64,000 bases of DNA. Source: Planctomycetota bacterium. Lineage in GTDB: Bacteria > Planctomycetota > GCA-002687715 > DRQF01. A program made the translations under genes and the position numbers. A model generated the notes under the pieces. That model did no database searches, was not told the DNA's origin, and worked only from the letters and a program-made list of their open reading frames with translations. The DNA lies in contig JAZGFI010000099.1 of assembly GCA_036479435.1 (NCBI GenBank), positions 28,569 to 92,568 of the forward strand, given 5' to 3'. How positions within the stretch are numbered: the first letter of the stretch is position 1; every line of letters starts with the position of its first letter. Shown here one piece after another: positions 1 through 64,000 of this stretch.

Positions 1-7
1 CCAATCG

Positions 8-634
8 ATGCAAACGACCAGCATCGCTCGCGACCGCGCCCGCAAGGCCATGAGCGACCTAAACCTCGCAGTTAAGGAAGAACTTGCTTCCTTGAAAAAA
101 GAGCTTGAGGCGCAAGCAGCGATCGACGCGGAGAACCGCGCCAATGAGCTGGGACTCACCAAGCCTCAGGATCGCCGTCGCGAAACCGTGCACGCGCAAA
201 CCAAAGCCCGCCGCAAACTCGAAGAGGAAAAGCGCAAGGTCTTGCCCAAGCACTTTCGCGCCTGGGTCAAAGAGGCGAATCTAAAACTCCACAAGACCCC
301 GTACTTCAAATTCGAAGCACAACGCCGTGACCGGACCGGCATGGCCGATGTCGAAGAGAGTCGCTTGCTTTTTTTGAGAAGCAGCTACTACGTCCGTTCG
401 CTGTCGACGGGAGACGTCACGGCGATCTTGCTCGAAGATCCCAGGACTCAGTCCTTCTTCATTGGACAACTCATTGACAAAAAAGACCCCGAACTTTCGA
501 CCATGGCTCCAATCGATTTGATGGAGGCGCGCGCGCGCCTGGCCCAACTCGAAGGAAGTCGATTCGGACGCCGCTGGCGCTACCCGGACACGGAACGCCG
601 CTTGGCTCTCAAAGTTCGCGGATACGGGAGATAA
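8..634 (+). CDS. Hypothetical protein, coiled-coil rich, probably truncated at the window start
   Basis: 208-aa ORF whose frame stays open to the window edge; it ends 6 nt before the next same-strand gene. Confidence 0.6.
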   Translation: MQTTSIARDRARKAMSDLNLAVKEELASLKKELEAQAAIDAENRANELGLTKPQDRRRETVHAQTKARRKLEEEKRKVLPKHFRAWVKEANLKLHKTPYFKFEAQRRDRTGMADVEESRLLFLRSSYYVRSLSTGDVTAILLEDPRTQSFFIGQLIDKKDPELSTMAPIDLMEARARLAQLEGSRFGRRWRYPDTERRLALKVRGYGR

Positions 635-640
635 TTAGAC

Positions 641-1636
641 ATGCTTGCTGCCATCATCTTTTGCACGCTCGCGTGCGCTACGACTCCCCAAATTCATGAA
701 GCTCTGCCGGCGACGGCAGTGTCGACCTCGCCAGCGCGTTTGGACGAGCAATCGGCCTGGACTGCGTTGAATGCGATCATGCAGTCACATGCTTATCCCG
801 AGCGTGGCCCGATGAATCGCCAACCCTTGCCTGACTACAGCGAGCAGCAACAAGCTCTCGCGGCCTTGTTGCCCAAAGTCGCGGGCACGAGCGCCGAGCC
901 TCACCTGATATTCCATCTGGCGTCGACGCTCTACCAACTCGATCGTTTTGCCGACGCGCTCGCGCAATTTTCGGCGACCAAAGAGAAATTCCCCAAGCAT
1001 GGACTATGTGTCCTGCGCGATTTGGCCGACGAGAAAAGCCTTAGCTTGGTGAACAAAGGTATCTCCGACTGCCTGCGAGAAATCGAGATTCGCAAAAACT
1101 ATGAGGTCAAGACGCTCCCGGTGGCGAAGCTCGACCCCAAAGCCAAAGCGGTGTTCCACACTTCATTGGGCGATTTCGAGATGATGTTTTTCAGCGAGGT
1201 CGCGCCGAAAACGGTTGCGAACATGAAAAAGCTCATCAAATCGGGCTATTACGGTGACACCTACATCCACCAAGTTCGCAGCCTCCGGCATTTCACGGCG
1301 GGCTGCCCCCGCACCAAGGAGAAGGAAGGTATCGACCGCAACGACGACGGCAGCGGCGGGCCTGGCTACGAATTGCCGCTGGAATTCTCAACGGCACTGC
1401 ACACCGCAAACTCGGTATCGATGTTGGCTTCGGCGGGCACCGGCCGCGCGAACGGCAGCCAGTTCGTGGTTTGCATCAACGCGCAGCCACAACTCAACCG
1501 CACGCAAGCGGTGTTCGCTCAGGTCATTTCGGGCATGGACGTGATCAAGAACATCACGAAGCAAGTCGCGGACGACAACGACAACCCTTACGAGCGAATC
1601 TGGATTCGAAGCGTCGAGTGGATTGAGAATCCCTAG
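641..1636 (+). CDS. Secreted TPR-like + cyclophilin-type PPIase domain protein (active site degenerate)
   Basis: Hydrophobic N-terminus; TPR-like segment; cyclophilin motifs TSLGDF, APKTVANM, GSGGPGY, NGSQF, VFAQVISGMDV. Confidence 0.85.
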   Translation: MLAAIIFCTLACATTPQIHEALPATAVSTSPARLDEQSAWTALNAIMQSHAYPERGPMNRQPLPDYSEQQQALAALLPKVAGTSAEPHLIFHLASTLYQLDRFADALAQFSATKEKFPKHGLCVLRDLADEKSLSLVNKGISDCLREIEIRKNYEVKTLPVAKLDPKAKAVFHTSLGDFEMMFFSEVAPKTVANMKKLIKSGYYGDTYIHQVRSLRHFTAGCPRTKEKEGIDRNDDGSGGPGYELPLEFSTALHTANSVSMLASAGTGRANGSQFVVCINAQPQLNRTQAVFAQVISGMDVIKNITKQVADDNDNPYERIWIRSVEWIENP

Positions 1637-2829
1637 TCAAAAATCGCCGATTGGCATTCAACGATAGACTGCATCCAAGCCGTCGCCTCCGTGGCGACGG
1701 CTTGTTTCATTTCGCCCAACCAATCGAGGTGGCTAGCCGAAGGGGCGCGGCTCAAGTCAGCGGCCAAGGACGCAGGAATCTCTCCGAGGGGCGACTTCGA
1801 CTCTTTGAGTCGTTTCCACAAATCGCGGGCCGCCTTCGACATTGCGGCGAGTTCACCTTGGTAGGCATCCGCGCGATTTATGAGCGCCCATTCGAGATTT
1901 GCCACGAGGCGGTCGGCCTGTTTGAATCGTTCTCGTTCGGCGGCCTCGATACCGCCAATGGCGGCCAATAGGAGCCGCTGCTCCCAGTCCGGAGACGAGT
2001 TTAGGGTCGACCGACCAAGGCGCACTTCGCGATACCAAGAGCGCAGAGCGCGAAGTTGCGCGATATACTGCCGGCAGGCGCGAAGTCTGCGATCCGCCCC
2101 TTTGACCACCATTGGATCGAAAGCCACTTTCTTAGACGGCAGACTTTCACCGTAAACCAGCAGATGGTCGGCATAGGAACGACGGTACACCGACCCTGCC
2201 GCCAAGACGGTTCCAAAGCCGATCGTTACCGGACCCACGACACCACCGGCCCCCCCGAGGAAAACGCGGTCTTCGCGCATCAAGACGCCGCGAGGCACAT
2301 CGCCAAACAAAGAGGCCGTCGCCTTGTCGCCACGGGCCCCAAAGGGCGTGAAATTGAAGTGAATGAAACCGCTCCCGACTTCACTGTGGTCCGCGCGCGA
2401 CCGGCCCCCCGTTATTAAACAATCACAAAAATTGACATTCGAGCCGAGGGTCGCAAAAGACAGCAGCAGGCTCTGCTTCAGGCCTACCGCGTGCCCGGTG
2501 GAAGCTCCTTCCTCCAGTAGACTAGCGCCCCTTACATGGGCCGCAGGCCCGAGCGAAGCCGCGTCCAAAAGAACCGCGTTCTCAACGCTGCCGCTCGCAA
2601 CTTTGACGCCGCGCCCCGTTGCGACGTTCTTCAGCACCACCGGCCCCTCGACGCCGAGATGGCAATCCGGCCCGAGGGTCGTGAGTTCGCCTTCTAGTCG
2701 AACGCCGGGTTCAAGGCGAGATCCAGGCTCGATACGGCCGAGGTCAATCGCTCGATCAACCCAAACCGATGCGGGATCGGGAAGTTGCAAGCCCCTTTTC
2801 AGGAGCGCGGAAGTGTCGTGATACTGCAT
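1633..2829 (-). CDS. GlmU-like left-handed beta-helix (hexapeptide) protein lacking the N-terminal uridyltransferase domain
   Basis: GLQLPDPASVWVD, LGPAAHVRGASLLEE, VGLKQS and SEVGSGFIHFNF resemble the GlmU acetyltransferase half. Confidence 0.7.
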   Translation of the reverse strand: MQYHDTSALLKRGLQLPDPASVWVDRAIDLGRIEPGSRLEPGVRLEGELTTLGPDCHLGVEGPVVLKNVATGRGVKVASGSVENAVLLDAASLGPAAHVRGASLLEEGASTGHAVGLKQSLLLSFATLGSNVNFCDCLITGGRSRADHSEVGSGFIHFNFTPFGARGDKATASLFGDVPRGVLMREDRVFLGGAGGVVGPVTIGFGTVLAAGSVYRRSYADHLLVYGESLPSKKVAFDPMVVKGADRRLRACRQYIAQLRALRSWYREVRLGRSTLNSSPDWEQRLLLAAIGGIEAAERERFKQADRLVANLEWALINRADAYQGELAAMSKAARDLWKRLKESKSPLGEIPASLAADLSRAPSASHLDWLGEMKQAVATEATAWMQSIVECQSAIFD

Positions 2830-3006
2830 GGTGGGCGCATCCTACCGCATGATAGGCACCCCGCACCCAGCCCCCTTCAACGGGCTTTTTCAGGTTTCGA
2901 ATCTCAGCAAGTGAAGCCCTGAGAGACATAAGCCACCGGCCCAAACCCAAAGCGGGCTGAGTTTTGGGGCGGATTTGGCCGATGAGCAGTTGGGAGTCAC
3001 TCCGTC

Positions 3007-4536
3007 ATGGATGCGATCGGAAACGAAGACAAGGCCCAGACCCGCCAGAAGCTTCAAGTTGCTTTGGAGCGTGGCTTGGGGTCCGCTTTTCGATTTGCTT
3101 CCGAAATCGACAGCGACCAGGTGGTCGAGATGATCCTTAGGACTTCTCGCCGCAAAGAGGTTTCTGCGCGGCCACAAGAGACTCCCCCCGCCGCTTGGTG
3201 GGTCGCTCTCGCGGACCACGTTGGCGGCCAGACTCTCCTTTGCGACCAAGCCCTCGCTGAGATCGACCAGAGCGAAGATCGAGAGGTCATTGACCGAAGT
3301 CTGAATCTCATTTTCCATTTCGCCCGCCGGGGTTCAGAGCCCGCACGCGATGCACTCTACCGGACTTTCGTTCGCCAGCAGTTCGACGACGCCTCCATCG
3401 GTGGCAATCAAATCATCGACCTCGATCGCTTCGACGGTTTTCTGTTTGCCACTGAGGTCATCGGTCAGCGACTTGTGCGCGAGATGGAATACGAATCGAC
3501 GGGGGCCTTGTTCAAGCACGCCGCGGCGCGACTGGATCGTGGGCAGCTCGAAAAACGCCTCGCGCGCCGCGCTCAACGAAGTGCCGAAGTTGACCTCTAT
3601 CGTGAACGTCTGATCGAGCTCGGCCTGATCTCCGATGAGAGCACCATGCCGATGGTTCCTCTTGAACTGCGAGCCTCGCGCGCGGAAGCGCGAGCGCTTA
3701 CCGATCGCGCCGAGGGCGCATCCGTCATTTGTGGGGCGCGCGTTCTCGCCGAACGCGGCCTGGATGTGGACGCGCCTTCGGTTCTCGCCAAAGACCTACC
3801 GCAGCTCTTCGACTTGAGCGACGGCAATCAGCTCGCCACGGCCTTGGTCGACGTCACGCGAGATTCGCCATTCCCTGAGTTTGCTCCCGCCTTGCAGTGG
3901 GCGGCCAATGCAACAAGCTCCGGCTCCGTTCGCCGCGAAGCCATCAAACGTCTGATTGCATGGAATGAGGCACCACGTCAACTCATCTCCGATGGACTGA
4001 GGGATGCTCACGCAGATGTTCGAAGTTTCGCTCGCGACCACTTAGTGCCCGCGCCGGGCCTGAAAGACCAACAGATCTATTGCCGGACGGATGACCGTGG
4101 GGGTCGCTTTTTTCATTTCAGCCGCTACCGGCTCGACCCCGGGGTCGCAGCACTTTGGTGCCAAGCTGAATGCCTCGAAAACGTCTTGGCGGCGGAGAAC
4201 ACGCAAACCCAACCGGACCGACCCTCTGGCCCCTTCGATGGTGGAACCGAGACCATCGAAGCCGTGGAATTCGCGCCCCGCATGATGATCCAAATGAGGG
4301 TGCACCTTGGCGATCTCATCGAGGAACCGAGCTTGCCGACGGTAAAGGTAAAGGACGCGGTGGAGATCCTCGAAGCCGCGGCAGGCTTTAGCTCCCAGGC
4401 CGTCGCCTATCGCCTCGTGCGCCCAATGCCGGTCCTCGAAACCGCGAACTACGTCTGCTTCCAGGATTTCCTCGTCCTCGACCCTAAGGGCGGACGCGTC
4501 GGTCGATTCCGCTTCGGCGCCCGCTATCTCGATTGA
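3007..4536 (+). CDS. Hypothetical protein with a HEAT-like repeat segment
   Basis: 509-aa ORF; VRREAIKRL and DGLRDAHADVRSFA are HEAT-like. Confidence 0.65.
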   Translation: MDAIGNEDKAQTRQKLQVALERGLGSAFRFASEIDSDQVVEMILRTSRRKEVSARPQETPPAAWWVALADHVGGQTLLCDQALAEIDQSEDREVIDRSLNLIFHFARRGSEPARDALYRTFVRQQFDDASIGGNQIIDLDRFDGFLFATEVIGQRLVREMEYESTGALFKHAAARLDRGQLEKRLARRAQRSAEVDLYRERLIELGLISDESTMPMVPLELRASRAEARALTDRAEGASVICGARVLAERGLDVDAPSVLAKDLPQLFDLSDGNQLATALVDVTRDSPFPEFAPALQWAANATSSGSVRREAIKRLIAWNEAPRQLISDGLRDAHADVRSFARDHLVPAPGLKDQQIYCRTDDRGGRFFHFSRYRLDPGVAALWCQAECLENVLAAENTQTQPDRPSGPFDGGTETIEAVEFAPRMMIQMRVHLGDLIEEPSLPTVKVKDAVEILEAAAGFSSQAVAYRLVRPMPVLETANYVCFQDFLVLDPKGGRVGRFRFGARYLD

Positions 4537-4561
4537 CTTAGGGGCGAGTTAACGGCCACCA

Positions 4562-5836
4562 TTACTCGGCCGCGAATTTGCGGATCTGTTGACTGAGGAG
4601 CCGGGACTGAAAGCCGCCGACGGGTTGCCCACCTTGTTCAATGAGGCGAATCTTCCCGGTCTTGTCGATCACGACCACACAGGGCACACCTCGAACTTCG
4701 TAAGCCTTGTGGTTGTCAAAATCCTTGGCGAGCCCGATAGGTATCCGAATCGGCTTCTCGAGCGACTTCCAAAGCCCCTCCTCTTCAGAACCGGCCACGA
4801 CTTTCGCCCTAAGCTCTTTTTGCAAGACGCGACGCGGGTTGGCGCGATACTGACTCAACCATTTGGCTTCGGCGGCGATGGTCCATTTGTTCTGACCCGC
4901 CTTGTAGGCTTTCGTCAGCCCCCAAAAAGTTACCGGGCGCCCCCGCAGTGACTGTTCCATGCCACTGAGGTTTTGGAGCATCAAGGTGCTCGGGATGTTG
5001 TTGTTCATGAAGAAGCACATCACGACCACGCGACCGCGATTGCGGGCGAGGCTGCTTCCGTTCGAGCCGATCCACTGCGCCATCCCCACCAAGGCCGGAG
5101 CCTGGGAGCCGATCAGCTCCAAAACCTTTGCCTTGCGTTGCAATTCAGGAGCTTCCTCCGCCTCGCTGCGCAAAGCCGCCAGACGCTTGCGCGCCTCTTT
5201 GTAGTCGCCCAAGTAAGTCAGGGCATCGATGACTTGAAGCGCGGCGTCAGCGGCAACCTCGTGCTCGGGGTGAGCGCGAAGCGTCTCGTCGTAGGCTTTG
5301 ACCGCTTCGGAAAACCTCAGATCCAAAAAGAACGCCGTCGCCAGCCCCAACCTGGCGTAGGGCAAGCGGTCACTCTTCGGATACTTGCTGAGGAACTTGC
5401 GATAAAGTGCCGCCGCTTCCCCCAGACGACTGAGCGAACGGTAGCAATCGCCAAGAAAAAGCTCCGCGGACTCGGCTTCTGCATGCAGCGGGGCACGGTC
5501 CAAGAACAGCCGAAAATGCTTCGCGGCATTCTGGGTGTCCTGAAGATCAATATAGGCGCGCCCGAGATCGAAATGACCAATCGTTATCCGCCCTCGGTTC
5601 CCCTCAAACTTCTTGACGAAGTCCAAAGCGGATTGTCGGTAGCCATCCATGCGAGTGCGACGCTGCTCATCACTCATCTCGCCATTCATGCGCGCGCGCG
5701 CATTCTCAACCGCGGCATAAGCCGCCCGAACCTCATTATCCAAAGTCGTGGACGCAACCTGGCCGGGCAATAAAGCGGCCGAAGAAAGGGAAAAAGCGAC
5801 GCCAAAAAAGACGGCAAGGGACAGCAATCGGGCCAT
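4562..5836 (-). CDS. Secreted TPR (BamD/CpoB-like) + TlpA-like thioredoxin-fold protein lacking CxxC
   Basis: Signal peptide from ATG 5836; TPR repeats (KFLSKYPKS, LRAHPEH); RGRVVVMCF...YEVRGVPCVVVIDKTGKIR. Confidence 0.8.
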   Translation of the reverse strand: MARLLSLAVFFGVAFSLSSAALLPGQVASTTLDNEVRAAYAAVENARARMNGEMSDEQRRTRMDGYRQSALDFVKKFEGNRGRITIGHFDLGRAYIDLQDTQNAAKHFRLFLDRAPLHAEAESAELFLGDCYRSLSRLGEAAALYRKFLSKYPKSDRLPYARLGLATAFFLDLRFSEAVKAYDETLRAHPEHEVAADAALQVIDALTYLGDYKEARKRLAALRSEAEEAPELQRKAKVLELIGSQAPALVGMAQWIGSNGSSLARNRGRVVVMCFFMNNNIPSTLMLQNLSGMEQSLRGRPVTFWGLTKAYKAGQNKWTIAAEAKWLSQYRANPRRVLQKELRAKVVAGSEEEGLWKSLEKPIRIPIGLAKDFDNHKAYEVRGVPCVVVIDKTGKIRLIEQGGQPVGGFQSRLLSQQIRKFAAE

Positions 5837-6049
5837 ATCGGAATTTCCTTGGCAGCCACAAGTCATCAACGTCAAGTCATTCTACGTCACCCAGCCGCCA
5901 CGTTGGCAAAAAACCCCCGATTTTCACCTGGGTCTGCGAGCTGAGCATGCAAACAGCCCGGGTGGTGTAGCTGGTCAGATCAGACCGCTGGATTCAGGAC
6001 TGCCGTCAACTACAATACGGCGAGCTTCTGTATGGGCGGAGGACCCGCG

Positions 6050-7264
6050 ATGACCCCAGTCGTGCTGAGTGATATGGAGCTCTTGGAGCTTCTTGGCGAC
6101 ATCGAGTCAGATCGTGCCGAGCGAAAAGAGAGCCTATCCGGAGATTCCGCCAAAAAAATCCGGCAGGCGATCTGTGCCTTCGCCAACGATCTTCCAGGTC
6201 ATGGACGCCCGGGAGTGATTTTTGTCGGCGCTCGTGATGATGGGACACCTTCTGAGCTGAGGATCACCGACAAACTGCTCTTGCAATTGGCCGACATGAA
6301 GAGCGACGGCAATATTGTCCCGCCACTCACGATGACGGTCGAGAAAAGACATCTGTCCTCTGCAGACATGGCGATCGTCACGATTGCTCCCTCAGATGCC
6401 CCGCCCGTGAGGTATCGCGGCCGAATCTGGATAAGCACCAGCCCTCGCCGCGACATCGCAACCGCCCAGGACGAGCGCATTCTCAATGAGCGGCGGCGCC
6501 ACGGCGATCTTCCGTTCGACGTAAAGCCGGTCAAGAGCGCCCAACTGGATGACCTAAGTCGAAAAATGTTTGAAGGAGAGTATCTACCTTCCGCGATCGC
6601 TCCCGATGTTCTCGACGCTAATGAGAGGACTTTCGAGCAGCGTTTGGCCGCAACCAAGATGATCGTCGGAGCGGAAGACCCCAGGCCCACGGTCTTGGGC
6701 GTCATCGTTCTTTCACCTCGCACGCGTGATTTCTTGCCGGATGCCTACCTACAGTTTCTGCGTATTCGGGGAAGCAAACTCAGTGATCCAGTAGCCGACG
6801 AACAGGCCATTGATGGCCCTCTATGCGACATCATTCGTCGCATCGATGAGAAGTTGGAGGCGCACAACGCCACATCGGTTGACTTCGTATCCGAAACTCG
6901 TGAAATCCGACGCAGCACCTATCCTAGGGGAGCCTTGCAACAAGTCATCCGAAACGCGGTTATGCATCGAAGCTACGAAGCGACCAACGCGCCCGTACGA
7001 ATTACCTGGTACGACGACCGCATCGAAGTTTGGAGTCCCGGCGGCCCTTTCGGTTCTGTGCGTTCGGAGACCTTCGGTCAACCCGGTGTCACGGACTATC
7101 GCAACCCCAATTTATCTGAAGCGATGAGGACGTTGGGATTCGTCCAACGTTTTGGAGTGGGGCTTGCCACGGCACAACACCTCCTCCATGAAAACGGAAA
7201 CCCAGCGCTTGAGTTCGATGTACAGGCCACCCACGTCGGCGTCACCCTGAGAGCACGCTCATGA
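6050..7264 (+). CDS. AlbA_2 (Schlafen-like) domain + HATPase_c_4 (RecG C-terminal-like) protein
   Basis: ESDRAERKES, ICAFAND, GVIFVGARDDG; NAVMHRSYE, DRIEVWSPGG, YRNPNLSEAM, VQRFGVGL; GGAGG before ATG 6050. Confidence 0.85.
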   Translation: MTPVVLSDMELLELLGDIESDRAERKESLSGDSAKKIRQAICAFANDLPGHGRPGVIFVGARDDGTPSELRITDKLLLQLADMKSDGNIVPPLTMTVEKRHLSSADMAIVTIAPSDAPPVRYRGRIWISTSPRRDIATAQDERILNERRRHGDLPFDVKPVKSAQLDDLSRKMFEGEYLPSAIAPDVLDANERTFEQRLAATKMIVGAEDPRPTVLGVIVLSPRTRDFLPDAYLQFLRIRGSKLSDPVADEQAIDGPLCDIIRRIDEKLEAHNATSVDFVSETREIRRSTYPRGALQQVIRNAVMHRSYEATNAPVRITWYDDRIEVWSPGGPFGSVRSETFGQPGVTDYRNPNLSEAMRTLGFVQRFGVGLATAQHLLHENGNPALEFDVQATHVGVTLRARS

Positions 7265-8242
7265 AGACGATCGCCTTTTTCAACATCAAGGGCGACGTAG
7301 GCAAGACCAGTCTGGTGTACCACCTAGCTTGCATGTATTCCGACCTTGGCTTGACGGTGATCGCCGCGGATCTAGATCCCCAAGCAAACCTAACGACCAT
7401 GTTCATGGACGAAGACCGATTCGATGGTCTTTGGCCCCCTGCCGAAACGGCTCACACCATCCTCGGGTCGATTCTGCCCTTACTAGAAGGGCGAGGGTGG
7501 CATCGAGGAGCCCTACATCGAAGACGTCAGAAACGTAGCGCTCTTGGCTGGCGACCTTGGTCTTTCGAGTTTTGAGGATGAGTTAAGTCAACAATGGTCC
7601 CGCGGTCTGGATGGTAAAAAGCGCGCGTTCCACGTGATGGGCGCGTTCCACGAACTCATTTCACGAGCGGCAAAATCTCGAGCGGCAGACTTGGTACTCA
7701 TTGATGTTGGCCCCAACCTTGGCGCGATCAATCGCTCAGCCCTCATCGCCGCGGATCATGTGGTCATACCGCTGGCGCCAGACCTTTTTTCGCTCAAGGG
7801 CCTCCAGAACCTCGGGCCACGACTACGTCAATGGAACGAGGGCTGGCGCGAGCGAATTGCCAAACGACCTCAAGGCATGGACCTTCCCAAAGGTGACATG
7901 AATCCCCTCGGATACATCGTGATGCAACATGCCGTTCGTCTTGACCGGCCAGTCAAGGCCTACCAGAAGTGGATGCAGCGTATGCCCAGTACTTATCGTG
8001 AGGCCGTTCTCGATGTACCGCAAGCGAGCCTTACTCTCGAAACAGATCCCCACTGCTTGGCCAGCCTCAAGCACTATCGAAGCTTGATGCCCTTGGCCCA
8101 GGAAGCGCGCAAGCCGATGTTCGATCTCAAGTCAGCTGACGGAGCCATCGGTGGCCATGCGGAAGCCGTGCAATCTTGTTACCGCGACTTTCGCACCTTG
8201 GCTCAAGAGATTGCAAGACGCGCAGGCGTCCCTTTCAAGTAA
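7261..8242 (+). pseudogene. ParA/Soj-family ATPase split by a +1 frameshift (or a sequencing error)
   Basis: ORF 7261-7575 carries NIKGDVGKT and DLDPQANLT; ORF 7544-8242 carries LIDVGPNLG. Removing one G from GGG 7489-7491 restores LEGEGGIEEPYIEDVRNVALLAGDLGL. Confidence 0.85.
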
Positions 8243-8261
8243 TTGCTTTTCTATCGGACTG

Positions 8262-9710
8262 CTACTGGGGCTTGGGGCGCCTTTGGAATTGCTGGGAGAA
8301 CTTATTGCGGAGGTACTTCATGCGTTCCGGGCGGGAGAGTTTGTCGTAGGTGGCGCGGTCGCTGGCGGAGAGCTTGGCTTCGAACTCTTGCATTTTTTGG
8401 CGGAAGCCCGGACCGGGGCCGCGACCGCCGCCTTTGCGGCCGCCGCGGTGGCGCATGCCGTGGGCGGCCATTTCGCGGAAGGTCTCGAGCGCTTTGGCGC
8501 CCTCTTTGGGACCGAGGCGTTTGATCAGCTCGGCGCGGATGTCTTCGGGCTTGCCCTTCCACGTGAGGTGGATGAACTTGCGCCAGTCGGCGCCCAGCTT
8601 TTTGCGGAGCGCCCTTGCGGAGGCGTGGCGCTTTTCTTGGGCGCCCCAGTCTTCATCGGGAAACTTCTTTTCTAGAAAGGCGCGGCGGTCCTTTCGGTTC
8701 ATCTGGCGTAGGGCTTCCATTTCTTGCGGGTTCAAGCGCTCGCGCATGTCTTTGCGCAAGCCGTAGCGTCCGCGATCGCGAAAGTGAATGCGTTCGAGGT
8801 CGCGCGCCAAGCGGTGGCGGTCGCGGCGGCCGAGTTTGCTCACGATGCTGAGCGACTTTTCGTTCAAAACTGCGAAGCCTTGCAAAGTGTTGGTCTTCGC
8901 GCCGATTCGAAGAGCGACGAGGAATTCGCGGCGGCGATTGCGATCTAGTCGACGCAGACTGTCGATTTCAGACTTGGAGAGAACCGAACTCAGGCGAAAC
9001 TTGCGCACTGCCTTGTCGTGCCAAAACTCGTCGGTGCCGAGGGCTCTTAGGCGCTCGCTTTCTTTTTCACCGATGACGTCACCGTAGGCCTGCAGAAAAA
9101 CCCGGCGATTGAGTTCACGGGCAAAGCGTACTTTTTCTTTGGAGCTTCCGGCCTCGGCATTGGCAGCTTCTTCAAGTGAGATAATCTCGTGACGTTTCGC
9201 GTTTTGAATTGCCTTGTCGAGAAGGTGATCGGCGCGGGCCTGGGCGAGGCGTTTCTCGAGCGCCTGGCCCTTCAGGCCTTTCAGCTGGGCTTGGGTTTTC
9301 GGGTCGAGCTTGCGGATGTAGTGCTCACGCATCCGCGCGTGCGCCGATTCCCAGTGGCTGACGACTTTGCGAACGCGCTCCGCCCCGCTGCCTTTTGCCA
9401 ATTGCCGCAGCTCGTCAATGGAAGCGAATCGCGCAACTTGCCAGGCCATGCGGCGGAAGTTGCGCTCGGCCTTGTCGCCTTTTTCACCTTCGGGGCGCAA
9501 AGCCTTGAAACTGGAGATCAGCGACTTCCGAGTGCCGTCGCGCTCTTGCCGCTCTTTGGGGTTGGCGGGCGTACGTCTCTGGGGCCCGCGAGCGTAGCGC
9601 CCCGAACCCCAACCTTGCGCCGACGCCGTGGCCGGGAAGGCCAAGGTCAAGATCGTGGCTGTTAGAACCAAGGTCAAAATCGTCATCAGGTAGAGCGTTT
9701 TCGGCAACAT
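8262..9710 (-). CDS. Secreted Arg/Lys-rich helical protein, third gene of the ECF operon
   Basis: Signal peptide ending ASA-Q; repeated helical units such as LNPQEMEALRQM and YDKLSRPERMKYL; start uncertain (9710 or 9737). Confidence 0.65.
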   Translation of the reverse strand: MLPKTLYLMTILTLVLTATILTLAFPATASAQGWGSGRYARGPQRRTPANPKERQERDGTRKSLISSFKALRPEGEKGDKAERNFRRMAWQVARFASIDELRQLAKGSGAERVRKVVSHWESAHARMREHYIRKLDPKTQAQLKGLKGQALEKRLAQARADHLLDKAIQNAKRHEIISLEEAANAEAGSSKEKVRFARELNRRVFLQAYGDVIGEKESERLRALGTDEFWHDKAVRKFRLSSVLSKSEIDSLRRLDRNRRREFLVALRIGAKTNTLQGFAVLNEKSLSIVSKLGRRDRHRLARDLERIHFRDRGRYGLRKDMRERLNPQEMEALRQMNRKDRRAFLEKKFPDEDWGAQEKRHASARALRKKLGADWRKFIHLTWKGKPEDIRAELIKRLGPKEGAKALETFREMAAHGMRHRGGRKGGGRGPGPGFRQKMQEFEAKLSASDRATYDKLSRPERMKYLRNKFSQQFQRRPKPQ

Positions 9711-9778
9711 CGTCAAGCGAACCTTTTTGCGAACCATCGAACATAGGGCCAATGCCTGCGTCAGATCAGGTATAGCGA

Positions 9779-10234
9779 CTAACTTCCAAACCAAGCGAGG
9801 TCGTCGTCCTCGGCGGCGGCGACATCCAAACTCAAGAGCGCTTCTTCTTGCATGCCGCTGAGCTTGTCCACGACATCACTGAAGTCTTCGGCCACGTGGT
9901 TGTTGCCGTTTTGACGCGGGTCCTCGGGATCAGTGCTACCCGGCGGCATGAACACGACGATCGCAATGATCGCGACCGCCACGGACGCAGCCACCCAAAT
10001 TGACCGTCGTTTGAAAAACAACAGCCGGCCGGCCGGAGTTTCGCTCGAGCGCTGCACCCGCTTGAGAGTGCGAGCGACAAAATCCGCCCCGGCCTTGTCG
10101 GCACCGTCGTCTAAGACCCCGAGCACTCCCCATAGGGCCTCGTCTTCGGAATCGAAGTGCCGACGCAACTCGGGGTGAGCATCACCCGGCTTCAGATCAG
10201 AGTTTTCGTTTTCGGGCTTCGCCATTGCGAACAT
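9779..10234 (-). CDS. Single-TM putative anti-sigma factor
   Basis: Directly downstream of the ECF sigma gene; DFVARTLKRV followed by TM WVAASVAVAIIAIVVF. Confidence 0.7.
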   Translation of the reverse strand: MFAMAKPENENSDLKPGDAHPELRRHFDSEDEALWGVLGVLDDGADKAGADFVARTLKRVQRSSETPAGRLLFFKRRSIWVAASVAVAIIAIVVFMPPGSTDPEDPRQNGNNHVAEDFSDVVDKLSGMQEEALLSLDVAAAEDDDLAWFGS

Positions 10235-10262
10235 CCCTTCCCTTTGAACTTATTCGTCCACA

Positions 10263-10895
10263 TCAAGTTGACTCGTCAGCACGCAAGACCAGGAAATCCT
10301 GGATCTCGCGACTCAATGAGTCCTTCAAGTTGTTCTTCGCTCGGTTCAGCAGCGACTTCACCGCCATGACCGATAGCTCCATCGTCGCGCCGATATCGGC
10401 GTAGGACATCTGCTCAAACCGCGCCAGTAAAATGGCCATCCGCTGGTTGTCCGGCAAGGCGTCGATGGCCGACCGCACTTTGCTTTTCAACTCGACCATG
10501 TCCATGTCCGCTTCCGGCCGGGATCCGTCGTCTTCGATACGTTCGGAGAGCCTTGATCCCTTTCCCTCGGCGTCTGAGTCCCTTTCCTGGTCCAAGGAAA
10601 CCTGAAAATGGCGGGCCGCGCGCCGTTTTTCGTTGAGGCAAACGTTCGTGGCGATGGCCAGCAACCAAGTCTTGAAGCGAGCTCTTGGCTCATAGGTCTT
10701 CGCGGCGCGATGAACCTTCAAGAACACATCTTGGGCGAGATCCTCGACCGGCCCTGAGGGACCGACAAAGCGCTGCATGAAGCCCATCAACAACGAACCG
10801 TAGCCTGCTACGAGTTCCTCGAAGGCGCTTTCATCGCCCTCACGCACGCGGAGCATGCGTTTGACGTCGGGGTCTTCCAGGTACTCGTCGGCCAT
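10263..10895 (-). CDS. ECF RNA polymerase sigma-70 factor
   Basis: GDESAFEELV, EDLAQDVFLKV, FKTWLLAIATN; region 4 LPDNQRMAILL...SYADIG...AVKSLLNRA. Confidence 0.95.
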   Translation of the reverse strand: MADEYLEDPDVKRMLRVREGDESAFEELVAGYGSLLMGFMQRFVGPSGPVEDLAQDVFLKVHRAAKTYEPRARFKTWLLAIATNVCLNEKRRAARHFQVSLDQERDSDAEGKGSRLSERIEDDGSRPEADMDMVELKSKVRSAIDALPDNQRMAILLARFEQMSYADIGATMELSVMAVKSLLNRAKNNLKDSLSREIQDFLVLRADEST

Positions 10896-10907
10896 GGCCA
10901 ATTCCTG

Positions 10908-10933
10908 TAACCCGGGGGCGGGAACAAAGTTTC
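10908..10933 (-). promoter_or_regulatory. Putative autoregulatory ECF promoter (GAAAC-N17-GTTA)
   Basis: Minus strand GAAAC tttgttcccgcccccgg GTTA, ending 12 nt before the sigma ATG; matches the generic AAC/GT ECF pattern. Confidence 0.5.
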
Positions 10934-10965
10934 GAAATTATTGCCGCGCGGCGGCGCCGCCGCGA

Positions 10966-12108
10966 TTAGGAAGCTTCTGACTGGTCCAGCAAGCTCAAGA
11001 TGAGGAAGAGCCGGAAGGTGACGTCGGTGAACTTTTTGTGCTTGCCACGCCAGTTGTCCTCGAGGGGAAAATAGACGTAATCCAAGCGGTTGACCGTCTT
11101 TTCGATGAAATCGTCGGCTCTCACGACACCTTCTTCATCCTGTAAGCCAATGAGCCAGTCCAAAAAGGCGACCGCCTTGGGGACGCGAGTCAACGCCCCA
11201 CACCGGGCCAGGATTTCGAGGTCTTGCAGGAGCTGCCCGACGAGCTTTTGCTCCTCGTAGTCTTTTTGCTCCATGGTCCGGATTGAGAACCGGGTGTACT
11301 TTTCAAAGGTCTTCCCGCCAACTTGCGTAACTTCATGTTCAGCCGGCTTTTGCGAGAACAGAAAGTCCACGAGGCGGTCGATGAGCTCCTGGCCGCCCTC
11401 ACGCTGGCGAAGATTCGTGTTGTGCGCGAGTTGCAGCAAAAGCATGTACTCGGGAACCGGCTGATCGCTGGGGAAAACCGAGCAAACTTCTTCGATCGTG
11501 CCCTCGTCAGTTTCTTTTTCGCGGATGTGCTCACCGACGTAGATCTTGCTCTCGATGTCACCGCGGTAAAAAGAATCCAACTCGGCAAAAAGCTCATCCG
11601 ACTTTCGCTTCACTCCGGCGTCGTTTTCGAAACCAGAGCGGCACAGAAGCGCCATGGCGATCCGCGACAAACGCTTGCGCAAAAAGGCCTGGACGGCCGG
11701 ATCGCCGCCCAAATAGCCGTTCAGTTCGCAAAGATCAATGCTGGGGTCTTCCCACAGCAACCCCTGAAGCAACTCGGAGGTGCTCCAGATAATGGGATGG
11801 TCCTGCCCCCAGCCGTACTCCACGAGGGCCAAATACTGCCAGACGAGACCGGGACCGCGTTTTCTTTGCAGGTTCATGGCCTCAAAGCCCATGAGCGAAT
11901 TGAACCAGGTGCCGTCATCACTGCGGGCCGCGGCGATCGTGTGCGGAGGCTTATAGGAATAGACTTCCTGACGGGCCCCCATCAGGTCGGGGTCGTCGCT
12001 GGGTCGTCTCTGGATTTCAGCGAAAAGCCGAAAACGGATCGAAGGGCAGGCTTTTTCTAAAAGCCAGGGCGTTGGATCCGCCTTCAACTTGTCAGTCCAT
12101 TTGCCCAT
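10966..12108 (-). CDS. Alpha/alpha-toroid (prenyltransferase/squalene-cyclase-like) protein of unknown function
   Basis: PWLLE..PSIRFRL, ARSDDGTW, WLIGLQDEEG and C-terminal VTFRLFLIL pattern. Confidence 0.55.
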   Translation of the reverse strand: MGKWTDKLKADPTPWLLEKACPSIRFRLFAEIQRRPSDDPDLMGARQEVYSYKPPHTIAAARSDDGTWFNSLMGFEAMNLQRKRGPGLVWQYLALVEYGWGQDHPIIWSTSELLQGLLWEDPSIDLCELNGYLGGDPAVQAFLRKRLSRIAMALLCRSGFENDAGVKRKSDELFAELDSFYRGDIESKIYVGEHIREKETDEGTIEEVCSVFPSDQPVPEYMLLLQLAHNTNLRQREGGQELIDRLVDFLFSQKPAEHEVTQVGGKTFEKYTRFSIRTMEQKDYEEQKLVGQLLQDLEILARCGALTRVPKAVAFLDWLIGLQDEEGVVRADDFIEKTVNRLDYVYFPLEDNWRGKHKKFTDVTFRLFLILSLLDQSEAS

Positions 12109-12223
12109 AGCCGCTTTGCTGCTCCCCGTCCCTACTCGATTATCACCCCAGGGAGCCCGCGTTGGCCGGGCCTCCACCCCAAGTGTGGGCTCAGCCTATC
12201 CTGGAAGGCCCGCTCTCACACCC

Positions 12224-13447
12224 TCAGCGCGAATTCTCCGGGTTGGAAGTGACGCGCCCCCAGCGTTCTCGTGGCCAAATGGAAAAAACGGGTCGCCCGA
12301 CCACGTTTTCCGCGATCTCGAGCGCCCCCCAATGGCGGCTGTCACGACTTTCGGGACTGTTGTCTCCCAGGACAAACACCTGCCCCCGCGGGACCTCAAA
12401 TGATGCTCTAACACCATATGCTGCATCAGTTTGCTGCGAGGTGTAGTGGATGTCACGGTCGATTTCAAGCCGCGCCAGGATCAGGCGCGGGGCCCCGACA
12501 ACGCTTAGTCTCAACCAACTTTCCCGGCGGCTCGATGGCCTGGACAACTCTTGGCGAAAAAGCTCGGACCATTCTCGGCCTTTGGCATCCAGCGCGGCCT
12601 CAAGACGCAGAGTTTGATCGATCGCATGGACTCGAATGAGGTTTTCCAGCGAATGGTCTCGGAGGACCTCGTAAAAGAGAGCACCGTTTTCGTCGCGGAG
12701 CGAAAGGTGCCAGCCGGAGTGCCGCCGCTCCAATGCGAGACTCCAGGCCGCTTTGCCGTCCAGAATCTGGGCCAGCTCCAGACTGCCCCCATAGTCGACC
12801 TCGTAAATCTTGAGCGTCAAGACGATGTCCTGGACGATCTCAGTTCCGGGCCGCCAGCGACCTTTGGGGCTCAAATGGTCATCCTTGAAACTCATGGCCG
12901 GAATGCGCGCAACCGCGCCGTCATCGCCGGCCTCGAACTTCAAAAAGTCCCCGCCTGCCGACAATTCACAACGCCCCTTCAAGGGCAATACCATCTCTAG
13001 GTCATTGCGCCCCACCAAAGACCGCCGGCGGCCACGACCACGCAGGTCCAAGTCCGCTAGGCGCAGGTAGGGAACCAAGGTCGATCGGATCTGGCGGTCA
13101 CTTCGCAGCATTGGCTTACCATCAATGAGGGCATCACCATCGCGAATCAGGATGGATTCACCGCCAAAGGCAATGGCCCGTTTAATGACCGTTTTGACCT
13201 CACTCCCGGAACTCCGCATCACGATCGCTTCATAACGCTGTGGAGGGCTTGAGTCGCGCCGAACCAAGAGCCATTGGCCGTCGGCAAATGCCGGCGCCAT
13301 GCTCACGCCCTCGAGAACGTGCAGTTGGAAAAGCGACAGCAGCACGACGATCAGCAAAAGAACTATCGCCATCAAGATGCGGCCACGCGTGAACCAGGAA
13401 CGAAGCCGGGGCGGCGGGGGTCGCTGCGATGTCAGTCCTCGCTTCAC
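12224..13447 (-). CDS. lepB: Signal peptidase I with a large internal insertion
   Basis: TM helix; GVSMAP (Ser), VIKRAIA (Lys), VFVLGDNSPESRDSRHWG. Confidence 0.92.
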   Translation of the reverse strand: MKRGLTSQRPPPPRLRSWFTRGRILMAIVLLLIVVLLSLFQLHVLEGVSMAPAFADGQWLLVRRDSSPPQRYEAIVMRSSGSEVKTVIKRAIAFGGESILIRDGDALIDGKPMLRSDRQIRSTLVPYLRLADLDLRGRGRRRSLVGRNDLEMVLPLKGRCELSAGGDFLKFEAGDDGAVARIPAMSFKDDHLSPKGRWRPGTEIVQDIVLTLKIYEVDYGGSLELAQILDGKAAWSLALERRHSGWHLSLRDENGALFYEVLRDHSLENLIRVHAIDQTLRLEAALDAKGREWSELFRQELSRPSSRRESWLRLSVVGAPRLILARLEIDRDIHYTSQQTDAAYGVRASFEVPRGQVFVLGDNSPESRDSRHWGALEIAENVVGRPVFSIWPRERWGRVTSNPENSR

Positions 13448-14736
13448 GATTGGGGTTCTCCGAATAGAAACTCGCCAGCGATGACGAGAGCCTTCACATC
13501 ATCGGGTGTTCCAGCCCAGACGATGGCCTCCTCGGGATCGTCGAAATCTTGGGACTTCGCGCGCGCAAGATCGACGATGCTGAAATCTGCGTGCATGCCA
13601 ACTTTCAGGGCTCCTGTCGCGTCCAGGCCGAGTGCCTTAGCCCCGTTGAGTGTCGCCATTTCCAACACGTCGCGGGCCCCGAACTTCAACTTCGGACGTT
13701 CGGGTCGGCCGCGTTGCGCCAAGATTGCCAACCTCATTTCCTCGAACATGTCGAGCTTGCCGACACTCGCGCCACTATCGGTACCAAGGGCGCAAAGAAC
13801 CCCAGCTTCTCGCAACTCCAAGAGCGGTGAAACACCGACGGAGAGCGCGAGGTTGGAGCTTGGGCAATGAACAACCGGCGTGTCGGTCTTGGCGAGAATC
13901 TGAATGTCGGCCGCCGACAGGTGCACCGCGTGAACCGCCAAAACGTCTGGGCCGAGGACACCCAACGCTTCCAAGGTGGCCACGGGACTCGCGCCAAATT
14001 GGTAACGCGCCTTACACCGACCCGCCGCAAAGGCTTCAAAAAGAGGTCCGCGCGACCGCTCAAAAAAGTCGGATTCCGCCGGGCTCTCGGCGAGATGAAT
14101 CGAGCTGCGTAAGCCCGCAAACCGCGCCCGTTCCACAACCGCTTGCAGCACCTGAGGCGGGCAGGTGTAAGGCGCGTGCGGCGCAACTCCGGGGAGAACC
14201 CGAAGATGAGCTTGCTTAGCGGCGGCGTCTTTGTCGATTTGCTCGCAAGCGCCGCGGCTGTAGTCGTCGAGATTCGTGCTCATCGACCCGAATTGTTCCC
14301 GGAAAAACACGCCGCGGAGGCCCGTTGAACACAAGGCATCGCGACCCGCAGGGTGGAAGAAACTGTCGGCGACCGTGCCTACACCACCCCCTAGAAGTTC
14401 CTCAACCGCGCGCTCGGCACCTTTACGCAGAAGCTCCGGGTGGTTTTTTGCGGCGTCTATAACTCGGGGAGCTACGCCGCTTTGAAGCCAAGACGAAAAG
14501 TCGAGGTCGCGATCGCCGTTCTTCAAGAAATGGCAGGCGAGATGGGTGTGCGCGTTGACGAAGGCGGGGAGGACGACCGCGTCCGGAAACTCAAGACGAG
14601 CGCCTGAAAACTCCGGCACGTCCCCTTGGCCCAAAGCGGAGATCTTCCCGTCCTCCACGATCATCCAACCCGACTTCAAAGGACGATCGACAATTGGCAC
14701 GAGCCACTTTGCCGCAATGATGAAACCTTCAGTCAA
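13444..14736 (-). CDS. Amidohydrolase (MTA/SAH deaminase-like)
   Basis: PAFVNAHTH, APHAPYT, IHLAES, VHAVHL, HCPSSN, LGTD; probable TTG start overlapping the mgtE stop. Confidence 0.9.
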   Translation of the reverse strand: MTEGFIIAAKWLVPIVDRPLKSGWMIVEDGKISALGQGDVPEFSGARLEFPDAVVLPAFVNAHTHLACHFLKNGDRDLDFSSWLQSGVAPRVIDAAKNHPELLRKGAERAVEELLGGGVGTVADSFFHPAGRDALCSTGLRGVFFREQFGSMSTNLDDYSRGACEQIDKDAAAKQAHLRVLPGVAPHAPYTCPPQVLQAVVERARFAGLRSSIHLAESPAESDFFERSRGPLFEAFAAGRCKARYQFGASPVATLEALGVLGPDVLAVHAVHLSAADIQILAKTDTPVVHCPSSNLALSVGVSPLLELREAGVLCALGTDSGASVGKLDMFEEMRLAILAQRGRPERPKLKFGARDVLEMATLNGAKALGLDATGALKVGMHADFSIVDLARAKSQDFDDPEEAIVWAGTPDDVKALVIAGEFLFGEPQS

Positions 14737-16141
14737 CGAGGTGAGCTCCAAAACCGATGACGAACGCCATGTAGATGGCGCAGCCAATCATGTCGATCAA
14801 CATCGTAATGAAGGGGCCTGCGGAAATCGCTGGATCGACGTTGAGTTTGTGGCAAACGCTCGGAATGGTCGTGCCCAGAACCGAAGAGATGCCCGACAGG
14901 CTCGCGATTGAAGCCATGACGGCCAGTGCCATCCACAGGGGGTCGTTTTCACCCAGAACGTAGGCTGCGATCGCTCCGAAAACGGAGCAAACAACGCCAA
15001 CGAGGACCCCGACTTGCAGTTCATCACCGATGACCCGGGGGATATGGTGGGGATCGATCTCGCCGGTCGCAAAGCCGCGCACCATTACCGCCGAAGACTG
15101 CGTCGCAATGTTGCCGCCGAGCATGGCAATCATCGGCAGAAAATAGGTGACCTCCGAAATGACGTTGGCGTCGCCGACAGAAAACAGCTTCAGCACCAAG
15201 GCACTGCCGAAGCCACCGAAAACAGATACCAAAAGGTAGGGAAGTCGTTTCCGCACGCGACCCAAGACACTGTCACGAGTGGGGCGGATGTCCGCCGAAC
15301 CGGCCATGCGAAAGACATCTTCACTCGCTTCTTCTTGGCCGACCGTCAACACGTCGTCAACCGTCACGATGCCCGCGAGGTCGTGAAACTGGTCGACGAC
15401 CGGAAGCGTGCTCAGGTGATAGGTCTCCATGAGCCGGTAGCACTCTTCGCGGTCGGTCCCGAGCTTGGCACTGACGACATCCGTGGTCATCAGGTCTTTC
15501 ACGAGATCGCTGTTGTCGGCGAGGATCAAATCCCTTGACGAAAAGACGCCGAGTAAACGCTCTTTGGAGAGGACAAAGACATTGTCGATGCTCTCAAAAT
15601 CATCGCGACTTCGAATTAGGGTTTTGACGTCCGCAACGGTCGCTTCTTGGGACGTTGCCACGAAATCCGGTGTCATCAGCCCCCCCGCCGTGTCGGGAGC
15701 GTATTGCGACAACTCGCGGATCTTGTCGGCATGCTGGGTCTCGACGTTGTCGAGAATCCGGTCGCGATCTGACTGACTTAGGTCCTCAACGAGGTCGACG
15801 GCGTCATCGGGAGCGATGCGTTCAAGAAGATGGGGAAGGCGCTCATCGCCATCGAGGGCGCGCAGAAAATAGTCCCGAACTTCGCCTTCGACTTCCTCAA
15901 GGAGGTCCGCCTGCTCCTCAGGTCCCAGGGATTCAAAGATGAGAAGGCGGTCTTCATCATCGAGATGGACGGCTAAATCAGCGACGTCGATCAGGCTCTC
16001 AGAGACTAATTCGCGCAGTCGTCCCCGGTCATTGGGCGCTTCAGGGGCCGAACGAACGCGATCAATCTCGATTTTCAGGGCCTCAGCGAGGCGTTCACGG
16101 TCATTCATCTGCTCTGCATCCTCGGCGGAGGGGAGCGCCAA
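14729..16141 (-). CDS. mgtE: Magnesium transporter MgtE
   Basis: PDDAVDL, TAGGLMT, CBS pair, GGNIATQSS, DPAISAGPFITMLIDM; the start may be ATG 16108. Confidence 0.95.
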   Translation of the reverse strand: MALPSAEDAEQMNDRERLAEALKIEIDRVRSAPEAPNDRGRLRELVSESLIDVADLAVHLDDEDRLLIFESLGPEEQADLLEEVEGEVRDYFLRALDGDERLPHLLERIAPDDAVDLVEDLSQSDRDRILDNVETQHADKIRELSQYAPDTAGGLMTPDFVATSQEATVADVKTLIRSRDDFESIDNVFVLSKERLLGVFSSRDLILADNSDLVKDLMTTDVVSAKLGTDREECYRLMETYHLSTLPVVDQFHDLAGIVTVDDVLTVGQEEASEDVFRMAGSADIRPTRDSVLGRVRKRLPYLLVSVFGGFGSALVLKLFSVGDANVISEVTYFLPMIAMLGGNIATQSSAVMVRGFATGEIDPHHIPRVIGDELQVGVLVGVVCSVFGAIAAYVLGENDPLWMALAVMASIASLSGISSVLGTTIPSVCHKLNVDPAISAGPFITMLIDMIGCAIYMAFVIGFGAHLVD

Positions 16142-16471
16142 TTTCCCGGATTCGTCATAACAAGCTGGTCAATTTGGGGTCCGGCCAGCGATTTTTTGCG
16201 TCTTTTTCTGCGGGCGGAAGTCCCTTTGACTAAGGAGCTTGGGTTCCAGGGCTCCGCCGAGGCAATTTGAGCTTCGATGGCCCGAGACTCAAGCCGTACA
16301 AGAGTTTACGACCCAAGATCGGGCTCGGGGAGCCGCCGGCAGGTCTTGAGCCGAAAACTCGAAATCCCGAGCCTTCAGGTAGTATGAGTTCAGACCTCGG
16401 GCTTACGGGACCCGACGAAACGGACCGATCGAACCGCTGCGACTAGCCGCAAGCGGAAAGGCAGGTATAAG

Positions 16472-17599
16472 ATGCAAAAGACCCGTACCGAAGCGTCGCA
16501 GCTTCGCAATCTCTTCATTCAGGCTGACGAACTCGAGCGCGTTTCGCGCCAACTCGAGTCGGATCCCGAGCCCGAAGCGGCGACGAGCCTGCTCGAGAAC
16601 AAGGCCCAGGCGCGCCGTCACCTCCGCGATAGCTTCAAAAAGGCCCGGCCTTTGGTGTTTGAACGCATGTTCGCCGGACTCGAAGGTGCCACGGCAGAAC
16701 GCGACGACATGGCCTTGGCGCTGTTGCTCCTCAACCGCCGCATCCGCGAGGGCGATGCCGGACTGTGCGGTCGTGAATTGCTCTGGCTCCTTTACGACAA
16801 CAGTTACGACGTCCTGGCGGCAGTCCCGCGCCTTGGTCCCAAGGGGGCCTTGGCCCGCGCCAAGCTCGTCGTTTCCTGGCCAGATCCCGATCTCGAAAGC
16901 CATGATCTCCTCGATCAGGTTTATGCGCTAGCGCCCGAAGCCTATGACCGCGTCATCGGCAGCGATTCGGGTTCTGCTGCGGATGAGGGCCTGCCCTTTA
17001 GCGACAGTATCGATCACGCCCTAGGCCTTTACGAGTACGCACAGACTCACCAGCGCCGCGCCGCAAAGGTCTTCATAGAGGGTCTCTGGCGAAGTGATTA
17101 CGGAGAACCAGAGGAGACCATAGAGAGTCTCGACGCGGAAATCGATCGCATGAAGGCGGACATCAACCGTCGCCACGCCAAGGCCTCGAATCCTGAGCTT
17201 TTCAGCCTCACCAGTTTGAAGAGCGACTTCGGATTGAGCGGCGTCGAGCTTTTGATGGTCGTGCAACTACTGCTGCAAGAGGCACTCGGCGGCCAGGGCT
17301 CCATCGACGCCATCGACTTGCTCCGCCTCGTTAGCCGATCAGAAAGAGACTTGCTGCGCAAGCGCGCCCTGCTGGCGGAGGATTCCAAGTTGATTCAGAT
17401 GGGAATCGTCGTGCTCGATGAAGGCTATGCCGACAGGGGCCTGACCGGGCAAGCGTCCTTAAATGGATGGGTAACCCAGCGGCTTTTGGATGACCCCCTA
17501 GCGCAAAAACAGGAAATCGAGGTCGATGAGAGAATCCAGTTCCACAAGTACCTTGGCGATCTCCACAACAGCGCGGATTTCTACCGCCGCTTGGATTAA
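16472..17599 (+). CDS. Hypothetical protein with a C-terminal winged-helix-like domain
   Basis: 375-aa ORF; LTSLKSDFGLSGVE...LLAEDSKLIQMGIV. Confidence 0.6.
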   Translation: MQKTRTEASQLRNLFIQADELERVSRQLESDPEPEAATSLLENKAQARRHLRDSFKKARPLVFERMFAGLEGATAERDDMALALLLLNRRIREGDAGLCGRELLWLLYDNSYDVLAAVPRLGPKGALARAKLVVSWPDPDLESHDLLDQVYALAPEAYDRVIGSDSGSAADEGLPFSDSIDHALGLYEYAQTHQRRAAKVFIEGLWRSDYGEPEETIESLDAEIDRMKADINRRHAKASNPELFSLTSLKSDFGLSGVELLMVVQLLLQEALGGQGSIDAIDLLRLVSRSERDLLRKRALLAEDSKLIQMGIVVLDEGYADRGLTGQASLNGWVTQRLLDDPLAQKQEIEVDERIQFHKYLGDLHNSADFYRRLD

Positions 17600-17696
17600 G
17601 GCCTAGGGCTCAGGGTGCCCAAAGCCGCCACAAAGACGGTCCGAGTAGGGCGGGTCCAGAGGTTTCCGTCGGCGAGGCTTCGTGTAGACTCATCGC

Positions 17697-18362
17697 ATGA
17701 AGCGAGACCAGAAAATCAGCAAGGTCTACGCGCAGGTTCAAAAGAGCCTTGCTGCGGAGTTCGACCGTAAAATCTACTGCGAAGTCGCAAAGCAACTCGA
17801 CCGAGATGGCGACCTTAAGCGTACTCTAGCGGCGGCGCGACTCGTGATCGAACTGGATCCACAATCGGCGATCGCTCACTTCGAGTTGGCCAAGTACCTC
17901 ATCAAAAGTGGTGACTACCTTGAGGGCGGCAAACAGCTGGAAGTCTGTAGCGAACTCGATTCCGTCGAAGTCGCGGGTCGCCGTTGGCAAAACAACAACC
18001 TCTACTACATCGCCTACGTCTTCTTTAATCTCGGCCGCTATCAAGAGGCCGCTGACGCCTTTAGGGGAGCGCAAAACCTCATCGACATTTGGAGCGACCC
18101 GGTCGTGCTGAAGAACTTCTTGTGGCACCAGGGTTTTGCCCTCCATGAATGCGGTCAGTTCTTGGATGCTGCGGAATGCTACCGCCGGGCCATGGTCGCG
18201 CCCGGCCCCGGTGACTCCTGTATCGAAGACGAGATGGACGAAGACGAAGTCGAGGCGGCGCAAGCCTTGAACGACGAGATCGAACCCTACATGGAGCTCG
18301 CGCAAAAAGGAGTCGCCTTAGAGTTGAACGCGGTCGAAGTGACGCCCGCGTTTTCGACCTAG
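17697..18362 (+). CDS. TPR protein
   Basis: AHFELAKYL, YVFFNLGRYQEAADAF, GQFLDAAECYRRAM. Confidence 0.8.
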   Translation: MKRDQKISKVYAQVQKSLAAEFDRKIYCEVAKQLDRDGDLKRTLAAARLVIELDPQSAIAHFELAKYLIKSGDYLEGGKQLEVCSELDSVEVAGRRWQNNNLYYIAYVFFNLGRYQEAADAFRGAQNLIDIWSDPVVLKNFLWHQGFALHECGQFLDAAECYRRAMVAPGPGDSCIEDEMDEDEVEAAQALNDEIEPYMELAQKGVALELNAVEVTPAFST

Positions 18363-18386
18363 GCAAAGCCCAAGGCAACTCTCTCA

Positions 18387-19520
18387 ATGCGTCGAATCCT
18401 CGTTCTCGAACCCTACGATGGCGGATCTCACGCACGCTTTTTGAATGACCTAGCGCGACAGTTTCCGAACGATCACTTCGAGCGAATGTCTCTACCCGCC
18501 CGGAGCTGGAAATGGCGCATGCGGTTCGCAGCAATTGAGTTCGCGAAACGCTGCCGCGAACTCGATGATGGCGGCGCCGCCTTTGATTTCATCATCGCTT
18601 CCACCTTCATCAACCTTGCCGAGTTTCGAGCCCTTGCCCCCGCGGCTATCGGAGCCTTGCCCTCGATCCTCTATTTTCATGAGAACCAACTGGCCTATCC
18701 CAATCAGGTCGCCGATAAACGCGATGTCCATTTTGGGATCACCAACATCATTGCGGCACTTGCCGCGACGCGGCTGGTATTCAACACACGCTACAACCTC
18801 GACAGTTTCCTCGGCGCCATCCCCGACCTGATACGCAAAGCGCCGGATATGGACTTGGGCTTTGTTCTTGAGGAACTATGTCAAAAATCAAATGTGTTTC
18901 CGGTGCCGCTCGATTTGGATTTGGAACCATCCCTTGTCGCGGCCCGTTCTCAAGATGCGTCCCCCATCGTCGTTTGGAATCACCGCTGGGAGCACGACAA
19001 AGCCCCCGAGGCGTTTTTCCAAGCTCTCTTCGCCCTCGCAGATCAGGGACTGGATTTTCGGGTTGCCGTAGCGGGCCAAAACTTCGAGCATCGCCCCAAG
19101 ATATTTGATGAGGCCAAAGCAAGGCTGGGCCCGCGGATTTGCCAATGGGGTGCGGTCAAGACTCGAGTTGACTACCTCGAATTACTGCGCCGCAGCACCG
19201 TTTGCGTTTCAACTGCGCTCCACGAGTTTCAAGGATTGAGTGTTCTTGAGGCCGCCGCCCAAGGTTGCCACTTGGTCTTGCCCGACCGCCTGAGCTACCC
19301 GGAGCTGTTTCCAAGCCTTGCGCGCTACGATAACCGGCCAGGGCTGGAGCGCATGCTCAATGAGATCTTGAGCCGCCGCCCGGCGGTCGACGAGGCCCTT
19401 GTTGAACGCGCTCGGGAATTCGCCTGGAGCCAGTGGCGCCCGGTCTATGACCGTTTCTTTGAAGAACTGGCCCCAGACTCTCTGAATCCGCCCCGTGAAG
19501 AGCCGCCGAAATCGAGTTAA
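18387..19520 (+). CDS. GT-B glycosyltransferase, DUF3524 / GTDC1(QTMAN)-like
   Basis: LEPYDGGSH, LPARSWKWRMR, YFHENQL, WNHRWEHDK, HEFQGLSVLEA, PDRLSYPE. Confidence 0.88.
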   Translation: MRRILVLEPYDGGSHARFLNDLARQFPNDHFERMSLPARSWKWRMRFAAIEFAKRCRELDDGGAAFDFIIASTFINLAEFRALAPAAIGALPSILYFHENQLAYPNQVADKRDVHFGITNIIAALAATRLVFNTRYNLDSFLGAIPDLIRKAPDMDLGFVLEELCQKSNVFPVPLDLDLEPSLVAARSQDASPIVVWNHRWEHDKAPEAFFQALFALADQGLDFRVAVAGQNFEHRPKIFDEAKARLGPRICQWGAVKTRVDYLELLRRSTVCVSTALHEFQGLSVLEAAAQGCHLVLPDRLSYPELFPSLARYDNRPGLERMLNEILSRRPAVDEALVERAREFAWSQWRPVYDRFFEELAPDSLNPPREEPPKSS

Positions 19521-19528
19521 AGTGAGGC

Positions 19529-20773
19529 ATGGCTGCCAATCAACATGATGACTTGATTTACGACTGGAATCTCCGCGAACCCGCAGAGTCAATACCGCGC
19601 AAAGTGACTTTCGACGACGAAACCCTTCGCGACGGCCTCCAAAACCCCTCGGTTCGCAACCCGGACCTCGACGAGAAACGTGCGCTCGTCCGACTGATGG
19701 ATCGCCTCGGCATCCACACGGTAAACGTCGGCCTTCCCGGCGCCGGCGATCGCCACTACGTCGATTGCTTGGCCCTGGCCCAACAAATCGTTGACGAGAA
19801 GTTGAGCATTGTGCCGAACGTGGCCTGCCGCACTTTGCTCAACGACGTCGAGCCGGTGCGGCGGATGATGGACGAGACTGGAGCTCCGGTTTTGGCCAAC
19901 TGCTTCATCGGCTCGTCGCCTATCCGTCAGTACACCGAGGGTTGGACTCTCGACAAGATTCTCAGTTACATCGACACCACTCTTCGTTGGTGCGCGGACC
20001 ACGAGGTCCCCTTTGCGCTCGTTACCGAAGACACGACGCGCTCCAAACCCGAAGACGTCGAGCGGCTCTATCGACACGCCATCGAACTCGGCGCCGAGCG
20101 GCTTGTCGTCTGCGATACCTGCGGGCACGCGACCCCCGAGGGCACCTACTCTTTGATCAAGTTTGTCCGCGAGATCGCAGACAGCAGCGGCCGCGATGTC
20201 AAGGTTGACTGGCACGGTCACCGCGACCGGGGATTGGGCGAAGCCAACTGCATCGCCGCCGTTAGGGGCGGGGCCGACCAAATTCACGGCGCCGCTCTCG
20301 GCGTCGGCGAACGCGCGGGCAATGCCGCGATGGACCTGATCTTGGTGAACTTCAAGTTGCTGGGATGGATCGACAACGATCTCACCGCTTTGGCCGAGTA
20401 CTGCGATTTTGCCGCGAAGGCGCTCAACATCGAAATCCCAAACAACTACCCCGTCTTTGGCCACGATGCCTTTTTGACCGGCACCGGCGTTCACGCCGCC
20501 GCCGTCATCAAAGCCATGCGAAAAAACGACAACTGGCTTGCGGATCGAGTCTACTCAGGGGTTCCTGCCGCCGACTTCGGTCGAAAGCAAGAAATCGGAG
20601 TCGGCCCCATGTCGGGCAAATCAAACGTGCTCTTTTTCTTGGAGCAGCGCGGCTACGATCCGAACAACGAGGCCCTAGTTGAAGCCGTCTTCGACTGCGC
20701 CAAAAAGTCCGACCATCTGCTCAGCTCCAGCGAACTCGAAGCCGCCATCGCCTCTTTTGAAGGCAAAAACTGA
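19529..20773 (+). CDS. 2-isopropylmalate synthase family (DRE-TIM) enzyme without the C-terminal regulatory domain
   Basis: DETLRDGLQ, WHGHRDRG, GERAGN, GVHAAAV, GPMSGKSN; 414 aa. Confidence 0.88.
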   Translation: MAANQHDDLIYDWNLREPAESIPRKVTFDDETLRDGLQNPSVRNPDLDEKRALVRLMDRLGIHTVNVGLPGAGDRHYVDCLALAQQIVDEKLSIVPNVACRTLLNDVEPVRRMMDETGAPVLANCFIGSSPIRQYTEGWTLDKILSYIDTTLRWCADHEVPFALVTEDTTRSKPEDVERLYRHAIELGAERLVVCDTCGHATPEGTYSLIKFVREIADSSGRDVKVDWHGHRDRGLGEANCIAAVRGGADQIHGAALGVGERAGNAAMDLILVNFKLLGWIDNDLTALAEYCDFAAKALNIEIPNNYPVFGHDAFLTGTGVHAAAVIKAMRKNDNWLADRVYSGVPAADFGRKQEIGVGPMSGKSNVLFFLEQRGYDPNNEALVEAVFDCAKKSDHLLSSSELEAAIASFEGKN

Positions 20774-20886
20774 GCGGAGCTAACCCTAGATAACGAGAGT
20801 TCAGTGCAGCGAGCCGCCGCTTCATTGAGCAATTTGGCGTGTAGCAACATCGAAAGGGTGGAACCGGTCTCACCCGATCTCGAAGA

Positions 20887-21375
20887 CTAGCTGCGGCGCT
20901 TGTTCTTGTTTGAAGAACGTCGCGCGCCCGACTGAGTGACACTCGCCATGATCCGAGTTTTTTCAATTCTCTCAGTGCTCTTCGTTTTGTTCACACCTAG
21001 AAATGCAAGGGTAATGGCGATGAACCCCCCGCTGCTCAAAAGTCCGCCCTCAAGATTCTTACCCTCAGAGAGGAGGTAAGTCGAGCAGCCGAGAAGTGCG
21101 AGCACAAAAACCAAGCCTGAGACCAAGCCAACGCGGGTCTTGAAAGTCTCGTTTGCAACAGCCTGCTTTTCAATTTCTTGTCGGTGATCGGATTGTTTCT
21201 CCACCATTCGAAAAGCACGGTCTGCTCCATTTGGAACGACTTCACCGAGCTTCTCAAATTCAAACGATGGTGGAAACGGCGATGTGAACTCTAAGTCAAC
21301 GCGGCTTTCGTGATGAACAGTATGCGAAACCTTCTGTTGGTCAGATTTGCGATTTGTGGGGTTCTTGTCGGGCAT
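20887..21375 (-). CDS. DUF2335-like membrane protein
   Basis: SPFPPS..FEKLGEVVPNGADRAFRMVEKQSDHRQEIE followed by two TM helices. Confidence 0.8.
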   Translation of the reverse strand: MPDKNPTNRKSDQQKVSHTVHHESRVDLEFTSPFPPSFEFEKLGEVVPNGADRAFRMVEKQSDHRQEIEKQAVANETFKTRVGLVSGLVFVLALLGCSTYLLSEGKNLEGGLLSSGGFIAITLAFLGVNKTKSTERIEKTRIMASVTQSGARRSSNKNKRRS

Positions 21376-21397
21376 CCAAGTGATGTTCGGGGATGGA

Positions 21398-21643
21398 TTA
21401 TTCTGTCGTCGCTTCGCGTGTTTTCGCCGACTCAGGTCGCATCTCCATTGCGGCTTGTTTCAAGCCATCCAAAAAGTCGCGACCGACCATCTCGCAATCC
21501 ATTCTTAAAGCAACAAAGTCAGCTTGACTTCCACTCGGTGAGGTGACGTACTCTTCCGCAGAACCTGTTATGTCGATAACGCTGCTGAATCCGTCCCAAA
21601 ACCCCGAGTGCGCCGTCAGAAAAAAACTCTCGGGTTCATTCAT
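21398..21643 (-). CDS. Small hypothetical protein upstream of the DUF2335 gene
   Basis: 81 aa; AAGGAG Shine-Dalgarno; FWDGFSSVIDITG...ADFVALRMDCEMVGRDF. Confidence 0.7.
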   Translation of the reverse strand: MNEPESFFLTAHSGFWDGFSSVIDITGSAEEYVTSPSGSQADFVALRMDCEMVGRDFLDGLKQAAMEMRPESAKTREATTE

Positions 21644-21944
21644 GATTTGACTCCTTTGGTCAACATAGACCTAAGAATATGTACGGTTGCCGCAGGAGTC
21701 AACCTTGAGAGAATTGTCGACATTTCTAAACCTTTTCAAAACAAAGCTTTAGACACGAGCGATCGGCCCCGGACGGACGTCTTTGTGCTTGCACCTGAAC
21801 AAGAAGTCACCGAAATGGTCTAAACAGCCAAGACCGGAACTCTCTCACCGTAGTGAAAGACGAGCGGCTTGCTGCTTAGGTACGTTAAAACCAACTCAAA
21901 ACTCTTGGCTGAGCTAAAGATCTCTGACAATCCGATCCCAGCCG

Positions 21945-22007
21945 AGATAGCGGGTTTGGCGATCAGCGGTCGTGCGCAGCGCGATCCGCTGCATTGCCGT
22001 GTTAGGC
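21945..22007 (-). other. attC site (59-base element) of an integron gene cassette
   Basis: Minus strand GCCTAAC (R'') ACGGC A ATGCAGCGG...CCGCTGAT (L''/L' with one extra base) CGCCAAACCC G|CTATCT; R'' overlaps the FRG stop TAA. Confidence 0.8.
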
Positions 22008-22879
22008 ACCAACCTGCTGAATCGCACCAACTGCAGCTGCCCCCGCGGGTGCCCTAAGAAGTAGTTCGCCATAGCCATAGTCGTAGGTAGCCGGAGGGAA
22101 GAGTGAATGGACGCTTGTCAGCCCGCCGGAGCCGAGCCAAAGAAGCGCGTCGAACAGCGACACTCGGATAACACCGACGATCAAGTCTGAGTAGTCCATG
22201 CGTGTGTGGTCGTTGTGCCTCGCGCGTCGCACCAAGAGGCCGTGTTGCGCATGTGGCCGCACGAAATGTGATGGCGCCGCTACCCGAAGATCGACGAGTT
22301 CGGTATCGCCACCACTCCAGAAACCGGGCCGTTCGCGTTTTTGCGTCGAAGCTGGAACGTTGAGCATGACGACATAGACGAACTCCTTGTTTGACCGCAC
22401 AGCGCGCTGCTCAAAGTGGAGAAACTGAGCTGTTGGGCCTGAGCAGCGAGCCTTGTAGCAACCGAACCACAATGCCACCCAGATGTTGTCGACTAGGTCG
22501 AGCCATCGTGTGCGCACACCGTAGTGCTGAAGCAGTGGCTCGCGAACGTCCGGCCCGACCGCCCTGAGGACGGCTTTGTCATCGGCGATTCTCGCGAGGT
22601 AATCGCCGATGGCCTTGTCGGCGGTTTCTTTCGAGCTCTGAGTGGTGAGTTCACGGTATAGCGTTGGCGTTAGAGAATCGAACAGCTCTACCTGACCGCG
22701 GAATGCAACTACGCACTGAGCGGTCTTGGCGAGGGTATGTTTGAGATACCCGGCTGCCTGCATTAGTAGGTGCGAGTTCGTTACATGATAAACGTAGCTT
22801 CCGGATGCCTCGTCGAGGACGAAGTCGCCGTAGGGCGAGTTGAGTCTCGATAGAAGAGAGTCCATCCTTGCGTGCCCAA
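21951..22879 (-). mobile_element. Solitary integron gene cassette carrying the FRG gene
   Basis: Begins G|TTGGGC (GTTRRRY) at 22880-22874 with the ATG 15 nt after the G, and ends in attC; no integrase in the window. Confidence 0.75.
22002..22865 (-). CDS. FRG domain protein
   Basis: AFRGQ, LTPTLYR, LLQHYGVRTRWLDLVDNIWVALWF, RPHAQHGL. Confidence 0.9.
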   Translation of the reverse strand: MDSLLSRLNSPYGDFVLDEASGSYVYHVTNSHLLMQAAGYLKHTLAKTAQCVVAFRGQVELFDSLTPTLYRELTTQSSKETADKAIGDYLARIADDKAVLRAVGPDVREPLLQHYGVRTRWLDLVDNIWVALWFGCYKARCSGPTAQFLHFEQRAVRSNKEFVYVVMLNVPASTQKRERPGFWSGGDTELVDLRVAAPSHFVRPHAQHGLLVRRARHNDHTRMDYSDLIVGVIRVSLFDALLWLGSGGLTSVHSLFPPATYDYGYGELLLRAPAGAAAVGAIQQVGA

Positions 22880-24925
22880 CTACTGCTTGACTAGCTCTGG
22901 GTTGCGGAAGCGAGCTTTTTCGCTGAGGGGGTCCGGCGACTCCAAAAGCCCGCGGTCGATCATCAGGTCGATGCGCTCCCGGATGTCGGTGGGAGCGTCG
23001 GGCTCTGCCATGAGGCCCGCGACCAACTTGCCCTCGCTTCCGACGCGCTCTAAGACTGCAACGTCAATTTCGTCTAACAAGTAGTCGCGTTGGCTTTCAG
23101 CGACGTATCCGAAACGCTGCATTTGACCTTGGCTATCTTCGTAGACCAAGATGTTGTTTTCGCGTCCAAGACGCACGACGCGATCTGGCACGGGCGGTTC
23201 GTCCGTTGAGGTCGGACCGACCTGGGCCACAGCTCGCAGTTGGTAGAGCCGCTCGGGATAGCGAGCGCCGTAGAGCAGGCTCGCCCCGCAAGTGGTTAGT
23301 TCGATGTCGGACCGAACGTGATAGGCCGTATGCTGGCGGTCGGTGTCCCAATCAGAACCATCTAGTTGTTTCACCGTGGAAAAACCATGCTCGCCGGTCA
23401 CGACTTCGACACCGAAGTCCTCTGGCCGGTGAAACACGGGGACGTCGTGATCGAGGCAAAAGGTCCCGGTGTAGAGCGACAAGTGCATCGACTCTGGATG
23501 GCGGCGCCAAAAACGCCAGGACTCGCGGGCATCGTCTTCGCGCTCAGTCGGAAACCCGATAAACCAAGTTCCGCACATCGTGATGCCGAAGTCGCGCAGA
23601 TGTTCGAGGATGATCTCGATCTTTTGGAGATCATTCCCCTTCTTCATGCTGTCGAGTACCCGCTGTACGCCGGACTCGAACCCGAACTGCAACTGAGCGC
23701 ATCCACCTTTTGAGAGTTTTTCGACGTAGATGCGGTTGGTGTAGATCTTTTCGAACTTGACCTCGGCGTACCAATGAAAGTCAAGATTGTCGCGGGCCAC
23801 CTGTTTCGCGACGTACTCAAGCGTTACCGGCGGCGTCAGCGGGTCGAAGAAATGCAAGAATTTGACGCCCTGCTCTTCCACGAGCTGCTCGACGTCGTCG
23901 TACACGCGCTGGGGTGACCGCTTGCGAAAACCAACCCGGAAACTCTCGGGGCAGAAAGTACACTTGCCGTAGTAGCAGCCCCGCGAAGTCGTGTAGATGC
24001 CGGCTTTTTCGGGAAGCAGGTAGTGCGAAAAATCCACCTCGGCGTAGTCCGGAGTCGGGCTCTCGTCGAGGTTGACGTTCTTGAACTTTACCGGGCGAAG
24101 CACCTCACCGGATTCGTCGCGACGCCAAAGCGCATCGACCTCATCAAAACTCTTTTTGCCTTCGACGGCGGTGACGATGTCAACGACCGCCTCTTCACCG
24201 TCGCCAACGATGGCGTAGTCGATGTAGTCGTAAAATCGCGGGTCGGTGAGAACTTTCTCGGCGCAATCCGAAATGCCCGTGCCGCCGATGACGAACTTCA
24301 GAGTTGGCATTTCACGGCGCAGCATCCTAGCCATGAACATTGCCGGCGCCACTTGAATGGAGAAGGGGCAAGACATCGCGATGACGTCCGGCTCGAGCTT
24401 GTGCATCGCCGGAATGAAGTTCTTGGCGTAGTAATCGTAGTAGGGGTCGACGGCTTCGCTTTCTAGCCAAGGAAATAGATCCGCCATGTAGTCTTTGTGG
24501 CGCGGATCGAGGCGAGGCGTCAGGGCATTCAAGAACTTGTGCGTCGTCTTAACGACGCGGTCCATGTGGCGGTATTGCTTGGGATCGTAGAAACGTTCCG
24601 GGTCTCTTAGGCCGCTGCAGGCGCTCGTGGTTTCGTCCAACAGATCGCGGCGGTAAAGGCGCAATCTGCGGTAGGAATCGAGGCGCAGTTTCTCCGCGTT
24701 CGTGGGATCGGACTTGCCTTCGAGCTCGGCGATCATCGCGTCATAGGTTGCGAGATAGCGCTGAAGGTTTTTTTCCTCGGTGAGATAGCTGAACGAAGCC
24801 GCATTGAGATCGTGAATAGAGGTTTTATAGCCGCCTCTTTTCAAGCAGGCGTTGAAGAGCGGCAGGGCTCCGAAAACCATCGTGGGACGAGTAAAGTCCG
24901 GTGGGTAGACCAAGGCAACACGCAC
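22880..24925 (-). CDS. Cobalamin-binding (class B) radical SAM protein
   Basis: N-terminal LVYPP...DLN B12-binding domain; VGDGEEA; SRGCYYGKCTFC; FGFESG; FIGFPTE; GTG start. Confidence 0.9.
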   Translation of the reverse strand: MRVALVYPPDFTRPTMVFGALPLFNACLKRGGYKTSIHDLNAASFSYLTEEKNLQRYLATYDAMIAELEGKSDPTNAEKLRLDSYRRLRLYRRDLLDETTSACSGLRDPERFYDPKQYRHMDRVVKTTHKFLNALTPRLDPRHKDYMADLFPWLESEAVDPYYDYYAKNFIPAMHKLEPDVIAMSCPFSIQVAPAMFMARMLRREMPTLKFVIGGTGISDCAEKVLTDPRFYDYIDYAIVGDGEEAVVDIVTAVEGKKSFDEVDALWRRDESGEVLRPVKFKNVNLDESPTPDYAEVDFSHYLLPEKAGIYTTSRGCYYGKCTFCPESFRVGFRKRSPQRVYDDVEQLVEEQGVKFLHFFDPLTPPVTLEYVAKQVARDNLDFHWYAEVKFEKIYTNRIYVEKLSKGGCAQLQFGFESGVQRVLDSMKKGNDLQKIEIILEHLRDFGITMCGTWFIGFPTEREDDARESWRFWRRHPESMHLSLYTGTFCLDHDVPVFHRPEDFGVEVVTGEHGFSTVKQLDGSDWDTDRQHTAYHVRSDIELTTCGASLLYGARYPERLYQLRAVAQVGPTSTDEPPVPDRVVRLGRENNILVYEDSQGQMQRFGYVAESQRDYLLDEIDVAVLERVGSEGKLVAGLMAEPDAPTDIRERIDLMIDRGLLESPDPLSEKARFRNPELVKQ

Positions 24926-25208
24926 TGGATGATCCTCGAGCGAGAAAAGGGAGTTCCGAGGCGCTAAAAACTCGGGTAGCTCCGTGGATTCTAAGGGTCT
25001 TCGGCGCGACTCAGCGGCAAAAGAGCCGAACCCTGCGAAAGTGTAGGTCTCGCGGCCTTAGCCTTCAAGAAACCATCGACCGCCCCAAAGCCTAGGCTTG
25101 AGGGCGCATCTTCTCTCGCCGCGGGAACTTAACTCCAAATCCGGCCGCGGGGGCCGCGGGCAGCGAATGAGCCATCCAGCACTTCTTTTCGAGGTTTAGT
25201 CCTAAATT

Positions 25209-25907
25209 TCATTCGAAATGCAGGCTGTCGATCGCAAACTTTAGCGAACGCCAGATTTCGATTTTTCCGGGCTCCTGGGGACTGATTTGGACCCGAAGGA
25301 TGGTCGCCGTGGCTCCCGAAAGTTCAGTATCGACGACAACATGAAGCCTTAACTCGTCTCCAGATCCAAAGGCATCGTAGGTTTTCACCAACCCTGAGTA
25401 ATGCGCGCCGTCATTGCGGCGGATGAGCACGTCGGCCGGATCGGCCGGGAGATCAAAAGCTTTGCCTTGGCCCACCGCGCCGATAAGTCCGTCAAAGTAC
25501 AGTTCGAAGATTTCCTTGAGTCGTTTGGAATCTAGGTCGGACTCCTCGATCTCCATCAAAAAGACATAGGACCAGAAATCTTCCGCGTCTGGCTTACGCC
25601 ACCCGGGTGCGAAGAGCAGAGTTTCGCGGCCCTTAGGCATTTTCGGCGCGAAGCCAGGTGGTAACTTGATCACTTCGGGAGTCCATGTCGAAAGATCTAC
25701 CCTAAATTTCTCCTCGGCTGGCGCCGCGACCTCCGTCTTAGAGTCGCAACTGAAGAGAACAGCCAAAACCGACAAATAAACCGCGAAGAACATGGCCGTT
25801 CGCCCTGGCTGACGTGGAGCTTTCTTCCTTGAATCGGATTGCGTTTGAACTCGAGAGTTTGGCGCAGTGGAGCCTGGGCCCGCCAAGTTCGGTGACTGAA
25901 ATGTCAT
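25209..25907 (-). CDS. Hypothetical lipoprotein
   Basis: Lipobox-like VLFSC; TAATG coupling with the upstream stop; alternative start at 25793. Confidence 0.65.
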   Translation of the reverse strand: MTFQSPNLAGPGSTAPNSRVQTQSDSRKKAPRQPGRTAMFFAVYLSVLAVLFSCDSKTEVAAPAEEKFRVDLSTWTPEVIKLPPGFAPKMPKGRETLLFAPGWRKPDAEDFWSYVFLMEIEESDLDSKRLKEIFELYFDGLIGAVGQGKAFDLPADPADVLIRRNDGAHYSGLVKTYDAFGSGDELRLHVVVDTELSGATATILRVQISPQEPGKIEIWRSLKFAIDSLHFE

Positions 25908-28549
25908 TAGTTTGTCTCGACCATGCGAACAGAAGTCCAGTCATCTATAGATTGCCGGCTTTTGGGGCGCGTCTGCAAGACCGATCTACCGACCGGTATC
26001 CGTGCCCTTAGAAACCTCTTTTTATCCACCGGAACGGTGGTTAGTTCGCGGTTAGATTTTTCGTCCAAGCCACGAACAAAGCGAGCTTGTATCGATTCAT
26101 CCTCAAGGTGTTCCTGCACGGAGGCGGTAGACATCGTCTTTTGCCAGTAGAGTTGCGGGCCCTTCAATAGAATCTCTCGCCACACTTCGCACCTTGCGCC
26201 TCCGGGCAGAGGGCCAACAAATCGCAGGCGGGCGCGGCCGGGACGAGCGGTCAAGACGAACTGCCCTTGCCGATCGACTTTCTTGGCTGGTCTTGCCGTG
26301 GCACCCCGGTCGTGCGGCGGGCGCACAACCTTGACGGTCCAACCTGGCAGTGGTGGAGCACCGTCGATCATCCATTGTCCCTTGACCTTGACATCAACCA
26401 GATCTCGCATGTCGATATCGAGTTTGAGTGTTTTGCGGTCAACGACGAAGGCGTTCCATCGAGGATCCATATCTTCGGGGTGCCTGGAGATCGACAACAA
26501 CTCCTTTCGTCATCTCGATCTTGACATCGTAGACTTGCTCATCGGCTTGCACCTGAAAGGTGATTTCAGCGCTTGCGAGACCCTCGAATCTCGCGACGAC
26601 GCCGACGGTGGTCCAGCTCTTTTTTATTGGCGATTCGAATCGCCCGTCCGAATCTGTTTTAACGGTGGTCACCCCGCTTGGATAGCGATTAGCGAACCCT
26701 CCCGTCATGGCTACAAAACTAGTGTGTCGGCGCATAACCGCCACCGTCGCTCCTTCGACCGGCTTGCCGTAGGCAAGGACACGTCCCTGAACCTCGGCGC
26801 CACGCGGCAGCCTGATGGTGAGGGACTCGGGCGCTGAGTCGTAATCGAAGGGCCCCAGAGTCTTGGAGCCGAATCCCGTTCTTCTCACCGTCACTGAGAA
26901 TCTCTGGCTCGGAATCGCAAGCTCTATTTCTCCGTCCTGATCCGTATAGGACCATTTTTCTCCGGGAGTGAGTCGCGTTGCGTCCTTGGGTGACGAATTC
27001 GCGCCGTTCAAGACAGGCATGATAAGGGTGTCGGAAACTGGCTCGCCAACTAGATCGGTGACGGTGACGGTGACAGAAATCAGCTGCCGCTGCGGCAAGC
27101 GCAGGTTGACGGTTTCACCGCGCTTTGCGACCCGAGTGGGGCTCATCCCAAAGGCTCCCTTGGAATAGCGAGCAATGAATTCCATGGGCTCATCATCTTT
27201 TGCAAGCACGACGAAGCGACTGTCCTTGTCAGTTTGAACTTGTCCGTGAGGGGGCATGCTTTCCCTAAGATAGTCCACTCGTGCATTCGCAGCCGGGACT
27301 CCATCGGGTTGCAGCACGACGCCTTCAACCCGCCGTGAGCGCGATTCCTTGGTGAGGATGACATTCCCAATATCGATACGGCTACGAGGCGTCATCGTGA
27401 AGGGCGCGGTCAGTGTCCAAGGGTGACCGCGGGTGTGACCCCAGATACGAGCGCTCGCGTCTCCCAGGACATCGACCGTAATTCCTGAAAGCTCGAAGCT
27501 TCCATCGGCGGCACTCGTCGTTCGAGGTATGGCCCCTTGGAAATTTGGACCGCTGAAACTTAGGGCATCTAAGTCCTCCGCAACAACGCTATCGCTCGCG
27601 TAGAGAACAGCTCCGGCGGCGAACAACATGTCGAAGAGTTGATCTCGGGATTTTCTCAATGACTTGTCGGCTAGCTCAAGAACGACACGACCGGCCTCGT
27701 CGCTCCGCGCGACGTTGTTGAGGCCTCTTGCACTCCCATCAGAGTGGATGGAACTTAGAGTGGCATTCGCAAGCGGCTTCATATCATCGCCAAGGATGCG
27801 GGCGCGCAACACCGTGACGTTTGAGTTAGCGCTCGCGAAAGGACTTGGAATTTCTAGTCCCGCGGCGTTAGCGAGCAGAAGGTTATCCGCCGAGCGACGG
27901 TTTGTATTTTCTTGGCCTAAGAGGGTGTTCGCGCCTCTCCGTGCTTTCGCGGCCGCGAAATCGCTGCGCGAAGCGACAGTATTCTCAGGGCCCGTGACCT
28001 TGTCATTGGCATGCTCGGCGTTGAGATAGATGGTGGCGCCTGCGGCGAAAATGATGAGTGCGGCAACGGCGGCAGCAGTGACTTTGGTAGACATTTTCAT
28101 GAGCGCGACCTCCGCGATTCGACTTGATGTGAAATGGGTGCTGGTTCCGGCCGCGGCTACAAAGGCGCTGAGAGCGCGGGGAGGGCGTCGACTCGCTTGG
28201 CGATGTCGCGATGCAGCTCGAACCTCATCAAGACTTCATCACTGGAACTTGAACTCAAGCCGGCAGTCGATCTCGAACTCGAACTCACCTGCGCCTCGCG
28301 GGCTTGTCGCCTCACATCGCTCCGAACCCGGTGGCGCGCAAGCCTGCTTGCGACTTTCGCCAGCCAGGGGCGCAAGCTGCCTTTAGTGTCGGGTTGCCTT
28401 TCCAGCGCGAGGGCAAGGGTGCTCTGGGCGATGTCTTCGGCGGCTGCCCAGTCCCGCGTCAAGCGCTTGGCAAGTTGAAGGACCCACCCTGATTCCGCAA
28501 GAAGTGCATCAAGTTGCGGGTTGTGCGGAGATTTTTTCTGAGTGCTCAT
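25907..28549 (-). pseudogene. Fragmented ECF sigma factor fused to a TM helix and carboxypeptidase-regulatory-like beta-sandwich repeats
   Basis: 28157-28549 encodes sigma region 2 (AEDIAQ, LRPWLAKVA) and ends at VDALPA with no region 4; 26439-28100 encodes TM plus GxVxxxxGxP...TDxDGRF repeats; 25907-26500 is the tail; frames change at both junctions. Confidence 0.75.
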
Positions 28550-28659
28550 ACAGGCATTCTCCCGCGGTACTCAAGAGCGTTGCAACAATTGCGATTTTGC
28601 TTCGCAAAACCCCTGTTCCCCCCGGGTGACCTCCGAGGTTTTCTTAGCGATCAAGGGCA

Positions 28660-29490
28660 TCAGCGGTTGCGATTCATCCGGTCTCGCAATCGGTTTCTTG
28701 CTTTCATTCTTCCCGCTCGGTGCAACAAGAATAGCCTTCTTTCGTCGAGCCCTCGCATTGAGGGCTGGTCATCAGGGCCAGCTTCAACCGCTAAAAGTGA
28801 AGTGCTCGCAGCATCATGCAAGCCTCCAGACATCGCCAAAAAAACCTGGGCGAGTGACCGTGCCGAGAGCTCACTAACCGTTTGCTTGAGAATCCGAAGT
28901 CGCCTGCGGTACTCCTGTGTTTCTGTTTCACTAAGTACCTGGATCAAGCTCTCGACCTTTGTCCCGTTGTTGCTTGTCGCGACCAGCCGGTATTGCGTTC
29001 CCGGATCCAAAGCCAGATCCGCTGTGAAACGCTGCCCGGAGCGGAATTGAAAGATCTCATTTTCCGCGCCTAAGGGGCGGGGGCTGATCTTGAGGGTCAC
29101 CGGCGAGGCCATTCCCATCACTTCAAAAACGGGTCGACCTGGCACCACCAGGCCGCGCGGCCTGACGATTCCCGGGGGCGATGTGGCGAGATTCAACCCG
29201 GGTTCTTCACCTCGCAAGATCGTCTTTACGACGCCTCGCCAGGGCTCGTTTTCACGGGGCATGATCTCGGACAGCTCCTGCGCAAGGCGGCCCTGCCCCA
29301 ACAGCGATTCGCGGAAGGCGACCAAGGCCGAAGGACCTTTCTGCGCCAAGGCTCGATAGGAACGAGAGGCGTCGAGGACCGCGGGCGCTGCGAGTTCCGG
29401 GCGGCCATCTCCATCGACTCGACCATGGGCCCAAATCAAAAAAGCGTAGATCGCCGAGATGCCAAGCATCCAAAAAAAGGTGCGCGTCAA
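28660..29490 (-). CDS. Membrane-anchored hypothetical protein
   Basis: N-terminal TM; 4-nt overlap with the M20 gene. Confidence 0.6.
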   Translation of the reverse strand: MTRTFFWMLGISAIYAFLIWAHGRVDGDGRPELAAPAVLDASRSYRALAQKGPSALVAFRESLLGQGRLAQELSEIMPRENEPWRGVVKTILRGEEPGLNLATSPPGIVRPRGLVVPGRPVFEVMGMASPVTLKISPRPLGAENEIFQFRSGQRFTADLALDPGTQYRLVATSNNGTKVESLIQVLSETETQEYRRRLRILKQTVSELSARSLAQVFLAMSGGLHDAASTSLLAVEAGPDDQPSMRGLDERRLFLLHRAGRMKARNRLRDRMNRNR

Positions 29491-30695
29491 GACTTTGCTC
29501 CTTCAAAGAACCGCTTGGCGAATACCGCCAACAGGGCCGTGCGGTCTGCCAGAGACTCCGCTTCGACCCACTCGCCTTCGGAGTGGATCTTGCCGCCTAC
29601 GGTGCCCAAGCCATCGACCGTAGGACAACCCGCCTCGGAGGTGGTGTTACCATCGCTTGCCCCCCCGCGGTACTCCTCAGTGAGTTCGACGCCCAAATCC
29701 GCACTACACTGAACGAGTTGTGCGGCCGCACGACGCGATTCTTTTGTCGCCAAAAGCGGCAAGTGGGGTTCAAACAAAGAACGCACGCTGCACACGGGTC
29801 GCGTGCTTTCCAAGCGATTCTCGATGTGAGTGCGGGTGGCAATTTCGCGAATGAGGCTTTCGACCTCACGGCCCGCCTCCGCGCTTTTGAACCGGCAATC
29901 GACCTGAAGCTCTGCGGACCCCGGAACGGTGTTCGCCGCCGAGCCCGCTTGCACCAGACCCACGTTCACCGTCGTCCCCCGCTCGAAATCATTCAAGGCC
30001 TCCAGCGCAATGATCTTGTGAGCTGCTTCCTCAGCCGCACTCAGGCCCATCTCTTTCTTGGCCCCGGCGTGAGCCTCGACGCCAGCGATCTCGATGCTGA
30101 AGCGAGCGCTTCCTTTTCGCTCCGTGACAAAAGTCGTTTGATGGGGCCCCAAACGACTGCCGGTTTCAAATACCAGGCAGAGGTCATGCCGACGAGCCTC
30201 ATCGAGCAGCAAGGAGCGACCCGTGGGAGCCCCGGTTTCTTCGTCGGCACACAGCAAGATCGAAAGACCCCCCTGCCCCAAAAGATCTCTTTCGACCAGA
30301 ATTCTTGCGGCCGCCATCATGACGACGAGCCCGCCCTTCATATCCGTAACCCCCGGACCTCGAAGCTGGCCCGGGTCGAAGGAATCGCGCCAAAAGCCAC
30401 TCAAGGCGTGCTCTTTGGGATAGACCGTGTCGGTGTGGCCCAAAAGGAGCAGTCTCGGCTCCCCTTTACCCCTGGTTGCGATCAGATGCGGGCCTGCGGG
30501 CGAAATATGTTTCAAACGAAGGTCGAATCCGGCTTCGCTGAGCTGCTGAAGGCAAGTTTGCGCCATGCGGTCGACGCCGGCGGCGTCATCTGTAAAGGAC
30601 GAAATTTCGACGAGTCGCCGCAGATTCTCCACGTAAGATGGGGCCTCTTGCCGGATTATCTGCACAAGTTCGAGTTCCAGAGGGCTCAGTGGCAT
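29487..30695 (-). CDS. M20 metallopeptidase (glutamate carboxypeptidase-like)
   Basis: LGHTDTV, DMKGG, ADEETG, AHAG, GGASDGN, IHSEGE. Confidence 0.92.
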   Translation of the reverse strand: MPLSPLELELVQIIRQEAPSYVENLRRLVEISSFTDDAAGVDRMAQTCLQQLSEAGFDLRLKHISPAGPHLIATRGKGEPRLLLLGHTDTVYPKEHALSGFWRDSFDPGQLRGPGVTDMKGGLVVMMAAARILVERDLLGQGGLSILLCADEETGAPTGRSLLLDEARRHDLCLVFETGSRLGPHQTTFVTERKGSARFSIEIAGVEAHAGAKKEMGLSAAEEAAHKIIALEALNDFERGTTVNVGLVQAGSAANTVPGSAELQVDCRFKSAEAGREVESLIREIATRTHIENRLESTRPVCSVRSLFEPHLPLLATKESRRAAAQLVQCSADLGVELTEEYRGGASDGNTTSEAGCPTVDGLGTVGGKIHSEGEWVEAESLADRTALLAVFAKRFFEGAKS

Positions 30696-30819
30696 CGGGT
30701 CGCTCGCGAAAATGTTTCGAACTGGCCCAAATTTGTCGCGGAGTGCCAGCCGAAAACGACCGTACCAGTGAACCGTGGGGCGTCAATGAGCCTCGAAGCC
30801 TGACTCGGAAGGACAAGCC

Positions 30820-32418
30820 ATGACCAGGATGATTTTCGCCCTCACCTTTTTTCTCGCACCTTGGGCCGTCGCCCAAAGCGACGGCGCTGACGGCAATTCA
30901 GAAACGACCATCGAAGTCAAAACCGCCGATGGCAGCCAGTACCGCATCGTCAAAAAAGGTGACCGCGTTATCAGCGTGAACGGTCAGAAAGTGGTCCGCG
31001 TCAAATCTAGTGTCCGCACTGAGAGGGGCAAAAAGCCGCAGCGCCGGAGTCGCCATCAGGGCGCGGGCCCGGGCATTTCGTTCCCGTCTCGCCCCTCCAA
31101 AGCACCGAAAACTCCGAAAACCCTGCGCCTATTCGGCGGCCAATACCCGGGTCCCGGCTCGCCGCCTCGGGCCTTCGCGATCGAAACCGAAAAGGGGCAC
31201 TTTGGCAAACGACGTGGTTCAAAGCCGGGCCAACATCGCATCTTGTTGAGGCGCGGTCCCGAGGGTGGAGCTTCGCAGCATTCCGCTATCATCGAGGTGA
31301 TCGAGGACGAAGAAGAGGACGAAGAAGATGAAGGCGATGGACGCCTCAAGCTTCGCCTCCGCCAAGGAGCTGGCGGCAAGCCCTTCCACTTCGATGTCGA
31401 ACAAAAAGACGGTCACCCCGGCTCGGCTTTGAAATTGCGACGCCTTGGCAAGCAGGCCTTTGAACTGCTCCAACCCCACTTAGAACAGAGGCTCGACGGC
31501 CCCCTCGGGAGCGCTCTGCGCCTTCGCCGCAAGTTGGCCCATCCCGGTGGCAAGGGTTTCAAGTTCGACCTCAAGGACTTGGAAGACCTCGGCGATCTTT
31601 TTGACAACGAGGCCCTCGAAGGCCTGCACGAAAAGCTGGAGCATCTACAACACCTCAAACTCGACCTGGGCGACATCTGCTCGAGCCTCGATGGTCTCAA
31701 CCTCGACATCCGAATCCACCTGGATGATGATGATGACGAGGACGACGATGAGAACCAGCGCAGCCGTCGCCGCCCGAAGAAGTCGCAGGGATTCAGCTGG
31801 CGCTCAAAGTCGAAAGCCAAAAAGGGCCGCCAGGCTCAAGGCCAGCGTCGCTCAAAAGGCGGCGAATGCCAACAAAACGCCCCCAAGCGACGAAAAGATG
31901 CCCGCCAGCGCCAGCAAGACAGCCGCCAACATCGCTCCACGCTGCGCAAACATCAATCCGAGTTGCGTAAGAAACAACGTGAGCTGAAGCGCTTAGGGAA
32001 ACGCCTACGCGACCAACAAGAGCGCAAGCGTTCTTCGAATCGAAACAAGGCCAAGGCGAAACACAGACGCGATGTACTGCTGTCAGAGCGCGCCACCGGT
32101 ATCGTCGAACAAGGGCAGCGACTACCTGCCAAAGCCAAGCTTCGCGTCATTGAATCCCTCGATCGCAAACGAGTGGCCCTCGACACGAAAGCAAAGCAAT
32201 TCGAGTTGCATGTCAAGCAACTCAATGACGCCGACCAAAAGCGCCTCGGCGATCTTCACCTTCTCCGAGAAAAAGAGATGGAAGAAGTCCAACGCGCGCT
32301 TGAATCTGAAGTGATGGACCTCGAAGCCCAAATGCGAGAGCTGCAAGAGACCATCGAACGAGCCCGCCAAAAAAAGGCCGGTCGTTCCAACATCTTCAAA
32401 AAGGCCCGTCGTATCTGA
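30820..32418 (+). CDS. Secreted, highly charged low-complexity/coiled-coil protein
   Basis: Signal peptide ending AVA-Q; acidic runs, basic blocks and a C-terminal coiled coil; followed by a terminator. Confidence 0.7.
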   Translation: MTRMIFALTFFLAPWAVAQSDGADGNSETTIEVKTADGSQYRIVKKGDRVISVNGQKVVRVKSSVRTERGKKPQRRSRHQGAGPGISFPSRPSKAPKTPKTLRLFGGQYPGPGSPPRAFAIETEKGHFGKRRGSKPGQHRILLRRGPEGGASQHSAIIEVIEDEEEDEEDEGDGRLKLRLRQGAGGKPFHFDVEQKDGHPGSALKLRRLGKQAFELLQPHLEQRLDGPLGSALRLRRKLAHPGGKGFKFDLKDLEDLGDLFDNEALEGLHEKLEHLQHLKLDLGDICSSLDGLNLDIRIHLDDDDDEDDDENQRSRRRPKKSQGFSWRSKSKAKKGRQAQGQRRSKGGECQQNAPKRRKDARQRQQDSRQHRSTLRKHQSELRKKQRELKRLGKRLRDQQERKRSSNRNKAKAKHRRDVLLSERATGIVEQGQRLPAKAKLRVIESLDRKRVALDTKAKQFELHVKQLNDADQKRLGDLHLLREKEMEEVQRALESEVMDLEAQMRELQETIERARQKKAGRSNIFKKARRI

Positions 32419-32466
32419 GCCTTTGATCTTAAGACATCGAGCCAACGGCCAGACGGCTAGGTGTTT

Positions 32467-32495
32467 AGGCCCCACTTCGGTGGGGCCTTTTTTTT
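32467..32495 (+). terminator. Rho-independent terminator
   Basis: AGGCCCCAC-TTCG-GTGGGGCCT (cUUCGg tetraloop) followed by a T tract. Confidence 0.9.
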
Positions 32496-32589
32496 GGGCT
32501 TGGGGGAAGGGGTCGTGAAAATCGTCTAACGCGAACCTTGCGAGTTTGGCTAAGGGAGGCCTGTGAAGGCGAGTCAATAATTCGCCACA

Positions 32590-34626
32590 CTAGTTGTCGG
32601 CGAAGAGGTTTTTCATGCGGTCTAAGTAGGAACCGGCGGTGGTGGTGTCGGCGGGGCCGTCGGTACTGGCGTCGACGAAGGTGATGTCGTCGCTTTCGAA
32701 CTCCGTGAGGAAGCGGGACTCTTCGCGTTTTTCGTCGCGGCCCCAACGGCGCCGCTCCGAGGCCATCGACATGGATAGGCTCAAGCGGGCACGCGTGATC
32801 GCAACGTAAAACAGGCGGCGCTCTTCGTCGATCGTGTCGTCTGCGTCGTCATCGGCGAAAGAGTTCTTGTGGGGGAAAAGCCCCTCCTCGACGCCCACCA
32901 TGTAGACGTGGGGGAACTCGAGGCCCTTCGCCGCGTGTACCGTCATCAGCGTGACCGCGTCACTGGCGTCGGTTTTCTCTTTGCGATCGTCTTGTTGCTG
33001 ATCGAGAAAGATCTTCTCCAAAAACGCCGCCAGCCCCTTGTCCGTGGAAGCGTCATGGCGCTCCGCCATCTCCAAAAGCAACTGAAGAATGTTCCAGCGC
33101 ACTTCGACCTCGGCGGGATCTTTGGCTTCGATTTCCAAGAACGCTCGGAAGCCGACTTTCTCGTAAAGGCATTCCATGGCGGCATGAACGCCGCGTTGTT
33201 CCGCCGCCTCTGCGACCTCTGCCATGAGCGCCGCAAACTCTGCAACACGCTCCACCGCGGCGGATCTGAGGAGTGTTTCGTAGCCACCATCTCGGATCAA
33301 GTCATAGACACCGCAGCGTTGCTCAACGGCCTCGGCGCTGAGTTTATCTCGAGTCCCATTGCCGATGCCTCGTGACGGACGATTGAGAATTCGAAACAGG
33401 GCACCGTCGTCTTTAGGGTTGGCGAGCACGCGCAAGTAGGCCAGCACGTCTCGAACTTCACGACGATCAAACAGCGAGTAGGTCCCAACGATCTTGTAGG
33501 GGATGCCGCGTTCGCGAAGCCTCAGCTCGAGGGCATTTGACTGGGCGTTGGCTCGGAACAGAATCGCGAGGTCGCGCCAAGCTGCACCCTCTTGCACTCT
33601 CTCGTTCAACTTCACCATCATCCGCGTGAGCTCTTCACGCTCGTCGGCGGCGGTGTAGAACTCGATCTTGTCGCCCTCGCCGTGAGCCGACCATAGCTTC
33701 TTTTCGAGCCGCCCTCGGTTATTGGAGATGACGGCATTTGCGGTGCGCAGAATACGATTGGTCGAGCGGTAGTTTTGGTCGAGAGTGACGACCTTGGCGC
33801 CGGGGAACTGGCGCGAAAAGTTCAAGATGTTACCCGGCTCCGCTCCGCGCCAGCCGTAGATCGACTGATCGTCATCGCCCACCACGGCGAGGTTTCTGCG
33901 CGGGCCAGCCAGCGAACGAATAAGGCCCAACTGAATCGCATTGGTGTCTTGGTACTCGTCCACCATCAGATAACGCCAGCGATCGCGAGCTTGATCTAAG
34001 ACGTCAGGGTGCTCGCTGAACAGGCGTGAAGTCAATGACAGCATGTCGTCAAAGTCGACGACTTGCCGTTTCTTCATCTCCTCGTGGAGTCGCCGGTAGG
34101 CAAAGGCCAACTTGATTTCGGCATCGTCAGCTGCCGCCTCCATCGCGCCGTCGCAATCAAGACCGGCATTTTTCCAGCCACCGATGACTTGGAGGCCCCA
34201 ACGCGGGGGCACTTCTTTCTCAGAGATACCCAAGTCGCGAAGGGAGGTGCGTAGCAACAGCTTTTTGTCTTCGTCATCACTGATACCGAAGTTTTTGCGG
34301 TAGCCCAGCCGGTCGCCGTAGCGCCGCAACAAGCGCAATGCGAAGGAATGAAAAGTCGAAATCGTGAGGGCTTTGGCACCAGCTTTGCCCACCAGGCTGG
34401 CAACGCGCTCGCGCATCTCGGCGGCCGCCTTGTTCGTAAAGGTCACCGCGAGGATGTTCTCGGGAGCCACTTGCTTAGCCAAGAGGTTCGCGATGCGCAC
34501 GGTGACGACGCGAGTTTTGCCGGTACCCGCTCCAGCCAAAACCAAGAGCGGACCTTCGATCGTCATCACCGCTTCACGTTGCGGGGGATTGAGTCCTTGC
34601 AGGACTTGTTCAAGGCGCGGTGGCAA
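32590..34626 (-). CDS. SF1A DNA helicase (UvrD/Rep/PcrA)
   Basis: LAGAGTGKT, VDEYQD, VGDDDQSIY, QNYRS, TVHAAKGLEF, EERRLFYVAITRA. Confidence 0.97.
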   Translation of the reverse strand: MPPRLEQVLQGLNPPQREAVMTIEGPLLVLAGAGTGKTRVVTVRIANLLAKQVAPENILAVTFTNKAAAEMRERVASLVGKAGAKALTISTFHSFALRLLRRYGDRLGYRKNFGISDDEDKKLLLRTSLRDLGISEKEVPPRWGLQVIGGWKNAGLDCDGAMEAAADDAEIKLAFAYRRLHEEMKKRQVVDFDDMLSLTSRLFSEHPDVLDQARDRWRYLMVDEYQDTNAIQLGLIRSLAGPRRNLAVVGDDDQSIYGWRGAEPGNILNFSRQFPGAKVVTLDQNYRSTNRILRTANAVISNNRGRLEKKLWSAHGEGDKIEFYTAADEREELTRMMVKLNERVQEGAAWRDLAILFRANAQSNALELRLRERGIPYKIVGTYSLFDRREVRDVLAYLRVLANPKDDGALFRILNRPSRGIGNGTRDKLSAEAVEQRCGVYDLIRDGGYETLLRSAAVERVAEFAALMAEVAEAAEQRGVHAAMECLYEKVGFRAFLEIEAKDPAEVEVRWNILQLLLEMAERHDASTDKGLAAFLEKIFLDQQQDDRKEKTDASDAVTLMTVHAAKGLEFPHVYMVGVEEGLFPHKNSFADDDADDTIDEERRLFYVAITRARLSLSMSMASERRRWGRDEKREESRFLTEFESDDITFVDASTDGPADTTTAGSYLDRMKNLFADN

Positions 34627-34886
34627 TATAGAAACTCCTCGTTGAAGCGGCGACGTTTAGTTTCACCATGGCTGCGACATTTGGGCCAGTTTGTCTAACC
34701 TGGCACCCCGCAGTGCCGCGCAGCTCCTTACCCTGGAACAACTTGTCGCAGTTTACTTCCTTGGCGCGACGCCGCTTTTTTTGCGGCTGACCCGGTAAGT
34801 TTTCAAGTTGCGAGTCTATGTAGTGATTGAGTGAGCGAAAGCTGGCTCGAAGCAAATTGCCTGACCTCCAAGTTGGAGGTGAAGCA

Positions 34887-35129
34887 ATGAGCTGTACCAG
34901 ATTGAGTGAAGCCAAAAGCCAGCGCCGCGAAGCGATCCCTTCGTTGCATCGTGAAGACTCTCGAGTCTGTAGGGCTGACCAGACGGCTTCATATCCGGAA
35001 CAACGCGGCGATGCCGCAAGACAAAACGCAGATTCTCGGTGGGTGATTGAACGGCGCGAGTCACCTATCGGGGGTCGGCGTTTTTTTCTATCTCGGCCCG
35101 GTGGACCGGATGGCTCTAAGCCGCGTTGA
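34887..35129 (+). CDS. Putative small protein (80 aa)
   Basis: Strong SD GGAGGTGA just before ATG 34887 in an otherwise empty region; no recognisable domain. Confidence 0.45.
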   Translation: MSCTRLSEAKSQRREAIPSLHREDSRVCRADQTASYPEQRGDAARQNADSRWVIERRESPIGGRRFFLSRPGGPDGSKPR

Positions 35130-35341
35130 CGACAAAAATCCACGGTGCTACCGTCCGAATGAGCAGGGTGACGTCATGACGGCCCCTTTCGCAACGTCCC
35201 GAGGGGCCTCGCCAACGCGGCGTGAGCGTGGGTGAAACCGCGTAAACAATGCGGTGGCCATGAGTTTCGGGACATCTCGGTCAAACAGGTTGCAAAATGT
35301 CCTCGCCGATCCGCAGCTCTTCGAATCCACACCCAGCCCCT

Positions 35342-36598
35342 ATGACTCGCCAGGTCCAGCCACTGCGCGGCCTGCTCTGTCTCGTCGTCTTGGTCCTCGG
35401 CACCGGACTGATCAGTTGCGGGGACGATCCCGCCGACCCCACCAGTCCCGAGCAGCTCCTCCTCGAAAAAGCCGTTAAGGCGGTCTGGGGAGAAACGGAC
35501 CCCGATTCGGTTCAATCCCTGCGACAGAGATCTCGTTACGAGACCGTCGCGAGTTCGGCGGCGGTTCCCGCCCCCGTGTCTCAGGTCGAAATTCTGGCGG
35601 CCGGCCCCAAGCGCTACCGAAAACAACGCCTCGCCCCCTTCGGCATCGTTGAAGTTTTCGCCATGGACGGAGACGAGGTCTGGGCGACCATCGACGGCAC
35701 GCTCGTTCCCCTAACCGAAGAAGAAGCCACCCGCCGCCGCTTGCAGCCCTGGCTGGTTCAAATCTCGAAGATCGCTCCGCTGCGCGACACCAAACTGTTC
35801 GACCTCGATCACAAGGGGATAGTCGAACTCGACAACGGCAGTCGCGTCGAGGAATTGCGAGTGATTCCGAAGGAGTACGACGGGCTCGAGTTGGTTTTTG
35901 ATTTCGACCCCGATTCTCATCTGCCGCAACGTGTTGTGATGATGAACAAACGGAGTCGCGAAGAACTCGCCATTGAGCTGAGCGACTATCGCTCGATCAA
36001 TGGAGTGCAGGTCGCGCATCGTGTCCTCGGCTTCCGGAACGGCAAGCAAGTCTCAACCGAGATTATCGAGAGCATCGAGCTCGATGTGGACTTGGGCGCG
36101 GCCCCCTTCAAGAAACCCGAGCACACCGGCCGCGATCTCGTCGTCGAAAAGAGTGCCTCACTCTCCGGGCCGCTGGCTTATTGCGTCCATGAAGGTGATG
36201 CCGACGACGCCAAAGAAATCTTCGACACCGTGGCGAAACTGCGCGAGTGGATCGAAGAGCGCGGATTCATCATTGTCGGCCCCCTCGTCGTCATGCGCAA
36301 CCGGCCCCAGCCAGCGGGCACCAGTCCAGAACTCCGAACTTTGGTCGGCATCGCCGTTGGCGCCCTTGCCAAGGATCCCATCATCGAGGCGGGTTCTGCC
36401 TTCGGTTGGATGAGCCTCGAAGCGCAGCCCGCTTTGTGCCTGACCCATGTCGGCGAGGCTTCGAGCGAGGACCTTATCGCGAAACTGGCAACGGCGGCGG
36501 CCGAACGCGGTTCCAGCCGCAGTGGGCCACCATTGGAGATCATTTTTTCTGCCGATGGTAAGACCCGTCAGATTCAGTTGCCGATTCGAAAGCTCTGA
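35342..36598 (+). CDS. Lipoprotein with a LolA-like beta domain and a C-terminal GyrI-like domain
   Basis: Lipobox GLISC; LSDYRSINGVQVAHRV; HEG...LREWIEERGF...GP and GPPLEI...QIQLPI. Confidence 0.65.
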   Translation: MTRQVQPLRGLLCLVVLVLGTGLISCGDDPADPTSPEQLLLEKAVKAVWGETDPDSVQSLRQRSRYETVASSAAVPAPVSQVEILAAGPKRYRKQRLAPFGIVEVFAMDGDEVWATIDGTLVPLTEEEATRRRLQPWLVQISKIAPLRDTKLFDLDHKGIVELDNGSRVEELRVIPKEYDGLELVFDFDPDSHLPQRVVMMNKRSREELAIELSDYRSINGVQVAHRVLGFRNGKQVSTEIIESIELDVDLGAAPFKKPEHTGRDLVVEKSASLSGPLAYCVHEGDADDAKEIFDTVAKLREWIEERGFIIVGPLVVMRNRPQPAGTSPELRTLVGIAVGALAKDPIIEAGSAFGWMSLEAQPALCLTHVGEASSEDLIAKLATAAAERGSSRSGPPLEIIFSADGKTRQIQLPIRKL

Positions 36599-36683
36599 CG
36601 CTGAAATCGATCGCCTTTTTTCTTAGCTTCGCTCGCTGCCGCGCGAGGGAGTGTCGCGCACCTCGAAGCGGGGAGATCTTCCA

Positions 36684-37457
36684 ATGCGTTTAGAAAACCG
36701 AGTTATCCTCATCTGTGGTCACCTGGGGCCGGTGGAACGAAGAATCGCCCTCAATTTTTCGCAACACGGTGCCCAGATCATGATTGCTAGCTCGGACGCG
36801 GAAGCGGGTGCTGCGCTTCAGACCGAACTCGACGCGCGGGGCGCGAGCGCCACCTTCATGGAGTACGACGGGGCCAACGAATCCAGCATTCAAGCTTTGG
36901 TCGGTGATGCCGTCATGACCTACGGGGCCTTAGACGGGCTCATCAACTCCGGGTTGCCCGCCCCCGCGGGTGACGCCCTAGAAGTCGACGGTTCCGCCTG
37001 GGATCGGGCTTTTGATCGGCAGGTACGCGGCGCGTGGTTGGCCGCGCGAGCGGCGCTTCCCTTCTTGAAACCGAGCAAGGGAGCCACGATCTTGAACCTC
37101 GCGCGGACGGATGCCCTGCAGACGCAAGCGCAGTCGATGCTGGCGGCGGCAACGAGCGGTGCTCTCGATGCCATGACCAGAAGCATGGCGATCGATTTCG
37201 GCCCGCTGGACATTCGAGTCAACACCTTATTGATCGGCTACATCGAGACCGACGAGACCCGTCGTACGCTCAGCGCTTCGCCTGAGTCCGAGTTCCATCG
37301 CCTGATGGCCGTTCATCCTCTGGGCCGCCTCGGGAGACCCAGCGACGTCGCTAACGCGGCGCTGTTCCTCATGGGATCTGAATCCAGCTTCATTACGGGA
37401 GCAACCCTCATCGTCGACGGCGGGCGCAGTATCGTCAGCCAAAACCTCTACATCTGA
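36684..37457 (+). CDS. SDR-fold oxidoreductase, atypical
   Basis: YGALDGLINSG, IRVNTLLIG, HPLGRLGRPSDVA, SFITGATLIVDGG; lacks TGxxxGxG and YxxxK. Confidence 0.85.
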   Translation: MRLENRVILICGHLGPVERRIALNFSQHGAQIMIASSDAEAGAALQTELDARGASATFMEYDGANESSIQALVGDAVMTYGALDGLINSGLPAPAGDALEVDGSAWDRAFDRQVRGAWLAARAALPFLKPSKGATILNLARTDALQTQAQSMLAAATSGALDAMTRSMAIDFGPLDIRVNTLLIGYIETDETRRTLSASPESEFHRLMAVHPLGRLGRPSDVANAALFLMGSESSFITGATLIVDGGRSIVSQNLYI

Positions 37458-38557
37458 TGCGGGCTCGTTTACGCCCCGAATTGAAATCCAAGCCCAGATC
37501 GATTTGGGGGCCTGCCCTTTTCTTCGCTCTGATCCCGATGATGGGCTGGGGACTTCGCGCAGATTCTGAGAGCACCTTCGCAGTGGAGCTCGACTTTGCC
37601 TTTGGCCAGGGGGAGGGGGTGTATGGCGTTTGGCTCCGCGACTATGACCAGCGCCCCGTTGGTGATTCACAACGCCTGCAAACGCTCTCTCATTTGCGTT
37701 CTATGGACGCCAATTGGGTCGCCTTGGGGCCGGAGATCAGGATGCCAAATCCGGATCTTCCTCAGCTTTCTTGGCATGAATCGCTTGAGTCTTGCCGGGC
37801 CAAATTGCGCCGCGTCCGAGATGCTGGCTTCAAAGTCATGTTGTTGCCACGCATCGAGAGTCCCGCCTTTTTCGAGGGCAAAAAGCCGCGTTGGCGCGGT
37901 GACATCGCCATGGGGAATAGTGGCGATTGGCAGCGATTTCACGATCGATTGGAAGAGCTTTTGGTTGAGGGAGCGCGGCTGGCCGAAGCCGAAGGAGCTG
38001 CCATCTACTGCCTCGGCCTTGAGTATTTGGAGTCGACTCGCCAGTTTCCGGACCGTTGGCGCGCCATCATCCGCTCGGTCCGTCGCGAGTATCGAGGCCT
38101 CGTCACTTACTCCGCGAATTGGTACCGCGAATTCGAAGAGATTCAGTTTTGGGACGCGCTCGATTTTATTGGCATTGGCGCGTACTTTCCTCTGGGTGCC
38201 GAGGGCCAGTTGGATCTGAACTGGTCCAAGTGGCGGCGCCGCATCGAGGCCGTGGCGAACCGTTGCGAACGATGCGTCGTGTTCACAGAGGTTGGGTATC
38301 CCAACCTAGGGGATGCGAGCCGCAAGCCTTGGGACTGGCAAAGCCCTGAATCTCGCCGCTTGGCCCCCCGCCATCAGGCCAGATGTTTTGAGGCCATGTT
38401 CCTAAGTTTTGAGAATCGCCCCTGGTTTAGGGGCCTGTTTGTGTGGCAGTTTCACCCCGATCCAAAACGCGCCGCGCCTTGGGAGTATGACCCGCGCGGG
38501 AAACCCGCCGAAGACGTCATCAAACATCATTTCCAAGCGCGCACCTTCGGCAAGTAG
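37457..38557 (+). CDS. Glycoside hydrolase family 113-like protein
   Basis: WRGDI, LGLEY, TYSANW, FWDALDFIGIGAYFPL, FTEVGY; signal peptide. Confidence 0.85.
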   Translation: MRARLRPELKSKPRSIWGPALFFALIPMMGWGLRADSESTFAVELDFAFGQGEGVYGVWLRDYDQRPVGDSQRLQTLSHLRSMDANWVALGPEIRMPNPDLPQLSWHESLESCRAKLRRVRDAGFKVMLLPRIESPAFFEGKKPRWRGDIAMGNSGDWQRFHDRLEELLVEGARLAEAEGAAIYCLGLEYLESTRQFPDRWRAIIRSVRREYRGLVTYSANWYREFEEIQFWDALDFIGIGAYFPLGAEGQLDLNWSKWRRRIEAVANRCERCVVFTEVGYPNLGDASRKPWDWQSPESRRLAPRHQARCFEAMFLSFENRPWFRGLFVWQFHPDPKRAAPWEYDPRGKPAEDVIKHHFQARTFGK

Positions 38558-38564
38558 GAGGGGT

Positions 38565-39548
38565 TCAACCTCCGACCACCAGTGGGAACAAGTGCACGGC
38601 TTCGGTTTGAAATTGTTCTTCGATGCGAGACACCAAGATCCTGGCAACAGACTCGTCAACGCTGTCGGTCTCGCCTTCCAGTAGATCTTTCGCCAATGCG
38701 GCCAGCGTGACCTCATCCCGCACTCGGCCTTCAAGTAGTGCGAGGCTCGCCGTGGAAGAAATAACCACGATCGCCAAGTGATCTTGCGGCTTCAGTTCAA
38801 ACGCGCGATGGAGGCGATAGCCACGAGGTTCAGCGCGTCGGGCCGACGCCGGAAGCAGCAGTTGAGTCGCAACGAACTCACTTGATTGACCGAGTTGCCC
38901 GCGATTCGGAGCCAAGGCGACCAGCTCGCCATGTGGTCCCAACGCGAGGACGTAAATGTGACGTTCGTGGACGCCGGGCGCTGTAATCTTGACCGTGAAT
39001 TCTTCGCCGAAGAACAGATCGGTCTCCAGAGTGCGCGCCGAAGGGCCGAGAACGGCGAGCTCAACGTGAGCGGGTTGAATTTCACGGGCGGCCGCGGGTG
39101 GCGACTCAAAAGAGGGCGCCCAAACGATGGCGGCGAAGGCCAAGACAATGGCGAACGCGGTCGCCGACGTCACCTGCCGCAGAATCCGACGTTGCCGCTG
39201 AGCGCCCCAGGCGCGAGCTTGGATGGCCTTACGCTCGATCTGTTGGGCCGCTGGGGCCACTGGGGCCGACGGTGACGCGGAATCCCGCTTCGTCTCCGCC
39301 GCGGGCATGTAGGCCGCCGCCGCCTCGACTTTGCGCTTTCGCGTTTCGCGAATGACTTTCGAAGAGCAGGTGGTGCAGAACAACACGTGGCGGCGCACGT
39401 TTTTTTCTTCGCTAGCGCCGAGCTTGCGAGCGAGGTAGTCGGCCATCAAGCGGTCGTCGAGGTGCTTGACCTCCTTGGTTTTTTTGGCGACGGCACTAAG
39501 CGCCTCATCGCCCGCCGCGTCCTTCGAGGCCGTCTTGAGATCACTCAC
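38565..39548 (-). CDS. zf-HC2 (ZAS) anti-sigma-like protein with TM and extracytoplasmic DUF4384-like domain
   Basis: HLDD..MADY...HVLFCTTC (HxxxCxxC); TM FAIVLAFAAIVW; GEEFTVKI...IYVLALGPHGELVALAP. Confidence 0.75.
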   Translation of the reverse strand: MSDLKTASKDAAGDEALSAVAKKTKEVKHLDDRLMADYLARKLGASEEKNVRRHVLFCTTCSSKVIRETRKRKVEAAAAYMPAAETKRDSASPSAPVAPAAQQIERKAIQARAWGAQRQRRILRQVTSATAFAIVLAFAAIVWAPSFESPPAAAREIQPAHVELAVLGPSARTLETDLFFGEEFTVKITAPGVHERHIYVLALGPHGELVALAPNRGQLGQSSEFVATQLLLPASARRAEPRGYRLHRAFELKPQDHLAIVVISSTASLALLEGRVRDEVTLAALAKDLLEGETDSVDESVARILVSRIEEQFQTEAVHLFPLVVGG

Positions 39549-40465
39549 AAAAGGTCATCCCCTTCGCCCTGCGAAGACTTGATCGCCTGCGAAGACTTGA
39601 TCGCCTGCGAAGACATGATCTGAAGAACCTTGACTCGAGCGGAGTTCATGTGGTCCTGAACGAACTCGAAGGGAACTTGCGAATTCTCGGCGATCTCATC
39701 GAGCGGCTCTTGGCCGACGAGGTGGCGCCTTAGAATCAAGGCCTCAGAAAATTCCGTTTCGCCGCGCTTCGCCAGAGTATCGATAGCTTCGATGAAGGAG
39801 ATTGTGGAGCCGAGCGCCGAGCTCTCGGGTCCAAAAAGTTCGGCGAGCGGATCTGCTTCGATCATCGATTTGAACTCGAATTGTTCACAGCTTGGCGTAA
39901 GAGTGCGCGGCTCGCTTTTGCCTTGCACCGAGTCTCCCCACCAGGGGTTCGGAGCCAGCTTGCCCGAAGGGGTCGGGATATGCTCCAGTCGACACCCTGA
40001 ATCACTGAATGATCGGCATTGGCGACAACGTGGAGGGTCGAGTTCTTCTTGCCGGACCAAGACATCAATGACGTCGTTGCGAATGAAGCGCGCCATCCAG
40101 ATCTTGGTCTCGGGTAGCCGCTGCAGCTCGTCGCCGGGAAAAACTTTGGGATCTGAGCACAGTCGCGCGAGTATCTTGTCGGCGATGAGGGCCGCTTGGG
40201 GTCGGTGGTCGGGGTAGTTCGTCGCCATGAAGAGCACGACTTGTTTTTTGAACCCTCGATCCAAGTGGCAAGGGCCTTTTCCGAACAAAGTGTCGAATCG
40301 CTTGGCACTGATGAGGGTGCAATCGCGCTGATCTCCGGTACCGAATCGACAGCCCTGGCAGATTTCGGGGATCTCACCCAAGGCCGCATCTGCAAAAGAG
40401 ATCGCCACCGCCGCCTTGAGGCGAGCGGTCTTCGCCGCTTTGCTGTCGTCGAGGTCTTGGCTCAT
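39545..40465 (-). CDS. Divergent ECF-like sigma factor with two Cys clusters
   Basis: Region-2-like WMARFIRNDVIDVL; region-4-like EPLDEIAENSQVPFEFVQDHMNSARVKV; 4-nt overlap with the anti-sigma gene. Confidence 0.6.
   Translation of the reverse strand: MSQDLDDSKAAKTARLKAAVAISFADAALGEIPEICQGCRFGTGDQRDCTLISAKRFDTLFGKGPCHLDRGFKKQVVLFMATNYPDHRPQAALIADKILARLCSDPKVFPGDELQRLPETKIWMARFIRNDVIDVLVRQEELDPPRCRQCRSFSDSGCRLEHIPTPSGKLAPNPWWGDSVQGKSEPRTLTPSCEQFEFKSMIEADPLAELFGPESSALGSTISFIEAIDTLAKRGETEFSEALILRRHLVGQEPLDEIAENSQVPFEFVQDHMNSARVKVLQIMSSQAIKSSQAIKSSQGEGDDLL
39568..39620. repeat. 18-bp tandem repeat, about 3 copies (CCTGCGAAGACTTGATCG)
   Basis: Two exact copies plus one variant; encodes SSQAIK repeats at the sigma-like C-terminus. 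Confidence 0.9.
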
Positions 40466-40536
40466 TTTCCGGCTCTCCCGCGCGCGACTTTGGCGTCCTG
40501 TTAGCATTCCCCCGAAACTCGAGAACGAAGAGGAAT

Positions 40537-41538
40537 TTGATGCCCGCAACCACCACGCCCCTCACTAAGATCCTTGGTGCCCTTGGCCTGTTGGCCGCGG
40601 CCTTGGCTCTTTTCACATCTTGTTCGAACGGTGACTCGGTGGCCGAAGCCGCCGTCGAGAAGGATTGGGTTTCTCTTATCGACGAGGAACGCGCCTTTAC
40701 TGACCTCAAAAATTACGTCGAGCTGGGACCCGCCAGTCATAAGCGAGGTAATAATGACCGCTTAAAGAAGGGACGGGTTTTTATCAAGGAGGGTTTGAGG
40801 GCCGCGGGGATCGAGGACACCAGAAGACAGGAATGGCCACAGGACATCACGGTCGGTGACGCCCCGCGCAAAGTCTTGATGGAGAACATCATTGGCGTGT
40901 TGCCGGGCAAAAGAAAAGACGCGGTCGCCATCGCTTGCCACTACGACATCAAGATCCTGCCGCGCTTCGTGGGCGCGAACGACGGTGGCAGCGGAGTCGC
41001 GCTCACCTTGGAGTTGGCGCGGCAGTTGGTGAAGCGGGCCAAGGGCGGCTGGAAGCCCGAATTCAGCTACTACTTCGTGTTCTTCGACGGCGAGGAAGCC
41101 TTCGTGGATTGGAACGAAGTCGGCACGGACGGTCACAAAGACAACACCTACGGCAGCCGTTACCTTGCCGAACGGCTGGATGAATATCCCATCAAAGCAC
41201 TCGTCCTCCTTGACTTGGTCGCCGACGCCAAGCTCGACATCACGGTCGACACCTCTTCGACGCGCGCCCTTTCCGAGATGTTTGTCGAGACGGGCCGAGA
41301 GGTTTTCGGCATTAGCAAATTTGGCGATGCCAAAGACATCCTCGACGACCACCACCCCTTCATGACGAAGGGCGTACCGGCGATCGACCTCATCGACTTC
41401 AACTACGGGACGAACAACTCTTACTGGCACAGCCCGAAGGATCTCGTGGAACACTGCTCGGCCCGGTCGCTCGCCTACGTGGGCACTTTGGTGCTATCCG
41501 CCCTTCCCAAGCTCTCAGCCTGGCTCCTGGCCCGCTGA
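40537..41538 (+). CDS. M28 family peptidase (glutaminyl-cyclase-like) lipoprotein
   Basis: Lipobox FTSC; CHYD, GANDGGSG, FFDGEEA, DDHHPF, YWHSPKD. Confidence 0.9.
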   Translation: MMPATTTPLTKILGALGLLAAALALFTSCSNGDSVAEAAVEKDWVSLIDEERAFTDLKNYVELGPASHKRGNNDRLKKGRVFIKEGLRAAGIEDTRRQEWPQDITVGDAPRKVLMENIIGVLPGKRKDAVAIACHYDIKILPRFVGANDGGSGVALTLELARQLVKRAKGGWKPEFSYYFVFFDGEEAFVDWNEVGTDGHKDNTYGSRYLAERLDEYPIKALVLLDLVADAKLDITVDTSSTRALSEMFVETGREVFGISKFGDAKDILDDHHPFMTKGVPAIDLIDFNYGTNNSYWHSPKDLVEHCSARSLAYVGTLVLSALPKLSAWLLAR

Positions 41539-41712
41539 TTCCCTCGCAACGGGTTTCGGAAATTTTGCAAAAGACGGTCCAGAAAACTCTACTAACCGTA
41601 CTACAATTGCCTTTATAGTATGGCCTTGTGGCGGCCTGCGCCCTTTGGGAAATAGGCGAAAACCCCAACCGTATGCCCCGAGCTGAACGTCAAGACCGGG
41701 AGCCGAGAGCCC

Positions 41713-42423
41713 ATGGATTTCCGACATGCCCTACCGATTGTGATCCTGGTGCCTTTGGGACTGGTCGGCCTATGGATCTTTTATCACCTGCTGCGATTGC
41801 TTCAGCGGCGACTCAATCTGTTCACCAAAGGCACGTTGACCTTCATGGCAGCCTCGCTCCTGGCCTTTGCCCTCTTCGACCTCTTTTTGTTGGGCCACGA
41901 ACTGAGGAACGAGGATTTCGAACTCCGACGAGACTCGCAGGAACGTCTGGTGGTGCGCGTGGTCCGCGCCCTCAGTGATGAGTCGGCGCAGGGAGACATT
42001 GTCGAGATCAACTCAAGCCGTTGGCGTAAGGAGTTTTCTAAGACTCGTGATGATCTCCTTAGTGATCTTCACAACATTGACCCCGAGCTAAGTGAGTTCA
42101 AGGACTTCACGCTCATCTCACTCAATGTCGAGGAACCGGACATGTTCTCGGTCCAACGCGTGCGTCATCCTTGGGGACGATCGTGGCGCATCACCGGCAT
42201 CTTCGTTCGCGATTGCGAAGTTCGAGTCTTGGAAGGCAATGTCTCGACGCGCCGTGATGATGACGGCCGCGTGCGCATCGACAGCATCTTCCTTGAGATC
42301 CTCGACGGGAAAGATGCCAAGAGTTCAACCTTGCGACGGCAATACCGGCGGCAGTCGGATTTTCGCGTCGAAGGGTATCGCTACGACAAAACCGACAAGT
42401 GTTTTCGTAAGCGCGGAGTCTAG
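41713..42423 (+). CDS. Hypothetical membrane protein
   Basis: Two N-terminal TM helices; 236 aa. Confidence 0.65.
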   Translation: MDFRHALPIVILVPLGLVGLWIFYHLLRLLQRRLNLFTKGTLTFMAASLLAFALFDLFLLGHELRNEDFELRRDSQERLVVRVVRALSDESAQGDIVEINSSRWRKEFSKTRDDLLSDLHNIDPELSEFKDFTLISLNVEEPDMFSVQRVRHPWGRSWRITGIFVRDCEVRVLEGNVSTRRDDDGRVRIDSIFLEILDGKDAKSSTLRRQYRRQSDFRVEGYRYDKTDKCFRKRGV

Positions 42424-42469
42424 CTATCGGGTTCAATCGGAGAGCACGGCGGTTAGCTGGGGCTGACGT

Positions 42470-43036
42470 TCAGCTCAAAAATCGATGCCGCAACCAATCC
42501 AAGCCCTGTTCTCCCCAGTCCTCCAAAGGCAGCCACTCCTGCAGGAACTCCGGCTTGATCGTCCGAATCAAGAACAGACAACAGGCCAGGATGAGACCAA
42601 AACTCAGCAGGTAAGACAGCAATCTTGTGAGCCAAAACAGCAAGTGGAAGACCCGGCGAAAAGGCCACATCAAAAATTCAAACAACTTCCGCCCCACTCC
42701 TCCGGCGGCGCGTCTTACTGGCGACGCTTGCAACTGACGCCATAGGGCCTTGACCCCGCCATGCGATAGCGGCAATAAGGCGGACACCACCACAATGAGC
42801 AGCAAGAGCGCTACGACAAAGCCGAGCGCCGGGCGCCCGATGCCAGGGGGTAAATCCCGCATGGCCAATCGTTCAGTGGTCAGCGCCCACGCCAAGGCCC
42901 CCAGGCCGGCCAGGGGGATGAAGTTGATCAGGGCTAGCCCCAAGATTCTTCGGCCCCAGGACTGATTTACTTTGTTTCGAGCCTTACGGGCCATCCCCAG
43001 ATCTCCATGACCATCATTTTTCGCCAAGGTCGTCAT
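42470..43036 (-). CDS. Hypothetical multi-pass membrane protein
   Basis: Three or more hydrophobic helices; the start may be 42994. Confidence 0.65.
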   Translation of the reverse strand: MTTLAKNDGHGDLGMARKARNKVNQSWGRRILGLALINFIPLAGLGALAWALTTERLAMRDLPPGIGRPALGFVVALLLLIVVVSALLPLSHGGVKALWRQLQASPVRRAAGGVGRKLFEFLMWPFRRVFHLLFWLTRLLSYLLSFGLILACCLFLIRTIKPEFLQEWLPLEDWGEQGLDWLRHRFLS

Positions 43037-43224
43037 CCTGGCCGTATCACAAACGTGTCCAGCTAAGTCCGATGTCAGAGCCGCGAGAACTTGCGCCCCT
43101 TTTCCCTGCTCGCCAGCCCTATGCTAAGTTTGCTCCGGAATGGTGAGCCATCCACTGGGGCCTGCCATCATCGCGGCTTGACCGCCGTATTCAAGAACTC
43201 CCCATTTCTCTTCGGTATCCGACG

Positions 43225-45528
43225 ATGTTGAGACCTGCGATCATTACTTTGTGCCTGCTGGCGTCGACCTTCGCCACCCTTTGCGCACAAGATGCGACCA
43301 TCAGTTTCCCCAAGGCAAAATCCGTTTTCGATCGCGGAGTACGCAGCGGTGAGACCAAAGAGCTCATCGCCGGTATCAGCGTCTTGGTCAGCACCCGCGA
43401 CCCCAAAGGCGTCAAAGTCCTACAGGTCGCACTCCACAAAGCACGGAAGAACCTTGCCAAGGTCAAAAAGAAACTTGTACGCCCCAACCGAACCCTTAAG
43501 AAGCTCTCCGACAGTTTGGTGAAGAAAGTTCTTCTCAATAATAGAACGACGACCGGCCTCAAACTCCAAAGAGACATCGACAAGATTCGCAAGAAGATCG
43601 AACCTCTGGAGGCCGCAAGAGGCCGTTACGAGAACACCAAGGAATCACTTTTGGTTGGCCTCGGGGACCTGATCGCCAGTTTGGACGACGGTTTAAGAGA
43701 AGCCGAGACCAACAAGTTCATCACCCACGTCGCCAAACTAAAAGACACTGCCGCGCGGCTCGACAACCTTGAGATTCTCGGCCACATCCACGGCCCCCAG
43801 GCCGTGCTCGGACTCGTCGGCATTGCCCTCAACAACACCGATCCCATCGTGCGAATCGCGGCCATCGAGGCGCTCGCAGACCTCGGCGACTCGCGCGGAT
43901 CAGAAGCCGCTTTGGTCGCCCTTGATGACGAGTACTGGCAGGTTCGCACCACGGCGGTCCGCTCGCTGGAACGCATCGGGCACATCGACGCCATCGGCAA
44001 ACTGATCAAAAGGCTCGGTGCCGAACAGGGCCGACTTCGTGGCGACATCATCGAGTCCCTAAGCGCGATGACCGGGCAAGACTTCCGCGAGAATGCCGCC
44101 GTCTGGGCCAAGTGGTGGAAGGACCAAAACGAGCACTTTCGAGGCCTCCTAAAGTCCCTGGAAACGGGCAATGGGGTCGAACGCGACGAGGCGATGCGCC
44201 AAGTTGGTGCGGAGGGGTTCCTGTTGGGCGTCCGCTTGATGCTCGACAAGGAAGGTCTTTCCGACAACGCCATTCGGCACGCCGAAGCCTTGACCTTGGA
44301 CGACCCGGAGAAAACCAAAGCGGTGAACCCCGGCGGAGTCGAGGGGGTTTCGGGCGCCGACGGTACGCGCGAAGTCTTCCACGCGATGGTGGGCCAAGCG
44401 ATCGGGTCGCGCAAACCTGCGATTCGCGATCACGCCCTCGATGTGCTGCTGATCCAGCCCTGGCGGCGCACGAAGAATGAGAACAAAAAAGCCGAGTTGA
44501 CCCGCCTCATCGGTCGCACCGGCGCAAAACGGGCGGCGGAGATCCTCGTCCGCGTCGTGTTGAATAGCGACGTGAAGAATAGTCTAAAGCTCGCCGCCGT
44601 GGAGGGTCTGGGCTACTCGGCGAAGTCCGAGCAAACCATCTTTTTGGGTCGCCTGTTTGGAAACGACAGTGCCGACGCCGAATTGCTTTTGCTGGCCGCC
44701 CGCGCCCTGGGAGAAGTCGGTACCCATCGCGCCGTCAACTCACTCATCCAAGGACTGCGCGAACTCAGTGGCCGCAGCGAAATGGAAGGCGTCGTCAAGG
44801 CCGGACTCGATGAGCTGCGGACGATGACCGGACGCAGCGAAGGCAATGAAGTGGCGCCCTGGGTCACTTGGTGGAAGGCCAACAAGGAGGGATTCGGGAC
44901 TAAGAAAGACCAACTGGCCGCCGCCAAGAAGAAAGAAGGCGGCGAAGACGAGGACGATCGCTACGGGTTCTACGGCATCAAGACCTTCTCGAAACGGATC
45001 GCTTACGTCTTAGATGTCAGCGGCAGCATGAATGAGGAAGCGGGCTACGCGGGCGAGCGGCGCACGAAGATCGATGTGGCCAAATCGGAACTTCTGAAGT
45101 CGATCAGCGCCCTACCGAAGGACGCCGAGTTCAGCATCATTATCTACTCGACTGACTTCAGGCTGTGGCAAAAAAAGATCGTCACCGCGACCGCAGACAA
45201 CAAGAAAAAGGCGAAAGCTTGGATCTCGAAAATTGAAGCGGTCGGTGGCACCAACATCTACGATGCGCTCGCCAAGGCCTTCGAACTTGCGGGACGAGGC
45301 ACCTTCGACAAGGGCTACAAGACCGCCCTCGACACGATCTTTTTTCTTTCTGACGGGCAACCCACGATGGGTGAGCACACCGATACGAATGTGATTCTCG
45401 CGGAATGTCGAAAACTCAACAAACTGCGCAAAGTTCAGATTCACACCATTGGGGTCGGCAAAGACCACGCGAAGGAATTCATGCGGGCCCTCGCCGTCTT
45501 GGGTCGGGGAGACTACGTCTCGCGCTGA
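43225..45528 (+). CDS. Secreted HEAT-repeat + vWA domain protein
   Basis: Signal peptide; VRIAAIEAL, LDDEYWQVR; MIDAS DVSGS, GGTN, LSDGQP. Confidence 0.88.
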   Translation: MLRPAIITLCLLASTFATLCAQDATISFPKAKSVFDRGVRSGETKELIAGISVLVSTRDPKGVKVLQVALHKARKNLAKVKKKLVRPNRTLKKLSDSLVKKVLLNNRTTTGLKLQRDIDKIRKKIEPLEAARGRYENTKESLLVGLGDLIASLDDGLREAETNKFITHVAKLKDTAARLDNLEILGHIHGPQAVLGLVGIALNNTDPIVRIAAIEALADLGDSRGSEAALVALDDEYWQVRTTAVRSLERIGHIDAIGKLIKRLGAEQGRLRGDIIESLSAMTGQDFRENAAVWAKWWKDQNEHFRGLLKSLETGNGVERDEAMRQVGAEGFLLGVRLMLDKEGLSDNAIRHAEALTLDDPEKTKAVNPGGVEGVSGADGTREVFHAMVGQAIGSRKPAIRDHALDVLLIQPWRRTKNENKKAELTRLIGRTGAKRAAEILVRVVLNSDVKNSLKLAAVEGLGYSAKSEQTIFLGRLFGNDSADAELLLLAARALGEVGTHRAVNSLIQGLRELSGRSEMEGVVKAGLDELRTMTGRSEGNEVAPWVTWWKANKEGFGTKKDQLAAAKKKEGGEDEDDRYGFYGIKTFSKRIAYVLDVSGSMNEEAGYAGERRTKIDVAKSELLKSISALPKDAEFSIIIYSTDFRLWQKKIVTATADNKKKAKAWISKIEAVGGTNIYDALAKAFELAGRGTFDKGYKTALDTIFFLSDGQPTMGEHTDTNVILAECRKLNKLRKVQIHTIGVGKDHAKEFMRALAVLGRGDYVSR

Positions 45529-46661
45529 CCGTCAACGACGCCTAAGATTTCGGGGCCGAAACGCTGAAGCCGTCGCTCGCCGAAGAATTCGATCTGTTCG
45601 AGTTCTTGCCGCGAGCGCGGCTGGGTTTCGGCGATCGCCATCATCACGTGCTTGGGCAAGATAACCGTCGAGGGCTGTTTCAGTTCTTGGGCCTTAGCTT
45701 GCCGCCATTTGCGAAGAGCCTCGGTGACCGCAAAGCGGACGGCACCGCCGCCGTCGCCTTTTTTGCGCCGACTCGCCGTGACCACGACTTCTCCGTCAAG
45801 AGCTCGGCGCACGGCTTCAATGACCGGAGCCCCGTAACGTTGGCTAAACCTCGACCGTGGCCCCTTTCCGTCCAGGTCGCCTAGACTCTCCGGTTTGTTT
45901 TGGGCCAAATCCAATAAGGTCTTGTTGTTCATGACCTTAAAGGGCGGCAAATCGCGCCGCCGCGCCAGCTCGTCACGCGTGCCGACCAGGGATTTCAAAA
46001 CCGCAAGGCTGAGGGGGTCGAGGCCCTGAGATCCCTTGATGCGGCGATAGGACTCGGGGTCGAACGGGCGCTCGACGTAGGGTGTATGCCTGAGTTTCTC
46101 AAACTCGTTTTCGAGTTCCGGCGCGAGGTCGGCCGCCTCGATTTCTGTCTGCAAAATTACGCGAAGCTCGGACAGAAAGCGAACGTCCGCGGCGATGTAC
46201 TCGAGATATTTGTCCGCCAGCGGCCGAAGCGCCCAGTTATATCGCGTCAGTGATTTGTCCATCTCGACGTCAAAATGCTCTTGGCACAGTGCGGCGAGGC
46301 CGAGGCTCGGGCGATCGAGATACTGGGCGGCCAGCATCGTGTCGTAGAGCCTTCCAAACTGCACTCCAAAGTCCCTCGCGAGGCAGGAGACATCGTAATC
46401 AGCGCCATGCAAAATCTTTAGGCTCGACGAATCGTTGAAAACCTCCACCAAGGGCTCGATGTTGCGAAGGCGGATCGTGTCGACAATGTAGATCTCACCG
46501 GCGGCTTTGACCTGGATAAAACAGACTTTCTCGAAGTAGCAGTGCATGCTGTCTGATTCGGTGTCGACGCCGATTTCGTCAGCCTGAGCAATCTTTGCCG
46601 CCGCTGACGCTAAGTCCTTGGGGTTGTCGATGTAGTGCACGGGTTCTGGGGTGCGAGTCAA
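45513..46661 (-). CDS. rnd: Ribonuclease D (DEDDy exonuclease + HRDC domains)
   Basis: GVDTES, LHGADYD, DTMLAA, YIAAD; two HRDC-like segments. Confidence 0.9.
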   Translation of the reverse strand: MTRTPEPVHYIDNPKDLASAAAKIAQADEIGVDTESDSMHCYFEKVCFIQVKAAGEIYIVDTIRLRNIEPLVEVFNDSSSLKILHGADYDVSCLARDFGVQFGRLYDTMLAAQYLDRPSLGLAALCQEHFDVEMDKSLTRYNWALRPLADKYLEYIAADVRFLSELRVILQTEIEAADLAPELENEFEKLRHTPYVERPFDPESYRRIKGSQGLDPLSLAVLKSLVGTRDELARRRDLPPFKVMNNKTLLDLAQNKPESLGDLDGKGPRSRFSQRYGAPVIEAVRRALDGEVVVTASRRKKGDGGGAVRFAVTEALRKWRQAKAQELKQPSTVILPKHVMMAIAETQPRSRQELEQIEFFGERRLQRFGPEILGVVDGQRET

Positions 46662-46755
46662 GACGATTTGGTCCTGGTTTGGGCGAATTTTGGGATCGGT
46701 CCAATCCGCATTGGAACACTGAGGATTCTGCGCTATTTAAGCCGATGAAAGGGAT

Positions 46756-49700
46756 ATGGGAAACATAGGGCGTCCAGATTCCGTCTTTAAGACCCGCTAC
46801 CTGGTCCTAGGGACGGTGACGCTTGTCCCGGTTTTGCTAGCTCTAGCCACCCTCGAAAGCGATCTCGAAGGCGGCGTGCTCAAGGGAGTCGTACTCCCGA
46901 CGCTGGCGATTGGGTCGTTTTTGGGTCTTTACACCCGAACGACTCTCAGCCGCTATTCCAAGTCGGTTTTCGCGGCTTTAGCCTTCTTGTGGATCGGTCT
47001 TTTTGACCTGGTCTCGGGGCTCATCGTCCTCGTCGACGAGGATTCCGCCGCCGGATCGCAGTCCTCCCTTCGCTTTTATGCCTTGATGCTGATGGCCGGC
47101 TTGCTCTTCATCTCAAGCTGGGAAAAGCAGCTCAAAAAACTCCATCAAATTTCCAAACTACCGGTCGTCCTGGGCCTCGTGGCGGTCGCGGCCATCGGTT
47201 TAGCGGTGGTTTTGCCCTCATTCTGGCCGGCTTTGTCCCAAAGCGCCTGGATCGCTTCGACCTGCAGCGTGCTCGCGCCGATCTTTTTCCTCTGGGGAGG
47301 TTATCGCCGCGCCGTCGAAGGCCGAGAGGTTGGCCGGCCGGTCGCAGCGGGCCTTGCGATCTCGGGTTTGGCGGGCACCCTTGTCGTCGCCATCGGCGCG
47401 GGCTGGCTGAACTGGGTCGGGCTCACGCCTCGCCAACAATCTTTCGCGATGACCTTACTCGTAGCACCGCCCCTGATTGGAATTCTAATTGAAGACCTCC
47501 AGCGCTTCCGGCGTTCGATGCATTCGCGAATTCGGATAACGATGCTCGGGCTCCTCGGCCTCCTGTTGGCCCTGTGCCTCATCCTGAGCGCGACCTTCAA
47601 CGCCGAAGCCTTCGCTAAGGCGCTAGACAAGAGCACGGTTGCCCAAAGCCAGCTCATCATCGTCGTCATCCTGTTGACGACGACCGCTGCGGTGTTTTTG
47701 GTGACGACCGCTAATCGCGACCTCATCCGACGCATCAGCGACCTTTCTCGAACGACGATGGCTTTCGCCGGGGGGCAAAAAGACGTCCGAGTCGATGTCT
47801 ACGGTGACGACGAAATTGACAAACTTGGCTTAGCCTTCAATTCCCTCGCGGAGCGCGTCACGGCCCAGAATGATGAACTGCAACTGCTCGCCCGAGTCAT
47901 GGAAGGCACGAGTGAGGCCATCGCCGTCATCGACGACAAGCACCGTATCGCGTTCGTAAACGCCGCCTGCACCCAGATCGTCGGCTGGTCACGCACTGAA
48001 ATGGTCGGTCGACATTTCGACCGTTTCTTTCGCAACACGCTCAACGACGAGGCGGCAACCGATATCTGGAAAGGCCTGCAGGACCGTGGGCGATGGAACG
48101 GCGATCTGTTCATCCGACGCAGAGAAGGCGATCCCATCGAGTTCTCCCTGACCGTCAATGAAGTCACGCACCGTAAGTGGTGTTTTGTGGCGGTGTTCCG
48201 CGACTTGAGAGTCGTGCGCGAAATGGAGCACGAGCGCACGGTCTACATGCGGCATCTGATCAAGATTGGTCGCTTGACACGTCTCATGGTGGAAAGCCTC
48301 TCATCCGAGGAGATTCAGGCCATCGCCGTCGACCATCTCAAGGAAGATTTTGGCGCCGACAGCCGCATCTGGATGCTCGAAGCCGAAGACGGCAGCAAGC
48401 AACGAGTCCTCACCTTGGCGGCTTCTTCTATCGAAGTCGTTCCGAACGCCGACAGTCCGCCGAGAAGCGGACTCGCTCAACGCGTCATGACCGAAGGCGA
48501 ACCCGTCATCTGCCTAGAGCCGAATCAACACGAGTCGATCTTCGCAGATGCGACGGAGGACTCCTGCTATCTCGGCCCCCAAGCCGCTTTTCCGCTCGAG
48601 GTTGGCGGCCAACTCGAAGGAGTCTTGGAACTCTCGCTTCCCGACCAAGGGCACCAACGCTCAGTTGACGCCTTTTTGCTCCTCGCCCACATTCTCTCCG
48701 GTACTCTAAGTCACGCGGCCCTATATCGTCAGACTTCCCTGCAGTCGTCTGTACTTAAACAGCTGGGCAAAGACCGCGAGCGGGCGATGCAGCGCATCGA
48801 GATGAAGTCGATTGAGTTGGAGTCAGCCAACACCAAGCTGGTCGAAAGCGGGCGTACGAAAGACCTTTTCCTCAGCACGGCTTCACATGAACTTCGCACG
48901 CCGGTTAGTTCCGTCTTGGGATTCTTGAAGCTCATCCTCGACGGTCTAGCTTCCGACCCCGAAGAGGAGATGCAGTTCATCAGGGAGGCGCATGGTTGTG
49001 CCGAACACTTGCTGGCACTCATCAACGACATCCTTGACGCGGCGCGGATGGATGCGGGGCGCTTCGATATGGTCCGCTCAGACGTCAACGTCGCCACTGT
49101 CCTCGCAGAAGTCCGCCGGCTGAGTGGAGCGAAAACTCAAGACAAGGGCCTCGAATTCGTCGTCAAGGTAAAGCCTGGTCTCATTTGCTTCGCGGACGAA
49201 CACCGATTGAAGCAAGTCTTCGTCAACCTCGTCGGGAATTCGATCAAGTTCACCGAGAGCGGCTCGATTACGATCACGGCCATCGAGGACCTAGACGCGG
49301 GCCATGTCAGCTTCGCCGTTCGCGATACGGGTATTGGAATGAGCGAAAACGATTGCAGCAAAGTGCTTGAGGCTTTTGTGCAAGCCGACGCCGGCGACAC
49401 CAGAGCATACGGCGGCAGTGGCCTTGGACTGTCGATCACCAAGCAGCTGATTTCCTTGATGGGTGGCTCACTCCACCTCGAAAGCGAAGGCGTCGGTAAG
49501 GGCACCGTGGCCTGTTTCTCATTGCCGCTCGCGCGTAAGCGCCTGAACCCCATTTGGATTCCGCCGCTCCCGGATGGTACGCCTCGCGGCCGCGCCATGT
49601 TGGTAGGCCACGATCTAGAATTCTGGCGAGACGCGGCTATCGCCTTTGCTGACGCTGGCTACGCGGTCGCCGTCGTTGAGACTGCCGACCAGGCCTACGA

Positions 49701-49983
49701 GCGAGCCCACCTCGTGCTCCCTGATGTCATTGTGTCGGGCTTCACCTTGATTCACGAGTCCGACGCCCTCTTTGAGACGGGCATCGACTTGGCCAAGGCC
49801 ATCATCGATGACGAGCGCATGAACGGTTGCGAGTTCTACATGGTCACCGCCAGTGATGCGCGCTCCGGGGTTCTGGGCAAAAAGGCCGCGCGCCTCCGCG
49901 ACCTCAACTCCTTGTCGCGACCCCTCAACCCCACTGAGCTACCGATGCTCCTCGGCTACGTCATCCAAGAACCAAAAGCCTAG
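46756..49983 (+). CDS. Multi-TM HAMP-PAS-GAF histidine kinase with a C-terminal pseudo-receiver
   Basis: DEIDKLGLAFN, FVNAAC, SHELRTP, NLVGNSIKF, DTGIGM, GSGLGL. Confidence 0.92.
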   Translation: MGNIGRPDSVFKTRYLVLGTVTLVPVLLALATLESDLEGGVLKGVVLPTLAIGSFLGLYTRTTLSRYSKSVFAALAFLWIGLFDLVSGLIVLVDEDSAAGSQSSLRFYALMLMAGLLFISSWEKQLKKLHQISKLPVVLGLVAVAAIGLAVVLPSFWPALSQSAWIASTCSVLAPIFFLWGGYRRAVEGREVGRPVAAGLAISGLAGTLVVAIGAGWLNWVGLTPRQQSFAMTLLVAPPLIGILIEDLQRFRRSMHSRIRITMLGLLGLLLALCLILSATFNAEAFAKALDKSTVAQSQLIIVVILLTTTAAVFLVTTANRDLIRRISDLSRTTMAFAGGQKDVRVDVYGDDEIDKLGLAFNSLAERVTAQNDELQLLARVMEGTSEAIAVIDDKHRIAFVNAACTQIVGWSRTEMVGRHFDRFFRNTLNDEAATDIWKGLQDRGRWNGDLFIRRREGDPIEFSLTVNEVTHRKWCFVAVFRDLRVVREMEHERTVYMRHLIKIGRLTRLMVESLSSEEIQAIAVDHLKEDFGADSRIWMLEAEDGSKQRVLTLAASSIEVVPNADSPPRSGLAQRVMTEGEPVICLEPNQHESIFADATEDSCYLGPQAAFPLEVGGQLEGVLELSLPDQGHQRSVDAFLLLAHILSGTLSHAALYRQTSLQSSVLKQLGKDRERAMQRIEMKSIELESANTKLVESGRTKDLFLSTASHELRTPVSSVLGFLKLILDGLASDPEEEMQFIREAHGCAEHLLALINDILDAARMDAGRFDMVRSDVNVATVLAEVRRLSGAKTQDKGLEFVVKVKPGLICFADEHRLKQVFVNLVGNSIKFTESGSITITAIEDLDAGHVSFAVRDTGIGMSENDCSKVLEAFVQADAGDTRAYGGSGLGLSITKQLISLMGGSLHLESEGVGKGTVACFSLPLARKRLNPIWIPPLPDGTPRGRAMLVGHDLEFWRDAAIAFADAGYAVAVVETADQAYERAHLVLPDVIVSGFTLIHESDALFETGIDLAKAIIDDERMNGCEFYMVTASDARSGVLGKKAARLRDLNSLSRPLNPTELPMLLGYVIQEPKA

Positions 49984-50048
49984 CGAGCTGGAGCCTATGC
50001 GGCCCCTCAACGTTAGTGGCTGGTAAAGCTCAATCCTGAAATATGAAT

Positions 50049-50079
50049 ATGAACTGGGCCGACTTGCGGCCCAGTTCAT
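50049..50079. terminator. 13-bp hairpin between convergent genes, possible bidirectional terminator
   Basis: ATGAACTGGGCCG-acttg-CGGCCCAGTTCAT; no clear U tract. Confidence 0.5.
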
Positions 50080-50113
50080 TGGTCACGAATTAGCTTAATA
50101 AGCCGCTAGCTTG

Positions 50114-51091
50114 TCAAGGTTTGGAAGGGATCGGGCTGCCGCCCTTGCGCTTCATGACGTAGAGCGCTTCGTCGGCAAGCCGGATGATTTCATCGGGATC
50201 GATGCTGAGGTCTGGGTTGATCTCGCTGAGGCCATAGCTCAAACCGAAGGGGTAGCGGGAATCCTCGAACTCAAAGGGATTCTCGGCCAGCTCCGCTCGA
50301 ATGCGCTCCAAGATTGAGGATGCTCTTTCGCTATCCGCGTTCATGAAGAGGATGGCGAACTCATCACCACCGTAGCGACAAATGAGGTCCGTGCCGCGGC
50401 ACTCCTGCTGAAACAGCCGAGTCGCAAAACACAGGGCAGCATCGCCAGCGGGGTGTCCCGCGGTATCGTTGATTTCCTTAAAACGATCCAAGTCAATCAT
50501 CGCCAAGCTCATCAGTTCGCCGTAACGCCGGGAACGCTCGATTTCGTCCACCAGACGCTCACGGAAATGGCCGCGATTGATCAGTCCGGTCAAGACGTCA
50601 GTACGTGCCTGGGCGGTGAGCTGCTTTTGCAACGCTCTAATCCGCAGGCCCGCTTGAACCCGCGCCACAAGCTCTTCGTGGTTTTTGTCTTTGCCGAGGT
50701 AGTCGTCAGCCCCGCGGCGCAAGCCTTCAACCCGTTCGGCGGGTTCGGAGCGGCTTGAGAGGATGATGATGTAGGTGGTCGCCATCGCCGGGTCGCGGCG
50801 CAGGGCTTCGCAAAGAGAAGGGCCGTCGAGTTTTGGCATGCACCAATCGGTGACGATTAAGTCCGGCTTATGCTCTCTTGCGAGCTTGAGCCCAATCGCC
50901 CCGTCGACTGCCATCAAGACACGAATACCGTCGCACTCGAGCCGCTTGCGGACGATAATGGCGCTCGCTCGGTCGTCTTCTACGACCAGCACCAGCGGTG
51001 CCGACTCGTCAACGACCGGAATCGCGTTGGTCTTGGATGCGCGCTGGTAACTTGGTTTGGCTTTTGACATCTGCCTAGGGATATCGTCCAT
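50114..51091 (-). CDS. REC-GGDEF diguanylate cyclase
   Basis: VVEDD, IVTDWCMP, TDVLTGL, DLDRFK, I-site RGTD, YGGDEF. Confidence 0.95.
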   Translation of the reverse strand: MDDIPRQMSKAKPSYQRASKTNAIPVVDESAPLVLVVEDDRASAIIVRKRLECDGIRVLMAVDGAIGLKLAREHKPDLIVTDWCMPKLDGPSLCEALRRDPAMATTYIIILSSRSEPAERVEGLRRGADDYLGKDKNHEELVARVQAGLRIRALQKQLTAQARTDVLTGLINRGHFRERLVDEIERSRRYGELMSLAMIDLDRFKEINDTAGHPAGDAALCFATRLFQQECRGTDLICRYGGDEFAILFMNADSERASSILERIRAELAENPFEFEDSRYPFGLSYGLSEINPDLSIDPDEIIRLADEALYVMKRKGGSPIPSKP

Positions 51092-51161
51092 CGCACCACG
51101 TTCGCTTGATCGTTTCGCGAGACGCTTTGGTCGCAACTATCTGGGTTTTCACCCACATCTG

Positions 51162-51995
51162 TCAGGGCCCCAAAAACGGGGCCAGAAAACGCTCCGCAGC
51201 TCGCGCCGTCTCGACCGCGTCCGAACTTGCCCGCGACAGCTCCACACTGACCATGCCGCGATAGTCGATTTCTCGAATCGCCGCCATGACCGGCGAAAAA
51301 TCGATGTCACCCTCGCCGAAAGGCAGATGCTCGTGGACTCCCCGTTTCATGTCCTCAATAGCCATCGTCATGATTTGCCCGCGGAACTTGCGAATGGCAT
51401 CGGGAAGGCTAGATTCTTGGGTCACCATCAGGTGGCCCAGGTCAAGGGCCAGTCCAAACCGTTTGCTTGGCAAACGCTGTTTCAAGGCCGCGTAGTCCAT
51501 CAAGGTCTCTGAGAACATCCCCGGTTCGGGCTCAAAGGCGAGGTCGATGCCGAGCGACTCCGCTTCGACCAGTACTTCCTCCAGACCCAAAACGAGGAGC
51601 TCGAACGCCTCCTCCGTCGCGAGATGGTCAAAATTGTGACCCGACCAAAGGCTCACGCAGCTCGCATTGAGTTCGGCGGCAATCGCCAAGCATCTCTTCA
51701 GAAAGTCGATCCGTCGGCCGCGGTGGCGGCGCGTTAGAAGACTCGGATAGTGCTTTGTGCGACCGTCGAGGTTGAAGCGCGCGCCCGACTCAATGACCAA
51801 TTCGAACTGATGCTCGGCGAGCTTGGATTTTAGGGAATTCGTTTCCGAAGCGAGTTGTGACCCAAAGGGGTCCAAATGGTGGTTGTCCAGAGTTAAAGCC
51901 AGCCCTCGATACCCCAAATCGGCGAGGACATCTACGAGATCCAAAAGCCGATGGTGGGCAAATCCATTGCTGTTGTATCCGAGAATCCAATTCAT
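51162..51995 (-). CDS. Sugar phosphate isomerase/epimerase (xylose-isomerase-like TIM barrel)
   Basis: FEPEPGM, LDLGH, IEDM, HLPFGEGDIDF, VSVEL. Confidence 0.88.
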   Translation of the reverse strand: MNWILGYNSNGFAHHRLLDLVDVLADLGYRGLALTLDNHHLDPFGSQLASETNSLKSKLAEHQFELVIESGARFNLDGRTKHYPSLLTRRHRGRRIDFLKRCLAIAAELNASCVSLWSGHNFDHLATEEAFELLVLGLEEVLVEAESLGIDLAFEPEPGMFSETLMDYAALKQRLPSKRFGLALDLGHLMVTQESSLPDAIRKFRGQIMTMAIEDMKRGVHEHLPFGEGDIDFSPVMAAIREIDYRGMVSVELSRASSDAVETARAAERFLAPFLGP

Positions 51996-52103
51996 CTTCT
52001 CTTCCCCGAGGGTTCGGTCGTACCAAGCACCATCTGATAGCATGCCCCAGCCTAGTCCGGGAGTCGACGGGCTCCAGTCGGGCAGCTTTGGGGATTGCGG
52101 TCG

Positions 52104-53210
52104 ATGTTGACTTCATATCTGGCGCTTGCCGGCGCAATCGGAGCCGCGGCCTTTTTTTCGGGCCGGTTCTTGTTGCCCCGAGTCCACCAACGAAACTTGA
52201 GCCGTGGCCGCGTCGATGCCCCAGGAGGGCGCAAAACTCAAGCCGCGCCAGTGCCCTTTGGCGGCGGTACGGTCTTAATGGCTGGAGTCGCCATCCCTTT
52301 GGTGCTGGGCTTTGCAACCGCCCTTGCCGCGACCCTCGGAGTCGTTTCGCTACCGGAGAGCCTGGCGCCCTATGCTGATGGTGCCTTGAGCCGGTGGTTC
52401 CCCATCTCAGCTCTGGTGGTCGCCAGTGTTGGCCTCGCCGCCATGGGGCGCGTCGACGACAGCCGCGGACTCAAAGTCGGTCCCAGGTTGATCATCCAGT
52501 TTGTGCTCGCGACACTCGTCGTGCTCAGCGGAATTCGGGCCAGTCTTTTTGTGGACAGCTTTTTGTTGCAGCTAATCGTATCCGTGATGTGGTTGGTGTT
52601 CGCCACCAACGCGATGAATTTCATCGACAACATGGACGGCCTTTGCGTCGGCTCGGGCTTGGCTTCTGCGCTTGGTATCGCCACTTTGGCTCTGCTTGAC
52701 GGCCAAGTGCTCGTCATGGCGCTCGCGATCTCTTTGGCGGGCGCGCTCGCGGCGGTGTTGAGTTGGAACCGGCCTCCGGCTCGCCTGTACCTCGGAGACG
52801 AGGGCAGTCAGTTTGCGGGATTTCTGCTCGCAGCCCTCGGCTTGGCTCTGTCTTTTCAGCCCGAACAGTCGGCGACCCGAGGGTTTAGCTTTGTTCCTTT
52901 CTTCGCGCCACTGTTGTTGATGGTGATTCCAGTTGCCGACGGTGCGACGGTGATCGTGTCGCGATGCCGAAGGGGTATCCCACCTTGGACCGCGGGCCTT
53001 GACCATCTTTCTCACCGCCTCGCTCGGCGCTTGTCGAGTAAAACGAAAGCGGTGGCGATGCTATTGTCCATCGCTTTTTGGGGCGCGGCCGGGGCGGTCC
53101 TGGTCGTCAACGGGTCCCCGCCCCACTTAGCCGCCGCCGCCCTGCTCGCGGCGGTTGGTGCGGCCGTGGTCATATTCCTGTCAACGGGTCCAAGACGATC
53201 CAGACCATGA
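52104..53210 (+). CDS. MraY/WecA-family polyprenyl-phosphate HexNAc-1-P transferase
   Basis: GRVDD, NAMNFIDNMDGL, WNRPPARLYLGDEGS, DHLSHRL. Confidence 0.92.
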   Translation: MLTSYLALAGAIGAAAFFSGRFLLPRVHQRNLSRGRVDAPGGRKTQAAPVPFGGGTVLMAGVAIPLVLGFATALAATLGVVSLPESLAPYADGALSRWFPISALVVASVGLAAMGRVDDSRGLKVGPRLIIQFVLATLVVLSGIRASLFVDSFLLQLIVSVMWLVFATNAMNFIDNMDGLCVGSGLASALGIATLALLDGQVLVMALAISLAGALAAVLSWNRPPARLYLGDEGSQFAGFLLAALGLALSFQPEQSATRGFSFVPFFAPLLLMVIPVADGATVIVSRCRRGIPPWTAGLDHLSHRLARRLSSKTKAVAMLLSIAFWGAAGAVLVVNGSPPHLAAAALLAAVGAAVVIFLSTGPRRSRP

Positions 53211-55093
53211 CCGACGCCAACTCGGGGGCCAAACTCGAAGCCATCGGATTCGCTTTGGTGGTCACCGGCCTTTTTGCTCGCGTCTTTTTCTCCGTGAGTA
53301 CCGCCAGTCCCAATCAGCGAAACCTCGTCATTCTTTTATGCCTAGGGGGTGCGGCGATCTTGGCTTTGGCCAGCGCCCAAGCGGGCAAAAAGCCGGCCTT
53401 ATTGCGCAGCCCACTCGGCATGGCCGCCTTGGTCCTCATGACCGTCGTGACGCTCTTGAGTCCCTATGAGGCCGAAAGCCTACACGGCCTTTTGGAGCGC
53501 TTCGGCTTGCTGCTCGCGGCGGTTTTTTTGCCCGACACGCTGTTTGATCCACGGCGACGAGCGCAACTCTTGGCGTCGGTTTTAGGGGCCGTGCTGTTGA
53601 CTTTGGCCCTGGGTCTCGCCCAAACGACTTACCTCTTCGATGTCCTTCGCGAGTTGGCCCCGGCCCAAAGCGCGAGACCGGATCTGTTGCCATTCCTCGA
53701 ATCCAACCGCGCGCGGGGGACCTACGGGCAAGCCAACGCCTTCGCGGGGGCGATCGCCATGTGCCTTCCCTTTGTTGTGGTTTGGTACCTCAGTGATCCA
53801 GCTCGTTCGGGCCGGCGCCGGGCCATCATTTGCTTAGCGGTAATGGCTTGCGCCCTTTGGGCCAGTGCGTCGCGAGGAGGGACTTGGGCTTGTCTCTGTG
53901 GGCTCGGGGCCCTGGCCTTGAATAAGCCCGGGCCGGAACGCTGGGCCCCCAAGTCGCAGATCAGCCGCTTCGTTCTTTGGATCGCCGCTTTAGGGGCGGG
54001 AGGCGGCCTATTGGTCTGGGGCCTGGTGATGACCGGGATTTGGGATCTCGAAGGGTCGTCCTTTTTTCAGACTCTCGACTTTCGCCGCGACTATGCGGCA
54101 ATGGCCAGCCGCGCATTCTTGGATCGGCCCGGTGCCGGTCAAGGGTTTTTGATGCTGGGTGAGGTGGCAGCCAGATTTCAGCGCGAAGGCGAGGCCTTCA
54201 GTCGGCTCGCCCACAACGGTTACCTCAGCACGGTGGCCGAAACGGGCTTCATCGGCCTGTTGGGATTGCTGCTGTTGGTTGTCGCCGGTTTGAAGCGGCG
54301 GGAGGCGCCCGAAGGCGCGATCCCGGTCGGCTCTCCCCCCAGCCTGTGGTTGCCATTGGCCGGCGGGCTAGCTCTGAGTGCCTGGGGCGGAGATCTGCTG
54401 TTCTTCGTGGGCGTCGATGGCGCCTTACACCGCCCCTTGAATGGGCTTTTGGTTCTGGGCCTAGGTGCCCTTTGCGTCGGCTTTGTGGGATTGCCGGCGG
54501 CAAAATGCCTGTTGGCCGCGCCCAAGGCTCTGTCTGCCGCGGCGCGAGCTTCCGCGATTGCGTTTTTGGCTCATGCCCTCGTGGACACGCACTTTTACAA
54601 CCTCAATCTCCTCGCCCTGTTGGTGTTGCTTCAGATCGTGGCCTTCCAAAGCCACCGCCCGTCGCGGGGTTCTCCCCTTCTAAGCTCAGCGCTCGCAGTT
54701 GGAATCTTGGCCTTAGCCCTGGTCTGGCTGAATATCAGCGCGCCCTACGTTAAGTCCGCCCCTCTCCTCGCTCGAGAGCGAGCGGCCAGTGGCACCCCGC
54801 TTCCCGGGAAACTTCGGGCCACCATCACCCGCCAGGCCCTCGAGGCCGCCGAGCACGATCCCTTCCACCTCGATTCCCTTGGCCGAGCGGTCGATGCTCT
54901 CGCCCTGAGCCGCAACCCTGACGCCATCCGGCGCGCTTACGCACTGTGTGAGCGAAGAGCCACCATTCTCGAACGACTGCCCGCCTACCGCCGCCGTTAT
55001 CACGCGCTCGCCTGGGCCGTTCGTAGTATGAGCCTCCCTGACGTCGCGATGAACTCTGAGTTTTTCCGGGAGTTCGAGCGTCGATACCGATGA
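53207..55093 (+). CDS. O-antigen ligase (Wzy_C) family membrane protein
   Basis: RARGTYGQANAFAG, SASRGG, GQG, AHNGYL...ETGFIG, HALVD; ATGA overlap with the upstream gene. Confidence 0.85.
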   Translation: MTDANSGAKLEAIGFALVVTGLFARVFFSVSTASPNQRNLVILLCLGGAAILALASAQAGKKPALLRSPLGMAALVLMTVVTLLSPYEAESLHGLLERFGLLLAAVFLPDTLFDPRRRAQLLASVLGAVLLTLALGLAQTTYLFDVLRELAPAQSARPDLLPFLESNRARGTYGQANAFAGAIAMCLPFVVVWYLSDPARSGRRRAIICLAVMACALWASASRGGTWACLCGLGALALNKPGPERWAPKSQISRFVLWIAALGAGGGLLVWGLVMTGIWDLEGSSFFQTLDFRRDYAAMASRAFLDRPGAGQGFLMLGEVAARFQREGEAFSRLAHNGYLSTVAETGFIGLLGLLLLVVAGLKRREAPEGAIPVGSPPSLWLPLAGGLALSAWGGDLLFFVGVDGALHRPLNGLLVLGLGALCVGFVGLPAAKCLLAAPKALSAAARASAIAFLAHALVDTHFYNLNLLALLVLLQIVAFQSHRPSRGSPLLSSALAVGILALALVWLNISAPYVKSAPLLARERAASGTPLPGKLRATITRQALEAAEHDPFHLDSLGRAVDALALSRNPDAIRRAYALCERRATILERLPAYRRRYHALAWAVRSMSLPDVAMNSEFFREFERRYR

Positions 55094-55207
55094 GGCGTGC
55101 TTGGGCTGCCCGCGCTTGGCGAGCGAGGAACAAGGGCGCTTCCCGATTGAGTTTTTCCCGGCGAAATGCGTAAGATTCCCCACCTCATCTACTCGCGAGA
55201 GAAAGTC

Positions 55208-56284
55208 ATGACCGCCCACCAACCGCGCCTGTTTATTCCCGGACCTACGGAGGTCTTTCCCGAAGTCCTGGCCCAGTACTCCCGCCCGGTCATCTCCCAC
55301 CGAGGGCCCGAGATTGGCGAGATTACCCGCGATGTTTTCGACAAACTGCGAATCCTCTTTCGCACCGAGCACGAATGCTACGTGGCCCTATCGGCCGCAA
55401 CGGGCTTGATGGAGGGCGCGGTGCGCAACCTGGTGAAGAAGCGCTTGTTGTCCACGGTCTGCGGGGCCTTCAGTGCCCGTCAGCACACCGTCGCCAATAA
55501 GTGCGGGATTCCGGTCGACGCCCTCGAAGTTCCCTTTGGCAAGCACATCGAGCCGGCCGAAATTGACAAGGCCTTGAGCACGGGCAAGTACGATGTGGTC
55601 ACGGTCGTCCACAGCGAGACCAGCACCGGCACTCTGAATCCAATCGCCGAAATCGGCGCCGTCGTCAAAAAGTACGACGATGTCTTGTTTGTCGTTGACT
55701 GCGTCAGCTCCTTGGGAGGCGCACAACTTGAGGTCGACGCCTGGGGTATTGACTTAGCCTTCGCTGGCACTCAAAAGTGCATCGCTCTTTCGCCCGGATT
55801 AACCGTCTTCGCGGTCAGCCCGCGCGCGATGGAACGCTGTGCGTCCATCGAAAATCGTGGCCACTACTTCGACTTTCTCAATTACCGAAAGATGGCGAAA
55901 CGCGGACAGTGTCCGGCGACGACCGGCATCTCTTTGCTCTACGGACTTCAATTCCAGCTCGGGCGCATCGCGACCGAAACGATGGAGGCCCGTTGGCAGC
56001 GTCACCTCGACATGGCGAAACTCGTTCGGGGTCATCTCAATGAACGCTTCCGCATGTTCCCGGAACCGGAATTCGCCACGCCCACCGAGACCGTCTACTA
56101 CGGTGACGGCCTCGGCATCGCGGCTTTGATAAGCGCCGTGCAAGAACGGGGCATGTTGTTCGGCAACGGATACGGCCCCATGAAGGGCGAAAACTTCCGT
56201 ATCGGTCACATGGGAGATCTCCAGGTATCCCACCTCGAACACTTCCTTGCAGTCTTTGACGAAGAGTTGGCCAAGCTCAAATAA
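55208..56284 (+). CDS. Class V PLP aminotransferase (alanine-glyoxylate/serine-pyruvate family)
   Basis: FIPGPT, HSETSTG, VDCVSSLGG, GTQK, FRIGHMG. Confidence 0.93.
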   Translation: MTAHQPRLFIPGPTEVFPEVLAQYSRPVISHRGPEIGEITRDVFDKLRILFRTEHECYVALSAATGLMEGAVRNLVKKRLLSTVCGAFSARQHTVANKCGIPVDALEVPFGKHIEPAEIDKALSTGKYDVVTVVHSETSTGTLNPIAEIGAVVKKYDDVLFVVDCVSSLGGAQLEVDAWGIDLAFAGTQKCIALSPGLTVFAVSPRAMERCASIENRGHYFDFLNYRKMAKRGQCPATTGISLLYGLQFQLGRIATETMEARWQRHLDMAKLVRGHLNERFRMFPEPEFATPTETVYYGDGLGIAALISAVQERGMLFGNGYGPMKGENFRIGHMGDLQVSHLEHFLAVFDEELAKLK

Positions 56285-56344
56285 GATCAGCCCTCAAGAG
56301 TCACTTGAGGGCTGTCTTCCGCATCCGTCGCAGTCATTTGGGGC

Positions 56345-56917
56345 CTATTGGTTTTCGTAGCCGGTGTACCCACGGAACTTCTGGGTCCAACCTTGGAGTT
56401 GGCGGGCCTCCCGGTCGAAGGCGTTGTCCCACAGATCGCTGTCGATCGCTTGCGTCTTGTAGACGAAGTCGTCGCTCTCGAGGTCCGCAACGCGCCAAGC
56501 CTTAACGGCTTTGGTGATGAGCCTCTTGAATTCCGATTCGCTTCCCGTCTTGCGGATGGTGAGGGCCTTGGCTCGAGTCTTGATGGCCGCGGCCATGTCA
56601 GACTCGATCTTTCGCCACAGACTCATGTCGACTTTCTTGCGCAAGGCCCGCCATTCGGATCGAGTCTTGCCGTTGATGAGCTTGCCGGCTTTTTTGACCG
56701 GCGTCTTCGGGGTTTTATTGGCCGTCGCCGTATCCTTCTTCGAGTTCTCCGCCTGACGGTTGTCGGTTGGCGTCTCCTCATCGTCCCCGGAACCCATCAC
56801 GGCGAAGGCCACGATCACCGCCAGCAACACAATACCGCCGATGACAAAGGGAAAGGGATTGGACTTCGCTTTGACCTGGCGGCCGCGGCGGCTCGAATTC
56901 GTCTGGCGCTTTGCCAT
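56345..56917 (-). CDS. Membrane-anchored hypothetical protein
   Basis: AGGAG SD; basic N-terminus followed by TM FVIGGIVLLAVIVAFAVM. Confidence 0.7.
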   Translation of the reverse strand: MAKRQTNSSRRGRQVKAKSNPFPFVIGGIVLLAVIVAFAVMGSGDDEETPTDNRQAENSKKDTATANKTPKTPVKKAGKLINGKTRSEWRALRKKVDMSLWRKIESDMAAAIKTRAKALTIRKTGSESEFKRLITKAVKAWRVADLESDDFVYKTQAIDSDLWDNAFDREARQLQGWTQKFRGYTGYENQ

Positions 56918-57051
56918 GGATGGGGCTCCTGCTCTTGTCGCAAATCGGCGCGGCCGATGGCCGCAAAGGACGCGCACTCTATCGACGCCGCCGGGTCAGC
57001 ACCAAGTTGCGGGCCTTTTTCGGGTTTGACGCAGTGTCTAGGTTGGAGGCA

Positions 57052-58437
57052 CTAGTTTTGGAGTTCGAGCCGAGCGGCGTAGCCGCCGTCTTGGCCTTCT
57101 CCGTCGGGAAAGCCGCGGATTTCGCTCACAAGCCGCCACTCAGACCGAGTTTCCAAACAGGACGCAATCAGCCCCTCGTTCTCAGGGAGCAAGACGCTGC
57201 AGGTTGAATAGATGATACGGGCGGGCTTCCCGGCTGCGGCTAACTGGTCCATCGCGCTGTCCAACAAGGTCGATTGGAGCCGGCGCAGATTGGCCAAGGA
57301 CGCCGGATTGAGGCGGTGTCGAGCGAGCGGGCGACGGTCCAAGACTCCCGAATTTGAGCAAGGAACGTCGAGCAACAGAGCCCCAAACTCAAGGTCTTTC
57401 AGAGCCCCCACCCCGCCCTGGTGAAGCTGGGCCTCCAAATTGTTCAAGTCGAGACGCTTGGCATTCTGGCGAATGCGCTTCAAGCCCAATTCATCCATCG
57501 ACCAGGCGATCACGCGGCCCCCGGTCGGGCTCAATTTCTCCGCCATCTGTGCTGCTTTGCCGCCCGGCGCTCCGCAGAGATCCGCCACGGTCTCCCCTGC
57601 CTGGGGATCGACGAGTTCGGCCACGCGCGCGGCGAAGCTCCCCTGCACGGAACAGCGCCCCTCCCTGAGGCCGGCAAAGCTGAGAGGGTCGCCCCAAGAT
57701 TCACACAGAACGATCTCCGCGGGATGATCCGCCACTTGGCGAGCGGAATGCCCGGCGGCGCTAAGTTCTCCGAGAAGAGCCTCGCCACCTCCACCACCCG
57801 CGCGCGGTCGCAAGGAAATGAGTGGTCGGGCTTGCGCCGCCTCCACCAAGGCTCCAGCGCGCTCTGATCCCAACTGAGCCTCAAGCAGGATCAAGGCTTC
57901 GGGCTCAAACCCCATTTGAAACGCACGGTAAACCAAAGACTGCCGTTGGGGATCGGGAAAGACGGGGCGCGCGAATTTCCAGGACCGGCCGGGAGGAGAA
58001 AAATGGGCCCGATCTGGATGGTCGCCATCCTTCGATTCGCGAACCCCAAGTTCTCGGGTGAGGGTCCGCAGTACCGCATTCACAAAGCCGCGCGCCTTTT
58101 TGGATCTCAAGCTCGAGACCGCACAGTCGACCACGGCGTGGGTTGGAATCCGGTCCAAAAACAGCAGCTGGTAAAGGGCTAGCTCAAGGACGCGTCGTGA
58201 ATCATCGGGGGTATTCGCAATCCCCGCCCCCACATAGGCATTCAGAATCCGATCGAGCGTAGCGCGCCAACGACACACGCCGTTCACAAGTTCGAGGAAC
58301 AGGCCGCGATCGCGCCCGTCGAGGCCCCGGGTCGCGTCGCGTTGGGAGGCGTAGTCAACCTGTCCCGATTCGATCTTTCGCAAAGCTCGCAAGGCCAGCT
58401 GACGACTGTCGGCGCTTGATGGTTCAGTCCGACTCAT
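57052..58437 (-). CDS. rsmB: 16S rRNA m5C methyltransferase RsmB/Sun
   Basis: NusB-like N-terminus (ELVNGVCRW, FVNAVLR); DLCGAPGGK, DVPCSNSG, YSTCS; downstream of fmt. Confidence 0.88.
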   Translation of the reverse strand: MSRTEPSSADSRQLALRALRKIESGQVDYASQRDATRGLDGRDRGLFLELVNGVCRWRATLDRILNAYVGAGIANTPDDSRRVLELALYQLLFLDRIPTHAVVDCAVSSLRSKKARGFVNAVLRTLTRELGVRESKDGDHPDRAHFSPPGRSWKFARPVFPDPQRQSLVYRAFQMGFEPEALILLEAQLGSERAGALVEAAQARPLISLRPRAGGGGGEALLGELSAAGHSARQVADHPAEIVLCESWGDPLSFAGLREGRCSVQGSFAARVAELVDPQAGETVADLCGAPGGKAAQMAEKLSPTGGRVIAWSMDELGLKRIRQNAKRLDLNNLEAQLHQGGVGALKDLEFGALLLDVPCSNSGVLDRRPLARHRLNPASLANLRRLQSTLLDSAMDQLAAAGKPARIIYSTCSVLLPENEGLIASCLETRSEWRLVSEIRGFPDGEGQDGGYAARLELQN

Positions 58438-59401
58438 GGGAATCCTCACTGCTTTTCGGAATTGAGAAATGGCAGTCGGAACTCAGCCGAGCGCCATTCA
58501 GAAAATCTCGCGTCGCCATGGGGCGACGCCCCGGAGGCTTGACCTGCAAAAGTTCCAGCACTCCCGAACCGCAGAGCACCCTAATGGCTGCGCCCTTTGC
58601 TTCAAGAATTCGGCCCGGTTCACCTTCGTGTTGCTCATCTTGGGGAAGGCACTCCAAGACCTTGAGGCGATGAGGGTCATCGCCCGAGATCAGATCCGCA
58701 TAGGCGCCCGGCCAAGGATTGTAGGCTCGTACTTGGCGATCCAATTCGAAGGCCGACCGCCGAAAATCCAGTTGACCATCGGTTTTGCTCATGAGCCCGG
58801 CGTAGGTCGCGGCCATCGCCTGTTGGGGTTCGAAGACGAAGTCTCCCACTTCCAAGGCGTCCAAAGCTTCCACGATGAGCTTGCCGCCAAGCGGCGCCAA
58901 GCGATCGTGAAGTTCGCCAGCGGTCTCTCGGGGGTTTGCAGGTAAAGCAGCACGGAGGCCAATGGGGCCGGTGTCTAGGCCCTCATCCATCCGCATGATC
59001 GTTACGCCTACTTCGAGATCGTTGTGCAGAATCTGAGCGTTGATGGGCGAGGCTCCGCGGTGGCGAGGCAACAAGGAGGCGTGAACGTTGAGGCAACCAT
59101 GGCGGGGAAGAGCCAAGAACAGGGGTCGCAAGATCTGGCCGAAGGCCACCACCACCACGACATCTGGTTTAGCCTCTACAACTCGTGCTCGCGCCGAACG
59201 TGTATTGATTTTTTCGGGCTGAAAGACCTCAATGCCGAATTTTTCGGCCAGGGCCTTGACGGGAGGAGCCTGAAGTTTCTTGCCCCGACCCGCGCGACGA
59301 TCCGGCTGCGTCACCACGAGCGCCAACTCGTGCTCGCTCGCGACCAGGCACTCCAAGGCGGCACTGGCAAACTCGGGTGTTCCCATAAAGACGATGCGCA
59401 T
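58424..59401 (-). CDS. fmt: Methionyl-tRNA formyltransferase
   Basis: MRIVFMGTPEFA, TQPDRRAGRG, NVHASLLPRHRGASPI, LDTGP, RAYNPWPG. Confidence 0.97.
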   Translation of the reverse strand: MRIVFMGTPEFASAALECLVASEHELALVVTQPDRRAGRGKKLQAPPVKALAEKFGIEVFQPEKINTRSARARVVEAKPDVVVVVAFGQILRPLFLALPRHGCLNVHASLLPRHRGASPINAQILHNDLEVGVTIMRMDEGLDTGPIGLRAALPANPRETAGELHDRLAPLGGKLIVEALDALEVGDFVFEPQQAMAATYAGLMSKTDGQLDFRRSAFELDRQVRAYNPWPGAYADLISGDDPHRLKVLECLPQDEQHEGEPGRILEAKGAAIRVLCGSGVLELLQVKPPGRRPMATRDFLNGARLSSDCHFSIPKSSEDSHESD

Positions 59402-59459
59402 GACGGTTTTTAGCCAGTCCGCGCCCGCCACGAAAGCCCACTCGACTCCGCGCGGCCAA

Positions 59460-60716
59460 TCACTTGGTCTTCTGAAATTCCCTTTGGGCTCGACGTCTAA
59501 CCTTGGTCTTGGGGAACTCGGCCTTGAGTCGCTTCAAGAGTTCTGCCACGCGAGAGTCGTCCCCAGCTTTCTTGGCCTTTCGGGCCTCCGCATACAATTC
59601 AGCGGCCTGGGTCTCTTTTTCGTGAGCGGCGATAATGGCGCCAGCTTTTTCGTGCTTACGTAGGGCTTCCAAACGTACTGCGGCTCGCTTAGCCGTGGGA
59701 AGATCGCCGCCTCGGTCTCTTATTTGCAGCAAGGTGCGTACCGCTTCCGCCAAACGTTTCCTCACAAAGGCCTTTTCTGCCCTCTCAAACAACTTTTGGA
59801 GGCCCCGATCCTTTTTGAGGTCGCGCATGGCTTTTCGACCTTCAGCGGTCTTGGCCATCTTCTTGAGGGTTGATTTCGCCAAGGCGCCCGCGTCGGAGTC
59901 GCCCAGCTGATTCACTAGCTTCTCGAGCCTGGAAAGCGATGCAAAGTGATGACCTTCAGTGAACTCCTTCACCGCGGTCGCGATCGTGTTTCTTGAACCC
60001 TCTTCGGATCTTGCTCTGAGGGTGGCCACACGCTTCGCCAACACCGATTTCTTGGGGAGTTTCGAAAGGCCTTGCAGGGCTGCAAGGGAGGCCGCGTATT
60101 GATCCTTGGAGAGGAAATTGCGGCTTCGCGTGATCGCGAGGCGATAGCTCTTGAGTTCGGAGCGACTCAAGCCCCGTCCCACTGCGCGTAGCACCTTTTT
60201 GAAGGCGGTATCGAAAAGACCGGAACTAGTCTCGTCTTCGAGCTTGACGACTATTTCGAGGTCGGGCTTGCAGAAAACGGCGTTCGGAACCTTCATCGTC
60301 GAGCCGCTAAACAACTTCCTATAGGCGTCGCGATGATGCGCCTGATGAGTCCGGCAAGGCACGCTTCCATAGCGCGTGCAGTAGGTTCCTTTTTTGTTGC
60401 GCTTTTCGGGATGGTCTTCAGTCGCACAGATGATGGCCACAACTTTTTTGAAGTGCTTGACGATCTTGCTGTCCTTTAGGACATCGTTGTAGATACGCTC
60501 GCAGCTCGCCTCGTTGTCCTGCATGACCAAGATCACGATGGGGACGTTGCGCAAAGAGGCCTCTTCGATGGCCTTTTTGAAGGAGCCGCGGAACCAGGCA
60601 AGTTTCGGCTCCGCCGTGCTTGTAGGATCGGCTTCGGCGCGCGAAGGCTCGGGCGTGGAACTCACGAAGGTGATGAGAACCAGGAGCCACAGGGCGCAGA
60701 GAAAAAGGCCGCGCAT
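59460..60716 (-). CDS. Secreted thioredoxin-like + helical-repeat protein
   Basis: Signal peptide; WFRGSFKKAIEEA...NVPIVI...EASC; helical C-terminal repeats. Confidence 0.65.
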   Translation of the reverse strand: MRGLFLCALWLLVLITFVSSTPEPSRAEADPTSTAEPKLAWFRGSFKKAIEEASLRNVPIVILVMQDNEASCERIYNDVLKDSKIVKHFKKVVAIICATEDHPEKRNKKGTYCTRYGSVPCRTHQAHHRDAYRKLFSGSTMKVPNAVFCKPDLEIVVKLEDETSSGLFDTAFKKVLRAVGRGLSRSELKSYRLAITRSRNFLSKDQYAASLAALQGLSKLPKKSVLAKRVATLRARSEEGSRNTIATAVKEFTEGHHFASLSRLEKLVNQLGDSDAGALAKSTLKKMAKTAEGRKAMRDLKKDRGLQKLFERAEKAFVRKRLAEAVRTLLQIRDRGGDLPTAKRAAVRLEALRKHEKAGAIIAAHEKETQAAELYAEARKAKKAGDDSRVAELLKRLKAEFPKTKVRRRAQREFQKTK

Positions 60717-61375
60717 GATTACACCTCTTTAGAGCTTTGGATTGATGTCAGACGAAGGTCTGCTGATTGTAGTCGACGGCCCGGTGCTGCGCTCACGCGA
60801 ATTGGTTTTGGGGTAGCGGGAGAGCCGGGGAGGTGAACCGAGTGTGACGAGATCGGAGCGCATACCTAACTTACTTATCGATCCACCCCCCTGGTGGCTT
60901 CCCGGGCTTCCTTACCGCAGGGCCTGTGCCAAGACTTAGCTCTGAGCCCTCCCTTTTTACCCAAAGGGCCTCCAGGAGCCTCAAACCGACGCCGAGGATA
61001 GGTTGTGAGAAACCGCGCTCCTAGCGAGCCCCCTGTAAAACCCCAGTTCTTTGTGCGATAGCGCTCCGGGTTGGCCCCAGTGGCAAAGGAGATCTGACCC
61101 CGGGCGCTCTCGACTCCAGGACAGGGGGCCGCAAAGACTCGGGATATTTTTCTAGTGGGGCGACCGCCCCAACTCCTGTACCTAACCTCGCTTGTGAAGA
61201 ATGCTGCAAGAATGCCCAGGAATTCACCCAACGAAGGCTCAATTGAGGGTGGGTAAGTTCCGAATTTGAGGTGGAGGGAACATTCTCCAGAGTGAGTAAG
61301 AGAGGCTTTCCCAGCTGTGAAGAGCGGGGACCAAGACTGCGGTCCGTACCCCGACCAGATGGGAGATACCGAAAC

Positions 61376-61918
61376 ATGCCGGCAGAACTTGTCAGCAAAC
61401 AACAGAGGCAGGAGATGATCGTTGAGATCGTCAAGAGCAAGGAGGTTCACAACCAGCTTGAACTAATCCGCCTTTTGGAGGCCCGTGGCATCACGGCGAC
61501 ACAATCCAGTGTTTCCCGCGATATCCACGAGCTTTCGATTGCGAAAGTGGACGGGCGCTACGTGGTGGCGGTTCTACCGATCACCAGTAGCGACGGAGAT
61601 GTCATTGAAGAGAACCCGGCTCATGCCTTTGTCACCACGCTCGCTCCGGCGGGCCAAAACCTCCTCATCGTTAATACGATGCCGGGAGGCGGCAAGGCGG
61701 TGGGACGCTCGATTCAGAACGCGCGTTGGCCCGAAGTGTTGGGATTGATCTGTGGTGGAGACACTCTCTTCATCGCCGTGCCCGACAAAAGGGAGCAGCT
61801 GCGCTTGATGACACGACTTCAAGAGTTCATGGAGAAGCCCGAATTGCCGGAGGACCCAGGTCTCCCCGCGTTCGCGCGCTTCGACAGTCAGCCTGCGCCG
61901 ATGCCCTTCGGCAACTAG
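61376..61918 (+). CDS. argR: Arginine repressor family regulator
   Basis: RQ..I.EIV, NQLEL, TQSSVSRDIHEL, LLIVNTMPG, VLGLICGGDTLFI. Confidence 0.85.
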   Translation: MPAELVSKQQRQEMIVEIVKSKEVHNQLELIRLLEARGITATQSSVSRDIHELSIAKVDGRYVVAVLPITSSDGDVIEENPAHAFVTTLAPAGQNLLIVNTMPGGGKAVGRSIQNARWPEVLGLICGGDTLFIAVPDKREQLRLMTRLQEFMEKPELPEDPGLPAFARFDSQPAPMPFGN

Positions 61919-61992
61919 TCGAAAGATCGGGTCAGGCGAAGCAGGTCAAGGCGAGTAGCGGTCACCCCGCTGCTCGCCTTTTCTTTCAAGCG

Positions 61993-62427
61993 CTAAGACA
62001 GCAAGCGCCTCAGGGCACTGCGGCGACCATCGAGAAGATCCTCTAGACTGACGCCGTCGAGGACCGAGAAAAACGCGCGCCCGGCGTCGGCCAAGACCGA
62101 ATTGAGGGTGCAGGCTTTCGCGATTACGCAGTCTCCGCTCTCTTCTTGGCACTCGACGAGAGCGAGAGGGCCCTCGAAGCGCCGCACCACATCGCCAATG
62201 ATGATGTCTTTGGGTTGCAGCCCCAAACAAATGCCCCCGCCGCGGCCTCGCTTCACCTCCACGAGACCCTCGTGACCGAGGCGATTCACGACTTTGCTGA
62301 GGTGGTTAAAAGAGATGTCGAACGCCCTCGCGATATCCGGCGAGATTGCCCATTCGCCTGGATGAGCCCCCAGGTATAAGAGCACCCGCAGCGCGTAGTC
62401 GGTATGGCCAGTCAATCGCATGGTCAT
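61993..62427 (-). CDS. nsrR: Rrf2-family NO-sensing repressor NsrR
   Basis: MRLT.HTDYALRVLLYL, NHLSKVV, RGRGGG, three Cys in LVEC...C.I...C. Confidence 0.88.
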   Translation of the reverse strand: MTMRLTGHTDYALRVLLYLGAHPGEWAISPDIARAFDISFNHLSKVVNRLGHEGLVEVKRGRGGGICLGLQPKDIIIGDVVRRFEGPLALVECQEESGDCVIAKACTLNSVLADAGRAFFSVLDGVSLEDLLDGRRSALRRLLS

Positions 62428-62446
62428 GATGTTAGCGCCGCCTCGT

Positions 62447-63433
62447 TCAAGTCTCCACGGCCGGTGCGAAAGGATCGCCAAGGATGTCGTCGAGTGCAGC
62501 CCCGGACAAAAAGAACTCTCGACGCAACTGATTGACTAGATTCGGATCACCGCAAAGAAAGATCCGTTGACCTCGAGGCTCGGGGGCCAGCTTTCGCAGC
62601 AGCTCAAAGAGATCGCCCACAACGCAATCCTCGGCGGCGAGGCTTTTGGGATCTTCTTTGACGACGGTCGAGGAAGTCAGGTTGTCGTGGCGCGCCGCCA
62701 ATTCTCTCAACTCTTCAAGCAAGTAGAGGCGGTCGGGAGTCAGCCCGGCTTGAAGGACGTTGATGGGGCCACGGTGCCCGACTGCGAGCGCAGATCTCAG
62801 CACCGCCCACAGCGGCGCCATGCCCGTCCCCACCCCCACCAAGAACAGCCCCTGGTCGAGTTTGCCGGCTTCGTAGGTGCAGTCGCCGCGTGGACCCTCT
62901 GCTTGTAGGGTCTCGCCGATGTTTAGTTCGTCGGCAAGGAACCCACTCATCCTCCCGTCGGGAATCTGGCGAACATGAAGCTCAATCAGATCCTCATTCG
63001 CAAGGCTGGCAATTGAATAACTGCGGGCAAGGCCATCGGGCTTTTCGAGCGCAATAAACTGCCCCCCCAAAAACGCTGGCATTCCCGTCGCCTTGAAACG
63101 CAAACGGAAAATGGATGGCGCCAAGAAGTCGCGTTCGACAAGTTCAAGTTGGAATCTCGAAGCCCCTGCAAGTGCGTCGCTTGCGTCAGCGATGGAAAGA
63201 GAACCTTGGGGCCGGCACTGGCAGGACAAAAATAGACCCGCCGCACGGGCGCGAGGCCGGAGTCCAGCTTGAGAAGCCTTGGGCAACTCCCCCTCAAGAC
63301 AGCGCAAAAGGCAGCTTTGACAAGCGCCACTTCGGCAACTGTTCGAGATCTTTTCTCCGGCCCGTAAGAGCCCCTCCAGGACCGATTCCCCCGCTTCGAG
63401 ATCAAAGGTCCGATCGCGAAAACGGATCTGCAT
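62447..63433 (-). CDS. 2Fe-2S ferredoxin + FAD/NAD(P)H reductase
   Basis: SCRSGACQSC...LSCQ, RSYSIAS, GVGTGMAP, FLCGDP. Confidence 0.92.
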   Translation of the reverse strand: MQIRFRDRTFDLEAGESVLEGLLRAGEKISNSCRSGACQSCLLRCLEGELPKASQAGLRPRARAAGLFLSCQCRPQGSLSIADASDALAGASRFQLELVERDFLAPSIFRLRFKATGMPAFLGGQFIALEKPDGLARSYSIASLANEDLIELHVRQIPDGRMSGFLADELNIGETLQAEGPRGDCTYEAGKLDQGLFLVGVGTGMAPLWAVLRSALAVGHRGPINVLQAGLTPDRLYLLEELRELAARHDNLTSSTVVKEDPKSLAAEDCVVGDLFELLRKLAPEPRGQRIFLCGDPNLVNQLRREFFLSGAALDDILGDPFAPAVET

Positions 63434-63804
63434 TACTCAGCGCGCCCCATCACCTGATCACGAAGACCTTCCATGCGCTCGGCCACGGTGTCGACATCTT
63501 CTTGGGATATGCCCAGGGAGAGAAGGGTCTCACCGAGATGCTTGATGACGGTGTCGACGTGGGCGTCCTTCATTCCTTGGTCCCGAAGGGCGGCATGCCC
63601 CTTGTTCATGTCGAGGCCGGTGTAGTTGTTGGGACCACCGAGGGCAACGGTCAAAAACGCCTTTTGCTTGGCGATCTGGCCCTCCATGTCGACGTCCGCA
63701 AAAAAGTTCGCGACGGATTCGTCGCGCAGCATGCGCCGATAGAACTCTTCGGTGGCGGCCTGGAGGGCATCATCGCCCCCGAACTTTTCAAATAGTGTCG
63801 TCAT
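63433..63804 (-). CDS. glbN: Group I truncated hemoglobin (trHbN)
   Basis: TLFEKFGG, FYRRML.D...FF, Q..KQKAFL..ALGGPNNYTG..M..GH. Confidence 0.93.
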   Translation of the reverse strand: MTTLFEKFGGDDALQAATEEFYRRMLRDESVANFFADVDMEGQIAKQKAFLTVALGGPNNYTGLDMNKGHAALRDQGMKDAHVDTVIKHLGETLLSLGISQEDVDTVAERMEGLRDQVMGRAE

Positions 63805-63821
63805 GAATTGCCTCTCGTTTA

Positions 63822-63844
63822 AACATGCATTTCATTTGCATGTT
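63822..63844. promoter_or_regulatory. NsrR operator (23-bp palindrome)
   Basis: AACATGCA-TTTCATT-TGCATGTT, 17 nt upstream of glbN; same size and symmetry as known NsrR boxes. Confidence 0.8.
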
Positions 63845-63867
63845 AAGAATCACAACAACGTTTTCAA
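63840..63867 (-). promoter_or_regulatory. Sigma70-like promoter of the glbN operon
   Basis: Minus strand TTGAAA-N16-TAACAT; the -10 overlaps the NsrR box. Confidence 0.5.
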
Positions 63868-63887
63868 CAACCTGCTATACGGCGTCA

Positions 63888-63942
63888 GACTAAATTCTCC
63901 CGCTTTTTTAGGTCAGACCTAAAAAAGCGGGAGAATTTAGTC
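63888..63942. repeat. Perfect 55-bp palindrome (27-1-27)
   Basis: GACTAAATTCTCCCGCTTTTTTAGGTC-A-GACCTAAAAAAGCGGGAGAATTTAGTC. Confidence 0.95.
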
Positions 63943-64000
63943 GTCGGGTAGACCAGGGAGATTTTTCTCCCCAGCCCCCCACAGATCCGGACGTGCGCGA
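63943..64000 (-). mobile_element. 3' end of a group II intron (3' strand of domain V + domain VI), continuing beyond the window
   Basis: Minus strand CGC-AC-GTCCGGATC TGT GGGGGGCTGGGGAGA-AAAA-TCTCCCTGGTCT-A-CCC GAC; bulged A 7 nt from the terminal AC. Confidence 0.85.

Follow-up and report, generated by a model that had tools for sequence, protein, structure and literature searches.

A putative integron cassette carrying an FRG-domain gene at the stop codon of a radical-SAM gene in a planctomycete

Insertion of integron cassettes into genomes by recombination between attC and a genomic attG site has been described, with a GWT consensus at the target for IntI1-3 (bioRxiv 2022.09.11.507474). 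The same work counted 3400 SALINs in 2469 genomes and reported expression of inserted cassettes close to host promoters and their excision at the insertion point or beside it (bioRxiv 2022.09.11.507474). Regarding the crossover bases, a study on IntI1 gives wild-type recombination for attI1-GCT and a level about 2–6 times lower for attC-GCT, the complementary base having also been changed in these mutants (Frumerie et al., PMC2811028). Translational coupling at attI1 through ORF-11 is treated in a review (PMC8876359).

The locus described here lies in a window of 64,000 nucleotides (the whole stretch of DNA that was analysed) on a 92.6-kb contig of a Planctomycetota bacterium. Judged from its sequence, a 930-bp unit (22879–21951, minus strand) made of an FRG gene and an attC is an integron gene cassette that stands outside any integron. 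The contigs of two sequencing runs, one of which may be the source of this DNA, cover the whole stretch without change.

Anatomy of the cassette and its attC site

The host gene encodes a B12-binding radical-SAM protein of 681 aa (22880..24925, minus strand; Pfam PF02310 and PF04055) and is intact. Its stop codon is TAG, the final G of which (22880) is the left crossover base and also the first letter of a GTTRRRY core site, G/TTGGGC (22874..22880, minus strand; the slash marks the crossover), as the first-pass annotation had read it; the left boundary of the unit thus falls exactly on the crossover G. The assignment of this junction draws on the sequence, on the mismatch count with R'' and on the rarity of such sites at ORF ends, since a TAG whose G opens GTTRRRY was found for only 3 of the 4120 long mechanically called ORFs of the genome. 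The other two such gene ends are located on contigs C1 and C295, and neither contig shows an attC match. The ATG of the FRG gene follows at 22865, after a gap of 14 nt, and its stop (22004–22002) lies inside GCCTAAC (22007–22001), which is the R'' of a 63-nt attC (attC1; 21945..22007, minus strand). The arms of attC1 are L'' AATGCAGC and L' GCTGATC with one extra G, and a 9-nt spacer leads to the terminus G21951/CTATCT, so that every sequence feature claimed at first sight for this end is borne out as well. The site therefore has the R''-L''-L'-R' layout of attC sites with an extra-helical base and a bottom-strand hairpin, and a single promoterless ORF fills the unit with its stop in or near R'', as in gene cassettes. 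The R''/R' pairing of GCCTAAC with GTTGGGC, which had been called near-complementary, includes one mismatch and is within the normal range: among the 41 cassettes with a neighbouring attC in the metagenome loci listed, 37 have no core/R'' mismatch and two have one. The bottom-strand hairpin of attC1 contains one bulged base (-15.4 kcal/mol) and is modest by itself (z -1.7 over its 64 nt and -2.8 once flanks are included). A further hairpin after attC1 is not significant (z -1.1), and a weak attC-like pattern around 21890 was rejected because it has no R'.

Two covariance models were built with attC1 left out, R1 from 12 attCs (six of this genome and six of FRG-relative loci) and R3 from six native attCs with a hand-set structure. 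Both ranked 21945–22007 first in the window (cmsearch E 1.9e-4 for R1 and 4.3e-6 for R3), and R1 gave E 0.016 over the whole genome, so the independent model scan that the first-pass annotation had proposed came out in favor of the site. A motif scan of metagenome contigs yielded at least 125 loci, from which 117 distinct attCs of the same family were extracted; two of the metagenome sites (L165 and L184) are 93–95% identical to attC1. Among the matches listed, 112 of the 117 have a GTT 6–9 nt after L', and one site (L187) has the identical 9-nt spacer followed by GTTGGGC, which indicates that G21951 is the crossover base and that the CT behind it is a real departure. The remaining five in the same set have no GTT and one of them (L158) reads G/CT like attC1, which implies that plain core decay happens. 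Since attC1 falls outside the family of the native arrays, the cassette came from a wider pool.

The FRG gene, its product and its expression

The FRG-domain gene (22002..22865, minus strand) is promoterless, has a weak ribosome-binding site and encodes 287 aa with a match to PF08867 (E 6e-9; 37 bits against a Pfam cut-off of 25). A total of 697 relatives were found, the best being 58% identical, and the protein possesses the 33 invariant positions of a 119-sequence family alignment. The PADLOC candidate PDC-S15 also matches it (E 1.5e-10) over about 100 aa. The structure model has a pLDDT of 94.9, and the six best VIA-align rows against known folds are all ADP-ribosyltransferases (ART), each of them weak individually (Z 5.0–6.5, rmsd 3.0–5.6, 109–133 aligned residues). 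Foldseek with this model gave no match at E<=0.001 (E above 0.1), and no solved structure was matched by the FRG profile in the sequence search. The likeness to the FRG domain, the ART superfamily and PDC-S15 consists of a Pfam match above cut-off, the invariant residues, a possible ART-like fold and a partial match to PDC-S15, which extends over about a third of the protein. One paper assigns Frg to the ART superfamily and regards it as a potential anti-viral NADase, which is itself a prediction (PMC9503650); an experimental function was not found in the openly accessible literature, where only a prediction turned up. At about even odds, the protein would most likely bind NAD+ through an ART-type fold and act as an NADase or an ADP-ribosylating anti-phage effector, and its role in defence is putative.

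At 23 loci of FRG relatives, an attC was found directly after the stop in five (L043, L046, L049, L054 and L056; read by eye) and anywhere in the locus in eight, five of which trained R1. The other 15 loci examined have no attC, which indicates that the FRG gene also lives outside cassettes. A relative on a Klebsiella plasmid has umuCD and plasmid partition genes as its neighbors, and no integron is annotated there. Loci of the host-gene orthologues showed no attC match in any of 13 cases.

The start of the FRG gene has a weak Shine-Dalgarno match (-4.1 kcal/mol, against -6.9 for the 81-aa gene downstream), and scans for sigma70 promoters and terminators remained at chance level. Transcription would probably be provided by read-through from the radical-SAM gene. 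For translation, it is plausible by analogy with ORF-11 of class 1 integrons that ribosomes re-initiate 14 nt past the radical-SAM stop. Both arrangements share an upstream frame that stops at the crossover, a few nucleotides ahead of a cassette gene whose ribosome-binding site is poor; here, however, that frame is a complete host enzyme gene with its own stop, and the coupling is putative.

Surroundings of the cassette and integrase genes of the genome

Eight radical-SAM orthologues with 47–67% identity were found in genomes of the family and order, and their fetched flanks contain no FRG gene (for two of the orthologues the contig breaks off within 300 nt). The FRG gene was also not found in any of eight family genomes (81–92% complete). 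In one relative (G003) the gene order is TPR, glycosyltransferase, HMGL-like, a gap, radical-SAM, a 276-aa gene and an M20 peptidase, and the gap between the HMGL-like and radical-SAM genes is filled by unrelated genes. Since the flanks are kept and the gap genes differ, the content of this gap is lineage-specific, and the stable synteny of FRG with the radical-SAM gene that would have spoken against an insertion is not seen. The HMGL-like gene (19529..20773, plus strand; PF00682) is the convergent host gene that forms the right boundary of the foreign segment; its orthologues are 59–73% identical in five of five relatives. Convergent gaps of 13–16 nt follow it in relatives (in G003 the partner is a mechanically called 118-aa ORF).

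On the other side of the radical-SAM gene, window positions 25209–28549 hold a block of genes and apparent gene fragments, including a 130-aa ORF that may be a truncated ECF sigma factor. This block parts the radical-SAM gene from the 276-aa gene, which are adjacent in G003, and it therefore appears to be a second insertion, upstream of the radical-SAM gene.

The empty site predicted by the first-pass annotation, CAGTAG/CTATCT (22880 joined to 21950), was seen nowhere among the relatives, in the metagenome or in the runs searched. The search for relatives returned no genome of the same genus, and a metagenome scan with the radical-SAM C-terminus gave no relative. Four of the 10 listed runs (seven holders, three studies) were examined and none contained the joint, with contigs that drop rare variants; in run X7 (share 0.54) the contigs were short and patchy, and none joined the two sides of the cassette.

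The DNA between attC1 and the stop of the HMGL-like gene consists of 300 nt without an ORF, an 81-aa gene and a DUF2335 gene, and its GC content is 47–50% compared to 58% for the genome. The foreign segment has no match elsewhere in the genome. The foreign-looking 81-aa gene (21398..21643, minus strand; 50% GC, no Pfam match) has a GC3 of 0.53 compared to 0.64–0.74 in host genes, and a sigma70-like promoter match upstream of it (21674..21702, minus strand) is insignificant alone, being one match against 1.4 expected by chance. The DUF2335 gene (20887..21375, minus strand; PF10097), also foreign-looking, encodes a 162-aa membrane protein whose family occurs in eight of 301 genomes of the phylum and in none of five family relatives. 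Weak relatives are present in seven phage records, and a search of a protein collection and of viral contigs gave no close relative. Relatives of the 81-aa gene precede DUF2335 at two loci (L215 and L212), and elsewhere in the phylum, too, the two genes occur together, possibly with their own promoter.

Directly after the DUF2335 stop, about 1.1 kb from attC1, there is a degenerate attC-like stretch of the native attC family (attC2; 20788..20838, minus strand) that ends in G20794/TTATCT. Its signal is weak by covariance models (E 2.7 and 3.9) and by nhmmer (E 4 over the genome). With one parameter set, its alignment score was reached by eight of 20,000 random 113-nt genome windows, five of which overlap true attCs, and the remnant is probably real. 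The first 7 nt after G21951 mismatch the attC2 R'' at 5–6 of seven positions, a level (more than two mismatches) seen in one of the 41 cassettes mentioned above, and DUF2335 relatives in seven other genomes have an attC at none of their loci. Because of this mismatch and of these attC-free relatives, the segment after G21951 is not regarded as one intact cassette. The bases after the two crossover G's match at seven of nine positions (21950–21942 and 20793–20785), which could reflect a target preference, an old duplication or chance. The FRG cassette had been described as solitary; this agrees with the lack of a second significant covariance-model match, but the decayed attC-like remnant at 20838–20788, after the DUF2335 pair, makes it doubtful.

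A search with TIGR02249 gave one intI over the cut-off in the genome, on contig C63 (435 bits, 332 aa, intact), in which what we take to be the catalytic motifs can be read; nothing intI-like was found on the contig of the window. The array of the C63 integron (L064, 1–4979) lies 3' of intI on the same strand, an inverted-integrase layout, and comprises five near-identical attCs and three diverged copies (89–94%) of one cassette of about 525 bp, one copy being partial at the contig end. Contigs C84 (24000–41955), C82 (L066), C164 (L067), C19 (L068) and C111 (L069) bear decayed clusters of small genes that lack an integrase and whose attCs are truncated or decayed, so that the search for intI and attC sites elsewhere in the genome, suggested at the outset, turned up both. 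Additionally, C2 carries at 10756–10902 (L071) a 79% copy of the attI-side region of C63 with no intI gene, and on C252 (1–150, L070) a further copy of the 525-bp cassette is preceded by a different attI-like stretch; both stretches may be satellite attI sites. The start of C252 overlaps the end of C84. The IntI of C63 is one candidate for the integrase that placed the FRG cassette, and it would act in trans.

Competing histories and comparison with known systems

We favor, with a probability of about 0.6, a single insertion of the FRG cassette at a G/CT site by an integrase. The excised circle would recombine through its folded bottom-strand attC with a double-stranded attG-type genomic site in which the final letter of the radical-SAM stop codon provides the crossover G, and the DUF2335 segment with attC2 would be an earlier and separate acquisition in the same gap. 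This reading is supported by the location of both unit ends on integrase crossover G's, by the absence of intI from the contig and by its presence elsewhere in the genome. The GCT junction at 21951 departs from the GWT target consensus, which was determined for IntI1-3 only; a G/CT target is nevertheless possible, since attI1-GCT is as good as wild type. The right-hand attG motif CRGM, at positions 6–9 in the preprint, is found at 7–10 after G21951, off by one, and was not counted. Against a single insertion, the cassette would have landed exactly between the host stop and an older foreign segment, the 7/9 base match of the two right junctions is left unexplained, and each fold match is weak by itself (best Z 6.5). 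The proposal of an integrase acting in trans agrees with the intact IntI on C63, its absence from the contig of the window and the position of the cassette outside an integron, although the proposed empty site was not seen. The cassette was also thought hard to excise: excision would be rare for an inserted cassette without an upstream attC, and this absence is what would mainly hold it, but the GCT junction, being tolerated by IntI1, need not lock it.

A possible but more doubtful history is a decayed two-cassette cluster (a small CALIN), for which the host site would be TAG/TTAT, with G22880 joined to 20793 and a convergent gap of 20 nt. The cassettes would have arrived in a single block or by two insertions at one and the same G, and the G/CT after attC1 would be a mutated core or the scar of a later integrase-driven deletion within the cluster. 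Several features agree with it: the attC-like remnant is on the correct strand and immediately follows the DUF2335 stop, the 20794 junction (G20794/TTAT) fits GWT whereas G21951/CT does not, the intervening DNA is low in GC and absent from relatives, the relatives have convergent gaps of similar kind (13–16 nt) after the HMGL-like gene, and decayed cassette clusters are found at several places in the genome. CALINs of two cassettes are also on record, as is excision at non-att sites close by (bioRxiv 2022.09.11.507474). On the other hand, attC2 is weak (E 2.7–3.9), its R'' is not complementary to the bases that follow G21951, an attC is missing from all DUF2335 pairs elsewhere (0/7), and attC1 is otherwise well kept. 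It is unlikely, in turn, that the last base of the host stop is a re-used attI-like loading site, the two cassettes having entered at the same G one after the other. If so, the radical-SAM gene would supply transcription and translational coupling to the first cassette, as a natural satellite integron platform or proto-attI that a distant integrase serves in trans and from which an ART-fold defence gene would be expressed today. A site loaded twice would be informative about the origin of attI sites from attG hotspots.

Very improbable is a remnant of an integron or array that had formerly been complete and that rearrangement or IS activity, instead of an integrase acting at this site, either brought here or deprived of its integrase. 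Array fragments without intI do occur in this genome, some beside transposase-like ORFs (C84 and C164), and IS-driven CALIN formation has been described (PMC4889954), but the left boundary lies exactly on the crossover G with an intact host stop, no intI trace exists on the contig and the segment is unique in the genome. Finally, a chance hairpin behind an FRG gene that was gained by ordinary horizontal transfer, without any integron, would suit the modest fold z-score and the 15 of 23 FRG relatives without attC, but is refuted by the covariance-model match (E 4e-6), the 93–95% identity to bona fide attCs, the matching 5' core and the crossover of the 117-member family.

Under the favored single insertion as well as in a small cluster, the FRG cassette is a real integron cassette outside an integron and a new instance of SALIN or small-CALIN formation. 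It resembles SALINs in that its CDS is accompanied by a single recognisable attC, that an integrase is absent from the surroundings, that the crossover follows a G and that a host promoter may drive expression. It differs from them in its junction, which is G/CT instead of GWT and falls on the final letter of a host stop codon, and in the second, decayed attC remnant 1.1 kb away, which may make it a small CALIN. With CALINs it shares a pair of attC-like sites that are on the same strand and no more than 4 kb apart, and an intI elsewhere in the genome, but the second site is below model significance and the segment between the two is not an intact cassette. The aadB cassette, known from secondary sites in RSF1010 and pRAY, is likewise a complete single cassette downstream of host transcription signals (summarized in bioRxiv 2022.09.11.507474), whereas the present one is chromosomal, belongs to an uncultured bacterium and carries a putative defence gene. 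The locus thus offers a natural example of a process that has been demonstrated experimentally and tallied across thousands of genomes (SALIN, attG), to which it adds a non-GWT junction, a stop-codon landing that could give expression without cost to the host gene, and an intact FRG cassette as a candidate for a phage-defence assay.
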